From assembly GCA_021613535.1 (NCBI GenBank), contig CP075495.1, positions 15,438,001-15,502,000 on the forward strand: 64,000 nt of DNA. The letters run 5' to 3'. The notes beneath the pieces are model-generated. The model worked only from the letters and a program-made list of their open reading frames with translations, was not told where the DNA came from and did not search any database. Shown in pieces: positions 1 through 64,000 of this stretch. Origin of the DNA: Adineta vaga (taxonomy: Eukaryota; Animalia; Rotifera). The stretch's first letter is position 1. Every line of letters begins with the position of its first letter. Made by a program: the position numbers and the translations under genes.

Positions 1-1022
1 TCGTAACACTAAATGATAGATTTGTCGCTAACATACAGAGCGTTCTTGTAAAAAGGAAACTCACTATCAGGATCATTCCAACCACCTGGTCCAGCTTTGT
101 CAGCAAATTGATTGTTCTATATAAGATAAAAAGAAGCTTTTCATATCAAAATGTCTTCTTTACTATATCTATTGTATGAGTCATTGATTCCCAATTATCA
201 GAAATATCGTCTGTTGTTCGCCAACTATTTCCAACATCAGCGGCCCACAATGCAGGTGTATCCACACCCCATTCTATCCAAACGTATAATCACAAGAAAA
301 ACTATACTTTTCCCCTTTTTTAGACATTTAACTTACCACATAACGAATAGAAAATTGGTCGACCAGTGGCATTCAATGCATCACGCATAACTGGATAACG
401 AACTTCTGGTTTAGTACCATCTGTATTACAATTATCATATTTCAAGAAGTCAATACCCCATGAAGCATATGTATTAGCATCCTTTGTTTCATAACCTAAA
501 GAACCAGGTCGACCAGCACATGTCTTATATCCAGCATCTATGAATCAACAAAAGGACATAATAACTAGAGAAAAGAAATCCTTACCAGAATAGAGACCAA
601 ATTTAAGTTTTCGTGAATGGACATAATCAACTAGTGCTCGAATCCCACTTGGGAAAACAATTGGATCAGCTAGAATTGTACCATTGACATCTCGACCTAC
701 TTGCCAACAATCATCTAGGTTAACTAGAATCAACAAAGAAAAGTTTTGTAAGAAAATAAGTATTAGCAAAACAAACTGTATTCATAGCCAGCTGCAGCAA
801 GACCACTATTAATAATAATATCAACCGTTTGTTGAATTCTCTTTTCGGAATAATTACACCAAAAATTATACCAACTATTCCAACCTGAAATGAAATTTTT
901 ATACTTATGACATAAATATTTGTTCTATTTCTACCCATTTGTGGAGTTCTTCCAAGAATTAGTAAGTCCAAGGATAGATTTACTAATGCAAAAATAAAGC
1001 AAAACTTTGCTACGCTCTTCAT
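1..1022 (-). CDS. Alpha-galactosidase (GH27), multi-exon, 3' end runs off the window
   Basis: Spliced reading gives a signal peptide, then LGRTPQMG|[18 protein letters not shown]|[29 protein letters not shown] and GPGGWNDPD, all GH27 motifs. Introns are short GT-AG. Confidence 0.93.
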
Positions 1023-1269
1023 CTAGCACTTTTGAAAAAAAAAGAGTAGCAAAATGCAGATGATATGATACTGTCCTTATCATTTATTTCCTATGTGCCG
1101 CTAAAATTGATAATTATTTGCTGTTCTAATTCAATCAAAAAGGCATTCATCTTAGAAATTGTATTTTATTGTCGAATAATTTTGAATAATAAGTTGATTA
1201 AGAAAGCAATTTAAAGCAAACGAGAATAAAGCATAAAAAGATATTGTTTCAAAAATTACGATTAAAGTT

Positions 1270-4200
1270 TTATTGAGTTTCTGTACTCGAAGACACTCGG
1301 GCGGATCGACGACACTGACGAACAAGCTGAAGAACTATACCTATTCCATGCCAAACAATCAATCGTAAAGCAATTGTTAGTCCACCATAGAGTCCTAATA
1401 AAGTCGTCAATATGTAAATGAAATCATTTTGCTTAACATATGAATATTGACATGTTGCAGGAGCACATTCATGAAAATAACTTGAATAATTTGATATATT
1501 AGACCAAGTTTCAATAAAAAGATTATCAATTAACGAACCAATTGTTGTTGTATTTGATATATGTTGAATATTAGCAGATAAGTTGAGAGCTATTAGTGAA
1601 GTTGAAACATTGATCAATGTTGTAAGTATATTTAGACATGTTTGATCATATAGACATTCAAATGTTGATACACGAAGTCCAAAGACTGCTGAACATCCAG
1701 CATTAAAACCTAAAAAATCAGACTGAGTTGATCGATAAAGTGCCACAAATCTTATTATAATTACCTGGAAAAGTAATTGTAGTATTGGTACTCGGTCTCA
1801 AAAAGTTTAATGTTCTTGAACATGTTGACATGCCTGCAGCACAAATACATGTATTATTATTGTATGTAACTGGAACGGTACGAAATACGTAAGATTCTTC
1901 TAAAGTCGAATATGTCATTTTCCAACTCGACATAAATTGATCTTGAAGTTGATTGGATTGATGTGCATTTATAATAAACGTAAATGTATCACGAAAATTC
2001 ATTGGAGTTTGTGTGATTAAAAGATTTATCATTGAGTTGAGTTGTGAATAAAACAAATTTAATGAAATAGTTTCGACACTTATGAGTTTATTGGATAAGA
2101 AATTAGATTTTGATTGATCGATAACATTCTTAGCAAGATTACACAATGATGATAGAAGACGAAATTGTGTGCCAAGTAGAAACCAATCAGGTACCGACCA
2201 AGTAGAACCCATATTATATAGAATTGTAGACCAATTTGATAAAACAAATTGACTCGAACATATTTGATGCATCATAGGTGATAGATCAAGAAATTTCTTG
2301 AATGGAATAGCAATTTGTGTACAAGGACATGTTAATGTTGTTGAATATTGTGAATAAAGATATTCAAATTGATCTACTGTAGGTGATTGAATAGTAAACG
2401 ATTGTGTCTGTTGACTTAATCCAATGGAAAGTGTTATAATAACAATTGCAAATATGAGTAAAATCAAATAGACTCGACTGGCTAATAATTGATAATCACT
2501 AGTTGATTCTGTCTCATAGAAATTAAAGGTTCTAATACTTTTCCATATATATCTAATGAATTCAAAAAACGAACTATGAGTTGATTTTTTATCTATAAAT
2601 ATAGAATAAGTTTTTTTTCTTAAATTGACATTATTTCTATCTTACTAATTTCATTTTGTTGACAATCGTGACAGTAATGATAAATTCGTCGAATTATTTT
2701 CACTAAATATGGAACAATGATACGAAGAATAACTGTGAGTCCACCTAAGAGACCAATAATATTGGTAATAATGAAGATAGGTTGACGTTTCTCAATAATT
2801 GTGTATTTACAAAATTTCGGTTGACATTGAAGATAATGCGAAGCATAATCAACAGTTTCTGTCCAATCTTCAATAAACAATTTTGAGATAATGATTTCAA
2901 GTGTTGTATTCGGCAAAAATTGACTTTTTAGTAAACGATCAAGTGCTGTTTTGTTTGTTATATTAATTGGCGAAAAATACTTATCGAAATCATAAAGACG
3001 CAAATCAATTAACATTTGAATACATGATTCATTGAAGAAACATTCAAGTGTTGACAAAAGAATTGAATCAATAGGAAAACAGCCAACATTTAAACCAGGA
3101 ATTGTATAATTTGGTAATGCTGTACCAAGATGACAACTTGGTGCTGAACAATAAAATCCTTGTGATTTAATACATTGACTTGATATGCCACATGAACATG
3201 TCTCATTATTATTTGTATAAATTTTCGATTGATATCGAATATTCCATGTACCATTGATCTTCTGTGATCTTGGTACAGCATTAGTTGCACCAGCTACAAG
3301 ATATTGATTTAGACGAATAGTATTGTAGACAAGATTAAATAAGGAACTGAATGATTCTGTTGTCTACATAGAATGAAACAAATCATAAAATATTGAAGTG
3401 AAAAGTTAACATATTATTTCTCAATGTTTACCTGTTGTTTAAATTGAGTGAATAGAGCCAATGTTTGTGCATTGAAATCATCTTGTGTTAATGGTTGAGC
3501 ATTTACAAAATTTGTTCTATTAAATACTTCTGTTGAAGTGATTACCATTTCAGTAGCTAGATCACAAAATGTGTTTAGTTGATCGAAAAATGATTGACCA
3601 GTTATTCGAAAGTCGCTTCCAAAAAAAGATGGAGCATTTAAATCACTTGAATTAATCGATTCGAAAGGCCAATATACGAGCCAACCATCTTGTTGAATAA
3701 ATGTACTTTGACATATTTGATGATAACGTGGTTGAATATTCATTATACTCGAATAAATTATTGAAAGATGTTCACATGGACATGATAATGTTGATGAATA
3801 TTTCTCATGAAGTTCTTCAAATTGTAAATGTGTTGGATTGTCTATAGTAATTGTTGTCATACTTTGAAGAAATGATGAATAAATAGTCAAAATTATAATA
3901 CTTATACAGAGAAAAATGATATAAACACGAGTTGAATAAATTCCATGAAGAACATCGACTAACGTCTTTTTAAACAAATTCAGAGTTGTCAATGTTTCTC
4001 TAACTTTCATATAATGTTTATTGATGCGATCTTTCATACCTTAATAATATGAAGAATAAGAAATATTTGATTGAATAGTAAACAATTCAACTTACTGACT
4101 TTATTTTGATTAACTTCCAGTTTTATTTCATTGATTTCATCGATCATTTTTAATGAATCTTTCTTTCTCATTATAAACAAAATAAGAAATGGTGATAAAA

Positions 4201-5464
4201 TACGTAATACAACGTTAAGTCCACCACAGAGACCAATCACAGTTGTTATCATGTAAATTATACCGAATCTTTGTGAATAGGAATAGGTACATGTTTTTGG
4301 TGCACAAGCTTCAAAATAATCTTGAAAATCAGTTATATTATGAAGAGATTCAATCATTAAATTAATGACTATATCACTAATCAATGTATTTGGATTGTAA
4401 TTAGAAAGATCTTTTGTAATATTCAGTGGATTAATATCAATAAGATTATTTATCGAAGATAATAAAAGATTAAGACATGTATTATTAAAGAAACATTCGA
4501 GTGTTGATGATAGTAACGAAGTTTGTGGAATACAACCCGTTTGCATACCATTAATTAAGAATAAAGCAGATGGATATGGCCAGAATGTTTTATCAGGTAT
4601 TATTGATCCTGCTTTTGACCAATTGAAAATACCCGATGGAAATTTACAGTCGAACGTATCTGAACAACTGCAAGCATCTTCAACATCGATTGGTATTGAT
4701 GATATATTGTATTGATCAATAGAATATGCATAAAATCCAGAATAAGTAATGAATTTAATAGTTCCTGGTGTATTTTGCACATAAAAATTAGTTCGAAGAG
4801 ACGAAAATATATGATTTTGAGTCATACTTAATGAGAGTAATCGATTAGTACGATTGTAATTGATAATTGTTATTGATTGTAATTGTTCAACTAATGTTGC
4901 CATTTGAATGTTAAAAGTATTACGAAATAATGTATGACTTGAGATCATTTCGGATGAGAGAAATTGTTCGATAGCATTGGAAATTGTTGTTTTCGTAGAA
5001 CGACAAAATAAGGCAAGAAATTGAAATTGTGATAAAGCTATTAGACGAAAATCTAATGGATAATTATCTGTCATTGCCATATTGAATAGAGATAAAATCC
5101 ATTTATCACTGATAAATTCACTCGAACATATTTGATGATATTCAGGATTAAATGTAAGAAATTTTTTGTAAGGAATTGAGATTTGTGAACAAGGACATGA
5201 AAATGTTGATGGATATTTCATGGAAAGTTCTTCAAAATTTGTTAAAGATGGTGATGAAATTGTTACAACATAAGTTTGTGAATTGATTCCAGTAGAAATC
5301 AAAAGAATAAGTATTGAAAGAGTAAAGAGAACAACAAAGATTCGTGTAGCAGAAATTTGTTGAAAAAAAGAAAATGATTCTTTATCTTTGTAAAGATTGA
5401 GTTGAACAATACGATCAGTAATTCGTTGAAGAAATTTAGGTGATGTTTTCTCTACAGAAGCCAT
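1270..5464 (-). CDS. 1320-aa membrane protein made of three tandem TM / Cys-rich ectodomain / TM modules (5 exons)
   Basis: Exons 5464-4096, 4039-3432, 3363-2646, 2592-1765 and 1709-1270 join in frame through GT-AG introns of 53-68 bp (3963 nt). Each module repeats CPC, HQICxSxF, GC...ST(L/F)EC, CxPxxCxY and GLxGGL. Confidence 0.85.
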
Positions 5465-6049
5465 ATCTAAAAAAGAACGATACTTTTTTCCATTTATTAT
5501 ATCTTAATTACCAAATAGATTGAAAGCAATGTCAATATAAAACTTCTTTCATTGATACACATTACTTGATGTTGATGGAAATGAAATGAAAAATATTTAT
5601 GACTTTGACCTAAAAGTTTTTCTTTTCTTTTTCTATAGTTACAAGCGACTGATCAACCAGGTACTCAATTTAAATAAATGCGAGGATTTCTTTCTTTTTT
5701 GTTTTAGTATATTGAAAATAAATTTTACTTTTCTATTTAATGACGTACTTAAAAAATGGGTCGTCATACTTTGTACTTTTACCTGTAAACTCAATCTTGT
5801 AATATCTAGATCATTAAAATTTAACTTCTTTACAAAGTATAATATACATTCTGATTTATATAATATGAATTGAAGGAAATATTTGACACACTTCTCTAGT
5901 TATTGACAGAGAATTGAATATTAGTTTGAAATAGTCGAAAACATTATTTACAATTCTATTTAATAAATTTACAATGTTTAAAAAGAAAATAATATACAGA
6001 TTTATTATTAACAACAAAAAAAAGAATAAATATTCTAATCATAAATACA

Positions 6050-7155
6050 TTATTGACTTAATGATATTGAGAGAAATCGTGGTTGACCTGAAAGTCTTGA
6101 ACTAACTGAATTTCGTTGTAATTGACGTGGATGAAAAAGTATTTGAAGTGTTTTTCGACGTATAACTGAACTTGTCATTAATAAAATAGGAAAATGTGAA
6201 CAATGATGAAGAATTTCCATTAATTCTAAAATAAGTGCTAAATTATTTGTTGCCATTTTTTGATTATATACAGCTGATAAAGCATTTAAAACTCCTGTTG
6301 GTGTTGTTAAACATAGAAATGTAATACTTGAAAGAAATACATATAAAATAACACTTTGTTCTTTCCAATCATTATTTTTTCGTGTACCTAAACGATGTCG
6401 ACGTTGATAAGCACGACGACGTAAACCAAATATTAATATAATATTTGTTGAAATAATTAAAATCGGTAAAATAAAATTATTTAAACCAATACTTTCAATA
6501 AAAATTAAATCAGTTAATGAATATGTATAACCATAAGATTTATAAAATGCATTATCACATGAAAATAATATTGTATAATTAGATAATTTAACAAAACAAT
6601 AAGAAACATCATAAGGTAAAAAAAGAAATGGATGATCATAAATTATAACAAATATTATTAAAAATATTGTTATAAGACATGCACGTCGTCGAGTTATTAT
6701 ACAACGACGATCAGTTATCCAAACTTTTAAATTTCGTTCAATACCTTAAAAGAAAAAAAGAAATTTGAATTTCATATAAAAATAGAATATTTCTTTTTAC
6801 CTAATGCACAAAGAAATAAGTAGGATAAATTCTCACTACTTAATGTTAAAAACCAAGTTATTGAACAAACAAGATATCGATGATCAATAAAAAAATAAAG
6901 AATATGTACAATATATTCTGCTATTAATTTGATAATATCAGCTATTGATAAAGCAATAATAAATATTCCATATGGTGTTTTATCAAGAGATTTTGCACGA
7001 TAAAAAAGTAAACATGAACAAAGATTAAGTAAAGTTCCAATAATTGTTAAAAGACCACCAAGAATAAAAAATAATAAAACAAGATATTCATCAAGATTTC
7101 TACATGAAGAAGAATTTATCAACGACGTCAAACGTGTATTATTAAATGTATGCAT
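6050..7155 (-). CDS. Rhodopsin-like (class A) GPCR, 2 exons
   Basis: Intron 6800-6745 restores LCALG|IER (DRY equivalent). TM1 has GTLLN, TM2 has LSIADII, and further hydrophobic helices follow in exon 2. Confidence 0.85.
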
Positions 7156-7704
7156 TTAGTGATGATTTAGAATACGAAATGACAATGTATATATTTTTCT
7201 CTGTCAATAAAGAAAAATAGAGAGAAGAAAAAGAAAAACTGTCAGATAAATACAACGTAGATGCTTAATTAACTCATGAAATGTCAACAAATGTTCACAA
7301 ATATAGCTTGAAGCAAATCTCTTCATTATATTTATTCCTTTTCAACATTTCAAAACTAAAATATGATCAAAACACACAAAAGGAAAACATATGTCGAAGA
7401 TAATATCGACATTTTCAGATAAATAGAAAAGCATATGTTTTTTTTTCTCTTTTTATTCATGATTTTTACTTAGACATCAATGTGATTCTTCTAGAAGAAT
7501 CTTCTTGTTAACACATCAAATATTTTCTCAAAATAATTATATAGTAAAACAGCTTCATATGATTAATCGATTTCCTTTCGATCAAAAATAAAAACTATAT
7601 TTATTAATTCCTAAAAAAAGAAAAAAAACTTCTTATTATTTCTTACAATTAAATACAGTGAACTTAATGATGATTTTTATCCACCCACACACATAATGGT
7701 CAAA

Positions 7705-8490
7705 TTATGTTTTTGCTTTTGGTGATTCAGTAAATGTAATTAATTTTCTATTTGAATCGAAATATTTGATTTTCATTTGTGAGGAATAATTTTGTTGAAG
7801 TTCTAAAAATTTTTTACTAAAACAATTTTTCCATGACCAAAGTTCGACATGCCATTGATGTTTTAAGGCAGTATGAAGTGCTTCGGGAAAACTTGTTCGT
7901 CCAAAATTTGTATTACCATCGCCACTTAATAAAACAAGAACTTGTCGACGATTTTTTGTACTTTGATGATCAAGAATAAGTTTAAACATTTGACAATGTA
8001 ACATATCATCAAGAAATACTTCCTTTAAAATCAATAGAAAATGAAAATTTTGCTTTTGTAGAATTTTTAACTAACTTTATTCGCTGCTGATCGATCACCT
8101 AAAACAACTTTATAATTACAATTTTCCCATTCTTTCCAAACACGTGCATTTCTTGGTGGTTCACTTCCACCTACAAGACGCGTTCGTATATCTCTCGATA
8201 TTTCTCTATCTTCAACTAGATTTACTAATTTCTCCACATTAAGTCGTACAGCTGGATTTGTTTCCATTTTACCCGTTTTTTTATTCAATTCATATTGAGA
8301 ACCGATAAAAATATTTGAATTATCCACAACAATATGAACATCAGTCGACGTTGGACTGGAGGTTTTCTTTAACATAAATAAATATTTTCAAAGGAAATTT
8401 TCTAAAATATATAAATACCTGCCAATAATAAATAACTAAACCAACAATAACGATTCCAATCATCATCAAGAGTTCGATCGATAAAGTCAT
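7705..8490 (-). CDS. NYN-domain (PIN-like) putative ribonuclease with N-terminal TM anchor, 3 exons
   Basis: Exons 8490-8419, 8366-8076 and 8022-7705 are in frame. Motifs are HIVVDNSN, KEVFLDD, VLLSGDGN and VELWSW. Exon 1 encodes the hydrophobic LLMMIGIVIVGLVIYYW. Confidence 0.8.
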
Positions 8491-9679
8491 ATTTAACTAA
8501 GAAAAACCCAGTTATTCAAAACTGCTTTTTTCTAAACAACGCACATTCAGTATCAACGTTGGAAATGCATACAGGTAAAAAGTGAATTGTTTTTTTGTTA
8601 TTCTTCTTATAAAAGAAACGAACGTAAGATGACCTTGTTTCAAATTTGAGATTGAAGTGGGAAAAAAGTAAATGCAGACTGAAAATAAAAGCATAAATAT
8701 GTTAATATTATAGAATAGGAGAGGACAAGAGTACAGAATATGGAAAAATCTTACCATAAAATAATTCTATTTTATACGTCATTTCAATAGATACTCATGT
8801 GTACGAATCCGACGTTGCATTCCGTCGGCAAAATGTCAATTGTTATAAACTTTACGAATATTCTTTTTAGGAGTATTAGATTTTGGTCGTCAGCACCTAT
8901 CGGATTCAATTCAGACTGAAATTTCATATTAGGAAAGCATCAATTAATCAGAATGGACATATAATTTAACAAGAGAAAAATGTATTTGATTAATTTCAAA
9001 GGGATGATGTAATATCAATACTATCTTCTTCGAATTCTTTATAAAACTTCTTTTTTCTTTAGTTAGTACATGTTTGAAAAGAAAGAAATTATAGATACAA
9101 AACAAAACTTTAGTCGTGAACATACTGTTTATTTAAATAACTATACGATCCGAAACAAATGGAAATCTTTATAATTATTATTATTCTCTTACTTCTATTT
9201 CGTTTTTTTTTTATGTTAAATTATTTTATACGTCAATGATAGAAGAGAAAAAGATAAGAATATAATTCTTGTTACTTCTATCTGTGTTTCAACTCTTCTG
9301 TTCCTTGTAATATGTACAATCATTGACGAATAAATTCTATGAAAAGAAATTCATGAGATTTTAAAAGATAATAAAAACTATCTAATTGCATTTTTAGTTC
9401 TTTATATTTCAAATATCAACAAAAGATCACTTCATTTTAATGACTGTGTTCAACTGTTTCAACAGAACATAGTTTTTTTTTCAATGAAACTTTTCTATAT
9501 AATATTTGTTTGAAGCAAAGAGTAAACACAAGAGAAAGTGTTTTTTCTATCGACAAGAAAAACAATTGTGAAATATAATTGATCATTATTTTCATTTGAT
9601 TATTTTTATTTTTCTCAATGAAATTTTATGTAATTTGAAATGATTTTAAAACAGAAATAAAACTTCTTTTAATTTTAGC

Positions 9680-10275
9680 TACTTCATTTAATCAACCAAG
9701 ATTTTGTTCAAATGTAATTTCGAATTCAGATGGAATTACTTTTGATGATATTGAGATTGTTGGACAAAATTCTTATCCTCTTTTTATCGATACAAATAAC
9801 ACAATTTATATCTTTAATAGACACACGAATGAAATTCTAATTTGGTTCACTCAAAGTTCAAATCCAACAAAAAAGATTTCGATAGATTTGTCAGATTCAT
9901 TATCCATGTTTGTGACAGATCTTGGAGATATTTTTATTTATAATGGTTTAGTGAATCGTCGAATTGATCAATGGATTTCAAAGAGTGAAACTTTTATCAA
10001 TGTCATGAATGTTGATTCACTATGTTTTGGTCTCTTTGTTGATCAAAATAATTCTTTATATTGTTCAATGGAAAGTAATCATAAAGTAGTGAAAAGATGG
10101 TTAAATGATATTTCAATAACATCAACAATTGTTGCTGGAAATGGTAGAAGGTTCAGAATCTCATTAATTATCTGTTCCGTATACTCTTAGTTTCAATGTT
10201 GATGGAAATATCTATGTTAGTGATGACGACAATCATTGAATTCAAAAATTTATGTTTAAAAAAGAATCTTGTAGT
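9680..10275 (+). pseudogene. Degenerate NHL-repeat gene
   Basis: Starts SFNQPRFC, contains GLFVDQNNSLYCS and IVAGNG, then a frameshift and in-frame stops (DGNIYVSDDDNH*IQKF). Confidence 0.75.
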
Positions 10276-10987
10276 AAGTAAAACTGAAATAAAGAAATGA
10301 AAAGAAAAAGTTTTATTTTATTAAAAAAAGATCAATTATTTTTTTCTTCTTTTTTTTAAATTTAATTTTAATAAATTGTACGAACTTACGTCTCTAGTAT
10401 AGTATCCCAAAATTTGCTATTTATTATGATATCTTTAGCAAAAATTAATTATCAGAATTTATTGAGACGAACGTTGAAATGTGCAAATATTTTAGAATAT
10501 CTTTTTAATCTAAATTATATTATAAATATAATTTATCAACTTTTGTACAATTTATTCGTGTATTTTCTCGCGTAAAGATTCATGTTCGAAAGGTATTTCG
10601 CCGAAAAGTGATATTTGACGAACAGATTTATATATTCCATTGATCTTTGTTACTTGAGAAAACATCTAGATAAGAAATGATATTTTTTGTTGATGATAAA
10701 TAATTCAATTCGATATAACATGAAGTAATAGAAAAATTGAAATTTACTTTCATTTCATTATAGGATTGAGAATAGTTTTCTTTCGATAATTTTCATCAAT
10801 TAAATCTTGTTTCATCATTATCGATCACTATATATAAAGCCGAGTTGTTCTATATTCGATAGAGAAGTGTATTAGATTATTTACATTCATTTTGTAATGT
10901 ATATTACTGATTATGCAATAATGGAAGTTTTTGAACTATGCAAATGATTTAATTTCTAAACATATTTTTATTACATAGAAAATATAT

Positions 10988-12199
10988 TCAAAACATATCA
11001 ATTCGATTTGATCTATGAAGTCTAATCTTTCTATATTTTAATAATCGTATAAAAGCCATAGCAATAACACCACCAATTAGAATAGTTGAAGTACCAGTAA
11101 TTGCATAAAAAGCATATGGATTTTGTTCAATTCCATTGGTTAAATTCATTCCAAATATTCCAGCAATAAATGCACCCATACCTAATCCCATTGTAATAAT
11201 ATTAATACGAATTTCAAAACTTAAAAGTTCATTTCTAACAGCATCAAGCATAAAACCAGTTGCACTTTCTAATGTATGAACTGAATCTGAAAGATCAGAA
11301 ATTGTTCGACGAACTTCAGCCATTTGTTTTGTACATGCTTCAAGTAAAAGTTCAACTTGAATATGATCTGATAAATCACGTTTTCTTGTATCTGTTAAAT
11401 ACATTCCAATCATATCTTCATCATGTGCAAGAACATCAACAATAGCTTGATGAGCAAGATCAGCATTTCGTTTATATTTATCAACTTTTTCTTTTAATAA
11501 AGCAAGTTCACGTAAACTTCCAATTGTTATTCGACTATAAGCACGTTCACGAACATTATGAAATTCAATTAATAATTCATGTCCTTTTAATCTTAAACCA
11601 TTAGCAACAGCTTCTAAATTAATTTCTGTTATACGAAATTCAAATGGAATTAAATCAACATTCAATAAAGTTTGATTAACAAATCTTTCTTGATAAATTT
11701 TATGAATATAATGAACTGTACGTTGATAAGCTTGAGCAATACGTTCCCAATGAACATTATCTTTGATTCCAAATGGTTCACGAATAATTTTCTCACCAGC
11801 TGGAACAAAAAATATACTTCGATCTAATTCAATTAAAGTTCGAAGTCGACGAAATGAAAATATAATAAATCGATTTTGACGTACATCAATTATTGGTACA
11901 TTAATTAATAAATCTGTATCAATCTTTTGTAAATCACGTGGTTCAAGACCATATTGTTGACAAATATGTGCACGATCAAATGGTCCTTCATATGTATTTA
12001 ATTTACCATCTTTTGTTAATATATATATATCACAATTTAATTTATGATTTATATGTGGAATATATTCTAATTGAGATATTATGGAATCAGATGTTTGATA
12101 TCGATTTAAATTATATAATGGTTTTAATAATTGTAATAAAGTTCTTGTAGATTTTATTTGAATGATATTTTTAGAGAATAAAGACAAAAATAAACACAT
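10988..12199 (-). CDS. Mrs2/CorA-family magnesium transporter, intronless
   Basis: GLEPRDL, PFEFR and ELLLE motifs, plus two C-terminal TM helices carrying the FGMN signature. Confidence 0.9.
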   Translation of the reverse strand: MCLFLSLFSKNIIQIKSTRTLLQLLKPLYNLNRYQTSDSIISQLEYIPHINHKLNCDIYILTKDGKLNTYEGPFDRAHICQQYGLEPRDLQKIDTDLLINVPIIDVRQNRFIIFSFRRLRTLIELDRSIFFVPAGEKIIREPFGIKDNVHWERIAQAYQRTVHYIHKIYQERFVNQTLLNVDLIPFEFRITEINLEAVANGLRLKGHELLIEFHNVRERAYSRITIGSLRELALLKEKVDKYKRNADLAHQAIVDVLAHDEDMIGMYLTDTRKRDLSDHIQVELLLEACTKQMAEVRRTISDLSDSVHTLESATGFMLDAVRNELLSFEIRINIITMGLGMGAFIAGIFGMNLTNGIEQNPYAFYAITGTSTILIGGVIAMAFIRLLKYRKIRLHRSNRIDMF

Positions 12200-12531
12200 T
12201 ATTTACTTTATTTGATAACGAACGAAAGGAATATCGATATATATATATATATATCAATATAGCGTATAGACAATTAGTTGACGACATCTATCATGTAGTA
12301 TAAATAATATTTATTTTATTAATTAAAAAAGAAAATATTTTTCAAATTAATCTTTTATTAAAAATGACTTTGATTTATTTAAATTCTTAATTAAATCTGA
12401 TTGCTTCGTGCGTTTTCTTAATCATCAACTTAATGTCATGTTACCATGAAGATATACTGTTATTTTACAAACATCTTTAATTTGAAGTGATTGAATTTTT
12501 ATTTGAAAATCAATTGTTTATCGTTACAAAT

Positions 12532-13065
12532 ATGTCAAGTAAATTAGGATTTTTTTTATATTTAGAAAAATATTTTTTTGTTTTGTTTTTGTATTTAGAT
12601 TTAATGCCGGATCAATTCAAAGTTGTTATTTATCAAAAAAAGAATCTTTCACAACTTATATCAAATGACTTTATTACGCAATGTGCAACAAAAGAAGAAT
12701 TTTATTATGAATTAGAAAAAGATCCTTCAGCAATAAAAATTTTGGCTTGTACTCAAGAAACATTTCTTAATCTTCCAAGAGATTTAATTCCACCTAATCT
12801 TATGACAATATATTTTCTTATTGATCAATCTGATTTAACTGATTCGTTTGAAATTGTCACAGAAGATTATGAAGGAATTAAAATTTCTGAACAAAATCAA
12901 TTAATGTTACATATATTAAGAAAAATTATACTTTGTTTCTATAGACAATCATTAAATTATAAACAAAATGATGAACATGGTTTGGCAAATGCTTGTCTAT
13001 CTGTTGCAATGGATACACTTCATCAAATTAAACAAAATCAAGAATTTCTTTGTCCTTCAATATGA
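12532..13065 (+). CDS. Uncharacterised 157-aa protein, paralog of 18025-18547
   Basis: 7-nt first coding exon (12532-12538), intron to 12598, 467-nt second exon. Shares LACT, CFY.Q, AN.C and the terminal LCP with the paralog. Confidence 0.75.
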   Translation: MSSKLGFFLYLEKYFFVLFLYLDLMPDQFKVVIYQKKNLSQLISNDFITQCATKEEFYYELEKDPSAIKILACTQETFLNLPRDLIPPNLMTIYFLIDQSDLTDSFEIVTEDYEGIKISEQNQLMLHILRKIILCFYRQSLNYKQNDEHGLANACLSVAMDTLHQIKQNQEFLCPSI

Positions 13066-13309
13066 ACAAAAAGTTCGGCAGGTGAAAATTGTTTATTTTT
13101 ATTGTATTTTGTTTCTTTTTTTCTAAATCGATTCAACTAAGTTATGAGATTAATATTAGAATAGAATTCGATAATTAGTTTTCTCGTTTATGTACATCAG
13201 GATAAAATGAATCTCATTCGAAAGTCATATGTACTGAAAAAAATGTATGAGAAAGAGAAAGATTAAAATTATCACTTGTTTTTCAATGAATTTTTGTATT
13301 TGTATCTAT

Positions 13310-13780
13310 CGAGATTACACGGTTGTAATCAACCTTATGAATCTATAAGAGATATACGGTGATAGGTACAAATATCACCATTTTCATAATCGTCTAACAA
13401 TATTAATATCTATGGACAGCGGATTTTTATCATTCGACAATGTTTTTTATTAGGTAGAAAACTACGAATTGATTCAAAACTGACATCATATTTGGAATCA
13501 ACTTTAAAAACTAAGTTAATTCATAAATATTTTAAATAGTTTCGACAAAAAAATTTAAAATAAATTCCTGTGCTATCCCTCAGAGATGGCCTTAACCAGT
13601 AGTCACCATTTTTTCGATGAATCGACCGAGATATTGATGAAACTAAACTATGTAGAAAATGTCATCACGATCTGACTCTTCTTTCGAAAGTTATCGTGTA
13701 AAAAGACGGACACACTAACCGATTTTAGTAGTTTATTTACTTTTTGACTATACTAAAAAAGAACTATTTATTCCGTTTTC
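13310..13780. mobile_element. Possible Helentron/DINE-like non-autonomous repeat remnant
   Basis: Non-coding, higher-complexity block containing tcgaaagttatcgtg...gacggacacac, which resembles HINE/DINE-type elements, and ending in an A-rich tract. Boundaries are approximate. Confidence 0.3.
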
Positions 13781-14112
13781 TGAAAGAAAGAGCTATACAG
13801 GGTCAACGCCATGAGCTAGAAAAGTACAGAGTTTGACCGAAGGGTAGTCGAGCTCGAATGTGATGTTAGTTTTTTAAAATTTCTATAAAATAAGAGAAAT
13901 ATCGGAGGAGTGAGCCATTGAACAAGAATTATTCGTACATTTATACATTGATTAACAAAATAAATCATAATTAATTGAATTGATCTATTTCTTAACTCTT
14001 ATTAAAATCATATGTGATTCTTTCAGAAAAGGGTTAGCAAATCCAAGAGATGAGCTTGACTTGTTTTACATCGTGATGCACATAGATGACTAACGTTATG
14101 TATTGAATATAT

Positions 14113-14163
14113 TCTTAAGAGGGAAAAAACGAATCCTAGGATGTGTTTTTTCCCCCTTGAAGA
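14113..14163. repeat. About 50-bp imperfect palindrome
   Basis: tcttaagagggaaaaaac-gaatcctaggatgt-gttttttcccccttgaaga, with a perfect atcctaggat core. Confidence 0.7.
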
Positions 14164-15038
14164 TTCCTATTCTAAATTTTCTATCGGTGTCTTAGTTGAA
14201 TCGATTTATTTTCTATTTTATAATTCAAACTTAAACTGTTCTTGAAATTTGTTTTCGTGCAAATAACTCCTCTTCTCGGTTAAATCTTTTTAATCTTTCT
14301 ATTTTATTTGTAAAATAAAGAGAAAAAAAATCCCTGAACTTACCATTGACAACTTGATTTTAATTTTAAAAAAATCCAAATGTTTGATATTATTTTTCTT
14401 AACTCGACCAAGATCAATTATATTTCGTTGAAATAAACCATTTTATTTTATTATATATTTATCAAATTTTTTCTTTTCTTTCATTGGTCTGCTTAAATCG
14501 TCTAGACGTCTTGTTTTCGAAATGTAAGTTGGAAAAAAAAACACCTACTCATTTGACGTTTATTTTTATTTCTCTCGAGTCGCCGAAAACAAGCCATTTA
14601 ACAGAACAAAATTGACTTGAAAATAAAAGATAAAACACGCACAAATATATGGTGTCAGATTTCTAAATTAACTGATAACATTTTTCTTAAAAATACCATT
14701 TATTGTCTGAGATTTTGTTTTTGAAATAAAAACAATAATTAACTCAACTAACTATAGTAGAATGTAAACGAAGATAAATAGAGATCGGAAGTACCTAATA
14801 CATTGGAAAATATTTCCAACTAACTTGGAAGTATGTATCATGAAAAAAGAAACCAACAAATAACGGAATGAAATCAATGTAAGAAATAATAACTATTATC
14901 ATGGTGGTTTTTTTCCCATGGAATTATTGATTAAATAATTAAACATGGTAATATCCCAGATTGTTTATTCTAAGATGCCTATTTAATCGATGAAGTATTT
15001 TCGTAGAAAACTATCATTGATTCTCATTCAAAATCCAA

Positions 15039-15321
15039 ATGAATCCAAATAAGTAAATCATTTGAATATTTTCGTTTTCAGAAAAATTCTATTCTTTACT
15101 TTTTTTATTCATTTAGTTTCGAAACGAAAAACTTAAATATGGAAAATGATCTAAAACAAATGACAGATGCTCAAAAGGCAAGTGATCCAATCAAATTTGA
15201 TGAACATGTAGATAAAGTGGGTCATTCCATAAAAACTGAAATGAATGAAGAAACAAAAGCTGTTCAAGAATCAAACAAAGGAAATTCAACTGATCAATTA
15301 GGAAGTCAATCAATTAGATGA
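15039..15321 (+). CDS. Small hydrophilic 72-aa protein, 2 exons
   Basis: ATG AAT CCA AAT AA|gt...ag (intron 15053-15116) joins in frame to the 15139 ORF. Charged and polar composition with no Cys or Trp. Confidence 0.55.
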
Positions 15322-16382
15322 ATATTTTTATCAATTATATTATGTCGTATGTATATATTGTCTTTTCTGTTCAATCGAGTCTCACTGCAATTTAATCATT
15401 CTAATATGAAATATCAAGGGATTTATTTTTTGTATTAATAAACAAATTTATTTACAAAGATTTTCGTTAACAACAAACGAAACAAACTTACCTGTATTCA
15501 TTACTTGAATAGTTCCGTTTTAGTAACACAAAACAAATGACGACATAGGTACAACCAAATAGAAAATATGAAAGTTGGAAGTTTTTTTCTCTATGATGAG
15601 GGAAAATACCCAGACATGAAAGAAAATAAATATTGTTTTGAGCACAACAAAAATATGTATAAAATTGTGATAAACATATTCCTTTTTGTAACATTAATGA
15701 AGAATTTGTACAAATAATCATAAACTTTATCTTTCCTATGAATAGAATTTTGATGTTATATTATTAGTTTCATCTCTTTCGTTAATATATCATAGGATAA
15801 GATTGTCTACTTCTATGATAAGTTAATCAGATTCTACAATGATCGAATAATTATTTACTTTAAAAAACAAATTCTGTATCATGATGTAATGTTTGATTTT
15901 CAATAAGTTTCATCACTCCCATTCACAAACAACGACACAGAAGAATATTTATTTGGTCGATATAAGATCTTGATAGATTGAGGAAAAAAAATACATTGTG
16001 CTATTCAATAACAGCACCTAAGTCGAAGTTGAAATAATTATTCAGTATATATTCATATTTTGTTAAGAAAATGGGAAACAATACTTGGAATATCCTTTTC
16101 TCTCAAAAAGTAATCATGATGAAAGTGCTGTGGTTTTATAAGAAAGTTATAAATACGTAAATACTAAATATGATAAGAACACGTGTTAATATTCGATATG
16201 ATGAAGAAAGATATAAACTTTAATTTCATTGATGACGTGACGAGTAATAATGGTTAGAAGTTTTTTTCTTTTCTTTTCTATTTTAGTTTTGCTTCGTGTC
16301 ATTGACATTGTTATACCTAACTATTACATTCTTCTTCTCATATAGATTAGTCTGTTCAATCAAGTTTAATGAGAAATCAATA

Positions 16383-16416
<34 letters not shown>

Positions 16417-16524
16417 CTATACATGTCGTTCTGATAGTGTCCTTTTCTAACTATATAAATAATAGATACGGTTTTTGTAATGATGAATGTTCGTTCTTTC
16501 TAGAAAGTGATCAATTTTTCAAGA

Positions 16525-17385
16525 ATGGACGAAAAACTATTGATCAATTTACAATGGAGATCATTTATACGTTACTGTGCAGAGCATGGAAAAGAAGGTA
16601 TTGTCAAAGATATGGATTGTAATGTAACTCTGTATTCCACACGATCTTTTCTGATCTTTACAAATCGTTTCTTTTTATCATCAGCTGTTTTGGACGAAGA
16701 AGATCTACGCCAACGTTTAAATGGAGTCAATGCATATTTGTTGAAAAACCCTCAGAACTATCCATGGGTGTTATATATCGAACGTCAGCTACTTCCCGAT
16801 GATCTGCGTGAAAAATCTAAAAATATCTTCTCAGAAAATGGATTTCATCTTGAAGGTACATACAAATGTATGCAAACAACAAGTTTACTTCCACCAGTGC
16901 GATCATTACCTATTGTAGACATCGAATTTGCAACATCTGAACGTATTATTTATGACGCTCTATTGTTGAATACTCAAGCTTATAATTTGGATTCATCTGT
17001 TACTGGTAGTATTATAGAACATCAGACAATATTCACTGATTTTAACAAACTAATTTGCTGTGTGGTTTACATTGATAGTAAACCAATTTCAACTGCTACA
17101 ACTATGTTGTTAGATGAATGTTTGTATGTTGTATTAGTCGCTACACCTGAACAACATCGACGAGTATATTTTGTCATTGTATAATTTGATTGAAATTTTA
17201 TATTTTGTTTCTTCTAGAATGGTTATGGAGAAGTCGCTCTACGTGCTTCTATGGAACGTGCATTACAAAAGTTTCCACATACAAAATATGGTCTTGTTTT
17301 ACATGCTACAAAATTAGGTCAATCCGTATATCAGCGTATTGGCTTCAAAAATATTACAGATTCGGAGATGTATATTCATAAATAA
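16525..17385 (+). CDS. GNAT-family acetyltransferase, bacterial type, 2 exons
   Basis: Intron 17164-17217 restores VATPEQHRR|NGYGE (motif A) and leads to LHATKLGQSVYQRIGF. Confidence 0.85.
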
Positions 17386-18024
17386 GAAAACAATAGTTAC
17401 ATTAATTATCGAAAAGATTTGAAATTTGAGGAAAAATTCTTAATAGAATCTTTTTACTGAATTATCTTGTTTTATAAATTTATTTAATAAGAATGAATGA
17501 AAGTTTGAATAATACAGATAAATTGATGAATATTTTTTGCTAAACAAGTTGTTTTAGTGGCATTGTACGTCATCTATAATAAAATAGAGAAAAATAATGA
17601 TTTGTTATAAATATATTAATCCGATGTATTTATATTGACTCAGTTATTTATTGATTGAATATATTGCGCAAGACTAACCAATTATTTTATCATCCTAATT
17701 TTTTTCTAATCGAATTATGTTCTTTTACGAAAAAGAATTTTTTGTCAATCTAAGAAGATTAATGTATAAGATCAAAAGATAAATCAGAGACTAACAAAAA
17801 AAAAACGAGGTATATCCTTTCAAATAAATTCGTACGATGAGTCATTCAATTTTGAATTGATATTTTCTTTAAGAAAAAAACAAAACAATTGACATCCTCT
17901 CGAAAAACTACAAACTTTAGTACAGTGAATCGATGACTGTTGTATGTGATCCATGAAGGAAATTCTTTATCCTAACTAATAATTCTACTTAATTGTAGAT
18001 TCTCTAAACAGAAATTACACGACA

Positions 18025-18547
18025 ATGTCGCGTAAGTAAAAAGTTATTTTTTTAATTAATTACAATGTTTTGTTATTCAGAATTTATACCAGGTGGATAT
18101 AAAATTGTTATTTTTCATGATCATATACTTCCTCAACTTACTTCTAATGATTTAATTGAACAATGTTGTGACATGAATGAATTTCACTTAATTTTAAGCA
18201 ACAATCGTTCATTAATACGAGTTTTGGCATGTACGTATGAAATATTTCTTGCTCTTTCCAAAGATTTAATGCCACCGAAACTTGATAAAATATATTTTAT
18301 TAATACATCATCATCAAATGTTTTGTCATCGATGATAAATGAAGATGAAAGTCTTCCAAAAATAATCATTTCTTCGGAAAGAGAATTGATCGTACGTGTA
18401 TTATTAGATATTTCTATATGTTTTTATAATCAATTGAAAAAATATCAAGAAAAAGGTGATCAAAGTTCAGCCAATATATGTGGACAAATTGTTCTTGATG
18501 CACTTGATCTACTCAAACAACACAATGAATATTTATGTCCGCTTTAA
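18025..18547 (+). CDS. Uncharacterised 157-aa protein, paralog of 12532-13065
   Basis: 7-nt first coding exon 18025-18031, intron to 18080, 467-nt second exon. Exon lengths are identical to the paralog. Confidence 0.75.
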
Positions 18548-20662
18548 AAACAAATGTACTTTTTAAATGACGGAAAATATATAAAATGGGTTCTAGAATA
18601 GAATTCTATTAGTTTCTGATCTTGACTCTTTAAATGTAAACTTTGCTCTTATCCAATACGTTCTATAAAACAGATCTTTATTTTAGTTGAAACAATATTT
18701 TATAAAAATTCTATGTAAACATTTTTTTTCTCATTTGCTTTGTTATTCTTTATCAAAAATTGTTCATAAATTTTTCCTTAAATGGATATGGAAATAACTG
18801 TTAATCAACACAAGTCTTTCTACTTACCATTTTTACTTTCTTTTGCATGTATGTTACATGTTGTTTTCGTTCTTTTCATCTACATCATAACGCGTCGGTC
18901 ATCATTTCTGTGTGCAAGTTGGAAAAAAACGACATAATGCTTTTATTCTCTTGTTTTACTTCATCCTTGAATAGAAGAGGATTGGTTGGAAATTTTTTTA
19001 CCTATAAAGAAAACAACATAAATGACAACATCATTCCTGCTATCAAATATCATTTCACTCATATAATGACTATAGATACGAAAAAGGAAGCAAAGAAATA
19101 GTTGGTAAAGAAAAAGAATTTACCTGTTTAGTTTTTTTTCCATTTTGGGAATTATCTCAAAGAATTCGTCATGGAAAAAACCATGTAACGTTTATTCAAT
19201 ATATTGGTTTTTTCCTTCCGCAACTCACCTACTCAATATGACACACAAGGATAATTCCAAAAATTCTCATATAAAAAAAAAATATATATCTTCACTTTCA
19301 TTCATCTCATTTTTTGAAAATAATTATTCAGCAAATGGAGGGTTTACCAGACAATATAATTATTTCGCATCAAATAAATGACAATGCTTCATTTAATCAA
19401 TACATTGACCAAATGCGAGCAACGGTTCAACAGGATTGTCAAACATCACAGCAATCCACACAAGAATCAAATAATAATTCATCAAGTTAATCCAATAGTT
19501 GAATTTCTTACAAATGACGTCCCCTCTTCCCTTCTCTTATGACCAATGTCATTTGTCAATATGCATAGAGAAGCAAAAAACTCTGAATTCGACTGACCAT
19601 CTATTCAGAGCTACGAAGAGAAATATTTGGTCAATAAAAATGTTCTTGTACATTCTCCACACTTTTTTTATAAATGAAATTTTTCTTTTCTTTGAATGAT
19701 CTAGTCATTTAATTTTAATCTTCTTCAATCAAATATTATATTAAAACAAGATATTTTATTTTTTAACAAAATAAAACAAAATAAACTCACATTTTATATT
19801 ATCCATTTGCTTTCAATCGGATTCGATGTTAGAATAATAACACAAATACATCGAATGTATGTAAGTGGGGAAAAACACAGCTTATAATCAAAGAAAAAGA
19901 AAAAGAATGTAATGCGTATATGTGAAAAATACCATGATATTTTATATGTTTGAAGTTGCTTTATAGCATAGTTATTTAAAAAAGTACTGTGTCGAGATAT
20001 TGTTTTGTTAACCAAAACATAAAGAAAACATTTCATTAACCAATTAAAATTGGATATAATCATTTGATAGATTTTGTATTTTCATTATTAACAACAACTA
20101 TTATAATGTTAATGATATATTGTTATATCATTGTAAAGAATATAATTTTCAATAGTCTGGAATTGGATGTAATGTTTGAGCTTCGAATAATTCGATAAAT
20201 TTTGTTGCAATATATGCTTCATTATCTTTCCATGAAATAGTATTTAAAAAAAGTACATCTTGTCGATCAGAGATTATGTACGAAACATCAATTGATAACA
20301 TATCTTGTACTTGTTCAATATAAAGTTTCCAACGAATTTTATCATTTAGAGCTAAACAATTGAAAATATTCGAATGTAAGTCATTTTCTCATATTGACAC
20401 ATCTTATGAAAGAAAATCTGTAGATGTTCTCTTTTCATCGAAATAGATACACATCAATCACTATACATTGTTAACTTGATAAAATCAAAACATATGCAAC
20501 AAATTTTCATGAATATATTTTGATAGAAGTAGAATTTGTTTCTGTTCAATTTTATGATCCATTGAAAAACATAGAACAATATTATACTGAATGAATAGTT
20601 TTGTAAAGATATATTAAATATAAAAAATATGAGTTAAGACATTGAGATGAATATATATAAAT

Positions 20663-21556
20663 TTATTCTAATAATCGATAAACTTCTTCATAAGCAAGAA
20701 AACAAGCTGCATTAATTGGAATAGCTTTAAGAATTCCTGGAAAAAATCCTCGATAAAATCTTTGAATTGAATTATCTTGTTGATAAATTTGTTTAATACA
20801 ATCAAAATATGATGAATATTTTCTATGTCCAGGTCGAAGATCATCTGCTTGAATTTCTAAACGAATTTTATCTAATGGATAACAAATAGACCATGCACAA
20901 AGTCCACCAAATGCTCCACTTAAAAGAATATTTATTCTTAAATGTTTTTCTTGTTTTTGAAAAGGAAATAAACGATATTTTTTTTCATAAAGATGTTTTT
21001 TAATATATTCATAACCACCAAAATAAAACATTGATGTTATTGTTGAACAAATTATTGTTGAAAATAATCCTTTAGAAAATCCTTTTAAACCGCCATTATT
21101 TTCATAAATATATTTTGTACAATCTTTTATAGAAAAATCAAATGAATGTGTATGTCGATGATTTAAATTGCCATGAATTTGTCCGAAAATTAAACCAATT
21201 GGTGTTTCAAAAAATGCTAAACCAAATCCAGTTAATGCTCCACATAACATATATTGTTTTATATCATTTTCATCTTGAATTAAATATCGTTTTAATTGTC
21301 CATAGGAAAAAAATTGTATTGATGTTAAAATCGCTGGACTAATCAATGGTAAATTGAAATTTCCACGATAAAATCCATTGATAATTCCTTGTCGTTTATA
21401 AATCAATTGAAATGAATGAAAAACATTTCGATAAACTCCAGGTGAATTGATCTTTTTTTGTACTAATAATGTTTCAATTGGATGTGAAATAATTACATTT
21501 GTTATTCCACAAACACAACCAGCAAGAAGATCATTTAAAAATGCGTTTTCTTTCAT
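20663..21556 (-). CDS. Mitochondrial carrier (SLC25), carnitine/basic amino acid carrier-like, intronless
   Basis: Three-repeat architecture with GFYRG, YPLDKIR and FYRGF.P...A.P.NAACF.AYE. Confidence 0.9.
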   Translation of the reverse strand: MKENAFLNDLLAGCVCGITNVIISHPIETLLVQKKINSPGVYRNVFHSFQLIYKRQGIINGFYRGNFNLPLISPAILTSIQFFSYGQLKRYLIQDENDIKQYMLCGALTGFGLAFFETPIGLIFGQIHGNLNHRHTHSFDFSIKDCTKYIYENNGGLKGFSKGLFSTIICSTITSMFYFGGYEYIKKHLYEKKYRLFPFQKQEKHLRINILLSGAFGGLCAWSICYPLDKIRLEIQADDLRPGHRKYSSYFDCIKQIYQQDNSIQRFYRGFFPGILKAIPINAACFLAYEEVYRLLE

Positions 21557-21699
21557 TTATTTGAATACATTCAATATTTCATTTTTCTTTTTTCTCGTCT
21601 ATCGTACACGTGTTTATATGTATCATCAAGTACAGTCAGTCGTGCATGACTAAACGTTATTATAGAAAAGAAAAGAAAGGGAAAAAGGGCGTAGAATTT

Positions 21700-22371
21700 T
21701 TATAGAAAAATGTTATTCATTTTATCTTCTAATTTCTTTTTAATTGAATTATTCCATTGATCAAAAGTAAATATATATTCATATTCAATAAATGAATATC
21801 CATTAATTTCCATTTGTTTTTTATTGTCTAATTTTAATCCTGCTGTATTTTCACACCATCCTCTCATTTCTTCATTTAATTCATCAGTTTGAAATTTGAT
21901 TTTCTTTACACCTAATCTTTCAAATGCAAATACAATTGATGTATAAAGTGCTTCTGTTGCATATCCTTTACGAGTTGTATTTTGTTCCGTAATTATTCCT
22001 AAATAACCAATATCATTATCAATTGTAACATAACCTGTTGTACCAATACATCGATCTTTTTCTTCTCCAGATATTGATGATAATAAAATTATATTTAAAA
22101 CACAACTTTTTCCATTAGCTCGTGTTGCTTTTTGCACATTAACTCGATCGGTAAAATCTTCGATAGTCCATTGTTCTTCAACATTTTTCCATCCATTGGG
22201 TGGTTGAAGAAAACGTAAATGTTTTCGTGAAAATGGATTCGAAAAAATCGATGCACAATTTGCTGTATCATCTTCATGATGAGTTCGTAGAAGAAGTCGA
22301 CCAAGATATGATGGAATACTAATAGAATTTGTTTTTATCGATTCATCGAAACAACTACTTGATTCTTCCAT
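21700..22371 (-). CDS. RimJ/RimL-type GNAT acetyltransferase, intronless
   Basis: RLLLR near the N-terminus, CIGTTG, RKGYATEAL, FAFERLGVKKI and TDELN. Confidence 0.85.
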   Translation of the reverse strand: MEESSSCFDESIKTNSISIPSYLGRLLLRTHHEDDTANCASIFSNPFSRKHLRFLQPPNGWKNVEEQWTIEDFTDRVNVQKATRANGKSCVLNIILLSSISGEEKDRCIGTTGYVTIDNDIGYLGIITEQNTTRKGYATEALYTSIVFAFERLGVKKIKFQTDELNEEMRGWCENTAGLKLDNKKQMEINGYSFIEYEYIFTFDQWNNSIKKKLEDKMNNIFL

Positions 22372-22581
22372 AATACTTGAAAAAAGAAAATCTATGCAAA
22401 AGGATAAAAGTTTATGCGTGTGTTTTTTTAGATAAAAGTATATAAGACATGATAAAACATGTGTTCGTTATGACTCATTGTTATTATGCAATTCATGAGA
22501 AATATTTGAAAGTTTATTTGAAATATATTTTGTTTAAAATTGTCTTTTAGATATTTTCGTTAGATTGAATTATTTAATCCA

Positions 22582-23259
22582 ATGAGTGTTATAACAACAA
22601 ATACAGTCGGTCAACCATTTGATTATTATTGTGTATTAGATTTTGAAGCTGTTTGTCATCAAGCTAATCCAGGATCAAAACAAAAATCACCTAATGATAT
22701 TTGGGAAATTATTGAATTTCCTATTTGTTTATTAGAAGCACAAACAAATCAAATTATTGATATTTATCATAGTTATGTTCGACCAACAATTAAATCTCGT
22801 TTAAATGATATTTGTATTCAAATCACTGGTATAACTCAAGATATGGTCGATAATTCACCAACATTTGATATAGTTTGGAAAGATGTTCAACAATTTCTAT
22901 CAAAACATTCATTAATATGTTTAGAAAATGAAAATAAAACTTCTTTATTTAGTTTTACATGGATTACATGTGGAAATTGGGATTTACGAACAATGTTACC
23001 ATTACAATTAAAACAATGTGATTTAGATCGACCAAAATTTATTAATAATTTTATAAATATAAAAGATTTATATATGGAATATTATCCAATGTATCAAATA
23101 CGAGGAATGAAAGATATGTTGAGAAGATCAAATTTAACTTTAGATGGAAGACATCATTCTGGTATTGATGATACGAAAAATATCACAAAAGTTGCACAAT
23201 GGTTAATTCAACAAAAGAAAATATTGAAATTAACAACACATGATTCTTTTATTTCTTGA
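22582..23259 (+). CDS. ERI1/ERI3-like DEDDh 3'-5' exoribonuclease
   Basis: VLDFEA, EIIEFP, YVRP, ITGITQ, TCGNWDL and GRHHSGIDD motifs. Confidence 0.92.
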   Translation: MSVITTNTVGQPFDYYCVLDFEAVCHQANPGSKQKSPNDIWEIIEFPICLLEAQTNQIIDIYHSYVRPTIKSRLNDICIQITGITQDMVDNSPTFDIVWKDVQQFLSKHSLICLENENKTSLFSFTWITCGNWDLRTMLPLQLKQCDLDRPKFINNFINIKDLYMEYYPMYQIRGMKDMLRRSNLTLDGRHHSGIDDTKNITKVAQWLIQQKKILKLTTHDSFIS

Positions 23260-23344
23260 AATTTTGTTTTTAAAGAACAAAAAACAAAAAGATATGTTAT
23301 CAGTTTATTTAGAAATAAAAATATCAAATTTTGAAATTGTAAAG

Positions 23345-25072
23345 ATGAAGATGTTAGGAGTTTTTATATTTCTAATTGGAACAATTCAATGTAAAGAACA
23401 TCTTAGTATAAATGGTCCGTTTGGTAAAAGTCATTTAACAGTTGAAATACCAAGTCCATTTAATTGTAATCGAAGTATTGGAACTTTTTCACATTTTATT
23501 CGTTCAACAAATGTTGAAATAACTGATTTACAAGTTTCATTAACACGTTATTTAAATAATGAAGAAGTTTATGTTTCATGGATACCATCATCAAATTCAT
23601 GTAAAGATGATTTTATTGGAATTTATTTTATTGAAACTCCTCAAATTGAACCGTGTAATTATCTTGATTTTGAATTTGTTAAAGAAGGTGAAAATAATTC
23701 TACATGGTTAATGATTAATATACGTCATCAACTTCAATTTCGTTATTATTCACGTGATGAGAATTGTAATGGAACTTATCAATTTATTGCTAATTCTTCT
23801 ATGATTGAACCATTTAATTACAATGAACCAATACACGTTCATTTAGCTTTTGGTGATCGATATGATCAAATTTATGTTTCATATTTAACAAATTCAAATG
23901 AAATTATTCCTAAATGTCAATATGGTTTTGATCCATCATCACTTAATTTTCAAGTCAATGGAAGTTCAATAACTTATCAAGCATCAGATATGTGTGAAGG
24001 AAAAGCAAATATAACAGGACCACAAACATTTATTAATCCTGGTTATATTCATACAATACTTTTAGAAGATCTTCGTCCATCAACAATTTATTATTATCGT
24101 GTAGGAAGTGATGAACATGGTTGGTCATCAATAAATAAATTTATTAATCGACCATCATCAATTGATGATGAAGTTAATTTAATTGCATATGGTGATATGG
24201 GTGTATCACCAATTCAATCAGGTGCTAAACCTACGATTGATCGAATTTTATCAAGAGTTATTTCAAATAATGTTACTGCTGTATTACATATTGGTGATGT
24301 AAGTTATGCAAGAGGTATTGCTGCATTGTGGGATGCATTTATGAGTCAAATTGAAGCAACAACATCTCGAGTACCATATATGGTTGGTATTGGTAATCAT
24401 GAATATGATCATGTTACTGGAGGTGAAAAAGATCCAAGTGGTGCACCGGGACCTGGTGGATTTCGACCAGAATGGGGAAATTATGGTTATGATTCAGGTG
24501 GTGAATGTGCTGTGCCAATGGTTCATCGTTTTCATTCACCATCAAATGGTAATGGTCTCTTCTGGTATAGTTTTGATATTGGTCCAATTCATATTCTATA
24601 TTATTCAACTGAACATGATTTTCTACCTACATCAACACAGTACGTGTGGCTTGAAAAAGATCTTCAATCAGTAAATCGTTCACGTACACCATGGTTGATT
24701 GTTGGTTCACATCGTCCAATGTATTCTTCCTTAACATATAAAGATTTAATTAAAGAAAAATTACAAGAATATATTGAACCACTTCTCTACAAATATCATG
24801 TTGATCTTCATCTATTTGCACATATTCATTCGTATGAACGATCATGTCCTGTATATAAAAATACATGTGTTTCTGATGGTATTACACAAGTATTAATTGG
24901 TATGGGTGGACATGATTTAACACAAGGTACTTATTCAGATGAAAAATGGAGTATTTATCATGATATTGAATTTGGTTATACTCATATATGGGCAAATAAA
25001 ACACAATTAATATTTAATTATTATCATACAAAAGATGATAAACTTGCTGATCAATTTCATTTGAATAAATAA
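23345..25072 (+). CDS. Secreted purple acid phosphatase, large plant/protist-like type, intronless
   Basis: Signal peptide from ATG 23345. Metal-ligand motifs are GDMG, GDVSY, GNHE, SHRPMY and AHIHSYER, with DSGGEC.VP also present. Confidence 0.92.
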   Translation: MKMLGVFIFLIGTIQCKEHLSINGPFGKSHLTVEIPSPFNCNRSIGTFSHFIRSTNVEITDLQVSLTRYLNNEEVYVSWIPSSNSCKDDFIGIYFIETPQIEPCNYLDFEFVKEGENNSTWLMINIRHQLQFRYYSRDENCNGTYQFIANSSMIEPFNYNEPIHVHLAFGDRYDQIYVSYLTNSNEIIPKCQYGFDPSSLNFQVNGSSITYQASDMCEGKANITGPQTFINPGYIHTILLEDLRPSTIYYYRVGSDEHGWSSINKFINRPSSIDDEVNLIAYGDMGVSPIQSGAKPTIDRILSRVISNNVTAVLHIGDVSYARGIAALWDAFMSQIEATTSRVPYMVGIGNHEYDHVTGGEKDPSGAPGPGGFRPEWGNYGYDSGGECAVPMVHRFHSPSNGNGLFWYSFDIGPIHILYYSTEHDFLPTSTQYVWLEKDLQSVNRSRTPWLIVGSHRPMYSSLTYKDLIKEKLQEYIEPLLYKYHVDLHLFAHIHSYERSCPVYKNTCVSDGITQVLIGMGGHDLTQGTYSDEKWSIYHDIEFGYTHIWANKTQLIFNYYHTKDDKLADQFHLNK

Positions 25073-25433
25073 AGTTTCAAATGATCTTTAAAATTTTATA
25101 GAAAATTTCACACTAAAAATAATCATAATCTTTGAATGTACTTTTAAAGTAAGACATACAATGTGTACTAAATATAACTAATAAACATAATTAAATCATA
25201 TTTCTGCTTAAAATAATTGGCATGAATTTCAAAGCAACAGTCCGTGTTAATTCTTTCTCTTCTCATTTCATCAAGAGAAATAGAATCAAAATAAATTCTT
25301 CATGACGTTTCATTTTCTGTTCTCGACACATAAATAATCAACTATCTGTTTATTTAATTAAAATTTTCTATTCTAGGTAGTATATAAAAATACATTAAAT
25401 TCTCTTATATTTAAGAAAATCATCTTCATTGCT

Positions 25434-26537
25434 ATGACTTCAACTTTAGTTTCTACATTAGCTTTTGGTCAAATTATTCTTGTTCAATATGTTGAATCAA
25501 TTCTATTTACTTTTGGTGTAATTGGTTCAATTCTTAATATTATACTTTTTTCTCAACGAAAACTTCGTTTAAATTCTTGTTGTATTTGTAAGAAAATCAT
25601 TTATACTTTCATAATTCATATTCATTATATGTTTTCTTTTTTTCTTCTTATTTCCAAAGATTTTTTAGCTTCATCCATAGCAGCATTGATCTTACTTATT
25701 ATCGGTATTATTCCTCAATTATATTCTCTCAATCATTCTCCAAATGCAATATTTAATGGAAATTTTTGTAAAATTCGAGGTTATTTAAGTCAATTAAGTG
25801 CAATGTTATGTCGTTGGTTATTAACAATTGCTTGTATTGATCGTTGTTTATTAACATCAACAAATGTTCGATTACGTCTATTTTCTACTGTTCATCTTGC
25901 ACGAAAAATAATTTTATTATTTTATATTCTTTGGTTAATAATTCCGATTCATATGCTTATTTATACTGATGTTCGAAGAATAGGTTATATTGTTTGTATG
26001 ATGTCTACAGATATAGCTGCTATTTATCATTCGATTTATACAATAATTGTTGGTGGATTATTTCCACCATTGATTATGTTAATTTGTACAAAAATTCTTT
26101 GGAAAAGTTTAGAAATGAAAAGACAACGTCATGAATTAAATCAAAGAGAAAATAAACGAGAAATACGTGATATTCAAATTTTAATTATGTTATTATTACA
26201 AGTTATTATTTATATTCTTTTTACTTTACCTTATATGTCTTTTAATCTTTATATAACATTTACTCGATCAATTATCAATAAATCAAATGATCGTTTAGCA
26301 ATTGAATCATTTATGCAATTATTTACTGAAATGACAATATTTATTTATCCAGCGACAACATTTTATTCAAATACATTAATTTCAAAAACATTTCGAAATG
26401 AATTAAGAATTCTTTTTTGGAAAATTATCACTTGTGGTCGTGAACAACGATCTTATAATCGACAAAGAATTGGTCCAACTACTTTTGCTCCAACAATAAA
26501 TAGACGAAATGTTTTACCTATGGTTGTAGTTAATTGA
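25434..26537 (+). CDS. Rhodopsin-like GPCR with a 72-bp in-frame intron (25588-25659)
   Basis: GSILN and CIDR motifs and seven hydrophobic segments. Splicing gives SCCIYFLA. Confidence 0.88.
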   Translation: MTSTLVSTLAFGQIILVQYVESILFTFGVIGSILNIILFSQRKLRLNSCCICKKIIYTFIIHIHYMFSFFLLISKDFLASSIAALILLIIGIIPQLYSLNHSPNAIFNGNFCKIRGYLSQLSAMLCRWLLTIACIDRCLLTSTNVRLRLFSTVHLARKIILLFYILWLIIPIHMLIYTDVRRIGYIVCMMSTDIAAIYHSIYTIIVGGLFPPLIMLICTKILWKSLEMKRQRHELNQRENKREIRDIQILIMLLLQVIIYILFTLPYMSFNLYITFTRSIINKSNDRLAIESFMQLFTEMTIFIYPATTFYSNTLISKTFRNELRILFWKIITCGREQRSYNRQRIGPTTFAPTINRRNVLPMVVVN

Positions 26538-26568
26538 CATGTTGCTTCCAAATAATTATAAAATAAAA

Positions 26569-26607
26569 TTGAAGGTGTGGGTGAAGACTGAACACCCACA
26601 CCCTCAA
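26569..26607. repeat. GC-rich hairpin between convergent genes
   Basis: ttgaaggtgtgggtg-aagactgaa-cacccacaccctcaa forms a 15-bp stem with 1 mismatch. Confidence 0.7.
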
Positions 26608-26728
26608 GACTAGAGGAATTTTATTATTATGAATTTAAAACTATTTGTCTTAGAAGAATAAGAACGACACATAACGTTTCTAATGAGATAAGCTGTGATA
26701 AACAGTGAACAAAACTAAGTCCTATTGA

Positions 26729-27654
26729 TTAATAATCATCATCCGAATCTAAATCAACATAATTATTTCGACGACATAATCCACAATTAGGATGACAATT
26801 GCCATTTTCATGTTCAAATCTTCTTCGTTTAAAACATTGTCGACTGATATGACCAGGTTTACCACAAAAATAGCAAACTAAAAAAAAGAAGACAAATAGG
26901 TCGAACTTTTTTATCGAATAAATTCTATTTACGACGAATATCATCATTCATTTCAGATTCCATACGTTTAATTCCAACTAAAAAGAAAAAATTAGATTAC
27001 AACGAGAGAATTTCAATTGATAAACCTCGATTATCGTTTGAAACAGTATTAGAAACCTTCGATGAATCAACAACACCATTAGAATCTAAAGTAAATATAT
27101 ATTTACTAGTTCAAATCATTTTCTGTTTATTCACCTGATGTTACAACAACTGAAATACTATTGATAAGTATTGCTGGATTTTTTTGAAGAACAATATTTG
27201 ATAAATTATCGAATTTTATTGATAATTTTCCTAAACCTTCGTTCCATTGTCGAAGATCTGTTTCATAAAAATCATTTTCTTTTCGATATTGTCGTAATTC
27301 AGTACTAATCTTATTCATATCAACTTCAATTTGTTTGAGATTATCAATTGTATATTTAACTATAGCTTGTTTAATTGCTTCTGCTTTTTGTTGAATTATT
27401 TTGATTGATTCATTTTCCCAATCATTAATTTTTTTGATTAAAACATGATTTTGTAGATTAGCTTTTTCATCAATGATTTTTTGTTGAAAAACATTATACT
27501 TTGTTTCGATATGTTCAAGATGTTGACTTAATTCTTGTCGATGATCTGTTGAATGATTAAAATAATATTCTTTTAAACATCCACCACATCTTAATGTCGC
27601 TTTTTCTTTATTACACACTACACAGCGATTTCGACCAGGTGCTACTGTTGCCAT
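26729..27654 (-). CDS. Zn-finger/B-box-like + coiled-coil + CCHC zinc-knuckle protein, 4 exons, 257 aa
   Basis: Exons 27654-27135, 27085-27026, 26977-26933 and 26877-26729 join in frame. CxxC...CxxC...H..H at the N-terminus, a helical middle, and a CYFCGKPGHISRQC knuckle. Confidence 0.75.
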
Positions 27655-28747
27655 CAAAATTCGATTTATAAACAAACAAATTCACTTTAGAAGAAAATTA
27701 GTCATAGAATAAAGTTAATGAGAAACTGACGGATAAATATTGGACTATTTATCTGATTGGTTTATATAATTAATTTAGTTCTATCCACCAAAAAGATGTT
27801 TTCTTATATACAGAGACAATGAAAACTATCTATACACCTTTATTGATTAAATATATGATTGAATATAATAATTAGAGTTAACGTGTTTTATTACACCTAG
27901 TATCCTCTGTATATGTTAATCGTCAGCATTGATATAGATACAATTTCACATTGGTTACACTATCACATAGAAGGAAAGATTTTTCGTAATAAAATGTCCT
28001 GGAATTGACATTTGTTAGAAGAAGAATGAAATCTTAAGATTTCATAGAGGAATAATTTAAATAGTTTCTATTTGTTTATCAAATAAATCAATCGTAAAAA
28101 TATAAAACTTCTATTTTAATAGAAATAGAAACAAATATATATATATATAAATGATTGTTATGATACTGAAAATTAGAATAGATTTGATATTAACAAAAAT
28201 TTTATGTACTACAACACAAGAAATGATGTAGTTAAGTATGATTAGAAAAAACACCGAAAGAATTTTATAGAATAACGAAGAAAACACCAATTTCTTGAAC
28301 AAAAGACCTATGTATAGACTCAAGACATTCATAACGGGTATTATCACTCGAGTTTTCCCACATATTCCAAATAAGGTTTTGATTTTATACCATAAATATT
28401 CAAATCGTGGTCGTTTTTCATAATTCGACGAAATTATATCCGATGACTAAAACGAATAAGAAAATAATCTAGCGCCTTCTACTTTAATTTCATTTTGATT
28501 GGTTTATATTCTAATCCATCCCTAAATTTGCCTTGTCAAAAATCTTTTTTTCAACAATATACTGATTGACTTGACATACCTGTAGAAACAAAACCCTTCT
28601 AATTTATTCATGACGATTGTGCGTACGTACGATAAGTTAAAACGTAATATAAATACAGTAATGATGATATTTATGATTTCGTTTGTTATACACCTAATAA
28701 CAAAATGCAATTATCGTTTTGCTTTTGATTTCTAATATGTTCTTTCA

Positions 28748-29812
28748 ATGTTTTTTATCATTGTTTTCGTTATCTGCATATATACTTTATCAATTGATGT
28801 AAATGCTTCTAATTGTGATCCTTCGATCAGTTATCCTCCATTAAATCGACCTGGTCCATCTTATACAATTCCACGAAAGAATTTCTCTGAATATTTGATA
28901 TGTTATCCCGGAAAAAATCATCGAAAACGATGGATTTTATTTTTACCAGGTACAACAGAAGAAGTTAAAGAATTATACAGTTGGAATTGGATGAGAATTA
29001 TGGAGAAGACACAATGGCCATTTTGTACATTACAATTACCAAATAAAGGTTTAGGTGATTTACAAATAGCTGCAGAACATATAGTTTATGCAGTACGAAA
29101 AATGTATCGAAAGGCTATGCGTGAGAAAGAGAAAGGTATTCGTTATAAGACAAGAATTCATATCATTGGTCATTCACTTGGTGGTTCACTTCCTCGTTTT
29201 GCAATTCGATTTTGGCCAGATATACGATCAATGATTTATCAATTAATTGCTTTTGGAGCAACAAATCATGGAACATCAATGGCAAATACAGCATGTGAGA
29301 CTTTTCGTTGTCCAGTTTCTGTAACTCAACAACGAATTAATTCGTCATTTGTTTGTGCTATGAATTCATATCAAGAAACGTTTTCTTCAATAAAATATTT
29401 AAATATTCTTTCAAAATTTGATGAAATTGTTCGACCTGTGAATAGTAGTGAAATATATGGAAAACATGTAACAAATATTTATATTCAAGATATTTGTCCA
29501 TTACGAATCTTTTCGGAACATCTTGGCGCAGGAATTTATGATTATTGTGGTTATTTTCTAACAATGAATGCATTACATTCTCGATCATTAAAAAATATTT
29601 CAACAGAAGAATGTTGTGCACAAAAATTAATGCCCGGTATTAATGCATCAACAATAGAATTCTTTTCTAAAGTTATCTATTCAGCTGAAGAACATACAAG
29701 ATATTTACTTATGCATTTTGGTGAAATTAAAAATGAACCAGAATTAAAATGTTCATTTCGAACTGATTGTATTCAAAGAAAACGAAGAGTTGAGCAAACG
29801 ATATTAAGATAA
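28748..29812 (+). CDS. Secreted CalB-like lipase (alpha/beta hydrolase), intronless
   Basis: Signal peptide, LPGT oxyanion region, GDLQIAAE, GHSLGG nucleophile, FWP, DEIV and QDICP...EH. Confidence 0.85.
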   Translation: MFFIIVFVICIYTLSIDVNASNCDPSISYPPLNRPGPSYTIPRKNFSEYLICYPGKNHRKRWILFLPGTTEEVKELYSWNWMRIMEKTQWPFCTLQLPNKGLGDLQIAAEHIVYAVRKMYRKAMREKEKGIRYKTRIHIIGHSLGGSLPRFAIRFWPDIRSMIYQLIAFGATNHGTSMANTACETFRCPVSVTQQRINSSFVCAMNSYQETFSSIKYLNILSKFDEIVRPVNSSEIYGKHVTNIYIQDICPLRIFSEHLGAGIYDYCGYFLTMNALHSRSLKNISTEECCAQKLMPGINASTIEFFSKVIYSAEEHTRYLLMHFGEIKNEPELKCSFRTDCIQRKRRVEQTILR

Positions 29813-30057
29813 TCGATATGAATGAGAATAGTTCTATTTTTATTATCATAATGAATTATAATCCAAAGATATGCACAGGTACATACTTGTGTATAGGTTA
29901 TATCTATGAATAAGAAATACTAATTTTTTATAAATACTTTTTCAAAACAAGCATCTTTATTTGAACGCGAATTAGACAGCTAGTCTGTGCTAGTGTAAAA
30001 GCAAGAATAAAGATGAGCAACAAGTAATAAATGTCCAATAATTGATTGATCAGATTC

Positions 30058-31170
30058 TTACAGCTTCATAATATAGAGCAAAGCAATAAATGGTGGCGTT
30101 GTGTCGATCGAAGTTATAGAAGCTGCGTGTGTATGCGGTTGGCTGCCACCTTCTGCTGCGATCGTATGAGTATGCTGACAACCACCACAACTATTGTAAT
30201 TTTTGGTATTGACCCATCTAGGTGGAGCAGTATTTAGAGGGGCTAAGATAGAAATGAATCTCAGAGAATCATTCCGATCTTTCAACCAATTCAGACTTAC
30301 TTGCACTGTTAGGAGAACAATTCACATCGTAATATATTGCGCCCATATCCTCAATACCTGTACTGCCGCCGTGCGAGTGTGAAGGAATTTGCCCTATATT
30401 AAGTGTAGTGTCAGATATTGTGACAGTTGGCGTCTTAGTTGAAGAACCACCCACCTGTGTTGGTGAGTATTGAGCGCCAGTTCCTCAAAAATCAAATGAA
30501 ACAAAAATCAAAATGTGTTCGTCATATTATGCATACCAGATCCTATTATGAATCGATTGCGCAAATCCGGTGTACCCTGCGTACCATCACAAACAGCCCA
30601 ACCCAAAGGCACCGTTGCGAGCGATCCACTCCTAATTTGTTTTTAAGTAGTTGTCTAATTCAACGATGAAAATGCTTGCAACTTACCATAACATGATAAC
30701 ACCCGTTGGAACAAGTGGTAGTGCTATAAAACAAGAAACATCGAAAGATGTTGAATTCTGTTTACGAATTCATAAACACTTGAGAAAAGAAGTACTTACT
30801 CGTTGTTGATGTCTGAGAAGTGGTGGAAGTAGTATCAGTTGTTGTTGATGTAGTTGATGTCGAAGTAGAAGTAGTTGTTGTCGTTGTAGTTGTAGTTGCT
30901 AAAAATTACATTGCAATATATTTAACTGGTTCTTTTCTCAATTGCAAAAACAATATTGTATGAAATCTAAGTATACTTACTTGGCTCTGGTTTAATGTAC
31001 AAGGTAAGTAAAATACCTAATGCAGTACCACTCAATAGTGTACCAATAAGCATCCATGTGAAAAACCAACAGCAATTGGTGTGCAATAGTTTATCAGACG
31101 TAAATTGAGGCTCTCTTCGTTCTTCAGCACTTGATTTTTGAGAAGTTGAGGAGAAATAAGTTGCTTCCAT
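30058..31170 (-). CDS. Type II membrane protein: TM + Thr/Ser stalk + phage tail-collar/tail-fibre domain, 6 exons, 262 aa
   Basis: Exons 31170-30981, 30898-30800, 30723-30687, 30631-30537, 30483-30301 and 30242-30058 join in frame (789 nt). The C-terminal part reads VPTGVIMLWSG..VPLGWAVCDGTQGTPDLRNRFIIG...QIPSHSH...HTH..GGSQPHTH...PPFIALLYIMKL. Confidence 0.85.
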
Positions 31171-31579
31171 CGTCTTGATTTGACACGAAATATAGGTACT
31201 GTAAATTCGAAAATGACCAGCTCAAATTTATTTGATGAAACATTACAACCTTCTATTCAAAAAAAGATTTCAATTTCGATAAAATTGCAAATTTCATAAT
31301 AGCATTTCTAGGCTTCATTTTCTTTATTCAGTTTTATTAATTCCGTCTCATTTTTTCTTACTCAGGAAGTTTTCAATAATAAAAGTACATTCAAATAACG
31401 TCGAAAGATTTAAAATTGAATTCTCTCGAATATTCAGCAACAATCTCGATATGATCGTATTATCAAATGTTGGATTTCTATTAAATTAATCAACAATACA
31501 AGAAAACAAAACGAGACATATTTAATAAACAAAGAAAAAACATATAAAAAAATATTTTAATCATCATCATCATCATTAA

Positions 31580-32781
31580 TTATTGTTCAAAATATTGTTG
31601 ACGAGCTTTATAATCAAGTTTCAACCATTTTGTCAAAAGAATTATTTTTATAATTTCGATAAATATAATTATTAATTGCATCGGATAATGCATCACCTAA
31701 TGATTGACGATATAAATCATTTGTTGTTAAACGATGAAGTTGTCTTAATGCACGTAATGATAATTTTTCATTCGATGTATTAAAAACTAATGAAGCTAAA
31801 ATATTATTGATAAAAAATGAAAATTCCTAAATGATAAAAATATTATTTTTGATAAAGAAGTCTTTTTCTCTTGATTTACATATGCTGTTACATCTTCGGA
31901 AGCATTTTCTTCAAGATCATAATCACGTTGATCATAAGACGATTTTCTTTGTTCATAAGCTTTTAAACGTAATGATCCAACATCAGGCATTTCATTTAAA
32001 ATCAGATCTTCGAATATTGGATCAGACATGATGATTTTCTGAAAATATTAATGGAAAATTATCAAAGAGAGAGAGAGAGAGAGAGAGAAAATCTTACTTC
32101 AACATGATAAAAATTATTAAATCGTACAGCTAATTGATGTAATCGTAAACCAAGATCACCATGATCGATATTCATTAATTTTTTATCTTTTGTATTTTCA
32201 AAATAAGATCGTAATATATATCGAATTTGATAAAGTATTGATGGCATTTCGAACCATAATGTTCCACTTAAAATAAAAAATGAAATTAGAAATTATTTAT
32301 CAAATTTTTACTTATTAATAATTTGTTCAAGATTTTTTAAACTTTTCTTTGCTGTTGCAATAGATTTTCGCCATTTTTTCATACATTTTTCTTTCTTTTC
32401 AATTAACATTTTCAAATCAACATAATCATTTATATTTTGATGTTGTTCATCAATTGCTTCTTTGATCAATGCTTTTGATTGATCAAGAAATCCTAAATGA
32501 TATGCACAAATAGATGATCGATAAAATCCTTTGAAATTTTCATTTCTTTGTAATTTTAATGATTGTTTTGCGTCTTCATAACCACAATAGAAATCTTTAT
32601 CTTGAATATAAGCAGCTGAACGATTTGAATATAATAAATATAATGGAACTTGATCTTGTTCTTGTAAATTTGTTTCAATAAGTTGAATAGCTTGAGAATA
32701 AGATTGAATAGCTAATGATGATTCTTGTTTAGAATAATATTCATTTCCTTGATTTTTATAATCTAATATTGTTAAAGACAT
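31580..32781 (-). CDS. TPR-repeat protein, about 4 exons
   Basis: KNQGNEYY, AIQSYSQAI, LYSNRSAAY and KGFYR are TPR motifs. Further exons continue to a stop at 31580. Confidence 0.8.
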
Positions 32782-33268
32782 TTTCAATTGATATTATCAA
32801 TTTTCTTAAATCTATTATTATAAATAACGGTTCTGTCTGTGAACAGAATTTGAATTAATAGACAGAAGAGAAGAGAATACAAAGAACGATTGAAATATAT
32901 GTAAGAAATAAATCTATCTCTATAGTAGATATCGCTATAGTTCATTAATCGATTTTTCTATTAAAAATGAATAGGATTATATCAAGAATTCAATCATAAA
33001 AGAATCAATTCATTTTCTCTTCTCATATAGAATATGATTTTGTTGTGTTATTAGAAAAATCGTCGATAAGATTGTCGAAATTTTGTATTTTCAACTTTCA
33101 TCATGATAAAACAATTTTCTTTATGAAAGAACATATTTTTTCTTACGTATAGATATGATAGAGAAGGTAGATATATAGTTTTATCTTTTTTTTTAATATA
33201 AGTTTCATTTGTAATTGTTTTTACATTACAAAATCTTTATTTCTATTTTGAGTTATTGTTTATTCAAT

Positions 33269-34573
33269 ATGAAACTTCTTTTCATTTATATTTGTAAGTT
33301 AGAATTCTTATTGTTAATGAAAATTCTTTTCTTTTGCGTTTTCAAGTTTATATTCAGTATTATTGGTTAGTTGTGTCATCGATTCAAATAAGTCCTTGTG
33401 CAAAATGGAATCAAACAGGAAAAACAGTGGCTGGTACAGGGATTGATGGTTCATCTTCAAGTCAACTTAATTGGCCTCATGGAATCTTTATACATAAACA
33501 AACAAATTCTTTATATGTTGCTGATTCAGAAAATAATCGTGTACAAATATTTCAATTAAATAATCAATCAATGATTGGTGTAACTGGCGCTTTCAATGTA
33601 TCTGATCCAACGAATGTTTATGTCGATGACGATGAGAAAGACGGATCAATTTTATATGTTGCGATGGAAGGAAGTAATCGAATAGAAAAATGGACTAAGG
33701 GCGCAACTGTTGGTGTACAAGTAGGTGGAGAATGTCGTGATTGTTCAGGTGTATGGTTAGATAAACAGAAAAATATTTATGCTGCAGAAGCAGTGCGATT
33801 TCGTGTAGTTAAATGGTCATCAAATACACAAGTGGAAACAATTGTTGCTGGAAAAACAGATCAATATGGAGATACTGATGATCTTTTAAATGTTTTAGGT
33901 GGTATTTATGTTCATTCAACTGATGGAATAGTTTATGTCGCAGATAGACTTAATAATCGAATTCAAAAATGGACTAAAGATGCAACACGTGGTATTACAG
34001 TGGCTGGTAATGGTATTGCTAATGATACTGCTCAATCACTTAATAATCCATTTGGTGTTTTTGTTGATGATGAAACTGAAGTTATTTATGTTGTTGATTC
34101 ATTTAATGAACGAATTCAACGTTGGCTTCCTGATGCTCTTCAAGGTGAAACTATTATTGATGGTTCTGGTAAATTTTATTTTATGAAATTCTTTATTTTA
34201 TTTATATTTTCATAAAGATTCTACTGATCAATCTAATCAATTAAAAGGTCCAACTGGAATGGCATTTGATAGCGATGGTAATCTTTATATTAGTGATTCA
34301 CTTAATCATCGAATTCAAAAATATGTCTTATTGAATAATTCACCATGTTCATCAACATCAGCAGCAACAGGTAATTTAAATGATTATCACTTCATATATC
34401 TTTTCTTCATTTCTTATAGTATTCTTTTCTACATTACAGTAAGTTTTAAAACAAAAGAATTGATTATATATATCTCTCATTTAATATTATAGATTAAAAA
34501 TAATTCTTTTATTAACATTATGGTTTTGGGTTTAAATATCAAAATAATTTATTCATATTTCTTTTCTAAATAA
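33269..34573 (+). CDS. Secreted or surface NHL-repeat beta-propeller protein, about 5 exons
   Basis: Signal-peptide exon, repeated LYVADSENNRVQ / VYVADRLNNRIQKW / LYISDSLNHRIQK units, and a hydrophobic C-terminus. The last exon boundaries are approximate. Confidence 0.85.
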
Positions 34574-34859
34574 ACATTATATTTTATTTAATCGTATTAT
34601 CTAAAAGACTTTTACATAAAATTTCTTTTTTTTTCTAAAATAAATCTAAAGGTAAATAAATCTATATGTTATAAGATGAATTATTGAGTAAAACTTAGTT
34701 ACGTATGAGTGAATCGATAATATATAAATATAAATATATTTATACAACAAACAAAAGAAATACATTTATTTTCATTGACGTCTTTCTTTTTTGGTTACAT
34801 AAATTATCTCAAGGTAAATACAATACAAATATTATTTTTATCTAAACACATTGTTATAG

Positions 34860-36702
34860 ATGGGCGAATCAAATGTTAATCAATTGAAACAAACTTCAAA
34901 TGAAGAAAATGCGTCATTATTTATTCTTGAAAGTTATTCTCTTGATGAAAATCAAATTTCTTATCAATTAGAAGCACCATTATGTATATCAGAAATTTAT
35001 GAAAATGAATTTTATCATTATGTATGTTTATTTAGTCTTTTTTTTCTATACTTGTTCACTTTTAGAATTGTTAGTTTCATTTAAATTATTCTGGTATACT
35101 TGATAATGATGAGATGTTTTTAGCATCAATACGAGCAATTCCAATGAAACAAAATGAATTGAAAGACAATGATAATGATTATAATTATGTAATTCGAGCA
35201 ATTATTCGGTATGTTTAATTTTTGAAGGAAAAATTGAAAATATGTTTTTTTTCTCTGAAGAACGAAAAATAAGAATTATAATATAACAGATATGATCAAT
35301 ATTAAAAATGAAGAATTTCTTTTAAGAAATTTATTTAAAAAAAGCGAATTATCATCAATTCGTCAATATGAAATTATTCATCATATTTATGTAAAAGATT
35401 TTCTATTAACTTTCTTTAATGAGAAATTTTCTTTTCTATATCTATAGGCCAATGAAAAACTTCTTGAATTTGATAAATATAATGATGAACAATATTCTAC
35501 TAAGATTGCTGTGATATTTCAACGTTTAAATCAAGAAAATGAAAAAGAAATTTTTAATAATAATGATTTAACAAATGAAATGGAAAATTTTCTTAATTTA
35601 ATTAGTAATCGAATTGAATTAAAACAATTTTCAAAATATCGTGGTGATCTTGATATAAAAAATGATGAACATGGAATTTATTCTTATTTTACAATTTATC
35701 AAACTCATCAAATAATGTTTAATGTTGCACCAATAATTCCATTAGATAAAGAATTTATTCAAAGAAAAGGTTTAATTGGAAATGCATTAATATGTATTGT
35801 TTTTCAAGAAGAAAATTCAATATTTCAACCTGATTTTATTCTTGGAAAAGTAACACAAGTTTATATAACTGTTCAACCAATTCATTTTAAATCTCAACTT
35901 TATTATAAAGTTAAAAATTTTCAATTTTTTAAAATTAAATCTTTTATTTTATTTATTTAGATTGATATTTGGCGTCGTAATGATATTGAATCAATTACTA
36001 ATCCATCTGGTGGAATAATAAAAGTTGATGAATCATTTCGAGATTATTTTTTAATTTTAATTTTAAATACAATGAATATAATCTTGAAAAAAGAATGTTT
36101 TCATAAACTTATAACTGATCAAAGAGAACGTTTAAAATTAGAATTTATTCAAAAACTTTTTCAAATCTTTTCTTTATATTCAAAAGAAATTTTATCAAAT
36201 GAAATTGATCAATTATCTCCAACACAACAAATACATCATCATCATCATATAGGTTTAATACCAAAAATTCTCGAAGCATTTTCCACTACACGTGAAAAAC
36301 CAACGAATGAATTAATAAAAAAACATTCACAAACAATCATCAAAACAAATCCATGGATTATTAATTATCAAAAAATTAAACATTCTTTATTAACTGTAAA
36401 TTCATTTCATTTAAATTTGATGAATCTTTTTTTGTTTTTTATTTCAGAATACAAATAATTCAATAAAATCAGATATTATCGATGATTCTCAACAAATATC
36501 TCCAAGTATTCAACGATCAATATCAAATGAAACAGTTGCAAATTTAGTATTAAATAATGAAAAGTAAATATTTAGTTTATTCACAATGTTTCTTTTGGAA
36601 ATTATTTTTCTTTATAGACGATCATCAAGTAGTTTAGAATTAAGTACAGATGATCATAATCATTTAAATTTATTATCAACAAATAATCATAAACAAGAAT
36701 AA
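34860..36702 (+). CDS. RapGAP-domain protein, multi-exon
   Basis: KYRGDLD, IMFNVA and QRKGLIGNALICIVFQE match the Rap1GAP catalytic region. Confidence 0.8.
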
Positions 36703-36779
36703 CTTTGTTAATTTTTAATCTGGCATTTTCAATTGTTATTAACACAAATATTTTTTCAATTAACTAAATCAAATAAAAG

Positions 36780-37700
36780 ATGAATTCATCCATATCAATA
36801 CTGTAGATTGATAAAATATCGAAATTTAAGAACTTTTCCATTGAAATCTTTCATTTAATATTTGAAAATTTGTGAAATAATTTCTTTTTTTCTTCTCGTA
36901 TATCTAAACGAATGAATATATTCTTAATGAATTACTTCAACAAATTCCAATAGAAAATATTTTTTCAATTATAAATTCATTTTAGACAAATGAAAAACAT
37001 TGTTTTATTCGATGTGATTTAATAAAAGATGTTTCACAAATTCGACTTTATATTCAAATCATAATGAAAACAAGTAATGCTCGTCGTGTCAACTCACTTA
37101 ATCCTCCACTGTGAAGGACAGGTATTTTTAGCTTGTCACATTTTATTATGTTGAAATATGTATTCACTTTTTTTGTGAAATCAATTTCACCCAATCTTCA
37201 AGGTCCCTACTCTCCAAAGATGATGATTTCAAACTAGCCTTCAATGATATTTTTTTGACCTTTGACCTTTAACCCTGACATAAACAAACTGTTTTTTTTT
37301 CATAAGATTCTCTCTCAGTCGAAGGAACAAATTAACGAATTAAAATTAGAATTTAGATAATCTATCGTAAATTGATCAAATATCTTTAAATATTTATTTT
37401 GATAATGACTTTTGTGAAAATATAATTGATTCTTTAAATAATTTCTATGAAAATCTTTCAAATCTTCATACAATTCATAATTCTAATCAAACATTAAATA
37501 CAGAATTATTTATTTATTTAATTGTTCCTTTTAGTATTAAATATTTACAAATGAAAATTCTTCTTACTTATCTTCAGCATTTATCAAGTATTGCATTTTA
37601 TTTTCCACGAAATATTATTAAATGGTTTGAACAGAAAAATCTTTCCTTTATTTTTACATTATGGTTTAATCATTCAACATACATCGATTAAAGAAATATA
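36780..37700 (+). pseudogene. Degenerate F-box-like gene remnant, interrupted by a repeat near 37070-37300
   Basis: SKFKNFSIEIFHLIFENL* resembles the F-box starts elsewhere in the window. There are multiple stops, and the insert carries tgacctttgacctt. Confidence 0.4.
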
Positions 37701-38283
37701 TTCGTTTTCTTTTTTTGTTATTGATTAATTTATCTCTCGGAACATATCGTTTTCCTAATAGCTAAATACGATCTTAAGGGTGTAGGATGGATATGATACG
37801 TACACCTACATCCTAGAAAAATAGCAATTCAAATAAATCATCTAACCCATCAACTAATGTCAGTTTTCTACTTAATCTGATTGAGTAATATTTTTCCATT
37901 AAATTATCTTTTAAGCAACGATAAACTCGGTCATGACAGTTGTAATCAATCTTCTATCTATTGTTTTTATTTGAAATATGATATTTAATATCTCAATTAT
38001 AAGAACAAATAAAATACGTAAAAGATAAATTCATTTGTATTGCAAACAATGAAAAATATATATTCTCGATTTTATTCAAGTCATAATAGAATAACTTCGT
38101 CTGTTAAAATTTAGGATCAAATAAAATCTATTAGTATTCATTCTCTTTTATTAAAGATGAAAAGAATGTTTAATTAGATTTAAAATAGAAATAAATAAAG
38201 TATCACGTCTTTTCTTTAATCATTTTTGCCGAGAATAAAAATTGATTCTAAGATTATTTGAGTCAAATTTTTGGTTAAGAAAC

Positions 38284-39314
38284 ATGTCTACAACAGTCTT
38301 ATCATCAACAATTATTCTAAATCCTAATATAATAACAAATTATTTTGGTTCATTTATTTTTATATTTGGTGTTATTGGTGAACTTTTAAATATTATTGTT
38401 TTTCTTAGTCTTAAAACATTTCGAGAAAGTTCATGTGCATTTTATTTAACATTAGCATCATTTTTTAAAATAATTCAAATCTTTATTGGTCTCATGTCTC
38501 GTGTTGTTACAAGTATAACAGCTATTGATTGGACAGCAATATCACCATTTTATTGTAAATTTCGAGGATATTTTGCAGAATTTTCTCCATTATATATTTT
38601 AAGTTTGGCTTGTCTAGCAGTAATTGATCAATTTTTTGCTACATCATCTCATCCTCGATGGCAACAATGGTGTAATATCAAAGTGGCTTATCGATTATCA
38701 TTTATATTGATTATATTTAGTCTTTTAGCTTCTATTCCTCATGGAATATTTTTTGTTTTAGTTAAATCATCTGTAACTAATCGAAGTGCTTGTGTTATAA
38801 GTGATTCAAATTTTAATTATTATAATCTAAATGTTAATTTACCAACTTTCTTTGGACCACTTCCTATTTTCATAACAATTATATTTGCTTTATTAACATA
38901 TCGTCATGTACAACAATTAGCTTATCGTACTCTTCCACTTGTTCGTCGTCGACTTGATCAACAATTAACAACAATGGTTCTTACACAAACTATTTTTAAT
39001 TCTTTAGTTATTATTTTATATGTTGTTGCTGTTCTTATAACTAGTCATACAACTCTTCTCATTGATCCATCAACTGCTAATCAAACACTATTTATTTTTA
39101 CTACTATTGCTATTATTTATTATCTCTATCCAACAGTAAGTAAAAACGATATGTGACAAAAAATAAGTCATTGTTTATTTTCATTTAGAGTTCATTCTAT
39201 ATTTATATATGTACATCGGAAAGATTTCGTCATCAATTACGTTATGTTTTAATTGATATTCATTTAAATCGTTGGAGACGTCGACAAATTCATCCTATTA
39301 ATCATATCGTATAA
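38284..39314 (+). CDS. Rhodopsin-like GPCR, 2 exons
   Basis: GELLN, SSCAFYL, CKFR and IDQF motifs. Intron 39136-39188 is followed by FYIYICTSERFR. Confidence 0.88.
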
Positions 39315-39864
39315 AGTAAACCAGAGAAAAATGAAATACGAATCTATTCTTCATGATGATAGACAAAATAGAGTATATATTAATCCCTTATTTAAAAATC
39401 TTTCATTTTACATTATATGTTCTTTCAACCGTAAAATCTCTTTTTAGAGTTTCATTTTAATTATCTCAGACAACATCATATTCAATCTTAATTGACATAA
39501 TTAATCGTAGATATATGTCAAGGTCAAATTGTTTAGATTTGATGCATGTTGAATCATTCATATATCTATTGATTTTTCTATTTGCTTGTGAACTTTTGGG
39601 TATCTTGAAAAGAGTACATTGATCTTTGCCTTATTTGTTATTTTGAACGATGTAACAAGTAAATATTAATAAACTTTTATTACCGTTGAAAGACAAACAA
39701 TTCGATTATTCATTTGGAATATACGATCAATAAGAATCAAAGAATTAGTTTAGTCTTAACAAAAATATAGAAAATATATTTGATCAAACACGACCCTTTT
39801 CAACAGTTAGCAAACAGAAAGAAAATTTTCTAGTTATCTACTATTCTCATCAAAGAAATTTCAG

Positions 39865-41064
39865 ATGAGTTCTGAGCTTTCTCAAATGATCATTATTATT
39901 ATTTTCTTCTTATCTCTTCTACAAATCAATGGTACAAATATTCCTTTTATCAATAATACAATTCTCACTCCTATTAAATTTCCATTCTCATCATCATCAT
40001 ATTTTCAATTAACAAATATTACTTGTCAACAATGTCTTTGTTTTGGAATAAACAATTCTTCTCTTCTTGCATTGAATTGTTATTCATTTAATCTTACATG
40101 TCAATTTTATCTTCAATATCCTCGAGCATATCAAATACAATCAATAAATAATTCTCGTCTATATTTTCTTCAAAATATCTTTCCAAACAAAAGTAATCCT
40201 TGTTGTTTATCAAATACAACATTCTTATTGGATAAACTTCGATTAGCATTGAATTCAAGTATTACAAGCGTTATCAACAGACCTCGTTGTCTTTTACTCG
40301 ATGATGACAATCTTGTTGCTACTATCGAGGAAGGAAATGTTAATTCATATTATTTTACTCGATTCGATCCAGTTAGTTTGGTTGTTCAACAACGTAAATT
40401 ATTAAATGCAAAACCAGCGAGTCTTCTTTATCGTAATTCCAAATATTTCATCAGTTGGGATGATCTGAACATTATAAATGTTTATAACATTACTAATGGA
40501 AATAGTTCTTTACAATTCCTAAATAATATAACTGCATCACCTATGAACATGGCTGCGATTCGTGAAATGATTTTCTTAAATAGTGGTCAAACAATGGTAG
40601 TTGCATCTGCAGGAAATAATCTTCTATTTTTCTATTCATTGATTTATGATTCATTCTACAATATGACATCATATATTTCGGTTACGTATGGTGGTCCACA
40701 TGGATTATATGGTATCAATGATACAAGTTTCTATGCCATTCCATGGAATAATCCTGTTGTATATCAACATACTTATGATTGAACAAGTTCGAATTGGACA
40801 CAAAAGATCTTTGCAAATACGACGATAAAAAGAACTATTTATGGATCTCATATAACAATTGATGATTGTAATCGACGATGGATAACTTTATATAATTATG
40901 GAATTAAAATTTATGATGAAAATGGAATTTCTTTAGGAAATTTGATTTCAAATGTACCCTATTTTGATACACTTATTCTTGATAATTATGTTCTTATAAT
41001 ATCAAGTTTGGGTTCTTCTATAATAACACGAATTGATCCACAAATTCAATGTGATTCAAATTAA
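39865..41064 (+). pseudogene. Secreted Cys-rich (PAN/apple-like) + beta-propeller-like protein with one in-frame TGA at 40780-40782
   Basis: Signal peptide, TCQQCLC and C.F segment. The frame stays open for 93 codons after the TGA (...SHITIDDCNRRW...RIDPQIQCDSN*). Confidence 0.65.
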
Positions 41065-41356
41065 ACGATAGATATTGAATCGCTTTGTTTGTTGTTGATT
41101 TAACTGATTATCTATCACTTAAACAATTGTATTTCAGAATGTCAATAAAGAAACGAAATAACACAGTACATTATCGATCATTGATTTCTGTCTATTCATT
41201 CGCATATGTATTTGTTAATATTATTTTTTCTATTAAATTCATTGAACAGTTGAACGTGAATTACAATGGACATCATAAATTCATATGAATATAATGCGTG
41301 TTGTTCTTCACGTTCGTTTTTTTTTTTATTTCAAAAATCATAATTAAATCTTTCGA

Positions 41357-42370
41357 TTATTTAATTAATTGTATATTTTCTTGAGGAATAATAATTTCCA
41401 TACGATTAAATATAAAATCATTTGATTGTTTTGATTTTTTCCAACAACAAATTCGATCTTTGACTGTCTGACGAAAACGAGTTGATAAAATAAAAAACAT
41501 ATAAAAATTTCCCTAAAAAGAAAATTCAATAAAATAATTCCAAAGAAAAAAATTTCAACATACGACAAAATAAAAATAGGAGATAAGACCAACAATTGTT
41601 GAAAGAAAATATTCAATCATTTGTCTATTAAAATGTTTTATCTGTCCAATTGTAATTGTCATATATGCATTTAATATTCCATAAGGAGTAACACTAATAA
41701 TAACAAGTAATACTTGTATTAAAATCATTTGAGTTAATTGACGATCAATTTTTTGTTTAACAAGAAATATTGTTTGACGAATATTTCGATATGATAAATA
41801 TCCAAAAAGAATCATTATAAAAATTGGAATTATACATAGAAGAATAAAGATATTAATTGATAAATATTTTCGATAGGATATATTTGTATTTTTACATATT
41901 TTATCATTTGTAGAAATATCAAAATAGAAATAATATGGAATTCCATGTATACACCATAGAATACTCATTAATAAAAGAATTCGATGTGTCCATTGAATAT
42001 TACTTAATTTTCGACAATGACTATTTAATGATGTTAACAAATATTGATCAATTGCAGATAAACATGAACAAGTAAATGATATTAAAGTTAAAGTTGTTAT
42101 ACAAAATGATCGAGTTTTACACCAAAGACGAGATGTACGTGTATAATCAATTCCATAACCATCACTTAAAATACGACTAAAAAGATTAATTAATAAATAA
42201 ATAAGATTAATTATTGAATTAATAAGAAAACAAAATGTACATGGTTTTCTACGATAAATTTGAAATGAAGAAAAAATAAGAATATTTATAAGATTACCGA
42301 GAATACCGGCAATAGCAAGAATAAAACCACCATAAATTGTTAATTGTTGACTAATATCTAATAATGACAT
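41357..42370 (-). CDS. Rhodopsin-like GPCR, 2 exons
   Basis: GNLIN, WCKTR, IDQY and DRQLT motifs. Intron 41563-41513 lies at the same TM7 position as in the 38284 GPCR. Confidence 0.88.
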
Positions 42371-42788
42371 TGTGAATTGGGGAAAAACTATGAAGAAAAT
42401 CAGAAAGATTAAATAGATTTTCTCCAAAATGATATCATGAAATAATTCTTTTTTTTACTATAATATCTATCATGCATTCAATTTAGAAAGGAAAACAATT
42501 CTATTTCTAGTCTTGATAATTTTCTTCTCACTAGTTTCAGTACTTTTTCTTTAATTATACACAAAGAACATAATTCTCAGTAATTGGATATCCGTTTGTC
42601 TAACCATTGACGTCATAAGAAGATTGTGTGAGAATAATATTCTTTGCAATGTGTTATGTAATTTCATTTTTGTTGCTGATTGTGATAATCAACGAGAACA
42701 TGATACAATATGAATTTGTATATAACGAGTGTACCATAAAGAATGAAGATTTCCGGTGTTTTGACTATGGTTTATTTTGGTTTTGAAT

Positions 42789-43208
42789 TTTCAAGCTGAT
42801 TCTTGTATCGAAAGATGTATCGTTAGAATGTTTATGTCGCTTTGTTTTTATGAACTATAGTAGATTGAAAAGATGTAGCGTGAAAAGCTCTACAAGGTGC
42901 ATATAAAATAGACAATATCTTGTCCGACGAATTTTGAATTAGATCAGTTTTGGTCTGATGGAATTTTATTTATTTTAAAAATAGAAGATGTATAATATAA
43001 GATAAATTGTTCATTGTATCTTTTCAATGTATTAGTTCCTAAAAACAAAGTGACATAAACATTTTTTACATTTGAAAGTTGGGTACTTTTTATATGTTAG
43101 ATAATCTTTTCTAAATTTGTTTACCAATTCATTTTATAAACAAGCTTAATGAGCATTTTTTGTAGAGAATTTAACGACACATCTTTCGGTACAAGGATCA
43201 GCTTGAAA
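42789..43208. mobile_element. Non-autonomous DNA transposon (MITE-like) with inverted repeats
   Basis: 37-bp inverted repeats at 42789-42825 and 43172-43208 with 3 mismatches. The true ends probably extend further. Confidence 0.65.
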
Positions 43209-43581
43209 TGCACGCGTTAAAATGAAATACAGATCATCAGCGTTCATTTGGAAAATATTATAAGAGTATTATATAGTTGATCATTATCCCCATGATAATT
43301 ATATTCCATTTGCAATTTATTCATAATACAGAACGAGTTCCGGATAAATAAAACTAATTTCTATTCATAAACTCGTTCGATTCTATTCCTTTGAATTAAA
43401 GATTTGTTTTTTGTATCTAATTTTCTACGATTATATTTATTGAGGAGAAGAGACATAGTAAAAATGAACATTGTTATTGGTAAGATTTTTATTGATTTAA
43501 GAAAAAGGAAAATTTCATTGTGACATATTTGATATGAAAAGAAATCAAGTATTGAATTTTGATTGATATTAAACAAATGAA

Positions 43582-45036
43582 TTATTTCAAGAATGGATTT
43601 GTACGTGCAAATTCAATATTTAAATCAATTTTAACAAATTGTCGTTGATAAGCTTCCAATGGACCTGTTTCATTGGTACCACGAGCATTTGATACATACA
43701 TAATTGTATCTGTAAGATCATATAAAGCAACATGTAAATCACCTGTTTTAGCAACTGATGTAATATTTTGAATGGTTGATTGAGGTGTAACTTTTCCATA
43801 TTGATAAAAAATTTGTTTATATAATTTATATTGACGAGATGGACATAACCAATCCATTCCAAGATAAACAGCATTTGTTAAACGTGGATGCCATTCAGCT
43901 AATGGTTGTAAATTTTCATCATCAAAAAAGTTTACACGTGAATGTGCATATTGAATCATTCGAGCTGTACCTAATTTACCATCAGCAACAGCTAAAACTA
44001 AACGACATGTTCGTTTAACATTAGCAATAAATGAAAGAGCATCATCAAGTGTTTGAGAATATTGTAAAATATATCGTTCAACAAAAATAAATGGAAGACC
44101 ACTCATACTTTCATCACCAAATGTATCATCAGAAAAATAAATTCCTATTTCTGATATACCCATTTGTGTCGAAGACATTCCAGTTAATGTACCAATATAA
44201 CCTTAAAAAGAAAGTTATTCTAAAATATAAAATAATCAAATCATGTAGTTATTATTACCAGCCCATGCTACATTAGCAAAAGCATGACCAAGTTTAGTTG
44301 AACGAGGATGATAGATTGTAACTACTGGATAATCTTGTAAACCACCTTTTGTATCCCAATCTAATGCACGTAATTGAAGAGTTTTTCCACCAAGTGTTGC
44401 ATTACCCCATAAACCATAAAGTGAACATCGACCTATATTAGTTAATAGAAAATAAAAATATCGTATTATACAAAATATATATATACCTCGTGTAATCTCT
44501 CCAAGCATATGTAAACGTCGAATAGAATAATAATTAACATTTGCCGCATCAGCAATTCCACGCATTTCTGCATAAATTTCTTCATCAATATATTTTTCAA
44601 CTAATGTATTTTGAAAATCTAATGCAAAAGCAAGACCTTTACTGACAACTAAATCTTCAAACCATTTCGGTAATTTTAATTGATCTAATTCATCAATAAT
44701 TCGTTGTTCAAAATGAGCCCAAGCACGTGGAAGAAGTTGAATAATTTGTTCTTTTAAAAGTGTTCCATAAGCAAAACCATAATCATAACCATTTGAACCC
44801 CAAACATGAACTAACCAAACTTGATCATCACCACTTCCAATACTATAAATCGATCCATTTTCAATTGTACGTAGAAGTTTAGCTGGACTATCATCAATTG
44901 GAATTAAATTTGGAACACCAAGTGATGAATCATTTGAACAAAATGCACCAAGATTTTTTAATTCAAATGTTGAACTTAACTGAATAAAAGTTAAGAATAC
45001 AATTGAAAGAAAAGCAAAACAAGTATGATAAAGCAT
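43582..45036 (-). CDS. Secreted Ntn-hydrolase (acid ceramidase-like / peptidase C45-like), 3 exons
   Basis: YGFAYGTLL, EMRGIADA, G|RCS (putative nucleophile Cys) and RALDW motifs. Introns at 44486-44433 and about 44258-44202. Confidence 0.82.
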
Positions 45037-45325
45037 CGTTTCAAATTCGTATGAAAGATGAAAATAACATGTTTTATCATAGATAAGAATCTTCTATACA
45101 CATAGAATTGTGTCATCATTTGTTTGAATAGAAAATGTTTTAGTCAAAAAAAATTTCTTATTTTAATAATTAATCTTTAGTTATCGAACTATAACATATA
45201 ACTATAGCCAATGAAGAGAAAAAGAACATTTGATTAAATGACTCATGTTATTGCGAAAGTATTGCGTAAGACGAAATTTTATTTCTCTGGGTTTATTGCT
45301 TTTCTTTTCATCAAAAAAAAACAAA

Positions 45326-46279
45326 ATGCTACGACGAGTAAATTTTTGGAAAGAAGAAAGTGAAGCTCCACTTTTACGTTTAAATCATTCGTTTTTACCA
45401 TCGGAAGAAATTCTTCAGAAAATTGAAGATAATGATGAAATTGATTTCGTTACAAATTTTAATCATGAACGAATTATTCGTCTCGATGCTGAACGAACAT
45501 TTTTAGGTGTCAATCAACGAACAACATTAATGGATGTTCTTTCATTTCTTCAAAATGAATTTAAATCTTATCATCAAGCAATGTCATATGTCGCAGGTTT
45601 TCTTCTACTAACTCATTCACCAATTAAAGTAATCGATATTATGCGTCAACTTCATCGAAAGATACTCGTTGGTTATTGGACTGAAGAACCTATTGCATTC
45701 GCAACTGATGCTTATGTTTTTGATTATCTTCTTGCTGATTTTTATCCAGATATTCATCAACATCTTTCGAAATCTTTTATTCTTCCTGAAACTTATGCAC
45801 AAAAATGGTTTACAACTTTATGTGTCAATGTTCTTCCATTCAAAGCACTTTTTCTATTCTTTGAAATATTTCGTACACAATCTTTATTAACATCATCAAA
45901 TACTTTTCTTTTTCAATTTGCATTAAGTTTAATGAAACATATTCGTGAAGGAATACTTCAAACAAAGAATATTGCTGTTATTTATCAACATCTACGATTA
46001 GATTCATCATTACCACAATTCAATACGAAATTCGATGAATTAACTGTGTCAATTGTTGAAGAAGCAAAAGATTATGATTTAACATCATATGATTTTGTTA
46101 AGTTACGTGAAAAAGCTTTCAATGAAAAATTACGATCACGATTAGAAGCAGCAAAACGAGCTCATGACGAGAAGAAAAATGATCAAACTTCTTGTATTAC
46201 TTCATCGTCATCTGATGATGATGATGATACGGACGATGAAACACTTGCTTCTCATATGGAACAATTACGTATTGAATAA
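45326..46279 (+). CDS. TBC-domain Rab GTPase-activating protein
   Basis: IRLDAERTF (IxxDxxR), YHQAMS (YxQ) and KWF motifs. Confidence 0.9.
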   Translation: MLRRVNFWKEESEAPLLRLNHSFLPSEEILQKIEDNDEIDFVTNFNHERIIRLDAERTFLGVNQRTTLMDVLSFLQNEFKSYHQAMSYVAGFLLLTHSPIKVIDIMRQLHRKILVGYWTEEPIAFATDAYVFDYLLADFYPDIHQHLSKSFILPETYAQKWFTTLCVNVLPFKALFLFFEIFRTQSLLTSSNTFLFQFALSLMKHIREGILQTKNIAVIYQHLRLDSSLPQFNTKFDELTVSIVEEAKDYDLTSYDFVKLREKAFNEKLRSRLEAAKRAHDEKKNDQTSCITSSSSDDDDDTDDETLASHMEQLRIE

Positions 46280-46942
46280 AATTTATTTAAACTATACTAG
46301 AATAATTAGTTATTTGATTATTAATATAATAAGATTCTTCTTCATTATCAAACATCATGCCAAGAAGATTTACGCTCGCAATGACTGTTTGTCCACGTTG
46401 CGTACCACCTAAGATTCATCGTTATAGACGATTAAACGTATCTGTTATAAAAATATACTTTGATTATTATCGATAACTATTACAATAGGAATATTATCAT
46501 AACATTTCGGTAATAAAAATAAAAAGAAATTGTAGAAAACTATGAATTACATGATAATAAATAGGAAATAATTGTTTAATATGTTTTTTTTTCAAATCAT
46601 TCTTTATTTTGAAATGATATAAAATCAATGAAACTTTTTTTCTCTTATTTAACTGTATATTATATTATTATACTGTTATCTAGAACAAATCTCTCATTCT
46701 TTACGTGTACATATCTTTAATATCAAAATAATTTGATAAAAAAATCGATATCCTTTTTTTCTATTCGTAATCAAAAAATTGTATTTAGAAAATGTTCGAT
46801 GATGATAGATATGTATTATATGAAATGATAGATTTGATTTTTGTTAAAGGTTAATAACCTTTTCGCCTCAATCGAAACGAACATATTATTCTTCTTTCTT
46901 TTTTTCATTTCATTAACTTACTTAATATTTCTTTGATACAAT

Positions 46943-47767
46943 ATGAGTGATGCTTATAATATCTCTGAAACATTGGAACATTTATCAAATATTGGAATTA
47001 AAAAATCTAAACAAAAAATCGATCATTTAATAATAAAATCATTTCTAGCAGGTATTTTACTTTCTTTTGGTGGTTTATTTTTATTAACTATCGGTGGTGG
47101 AAGTCTTCCATTAAAAGAACAATTTGGTTCAAGTATTCATAAAACAATTCAAGCTTTTGTATTTCCCATTGGTCTTGTTTTGGTTATTCTTACGGGTGCT
47201 GATTTATTCACCAGTAATACGATGATCTTAACCATATCAACATTAAATAAAAAGACAACATGGCTTCAACTTCTTATTTCATGGTCAATCTCATATATTG
47301 GAAATCTTATAGGTTGTCTATTTTTTCAATTTATTCTTGTTTATTATGCAGGTCTTCTTTCATCGGATCCTTATCGTTCATTTTCAATACAATATACGGA
47401 AGCGAAAGGTAATACACCATGGTATCAAATGTTTCTAAGAGGTATTGGAGGAAATTGGTTGGTTTGTCTTGCATTCTGTTTAAGTACAAGTGCACGTGAT
47501 ATTAATTCAAAAATTGTTGCGATATTTTTACCTATTTGTTTGTTTATTGCTGTTGGATTTGAACATTCAATTGCAAATATGTTTACTGTTCAAATGGGTA
47601 TGTTACTTGGTGCAAATGTTTCAATTGGACAATATATTTTAGTTGTTTTATTACCAGTTACATTTGGGAATATTATTGGCGGAGGATTTTTTGTCGGAGG
47701 TTTATATTGGTATTTATATTTAGCAAAACAACAACAACCAAAAGATAATCCTATTGTCGATGTATAA
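46943..47767 (+). CDS. Formate/nitrite transporter (FNT family), copy 1
   Basis: FPIGLVLVILTGADLFTSN, GIGGNWLVCLA, GFEHSIANM and GNIIGG motifs. Confidence 0.95.
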   Translation: MSDAYNISETLEHLSNIGIKKSKQKIDHLIIKSFLAGILLSFGGLFLLTIGGGSLPLKEQFGSSIHKTIQAFVFPIGLVLVILTGADLFTSNTMILTISTLNKKTTWLQLLISWSISYIGNLIGCLFFQFILVYYAGLLSSDPYRSFSIQYTEAKGNTPWYQMFLRGIGGNWLVCLAFCLSTSARDINSKIVAIFLPICLFIAVGFEHSIANMFTVQMGMLLGANVSIGQYILVVLLPVTFGNIIGGGFFVGGLYWYLYLAKQQQPKDNPIVDV

Positions 47768-48039
47768 ATATACACTTATCAAAAGATCTAAAATAATATA
47801 TTGGTTTTGTTCGATCTTGATCTAATTTAATTATTCAAAAAATAAAAAACTATTTCAAATGAGTTTTAAGCATATTGTGCATTTCTTTCTTTTTAGTTTT
47901 TAAATAAATATAAAATCAGACTTGATATATATTCGGATATAGAATCGATGGAATTCTCTTATCTTATGTTAAGAAATGTCTCAATGGATATTTTTATTCT
48001 TAATTTGTTGTCTAATAAATTAGGAAACGCAATTGATTT

Positions 48040-48189
48040 ATACACGGTGTTTTATAAATAACACCCAGATAAGTAATTTAAATATCTCCGCTATAGATGT
48101 CGGTTGAATGAGCTGATCTTTTTATCTGTGATCAAGGCTTACTTAAAAATTTTTGTTATAAAAAAAGCCATGAACAAAATCGAACGTCC
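48040..48189. mobile_element. Truncated Tc1/mariner-like end fragment
   Basis: Starts with the TA-preceded tacacggtg terminus typical of Tc1/mariner ends and abuts the adjacent MITE. Confidence 0.35.
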
Positions 48190-48191
48190 TA

Positions 48192-48667
48192 TAAAGGGCG
48201 TCCCAGAAGTTCTGAGGAAATTTTAAGATTCATCGTTCTCGTCGTCGGTAAAAGCAAACTCTTTTAAACTTTCACAGATTATTGTACATAGTTATAGTGC
48301 TATCTGGCTATAAAGTTTCAGATCTATAGCTTGTATTATGGATGGGAATCAATAACTACGTTGTCATGTCATTAACATCAGTCAATAGGAATTGGTTGCT
48401 GCAATTCTGTAGCGCTTTTCAAAGCACATCTGTCAAAAAAGTTTTTAGATCTTATCATTTACGGAAGCCAAAATACAGGGAAAATAAACGAATGAAAACT
48501 CGAAAATTTTCAGAAAATAGTACATGACAACGTTGTTATTGATTCCCATCCATAATACAAGCTATAGATCCGAAACTTTATATGTGTAAGTTTCAAACAG
48601 TTTGCTTTTATCGACGACGAGGACGATAAATCTTAAAATTTCCTCGGAACTTCTGAGACACCCTTTA
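48192..48667. mobile_element. Tc1/mariner-type MITE with long TIRs and TA flanks
   Basis: TA|taaagggcgtcccagaagttctgagg...gaatcaataac is inverted to gttattgattccc...gaacttctgagacacccttta|TA. Arms exceed 130 bp. Confidence 0.8.
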
Positions 48668-48810
48668 TATATATATATATTAAGACCAACAGAAACGAGA
48701 CGAACGTCATCTTCCAATTTAATAAAGATATTATTAATAATAAACCATCACCCTCAATCCCGAATAATTTATTTTTTAACATGTTTGATTTAACCAAATA
48801 TTGATAAAAA

Positions 48811-50476
48811 TCATGAAATTTTTGCTTGGGGAAAATATTGACCTAGATCGTCAGTAATTTCACATTCACGAAATAGAACTAATCGATGTCGTTTTGAACA
48901 ATTTGTTCGCATTGTTTGTCGTATAAAATTTCTTGTTGCTTTCTTCAGTACTTGATAATCGATCATAAGATAAACATTATTTGGTAAACAAGTGTTCGTA
49001 TCAATAAGAAATTGTTCGAGATAATCTTCATGAACTTCAACAAGATCAAGACAAAAAAGATGTGGATATTCAATGAGTAATAAATTTTCATTCTTGTCAT
49101 TTTGTGCTTTACCATTAATCAAAGTTAATTTTTCCATCAATGGAAATGATTGAGAAATTTGAAAGAAAAACTTATGATCAAAAGGTCGTTCGTCAAGTAA
49201 GGATATTTCACGTACATATTTGAACATTCCACCTCGAAAATTATTTATTCTATGGTTTTCTTTCTGTTCATATGGATAGGAATAAATATGACATTCACCT
49301 CGTCCAAGCTCGTGAAAATAGTCGATACAAGAGATAATTTGATTATTTAGAAAATCATCAAATGTATTTTGAATATCTTCATTGGATAATAATATTACTC
49401 AATTTTTAAGCCAAAAACCTGAACAAATATCAAATTTAAAATGATTTAGTTGTGACATTTGATTAATAATATTTTTTTTTCAAATTATTTCCATGAATAA
49501 ATGTGTTTTTGTAACAAATTCGGAGATATAAATGAAGTCTTTTTAAATTTAACATTCGAAGCAACAGTGGAATTACTAATTCATCATAGCCACTTGAATC
49601 TTGATCACGACATAATGAAAAACGTTCTAAGTGAGGTAAATTTTCCTAGAAAAAGAATTCTATTTAAATTACTTCGATATTAACTAAAATAATCTACCGT
49701 ATTATTGATTAATTGACGTGAAAAACGACGAATGAGAACAGTGTTAACATGAAATATTCGAAGTTGAGGAAAACATCCATCAAGTAGATAAAGACAATCG
49801 AAGAAAGATTGCACATTGACATGTAGTTCTGTAAGAGTTGAACAATTCAAAATTTGAAGATAACGTTTCAAATGATAGACATTGAACATAGTTTGAAAAT
49901 GATTGGAAGTTTAAATACTTTAGATTGGTGAACATATTAATGATATCTGCAAATATAATTGTATTTTCATCTTTTGTTAAAATCCCTTTCTCATTTTTAC
50001 GGATATGAACACTAAGTGATGTTATTTGATTTTGAAATAACATCCGTCAAATTAGTTTCATCTGAAAATATAAATACAAAATAATGAAAATTAAATTTGA
50101 ATACCTATCGTACCAGTAAACAGATGCTTTGCTTTTGCTTTTTCAAGATTATATAATCCAAGTCCATACAGATTAGGATAATTTATGCAAAGGATACGTT
50201 CCATACTTGATGATTCCACGTCCAGCCATTGGATTTTATGATGAATCAAAGGTAAAATTTGTAAAATAAAACGATCAAGTAGTATAGCAGATAATGGATG
50301 AATTGAATTATCGGAGAAACGTTTCATCAAGGATAAATGACTTGTAAAAGCTGAATCATGTGCAAATGTATTGAGTCTTTTATTAACATTTAACAAAGAA
50401 AAGAGTACCTCATCATTGGGCAAATTATTGCAAATAATCGTAAAATTTCATCAGGCAAATCATTCAATTGAACCAT
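48811..50476 (-). pseudogene. F-box/LRR pseudogene, copy A
   Basis: LNDLPDEI F-box followed by a frameshift, with further frameshifts and a TGA in later exons. LRR-like C-terminus (DERPFDHKFF...SFPLMEKL). Confidence 0.85.
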
Positions 50477-50574
50477 TGAGTGTGCTATTATTACTTTCAC
50501 CACTCTTGATTTGCTCGCCACTTTGAAACGTGATCATTTATATTGTTTATATTCATTTTCTCTATTTAACCTTA

Positions 50575-50750
50575 GGCCGAAAACAGACAGAAAAACTGAA
50601 TTAAGTTCAAATTGAATGGGACGTCCGATTGGGTCATTATCGTCTTGAATTACGTTGAATCATCTTTTTTAGATGATTTAAGACCAAAACGCAATTGTAT
50701 TGGTTGATTCAATTTTAAATTTAATTCACTTTTTCTGTCTGTTTTCGGCC
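50575..50750. mobile_element. PIF/Harbinger (Tourist-like) MITE, copy 1
   Basis: About 44-bp TIRs GGCCGAAAACAGACAGAAAAA...TTTTTCTGTCTGTTTTCGGCC, flanked by TTA and TTT. Confidence 0.8.
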
Positions 50751-50983
50751 TTTCTGTTCAAATGGAAATGTTACTTGGTGCAAATGTTTCAATTGGACAA
50801 TATATTTTAGTTATTTTATTACCAGTTACATTTGGGAATATTATTAGCGGAGGATTTTTTGTCGGAGGTTTACATTGGTATTTGTATTTAGCGAAAAGGT
50901 CAAATGAAAATATTGATATTGAGGTCCAATTACCAGAAGCAACTGTTTACCACAGTGTAAAACAACATAACGATGCTGTTTGA
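50751..50983 (+). pseudogene. 3' fragment of an FNT gene
   Basis: Homology to the FNT genes starts abruptly at the MITE end (VQM.MLLGANVSIG...). Confidence 0.85.
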
Positions 50984-52149
50984 CGTTAGTTGATCAAATT
51001 ACTCAGAAAAAACAAACAATTATAGAAAATTTGTAAACGTTTTGTTTTTGTTTTTGGCTTTTCTTTTAATTTAGTTTAGTTTAGTTTAGTTTGAAAAGAA
51101 TCATGAATAAAAATTTCAATATAGATGATTACGTTGAAGAAACGATATCTTTATTCACACTCTCAAAAACACTTCCTTTTTATTTTCATCCCAGTTCGAA
51201 AGTACAATGACTATTCGTATTTGAAAACATTTAATCAATCAGGTGTGAAACTGATTTTCCCTTGGGTATTTTATGGGTCATTTTAACAATGAATTCTTTT
51301 GGGAAACAATGTCATGACTGTGACGTAGTGTAATGTTTGTCTTCATTGATTATCTTTTGTTCTGCCGTTATTGATTCTTCCACATATTGTGTTCTCACCT
51401 TCACACATTTTCTTCCACTCTCATATGTTTTTTCTCTTTTCTTTTCTTCGCTTCTCGCATCGACACGTACATAAGGCTGATATTCTTTTGTTTTATGGAT
51501 ATATTGTTTTCATCATCACAACAAAAAAGAAGGAGCTGTGATACACAGCTACATGCAACAACGACGCATTCATAAAAAGTGATAATATGGGCAAATTAGT
51601 GAAGATAAATGTTAAAGTACAGGTATGATACGAATACCATATCTTTTTTCATTTTGTTCTTCTCATCTTTCGTTGTCCTATGCATATACAATGATGTGCG
51701 TGTTTAACTCTAATCAGTCAAGTGTTTGCGTGTGTGTATATTTATTTTTAATAAAAGTAGAGCTCGAGAAGCGTTATAACAGAAATGAATATTGCTAACA
51801 CGTTTAGATGGAAAAAGCTAGAGCGCTAATGGAGCTACGATTTCTTTATTTCTTCACGTTATGTGTCGCATCATTTCCTTATAAAATATACGCTTATATA
51901 TTCAACCAATGGAGAGAATGAAACAGAAATATAGAAGGAAAGGATAATCAATAGAAAAGAAGTTGGGGGACAAAGTACCCGAATGATGTTGAGTAATAAG
52001 ACAACATGACAAGGACGACACATCATAAAGAACGAAGAACAGGACAACTATCGTTACAAATATATAATTCTTTTTCTTTTTTTTTTTGCATCGATAACCA
52101 ATCTATTATTTCTTTCATCCTAATAACAACCTCGATATATTCTTAAACA

Positions 52150-53031
52150 ATGGCGGATGCTTTTGATATTTCCGAGACATTTCATCATTTATCACATCTT
52201 GGAATTAAAAAAGCAAAACAAAGAATAGATCATCAATTTATAAGATCATTTTTAGGTGGTATTTTACTTTCATTTAGTGGTTTATTTTTATTAACTGCTG
52301 GCGGTGGAAGTCTTCCATTAAAAGAACAGTTTGGTTCAAGTATTCATAAAATAATTCAAGCTGGTGTATTTCCAACTGGTCTTGTTTTAGTTATTCTTAC
52401 TGGCGCTGAATTATTTACAAGTAATACAATGATACTTACTTTATCAACATTAAATAGAAAGACAACATTGCTTCAACTTCTTCGTGCATGGTTAATATCT
52501 TATATTGGAAATCTTGTTGGTTGTATATTTTTTCAATTTATTTTTGTTTATTATGCAGGTCTTCTTGCAAATGATCCTTATCGTTCATTTTCAATACAAT
52601 ATACGGAAGCCAAATGTAATACACCATGGTATCAAATGTTTCTAAGAGGTATTGGTGCAAATTGGCTCGTCTGTCTTGCATATTGTTTTGGTTCGGGTGC
52701 ACGTGATATCAATTCAAAAGTTCTTGCGATATTTTTACCTATTTGTCTGTTCATTGCTGTTGGATTTGAACATTCAATTGCAAATATGTTTACTGTTCAA
52801 ATGGGAATGTTACTTGGTGCAAATGTTTCAATTGGACAATATATTTTAGTTGTTTTATTACCAGTGACAGGTGGAAATATTATTGGTGGAGGATTTTTTG
52901 TTGGATGTTTAAATTGGTATTTATATTTAGCTAAACAATCGAATGAACATATCGATGGTGATGCCGAATTAGTACCTGTACCAACTGTTTATCACAGTGT
53001 AAAGCAGAATGATGATACTGTTCGACCCTAA
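52150..53031 (+). CDS. Formate/nitrite transporter (FNT family), copy 2
   Basis: Same signatures as copy 1: TGAELFTSN, GIGANWLVCLA and GFEHSIANM. Confidence 0.95.
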   Translation: MADAFDISETFHHLSHLGIKKAKQRIDHQFIRSFLGGILLSFSGLFLLTAGGGSLPLKEQFGSSIHKIIQAGVFPTGLVLVILTGAELFTSNTMILTLSTLNRKTTLLQLLRAWLISYIGNLVGCIFFQFIFVYYAGLLANDPYRSFSIQYTEAKCNTPWYQMFLRGIGANWLVCLAYCFGSGARDINSKVLAIFLPICLFIAVGFEHSIANMFTVQMGMLLGANVSIGQYILVVLLPVTGGNIIGGGFFVGCLNWYLYLAKQSNEHIDGDAELVPVPTVYHSVKQNDDTVRP

Positions 53032-53269
53032 TTTAATCAATTTATGCAACAAAAAAAAGAAGAAAATAAACAACAGATTTTTTTTTCTTTTGAAGCCTTT
53101 TAGAAATTTTTAAGTGTTTTGTGTATCTTTCCTTTTAGTTTAGTTTATTTTGAAAAGAATAATAAATAAATAAATAAATAAATAATAGATTTATTTTGCA
53201 TATATAAATATTACTTTTATTCATTATCACAAAAGTTTGAAGAACGAAATCAATCAGTCTATTTTACGG

Positions 53270-54252
53270 ATGTTGAATCTAAGGTGCATATTTTTCATAT
53301 TTATTCCTTTTTTGATTGAAGGAAGTGTGATTGATTTATCTCATTTTTCAATTCTAACTTCTCCATCATCTTATCCATCATATAAATTCAATATTCTTCA
53401 TCATTTGACTGCCATCTCACCTTATTTTGATTCAGAATCCAATGAATTAAATCCTGATCCACCATTGGGTTGTACAATCGATAAAGCAATCTATTTAGTT
53501 CGTCATGGTTCTATCTATGCTAATGATTATGATTATGAACATACAATTGAACCATTTATAAAACGTTTACAATCTTCATTGAAACAAATAGATTTCTCGC
53601 GATCAAAAGAATTGGCTTTTTTAGCAACTTGGAATTCACCAATAACAAATAGTGATGAACAAGTTGAAAAATTAACACAATCAGGTAGTAATGAAGCGTT
53701 TAAACTCGGTACTCAATTAGCATCTCGTTATCCGAATCTAAAAACGAAAATTTGGGCTTCATCATCGAATCGAACAAAGGAAAGTGCTGCATCACTTTTC
53801 ACAGGACTTTCTGGTAATAAGAAAACAATTGATGATATATCAATTATAATGGAAGAGAAGAATCAAGGTGCAAATACATTATCACCAACAAAAACTTGTT
53901 CATTATTTAATATTACATTAGGTACTCAAGAAGCAGAGACATGGTTAAAACATTATTCTTTATCAATTCAAACTCGATTGAATAATCAAATAATTGGATT
54001 TGAATTTTCATCGAATGATATTTTGGCTATGCAAGAATTATACAATGAGTACAGATCAAAATCTTTATATTAATGTTGTTCATCGAGAAATGTTACCTTT
54101 AGTATTAACAGCATTGGGAATTTATAATGATTCATATGAAGAAAATCTTATCTTTTCTTTAGATCGTATTAATTATCAAAGAAAATGGAAATCAAGTCAA
54201 TTTGTTCCTTTTCTTGGTCAAATTGCATTGGAAAGACTTCAATGTAATTCAA
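53270..54252 (+). pseudogene. Histidine acid phosphatase/phytase-like gene, internally deleted, frameshifted and cut by a MITE
   Basis: Signal peptide and RHG motif. The frame switches near 54040 from MQEL to ..LYINVVHRE, then SQFVPFLGQIALERLQC ends at the TIR. Confidence 0.8.
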
Positions 54253-54573
54253 AGGTGACGACAAGATTTTGACCCAAGAATGGGATCTATGTAGGTTTAT
54301 AGAGAAAACCTTTCTCTATCCAACGGTATATATTTCATCGAGCTCTGTAGTATACCACAAAAGGACAAAGTTTGGCTTGGATATGAACACTCTGACTTTA
54401 GTTTACAGGATATTGACGTTAAAATTGCACAGATTAGACTAAAAATTCACCCTTTCACGGTGCACAATAGAATTTGTTCAGATAGATACCATTGGATAGA
54501 GAAAGTTTTCCTCTACAAACTTATCCATGTTCCATTCTTGGGTCACAAATTTACCTAAAACTTGTCGTCGCCT
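54253..54573. mobile_element. MITE with long imperfect TIRs (AGG...CCT ends, possibly Kolobok-like)
   Basis: aggtgacgacaag...tgacccaagaatgg...tttctctatccaa is inverted to ttggatagagaaa...ccattcttgggtca...cttgtcgtcgcct. Flanks are tcaa and ttga. Confidence 0.75.
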
Positions 54574-55328
54574 TTGAGATGATTGATTATGACCGTATAG
54601 TTCTATCGAAAAGAAAAACATTTATTATTAACTAAACTATAATCGTAGAAAAACGAATCCTTCTTACTAGAACATGCTCGTTGAATTGATGAATATCGTT
54701 TACTGTCAAGTATTTGAAGATGTTTGATCATTTCTAATGCAATTTTTCCTTTGTATGATAGTTGTTCTACAATACGATTAGCATACCGTGTATTTGTTAA
54801 ATCTTTTCAATCGATATTCAATAATAATAGCAGCAGCAGCAATCGATAATCGTTCGTATGATCATCTTATGTGTACAATCACAATACCAAAGAACATAAA
54901 AGTGTCAACTTGAGTTGATGATGATGTTGGTGGTCATATCAATGTAACAAATTTGGTTGACATCATCTAATGGTTACATTGAATTTTTATGCCAGATTCT
55001 ATATAAAATCAAATGAAATGAGAAGAAATATCCAGAGAGATAAAAAATAAAAGAATTCACTTGAATGTACATATTCATATCATCATTTTGTACATATGAA
55101 TGAAGGTAACTGTATATTTTCTTCTATTCATATAAAGAACTGACAAGGTTGAAGCAACCAAAATAAAATGTAATTGATCAGTCATTTTATTTTCATCATT
55201 ACTATTGATATTTATCGAAATTATCATTTTCGACGAGTGACCCACTTGTTTCAACAGCAGATCAATGGAAATGAAAGTGTTTTCGTTCGAGTCGATTTTA
55301 TTGAAAGAAATTTTATCAAAAATAGCAT

Positions 55329-57118
55329 TCATAATGATGGAAAATATTCATGAAGATGTTCTGTACACATAAATTGTTCTTTTACAAGAAGACGTTTCAC
55401 TTTGCTGCATGTGAGGCGAGTTGAATCATTGGTGAAATAGTTGGTAACCGACCAAAGTGAAAAAAAACTGACTTTAAGTGTTGACAAACAAGGTAAATGA
55501 CAATGATGATCAACAAGAAATTGTTCAACATAATCTATATGACAATTTTCAACGTCAAGATACAAAAGTTTAGGAAATGTGATCAATGTTCTTGGTTGTT
55601 GGTTGACTTTTTGTGGCACATTATTAAAAATTACCAACTTTCTCAAAACAGGAAAGCTTTGAGAGATGATTTGATAAAATTCATGTTCAAATGGAAGTAT
55701 GTCCGTCATCATTACGCAAAGAACTTTTTCAAAAGTACGCTGTTGAAAAGAATTAGATAAAGATAAAAAGTTAAAAAATTCATATGGAAGAGAAAAGATT
55801 TGACATCTGCTATAGAATTCGTGTGAAAGTGAATATTCATTACATACAATTTCGTTTGGTTTTGGAAAAATATCAAGATGCGAAACAATTGGTCCGAATC
55901 CTCTTCCAATAAAACTACGTTGAATATCTTCATTTGATGAAAGAACAAGATCACTCTGATATCTCCGAATTGCTGTTTCTATATAGAAGGTAAATTTGTT
56001 CAATCGTGACATATAACTGAGAATATCATCATGTAATTGAATACCATCGATATAATTCGAATGAAATCTAATAATTGACAGAAATAATGTCAATGCTTCA
56101 AGATTGATCATTCGTTGAAGTAATGGAATAATCATCTCATCGCAAGAATATATACGCAGATTTGAGGATAATGAGAATTGTTTCAATTTCAAAATCGGTT
56201 CCTAGAAGAAATCAACCTTTATCGATCAAAAAAATTCTTTATTTCTCTTTAAAACTAAATGTCATTTACCTTGTCTCTTTTCATCAATGATGTATATCTA
56301 ATTAGTTCTACATGTATACTTAATATTGATAAAGAAGGAAAATGTCCATCGAATAAATAAAGACAATCATTGAAAGAATCAACACTGATGTTTAATTCAC
56401 TCAAAATTTCAGATTTACAATTCATTGATGAAAATTCAACAGACCATATCCCGAACCTGTAATTGTATGGACAAAAATGAAATTTAATTAGTCGTTCACA
56501 TAAATTTAAAATCAAATCAAATATCATTGAGTCATATTCAATAGCTGCTTCATCTATTGATTCATAATTCATAGTGAGAGTTGTAATTTGTTTCTTGAGA
56601 AGATTGCGGAAAATCTCATCACCTAGAATTAACAAACAAGAAAAGGAAACAACCATTCAGAGATCATTTTGTTTATATGATTATTTTCTAAGAAAAATTA
56701 ATCTAAAACGACATGAATTACCTTTCAAGAAATCGAAAAACAACTTTTTATCGAGATGTACCAGTGATAATGAATGAAGTTGAGGATAATCCGTTGTATG
56801 TATAACTCGTTCGATTGAAGGCTGTTCAATAATCAATTCATTGACTTGATACTTAATACGAGACAAAACATTTTGACAAATTCTTTCACATACATAATCA
56901 TCGGTTAAATAGAAACGATAAAAATGTAATTGCATGTTTAAACAAGTCATATCGAGAATACGAATATAATTTGGATTTAACACTAATTGATTCAATCGTT
57001 CAGTAACATCCACAAGTGAATAAAGAACATCGACCATGCTTAGTTGTTTTATGATGATCAATAAAATTTCATTAGGTAAATCGAGTAGAATCAGAGATGT
57101 TCTACTTGAACTATTCAT
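55329..57118 (-). CDS. F-box/LRR protein, 3 exons, apparently intact
   Basis: LLDLPNEILLII F-box, FNDCLYLFDG and LRR-like repeats. GT-AG introns near 56721-56624 and 56269-56202 keep the frame. Confidence 0.85.
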
Positions 57119-59952
57119 CTCTATTTCATTCAAGTCAACATTATATGTTCATTTATATATGTAAAAATATCTATTGTTCGTATTGTCATCTGAGAAAACA
57201 ATGAAGAAGAAATATATCTATGAAAATGATTGGCTTTCATTAAATAATGCACATAAAAGTCATTTCAAGGGCAAAAGCAATGAGCAATTATTATGATACG
57301 AATACGACGAATAGGACGTGTTTGTGCGCGTTCTGACGTATTGTGTAATTATTCATCTTAAGAAAACGAATTTGTCATCCGTTCGTCTCGCTCTGAATGG
57401 TCAACATTTCATCAATCTCTATTGAGTGGTGTCCATTGACGAAAATGACTATTGCTATACTGACACAATTCTGAGATACGTCCGTGTTCGCATGATATTC
57501 AAAATTATAAGACGTCTTGGTCGTAATTTTCAATTCAAGTAACACTGGAAAAAGATTTCTTTTGTCTTTCTTGACATTTTTAAGGACGAAATGAAAATCT
57601 GTATTCACTTCGACGATAGCAATTTCGTCTAAAAGTCTTTTCGACTCGGAAGACGGTGCATAAGTGAGAGTGAGAAACAGAAAAGTCTTTTCATGATAAT
57701 TTTTTCGGTGAAGGGGTACGCAATCGCGATAAATGATACATCTAATGATGAAGATCTTTTGTTTTTTCTTTGAATTCAAAGCGTTCTTCTCTACTTTTGT
57801 ATTTTCAAGTGATTTCATTGAATACATTCCCATTGATATTCTGGCTCATCGTCAGCCCATATACGAAATGAGAGACGAATATAGTGTTAATGTGATCGAC
57901 AATGGAACGGAACTATTGAAGATAATCTTTATCAATTCTATGGACCAATTAGAATATCGATTGATGAACCAGCAAATACATTGGATATTGTCGATCACCG
58001 AAATGTTCGAACTCAAATGATTTTTTTCAACGAGTTTCTTCGTTTCAGCCAAGTGCTGATTTTCGACGTATATTTTCCTATTCGTATTGATATAAATAAT
58101 ATTTTAGTAACCAACAATGTAAGAATTGTGTTGGCATAGTTCTTTATTCAAGAGGAGAATGTTTACCAAATAAATACGATAAAAAATCATATCATCAAAT
58201 GATCTTTTCAAACCGGTTCTGAAGAAGAACAAGTCAATCTCTTTCAAGATTTCTTCGCTCTTGATTCGAGCAATTCTTGCGCTCGGTCACGGTCGAGATA
58301 TAATGAACTAGAAGTAATAACATTAGCTAGATCACTCAACGCTACTACTGATAATGATTCGACCTATGATGCGAATATACGTAATCTAGTCAAAACCATC
58401 CTTGACAAAGCAAACAAAGTGATGTATATTGTCGCTTGTTTAATCAGAAAATGCATTGCCTTTCCACTGCAAAAAGAGATGTGTTTGTTATTCCGTTGAT
58501 AAGCACGAAGAAAAATGAGTTCATGTTGATAAATGTGAAGATAAGTTCTAGGTCGAAACAATATATCTTATTATTTAAATGAACTGTAATTGGTTTTGAA
58601 CTCGATAGCCGGAATAATCTCTATACTAGTAACCATAATAATCATCATATTCACTAGTTTTGATTGAAAAATGACATATTATGTTCTGCATTTGCATCAA
58701 ATTTTTTTCTTCTTCTTCTCAATTAAGTCTACTCACCTGATTCTGACTTTTTCTCTTTAGAATGTATTCAAAAAAATTTGAATCACTTTTCAGCAGATAA
58801 TACCAATGTTCATTTTATCATTTTCTTCTGTGTTTTTCAATTCTGTCTATTTCTTTTTTCACTTATATCATTGTCTATTGAATTTCAATGTGGATTTCTA
58901 TCTAACTATATTGATTAGAAAAGACTATTTTTTTATCGTTTTTAATCTTCTATATAAACTTCTATAAATTGACGATGATGTTTGTCAAGAAGAATTTCTT
59001 TTCATCATTTTCAATGATAAGAAAATCGAATCAGATCGAATCAAAATTTATCTGTTTAATCGATCAACATCGATCTCTTCTCTTTCGATCATAATATTGA
59101 GATAGTATGAACAGCTCTTATCTCTATTCGATACGTTGAACAGAGACATGAAAACAGTTAATAGTATTATGAGATCATCATCATCATTATCGATAATAAC
59201 GTATCAAATATAAGATATAAACATAAACCGCGTAAAAACCATTTTGTCACTTGGAAGATCTTTATCTTTACGAAAAGCACTCCCTCATAAATTTTGCATG
59301 AAAAGAAGTAGAAGCTTCAACAATCTCTTTGGTTTTAAAACGTATCTTTCTGAAATCTTTTGATTTGAACACACTTGATACATATACTTCTTGTTTCTTA
59401 ATATCGTTTGCATGCATTTTTACATCACCATTAGTGTCTGCTGATGCAGTTCTAATGGGTAGATAAGATCAAATGAAGTTCGCAGTATTTTGAATTTCTT
59501 CATCGATAATCCGGCGTAAGAAAAAACAAATTTTTATAGAAAAGTTGCATGTGAAATTTTTTCAAACCGTGGATATTTTTCTTCAGTGACGTAACCAGAA
59601 ATTTGACGGTGAAGGGACGGTGGGAGCTCAACCGTCTAAATTCGGTCTTCTGGTGGGGTTCGCTACATGCATCAATCAGAAATGGAAAAACGAATGAATG
59701 AATAGAAAAAGATGTATTCATTCATTTTGATTTTGTTTCGTTTGAGAGATTGATTTTTTTTGGTAAGGTCCCAGACACACTGAAAATGATGAGCTATTTT
59801 ATTTTATCGTCAACAAAAGAATTTGATCAGTGAATTATCGTCTAAATAATTTGAAGTCAGCTATCTATCGAAAATCTCTGCATTTCTTTCCATGTTTTCG
59901 CTTAAACGATTAACATAAACCACCCTAGGAAGACATCTATTGAAAGTGTATT

Positions 59953-59961
59953 TATATAAAG
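59953..59961 (+). promoter_or_regulatory. Putative TATA box of the gamma-COP appendage gene
   Basis: TATATAAAG followed by a GC-rich run, about 90 bp upstream of ATG 60048. Confidence 0.35.
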
Positions 59962-60047
59962 GGCGGCAGCAGAAAGAAAATATGGATATTGGATTGAGGT
60001 TCGCTAATCGGTAGTCGGTACTTAAATTCATTTACAAAAGTTTCACG

Positions 60048-61462
60048 ATGCAAAATAACGAATTATTTTTCAGCAATGTTGAAAAAGTCAAAGATGTATG
60101 AATAAAATTCTTTCTTTTCACCAAATGTATAAGTTTCGCATTTTTCTCAAATTTAGGTAAATGGAATCCAACAATTAGTTGAAGTCTTACATGAAGAAAA
60201 AGTAGCTGCTGAAGAAAAACTACGAAAAGCTCAACAAGAAAATTCGGATCAACAAATTCTTGATGATATTCTACAGGAAATTACTCAAATCGTAAGTAAA
60301 ATGAAATTCGTCGATGACATTGGCGTAAATATTGCAGAAAAAAAAGATAGTGCAATACGAGGAGAAGATAATGAACCAGTAAAGAAGAAAGTCAAAACCA
60401 AAATTGATCCTTCCTTAGGCGAAGGTATGAATAAAATAAATTTTTATATATTTTTATGAATATATACATGTACGTCATTGATGATGATGAATCTTTTCAT
60501 TTAGGCAAACATTTTAAAACAAGTTCAGATTTCGTCTTGACCGAATGGGATGATGATTTTATCATAATAGGTATTAAATACATATTCGAACATTATGTTC
60601 TATTCCAAGTAAATATTATAAGAATCTCGAAATAATTAGGCAATTTAATATATCACTTCTTTTTCGTTTAGTTTCATATTTTCAATATGTTAGATAATCA
60701 ATCAATTTATGAAGTTGTTGTTGAAATGGATACATCAGCTAAAGGTTTTCAAATTGTACATTCTGATTCATGTTCAGAAATACATTATGGTGTCTATGGT
60801 CAAGCTAATACATATGTTCGATTAGCTGAATCTTCATCAAATGTCACTGGAACATTATCATGTAAAATGAAATATAAAATTGATGACAATGATCCAGATC
60901 TTGATGAATATGATGAAGCAGAAAAGTATTTTGATGAATTTAAAGTATGATCTTTTTTATTGGTGATTTTCTTATTTATTCGGATTTATTTTCTTTGTAT
61001 AGTTCAAAGATATTGAAGTTACAATCAATGATCATTTACAAGAAAAGTACCAACGAGATTGTTTAACTTTATGGAAAAAAATCGGAGAAAAAAATGAATT
61101 TAAATATTTTTCAACATTATCAATAACAACAATTGGAGGTTACTTTTTTTACTCTTCTCATTTCATCTTATTTTACTGTTTATTGTTTAGAATGTATGAA
61201 CCAAATCATTAATTTGATGGGAATGACATTATGTGAAAAATCGGCTAAAGTGAATGAAGAGGAAACGATACATACAATTTATTTAGGTGGTATTTATCGG
61301 AATGGACATGACGTACTTGTTCAAGTTCAATTAAAGCCAGGAGGAAGGTCAGCCGTTTTACCTACAACAACAACCACAACAACAACAACAGAAATGCAGT
61401 TGACTATCCGTTCCACCGATAGCTCTGTTGCTCAAGTGATTGGTTCAGCTATTAAATATTAA
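60048..61462 (+). CDS. Divergent stand-alone coatomer gamma (COPG-like) appendage-domain protein, 6 exons
   Basis: Spliced product includes GKHFKTSS..LTE, FEHYVLFQF...N.L.NQ, SCKMKY, DIEVTINDH, MGMTLCEKS and LGGIYRNGHDVLV, collinear with the gamma-COP C-terminal appendage. Only a short charged N-terminus precedes it. Confidence 0.8.
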
Positions 61463-61909
61463 ATAAAAGTAACATTTCAGATTTTCAATTCTTTTTTCTC
61501 TTATTATTTTTATTGTTGTGTGCAACTTTTTGTTGATATAAAACCTTCTGATGATAATTTTCAGTTTACGAGAATACATCAGTGAACATTGATTTATTTA
61601 CATATCATGATTTAGAAGTCTTATGAAAAATAACATCAAGACCATGAGATAGAACTGCGACACGCCATCATCAACCAAAAAATGCACAAAAAACAAATAG
61701 ATGATATTCTATTTTAACGTCATCAATTTTCATTTTATTTTTTTTTCTCGTTTTACTTGAACCAGATGTTGAACATAGTGATGTGATACAATTACAATGA
61801 GTAAGATGAGGTTATTTCTGAATTTCTGAATTTTGATTTGATGGCCCATAGATGTGCACGATTAAGAAAAGAAAATAATGATACTCGTAAACAAATTGAT
61901 TTATTATGT

Positions 61910-62970
61910 TAAATGTGAATTGATTTAGTTGTAATATTTGGTTAAGAATCTTTCTTTTTTAAATTATCTCCATGAATAAACGTGTTCCTGTAACAGATTA
62001 GAAAATATAAATGAAATCATTTTGAATTTAACATTCGATACAACAGTGGAATAACTAATTCATCATAGGCACTTGAATCTTGATTACAATATAATGAAAA
62101 ACATTCTAAATTAGGTAAATTTTCCTAGAAAAATGATTCTACTTAAATCAGTTAGATGTTAATACAAATAATCTACCGTTTTACTGATTGTTTCATGTGC
62201 CGAAAGATGAATGACAGAAATATTAACATGAAATATTCGAAGTTGAGGTAACCGTCCATCAAGTAGATAAAGACAATCGGAGAAAAATTTGACATTAGCA
62301 TGTAGTTCTAGGGGAGTTTTGGACAATTAATAATTGGATATAAAGTCACAAATAATATGCATTGAGCAAAATTTGAAAATGATTTGAAGTTTAAATACTT
62401 TAGATTGATAAACATAGTAAAGATGTCTGCAGATATAATCGTTTTTTCATTTTCTGCTGAAAACTGTTTCTCATTTGTACGAGTATGAATAGTAAGTGAT
62501 GTAATTTGATTTGAAATCAATCCATCAAATTAGTTTCATCTAAATATATGAATACGAAATAATGAGAATTAAATTAGAATATCATACCAGCAAACAGATG
62601 TTTGGCTTTTTCTTTTTCAAGATTAAATAAACCAAGTCCATAAAGATTAGCATAATTTCTATAAAAGATACGTTCTATACTTGATGATGATTCCACGTCG
62701 AGCCATTGGATTTTATGATAAATCGAAGGTAAAATTTGTAAAATGAAACGATCAAGTATTGTAGTGGATAATGAATCAATGAATTGAATTATCGGAGAAA
62801 CGTCTCATCAATGTTAAATGAATTGTAAAAGCTGAATCATGTGCAAATGTATTCAGCCTTTTATTAGCATTTATCAAAGAAAAAAGTACTTCATCATTGG
62901 GCAAATTTTTGAAAATTATCGCAAGAATTTCATCAGGCAAATCATTCAATTGAACCATTGAGTGTGTCAT
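61910..62970 (-). pseudogene. F-box/LRR pseudogene, copy B, 3'-truncated
   Basis: Collinear with 49440-50490. Stop and frameshift at 62776, stop at 62308, and homology is lost below about 61910. Confidence 0.85.
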
Positions 62971-63056
62971 TATTATTTTCACTACTCTTGATTTGCTTGC
63001 CACTTTGAAACGTGATCATTTATATTGTTTATATTCATTTTCTCTATTTGACTTTA

Positions 63057-63233
63057 CGCAGAAAACAGACAGAAAAAGTGAATTAAGTTCAAATTGAATG
63101 GGACGTCCAATTGGGTCATTATCGTCTTGAGTTACGTTAAGTCATCTTTTTTAGATGATTTAAGAGACAAAACGCAATTGTATGGGTTGATTCAATTTTA
63201 AATTTAATTCACTTTTTCTGTCTGTTTTCGGCC
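63057..63233. mobile_element. PIF/Harbinger (Tourist-like) MITE, copy 2
   Basis: Close copy of 50575-50750, flanked by TTA on both sides (63054-63056 and 63234-63236). Confidence 0.8.
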
Positions 63234-63475
63234 TTACTGTTCAAATGGGAATGTTACTTGGTGCAAACGTTTCGATTGGACAATATATTTTAGTTGTTTT
63301 ATTACCAGTGACAGGTGGAAATATTATTGGTGGAGGATTTTTTGTTGGATATTTAAATTGGTATTTATATTTCGCTAAACAATCGAATGAACATATCGAT
63401 GTTGATGCCGAATTAGTACCTGTACCAACGGTTTATCACAGTGTAAAGCAGAATGATGATACTGTTCGACCCTAA
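63234..63475 (+). pseudogene. 3' fragment of an FNT gene, near-identical to the end of copy 2
   Basis: Matches 52790-53031 and starts at the TTA within ttt-act-gtt. Confidence 0.88.
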
Positions 63476-63714
63476 TTTAATCAATTTATGCAAAAAGAAA
63501 AGAAGAAAATAATCAACAGATTCTTTTTTTTCTTTTCAAGTCTTTTAGAAATTTTTAAGTGTTTTGTGTATCTTTCCTTTTAGTTTAGTTTATTTTGAAA
63601 AGAATAATAAATAAATAAATAAATAAATAATAGATTTATTTTGCATATATAAATATCACTTTTATTCATTATCACAAAAGTTTGAAGAACGAAATCAATC
63701 AGTCTATTTTACGG

Positions 63715-64000
63715 ATGTTGAATCTAAGGTGCATATTTTTGATATTTATTCCTTTTTTGATTGAAGGAAGTGTGATTGATTTATCTCATTTTTCAATTCT
63801 AACTTCTCCATCATCTTATCCATCATATAAATTCAATATTCTTCATCATTTGACTGCCATCTCACCTTATTTTGATTCAGAATCCAATGAATTAAATCCT
63901 GATCCACCATTGGGTTGTACAATCGATAAAGCAATCTATTTAGTTCGTCATGGTTCTATCTATGCTAATGATTATGATTATGAACATACAATTGAACCAT
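63715..64000 (+). CDS. Histidine acid phosphatase/phytase-like gene, second copy, 5' part only
   Basis: Near-identical to 53270-53555 including RHG, and runs off the window. Confidence 0.8.
   Translation, partial: MLNLRCIFLIFIPFLIEGSVIDLSHFSILTSPSSYPSYKFNILHHLTAISPYFDSESNELNPDPPLGCTIDKAIYLVRHGSIYANDYDYEHTIEP

Follow-up and report, generated by a model that had tools for sequence, protein, structure and literature searches.

An intron-bearing gene of the bdelloid rotifer Adineta vaga joins a predicted membrane anchor and mucin-like stalk to a phage tail-fibre tip domain

A gene found in the genome of the bdelloid rotifer Adineta vaga encodes a protein whose C-terminal domain is of the short tail-fibre tip family (gp12, C24, Pa223, Pvc13). 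It is a genuine, intron-bearing and transcribed rotifer gene, integrated in the host genome, and its transcripts link the exons for a transmembrane (TM) helix and a stalk to the phage-like exons. Taken together, the data point to an old horizontal capture of the tip, to intron gain and to fusion with a eukaryotic anchor. We consider it rather probable that the product, which arose by such capture and fusion, displays the phage-derived tip at the membrane as a trimer held by metal, with a microbial surface as its most likely ligand. Bdelloids are well known for genes acquired by horizontal transfer, of which most discussed cases are enzymes. The part captured here is not an enzyme but a phage host-recognition device, which the animal, judged from sequence, appears to have turned into a cell-surface protein. 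Searches of our searchable library for bdelloid, rotifer or Adineta phage tail fibre or tail collar proteins returned nothing relevant.

The analysed window comprises 64,000 nucleotides of contig CP075495.1, and all coordinates below refer to it unless a contig is named. By reading of the strand and scripted exon arithmetic, the coding region was placed on the minus strand, from 31170 to 30058, in six exons separated by five introns. The exons sum to 789 nt, i.e., 262 codons and a TAA stop codon. The introns measure 82, 76, 55, 53, and 58 nt in gene order, have a GC content of 23-34%, and begin with GT and end with AG in 5/5 cases. The product corresponds to the NCBI record 'hypothetical protein I4U23_010640 [Adineta vaga]' (P0001, 262 AA), which contains every in-frame exon piece exactly and in sequence, neighbouring pieces being separated by a single residue from a split codon. 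The exons, reading frames and motifs that a preliminary description had read from the letters of this DNA were thus all found in place.

According to the exon arithmetic and the match to P0001, exon 1 (30981..31170) encodes an N-terminal tail, the TM helix and the start of the stalk. Exon 2 (30800..30898), a 99-nt exon that is also present in the A. ricciae ortholog, encodes the Thr/Ser-rich, mucin-like stalk. The collar motif starts in exon 3 (30687..30723) with P-x-G-x-I-x-x-W, the Trp codon being split by intron 3, and continues in exon 4 (30537..30631) with the collar core P-L-G-W-x-x-C-D-G ... G-T-P-D-L-R-x-R-F, to which the Pfam Collar and PHROG 5795 matches described below belong. Exon 5 (30301..30483) encodes the middle of the tip domain with the first H-x-H motif. 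The distal tip, the C-terminal strand P-P-F-x-A-L-x-Y-I-M-K-L and the stop codon are in exon 6 (30058..30242), and this C-terminus aligns end to end with that of Pvc13 (9qgo). As first proposed, three introns (3, 4, and 5) interrupt the phage-like domain.

Splicing was examined in the assembled contigs of four runs over 29900-31400, where the spliced state can be read off the contigs themselves. Run X1 (study P1) gave an 808-nt contig over 30062-31193 from which exactly the five introns are absent (58, 53, 55, 76, and 82 nt), and run X11, from a study (P5) independent of that of X1, gave a 658-nt contig with the identical five joints. On the plus strand the intron ends in the spliced contigs read CT..AC, and on their 5′ side these contigs extend to at least 31195. 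Run X9 represents the unspliced genomic form of the locus. All five predicted junctions were therefore seen in spliced contigs from two studies, on which the TM and stalk exons are joined to the collar exons.

The impression that the domain exons are richer in GC than neighbouring genes was borne out. Their GC content is 0.46 (GC3 0.34), vs. 0.281 +/- 0.033 (maximum 0.353; GC3 0.131 +/- 0.068) for the window's 35 open frames with 150 AA or more. Given the age of the capture, a residue of the donor's composition is just one possible cause of this difference, next to amino acid content and codon preference. The contig is a 16-Mb chromosome in an assembly of 100.8 Mb in six contigs, the neighbours of the gene are ordinary animal genes, and no viral genes flanking the locus were found among them. 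This setting speaks against a chimeric contig.

The layout of P0001 agrees with the one originally proposed. Residues 1-34 form a polar N-terminal tail that ends in Cys-Cys. Residues 35-59 (30994..31068, minus strand) are the sole strong hydrophobic stretch of the protein, with a maximum of 1.92 at residues 41-59 in the Kyte-Doolittle 19-residue window and the next peak elsewhere at 1.58; this putative TM helix is kept in the A. ricciae and A. steineri orthologs. The stalk (residues 60-97) consists of Ser and Thr to 84%, and the remaining 165 AA (residues 98-262) constitute the phage-like domain. The same order of tail, TM helix, Thr/Ser stalk and tip is common to three A. ricciae copies and is seen in the A. 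steineri copies as far as their truncated models extend.

Type II mucin-stalked proteins have one TM helix, no cleaved signal peptide and, after the helix, a region rich in Ser and Thr. P0001 shows this arrangement, and we propose that the N-terminus would lie inside and the C-terminus outside the cell. The charges flanking the helix are ambiguous as to orientation. In paralogs and relatives that carry this tip, the place of the anchor is taken by a hydrophobic, signal-like N-terminal sequence, which indirectly supports an outside location of the tip. The stalk is probably O-glycosylated and would keep the tip clear of the membrane. Phage fibres attach to the particle by their N-terminus, and their C-terminal tip faces outward. 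By analogy, the geometry of the rotifer protein would fit display of the tip, with the N-terminal anchor and stalk in place of the fibre shaft.

Homology of the C-terminal 165 AA to phage tail-fibre and tail-collar receptor-binding domains, as claimed in the preliminary description, was supported by PHROG, profile and fold matches. Exons 4, 5, and 6 match PHROG 5795 in order at positions 401-432, 433-474 (directly after the exon 4 match) and 503-541; the E-value was 7e-8 for exon 4 alone and 1.2e-25 for the full P0001. The full protein also matched PHROG 1800 'tail collar fiber protein' (1.8e-21), and this match runs to the profile end. Assignment to the Pfam Collar family held in part. The N-terminal Collar motif P-x-G-x-I-x-x-W-x-G ... 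P-x-G-W-x-x-C-D-G is present at residues 102-125 and is at least 90% conserved among 120 homologs, but PF07484 gave 17.7 bits with P0001 (E 0.0036, profile positions 1-22 of 57), and with a gathering cut-off of 24 bits the domain falls short of threshold-passing membership. When Pfam was searched exon by exon, exons 1, 5, and 6 gave no useful match and exon 4 alone gave a weak Collar match (20.4 bits, E 5e-4); the NCBIfam search gave no relevant match. The suggested MdpB-like type had to be replaced by the short gp12/C24/Pvc13 type. MdpB-type PF07484 proteins, which are present in the same genomes, share the N-terminal collar half and repeated H-x-H motifs with the rotifer tip, yet they match all 57 profile positions with 64-82 bits.

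Fold comparisons pointed to the same set of proteins. The AlphaFold monomer model has a pLDDT of 76.8, dropping to 52-56 in the variable region. Foldseek matched it to the fibre of Pseudomonas phage Pa223 (9nxk) at E 2.4e-8, and the VIA fold search to 6ov6 (Z 8.0, 128 residues), 9nxk (Z 7.2), the T4 gp37 tip 2xgf (Z 6.5) and T4 gp12 (1ocy, Z 5.5), with TM scores of about 0.4 and high rmsd, the monomer model of an intertwined trimer being a poor query for such searches. The top fold matches were exclusively fibre tips. Among phages, the domain was matched in 151 genomes, in 104 of them with at least 80% domain coverage. The phage records listed share 31-37% identity with it, and their annotations read tail fibre, tail or tail collar protein, or in a few cases hypothetical. 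One close metagenomic homolog sits in a prophage, surrounded by podovirus-like structural genes with bacterial genes adjacent.

When a family profile built from the 120 homologous domains was compared with solved structures, the best sequence match was to Pvc13 (9qgo), the tail fibre of the Photorhabdus luminescens PVC injection system, at 4.9e-32 over the whole 148-position profile. Both proteins have the collar motif, both H-x-H motifs and an identical I-M-K-L C-terminus. Pvc13 is a trimeric fibre of 434 AA in which N-terminal helical and adenovirus-like repeat parts attach to the baseplate; in the rotifer protein these are replaced by the TM helix and mucin-like stalk, and its gene bears introns. 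The Pa223 fibre (1.3e-26) likewise shares the two H-x-H motifs and the C-terminal strand; it is, in contrast, a podovirus virion protein, with six residues inserted in its collar at the point where G-T-P-D-L-R follows directly in the rotifer protein. C24 of a Bizionia argentinensis prophage (6ov6, 4.9e-23), the best fold match with 30% identity, differs from the rotifer tip in having no first H-x-H and in being part of a phage fibre with no membrane anchor. This putative long-tail-fibre tip is described as a receptor-binding protein (PMC11821841, citing Pellizza et al. 2020). T4 gp12 also has the collar motif, and its H-x-H at 445/447 aligns with His176/His178 of the rotifer protein. The relation is distant (E 2.7e-4, VIA alignment over 64 residues); gp12 has no last H-x-H and its collar is longer. 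This protein reportedly binds the LPS core.

The H-x-H motifs named in the preliminary description proved to be conserved. In the 120 aligned domains Pro174, His176, His178, and His240 are conserved to at least 90%, and His238 is invariant. The first motif, His176-Ser-His178 (30371..30379, minus strand), has as its gp12 partner residues 445 and 447, counted on the profile alignment, which we take to be zinc ligands of gp12. The last motif, His238-Thr-His240 (30127..30135, minus strand), recurs in Pvc13, the Pa223 fibre and C24. A further motif, C-x-x-C-x-H-x-H (Cys220, Cys223, His225, and His227; 30166..30189, minus strand), was seen in 6/120 domains, all from bdelloid rotifers, and on this alignment evidence it is a motif specific to the bdelloid clade. 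Modelling of three copies predicted a homotrimer, with an ipSAE of 0.85 vs. 0.00 for the best control, a score that by the tool's own caveat may be driven by likeness to solved fibre trimers; the mark it passed was reached in calibration by 21/30 solved homo-pairs and 0/23 single chains. At least 80% of contacts were the same between runs, and partner pLDDT was at least 76. The modelled interface takes in both conserved H-x-H regions, and we suggest that the trimer would be held by metal ions at these motifs, as in phage fibres.

Across the whole family, residues from about 180 to 230 are poorly conserved and rich in indels, as would be expected of ligand-contacting loops. The Cys-containing segment that separates the H-x-H motifs, proposed as a variable tip, is thus variable across the family at large, but it shows no excess of variation among Adineta orthologs, in which it is 64-73% identical vs. 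63-70% for the neighbouring residues 142-171. A tip hypervariable within Adineta is not supported by these values.

Copies of the gene or its tip were found in A. vaga, A. ricciae, A. steineri, Didymodactylos carnosus and Rotaria sp.; the automatic database names of the orthologs are 'Phage tail collar domain-containing protein' and 'Tail fiber protein'. One A. vaga paralog, at C3:169340-169693, belongs to a gene for 598 AA (P0269) whose N-terminal module is long; this paralog has no intron 5. The other, at C2:1461501-1461916, retains introns 3-5, and the N-terminus of its relative in A. steineri is signal-like. Six exons with the same phases as in A. vaga make up the A. ricciae ortholog, exons 2-5 measuring 99, 37, 95, and 183 nt. 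The same TPR gene adjoins the ortholog in A. vaga and A. ricciae, while local gene order differs. For exons 3-6 of these two species dN/dS was 0.12, with synonymous sites near saturation (pS 0.64).

Intron positions W|SG (intron 3, in the Trp codon) and GS|G (after I-G-S) are common to the A. vaga paralogs, A. ricciae and D. carnosus, and the former is present in all bdelloid paralogs examined. D. carnosus P0006 has both of these introns and the 95-nt exon; it has no intron 5, which is restricted to some paralogs. As two introns are common to all copies examined, they were gained before the copies diversified. This makes the gene a dated case of intron gain within a foreign domain, with two positions in all copies examined and a third in some paralogs.

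In a quick tree of the 120 domains, nine bdelloid sequences (Adineta and Didymodactylos) formed one clade with SH-aLRT 99, but the sister side of this clade was a polytomy and no donor was placed. Below the Adineta matches, the homologs listed are proteins from metagenomes, a small number of named bacterial proteins and an NCBI entry, with identities of 29-53%. Outside the rotifers, the nearest relatives among the matches listed were prokaryotic or phage, and there were no non-bdelloid eukaryotes among the best named matches. One GC-rich contig (L018) carries two of the relatives, P0013 and P0268. With one bdelloid clade, shared introns and a spliced TM/stalk/tip transcript, the original interpretation of a capture followed by intron gain and fusion to a eukaryotic stalk was largely right.

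The sequence of events that we propose starts with transfer of the tip from a phage or phage-tail-like element, which would have occurred before the Adineta/Didymodactylos split. The captured tip would then have gained spliceosomal introns and been duplicated, and this copy would have been joined to the eukaryotic anchor and stalk. Its variable distal loops may bind a surface ligand, the likeliest being a polysaccharide on microbes that the rotifer eats or resists. A putative role as a bacterial or LPS receptor, as suggested at the outset, is plausible.

A microbial ligand is not implied by the homology, because the injection system to which Pvc13 belongs is thought by its authors to target eukaryotic cells. 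The same protein, displayed in the same way, might instead bind eukaryotic cells or the animal's own matrix and serve in cell-cell, cell-cuticle, egg or substrate adhesion. We judge this unlikely, though it draws on the fact that the closest solved sequence relative comes from a system of this kind, and mucin-stalked single-pass proteins such as this one are typical animal adhesion molecules. Against it, the named homologs are nearly all fibres of phages that infect Gram-negative bacteria and cyanobacteria.

The tip may also have reached the rotifers from a virus of eukaryotes, such as a giant virus or virophage, or from a phage-tail-like particle of bacteria, and not directly from a phage. 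The unplaced sister group in the tree leaves room for such a donor, two relatives (P0012 and P0013) lie on GC-rich contigs and have a coiled-coil region before the tip, and homologs are present in bacterial injection systems. We see a minor chance of this origin, given that the domain occurs in 151 phage genomes, that a close homolog lies within a prophage, and that no viral genes were found flanking the rotifer locus.

Quite improbable, in our view, is that the domain was kept for a purpose other than binding, for example as a trimerisation or metal-holding module of a membrane protein that acts elsewhere. Conservation does fall on the trimer core and the H-x-H motifs, and the clade-specific C-x-x-C-x-H-x-H could form an extra metal site. 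Outside the tip, however, the protein shows no further functional part, since all that remains is the low-complexity stalk, the TM helix and a short tail, and the distal region is held at 64-73% identity among Adineta species in a domain with a dN/dS of 0.12. That the locus is an artefact, be it contaminating bacterial or phage DNA, a chimera of the assembly or a dead pseudogene, as the raised exon GC might have suggested, is refuted by the 16-Mb contig with animal genes around the locus, the five spliceosomal introns removed in transcripts, and the A. ricciae orthologs of the same structure with the dN/dS given above.

Under the favoured reading of a membrane-anchored, phage-derived tip, the domain has been under purifying selection since before the Adineta/Didymodactylos split, has acquired introns and has been re-mounted on an animal anchor and mucin stalk. 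Few binders of bacterial surfaces are as specific as phage fibre tips. If the rotifer tip still binds such a surface, it would provide the animal with a ready-made receptor for bacteria. A broader reading, which we put forward tentatively as a possibility, is that bdelloids hold in their germline a repertoire of surface and secreted recognition proteins built from phage tips, the gene in the window encoding a membrane receptor that catches or senses bacteria. Such a repertoire would combine two tip types (short gp12/C24 and canonical Collar) with several host-made front ends (anchor and mucin stalk, signal peptide alone, or a module of about 430 AA), and if real it would amount to an animal pattern-recognition system of phage origin.

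Canonical Collar domains were also observed in these genomes. At least nine of them, scoring 64-82 bits, are present in long open frames of the A. vaga genome, and at least about 100 proteins from Adineta, Rotaria, Didymodactylos and metagenomes join a conserved N-terminal module of about 430 AA to a canonical Collar tip. This module is without a recognisable fold in Pfam, Foldseek, VIA and Atlas searches: residues 1-430 of P0002 gave no match in Pfam, nothing at E 0.001 or better in Foldseek against the PDB, generic sandwiches and helical stalks with a best Z of 7.9 in a wide VIA search, and TM scores of 0.37 or less in the Atlas shape search. Aerolysin and ETX/MTX2 were considered as candidates and rejected, as their Atlas feature scores of 0.78-0.79 are at chance level. 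The same module of about 430 AA precedes the short-type tip in the A. vaga paralog P0269.

Two types of phage-like tip occur in the A. vaga genome. In addition to the short gp12/C24/Pvc13-type tip encoded in the window, the genome carries nine or more Pfam Collar domains of the canonical type (loci L001-L009; for example G000:C1:4079130-4079306 and G000:C5:16647979-16648158), scoring 64-82 bits with 57 of 57 positions matched. The open frames bearing these domains are long (207-756 aa), each of them contains numerous H-x-H motifs, and several of the domains are preceded by a conserved N-terminal module of approximately 430 aa. About 100 proteins combining this N-module with a Collar domain were present among the matches listed, from Adineta, Rotaria, Didymodactylos and metagenomes.

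Gene P0269 (I4U23_010856) at locus L016 (G000:C3:166000-173000; gene end at L016:3341) encodes a 598-aa product that ends in a paralogous copy of the window's tip. As this protein joins a window-type tip to the N-module found in canonical Collar proteins, our results indicate that one kind of tip has been swapped for the other on a shared front end. P0269 shares introns 3 and 4 with the window's gene and lacks intron 5. A second paralog shares its chromosome with the window's gene (L017, G000:C2:1458000-1465000; exons 3232-3297, 3347-3439, 3499-3675 and 3744-3920) and has introns at the same three positions as that gene; its middle motif is devoid of C-x-x-C. Its product is probably secreted, since P0154, the A. 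steineri relative, has a signal-like N-terminus. A near relative, P0268, is found on a GC-rich metagenome contig (L018:2428-3922), where a coiled-coil open frame is followed by the tip in a different frame; an intron may divide this gene, in a GC-rich organism.

In the alignment of 120 domains, the motif C-x-x-C-x-H-x-H (window 30166-30189, minus strand) was observed in six, all of them bdelloid, and may form an additional metal site.

Several features were also noted around the window's gene. Just downstream lies an intron-free open frame of 354 aa (28748-29812, plus strand), which may be another foreign gene; its N-terminus is hydrophobic and its Lipase_2 score exceeds the threshold (23.8 vs. 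20.3 bits). Relative to the tip gene, the neighboring TPR gene is upstream in A. vaga (31583-32781, minus strand) and downstream in A. ricciae (L020:5157-6899), on the same strand; the gene order is locally swapped. At 29933-30061, two contig forms differing at the same eight positions, within and beyond the 3′ end of the tip gene, were recovered in all four sequencing runs and look like two haplotypes.
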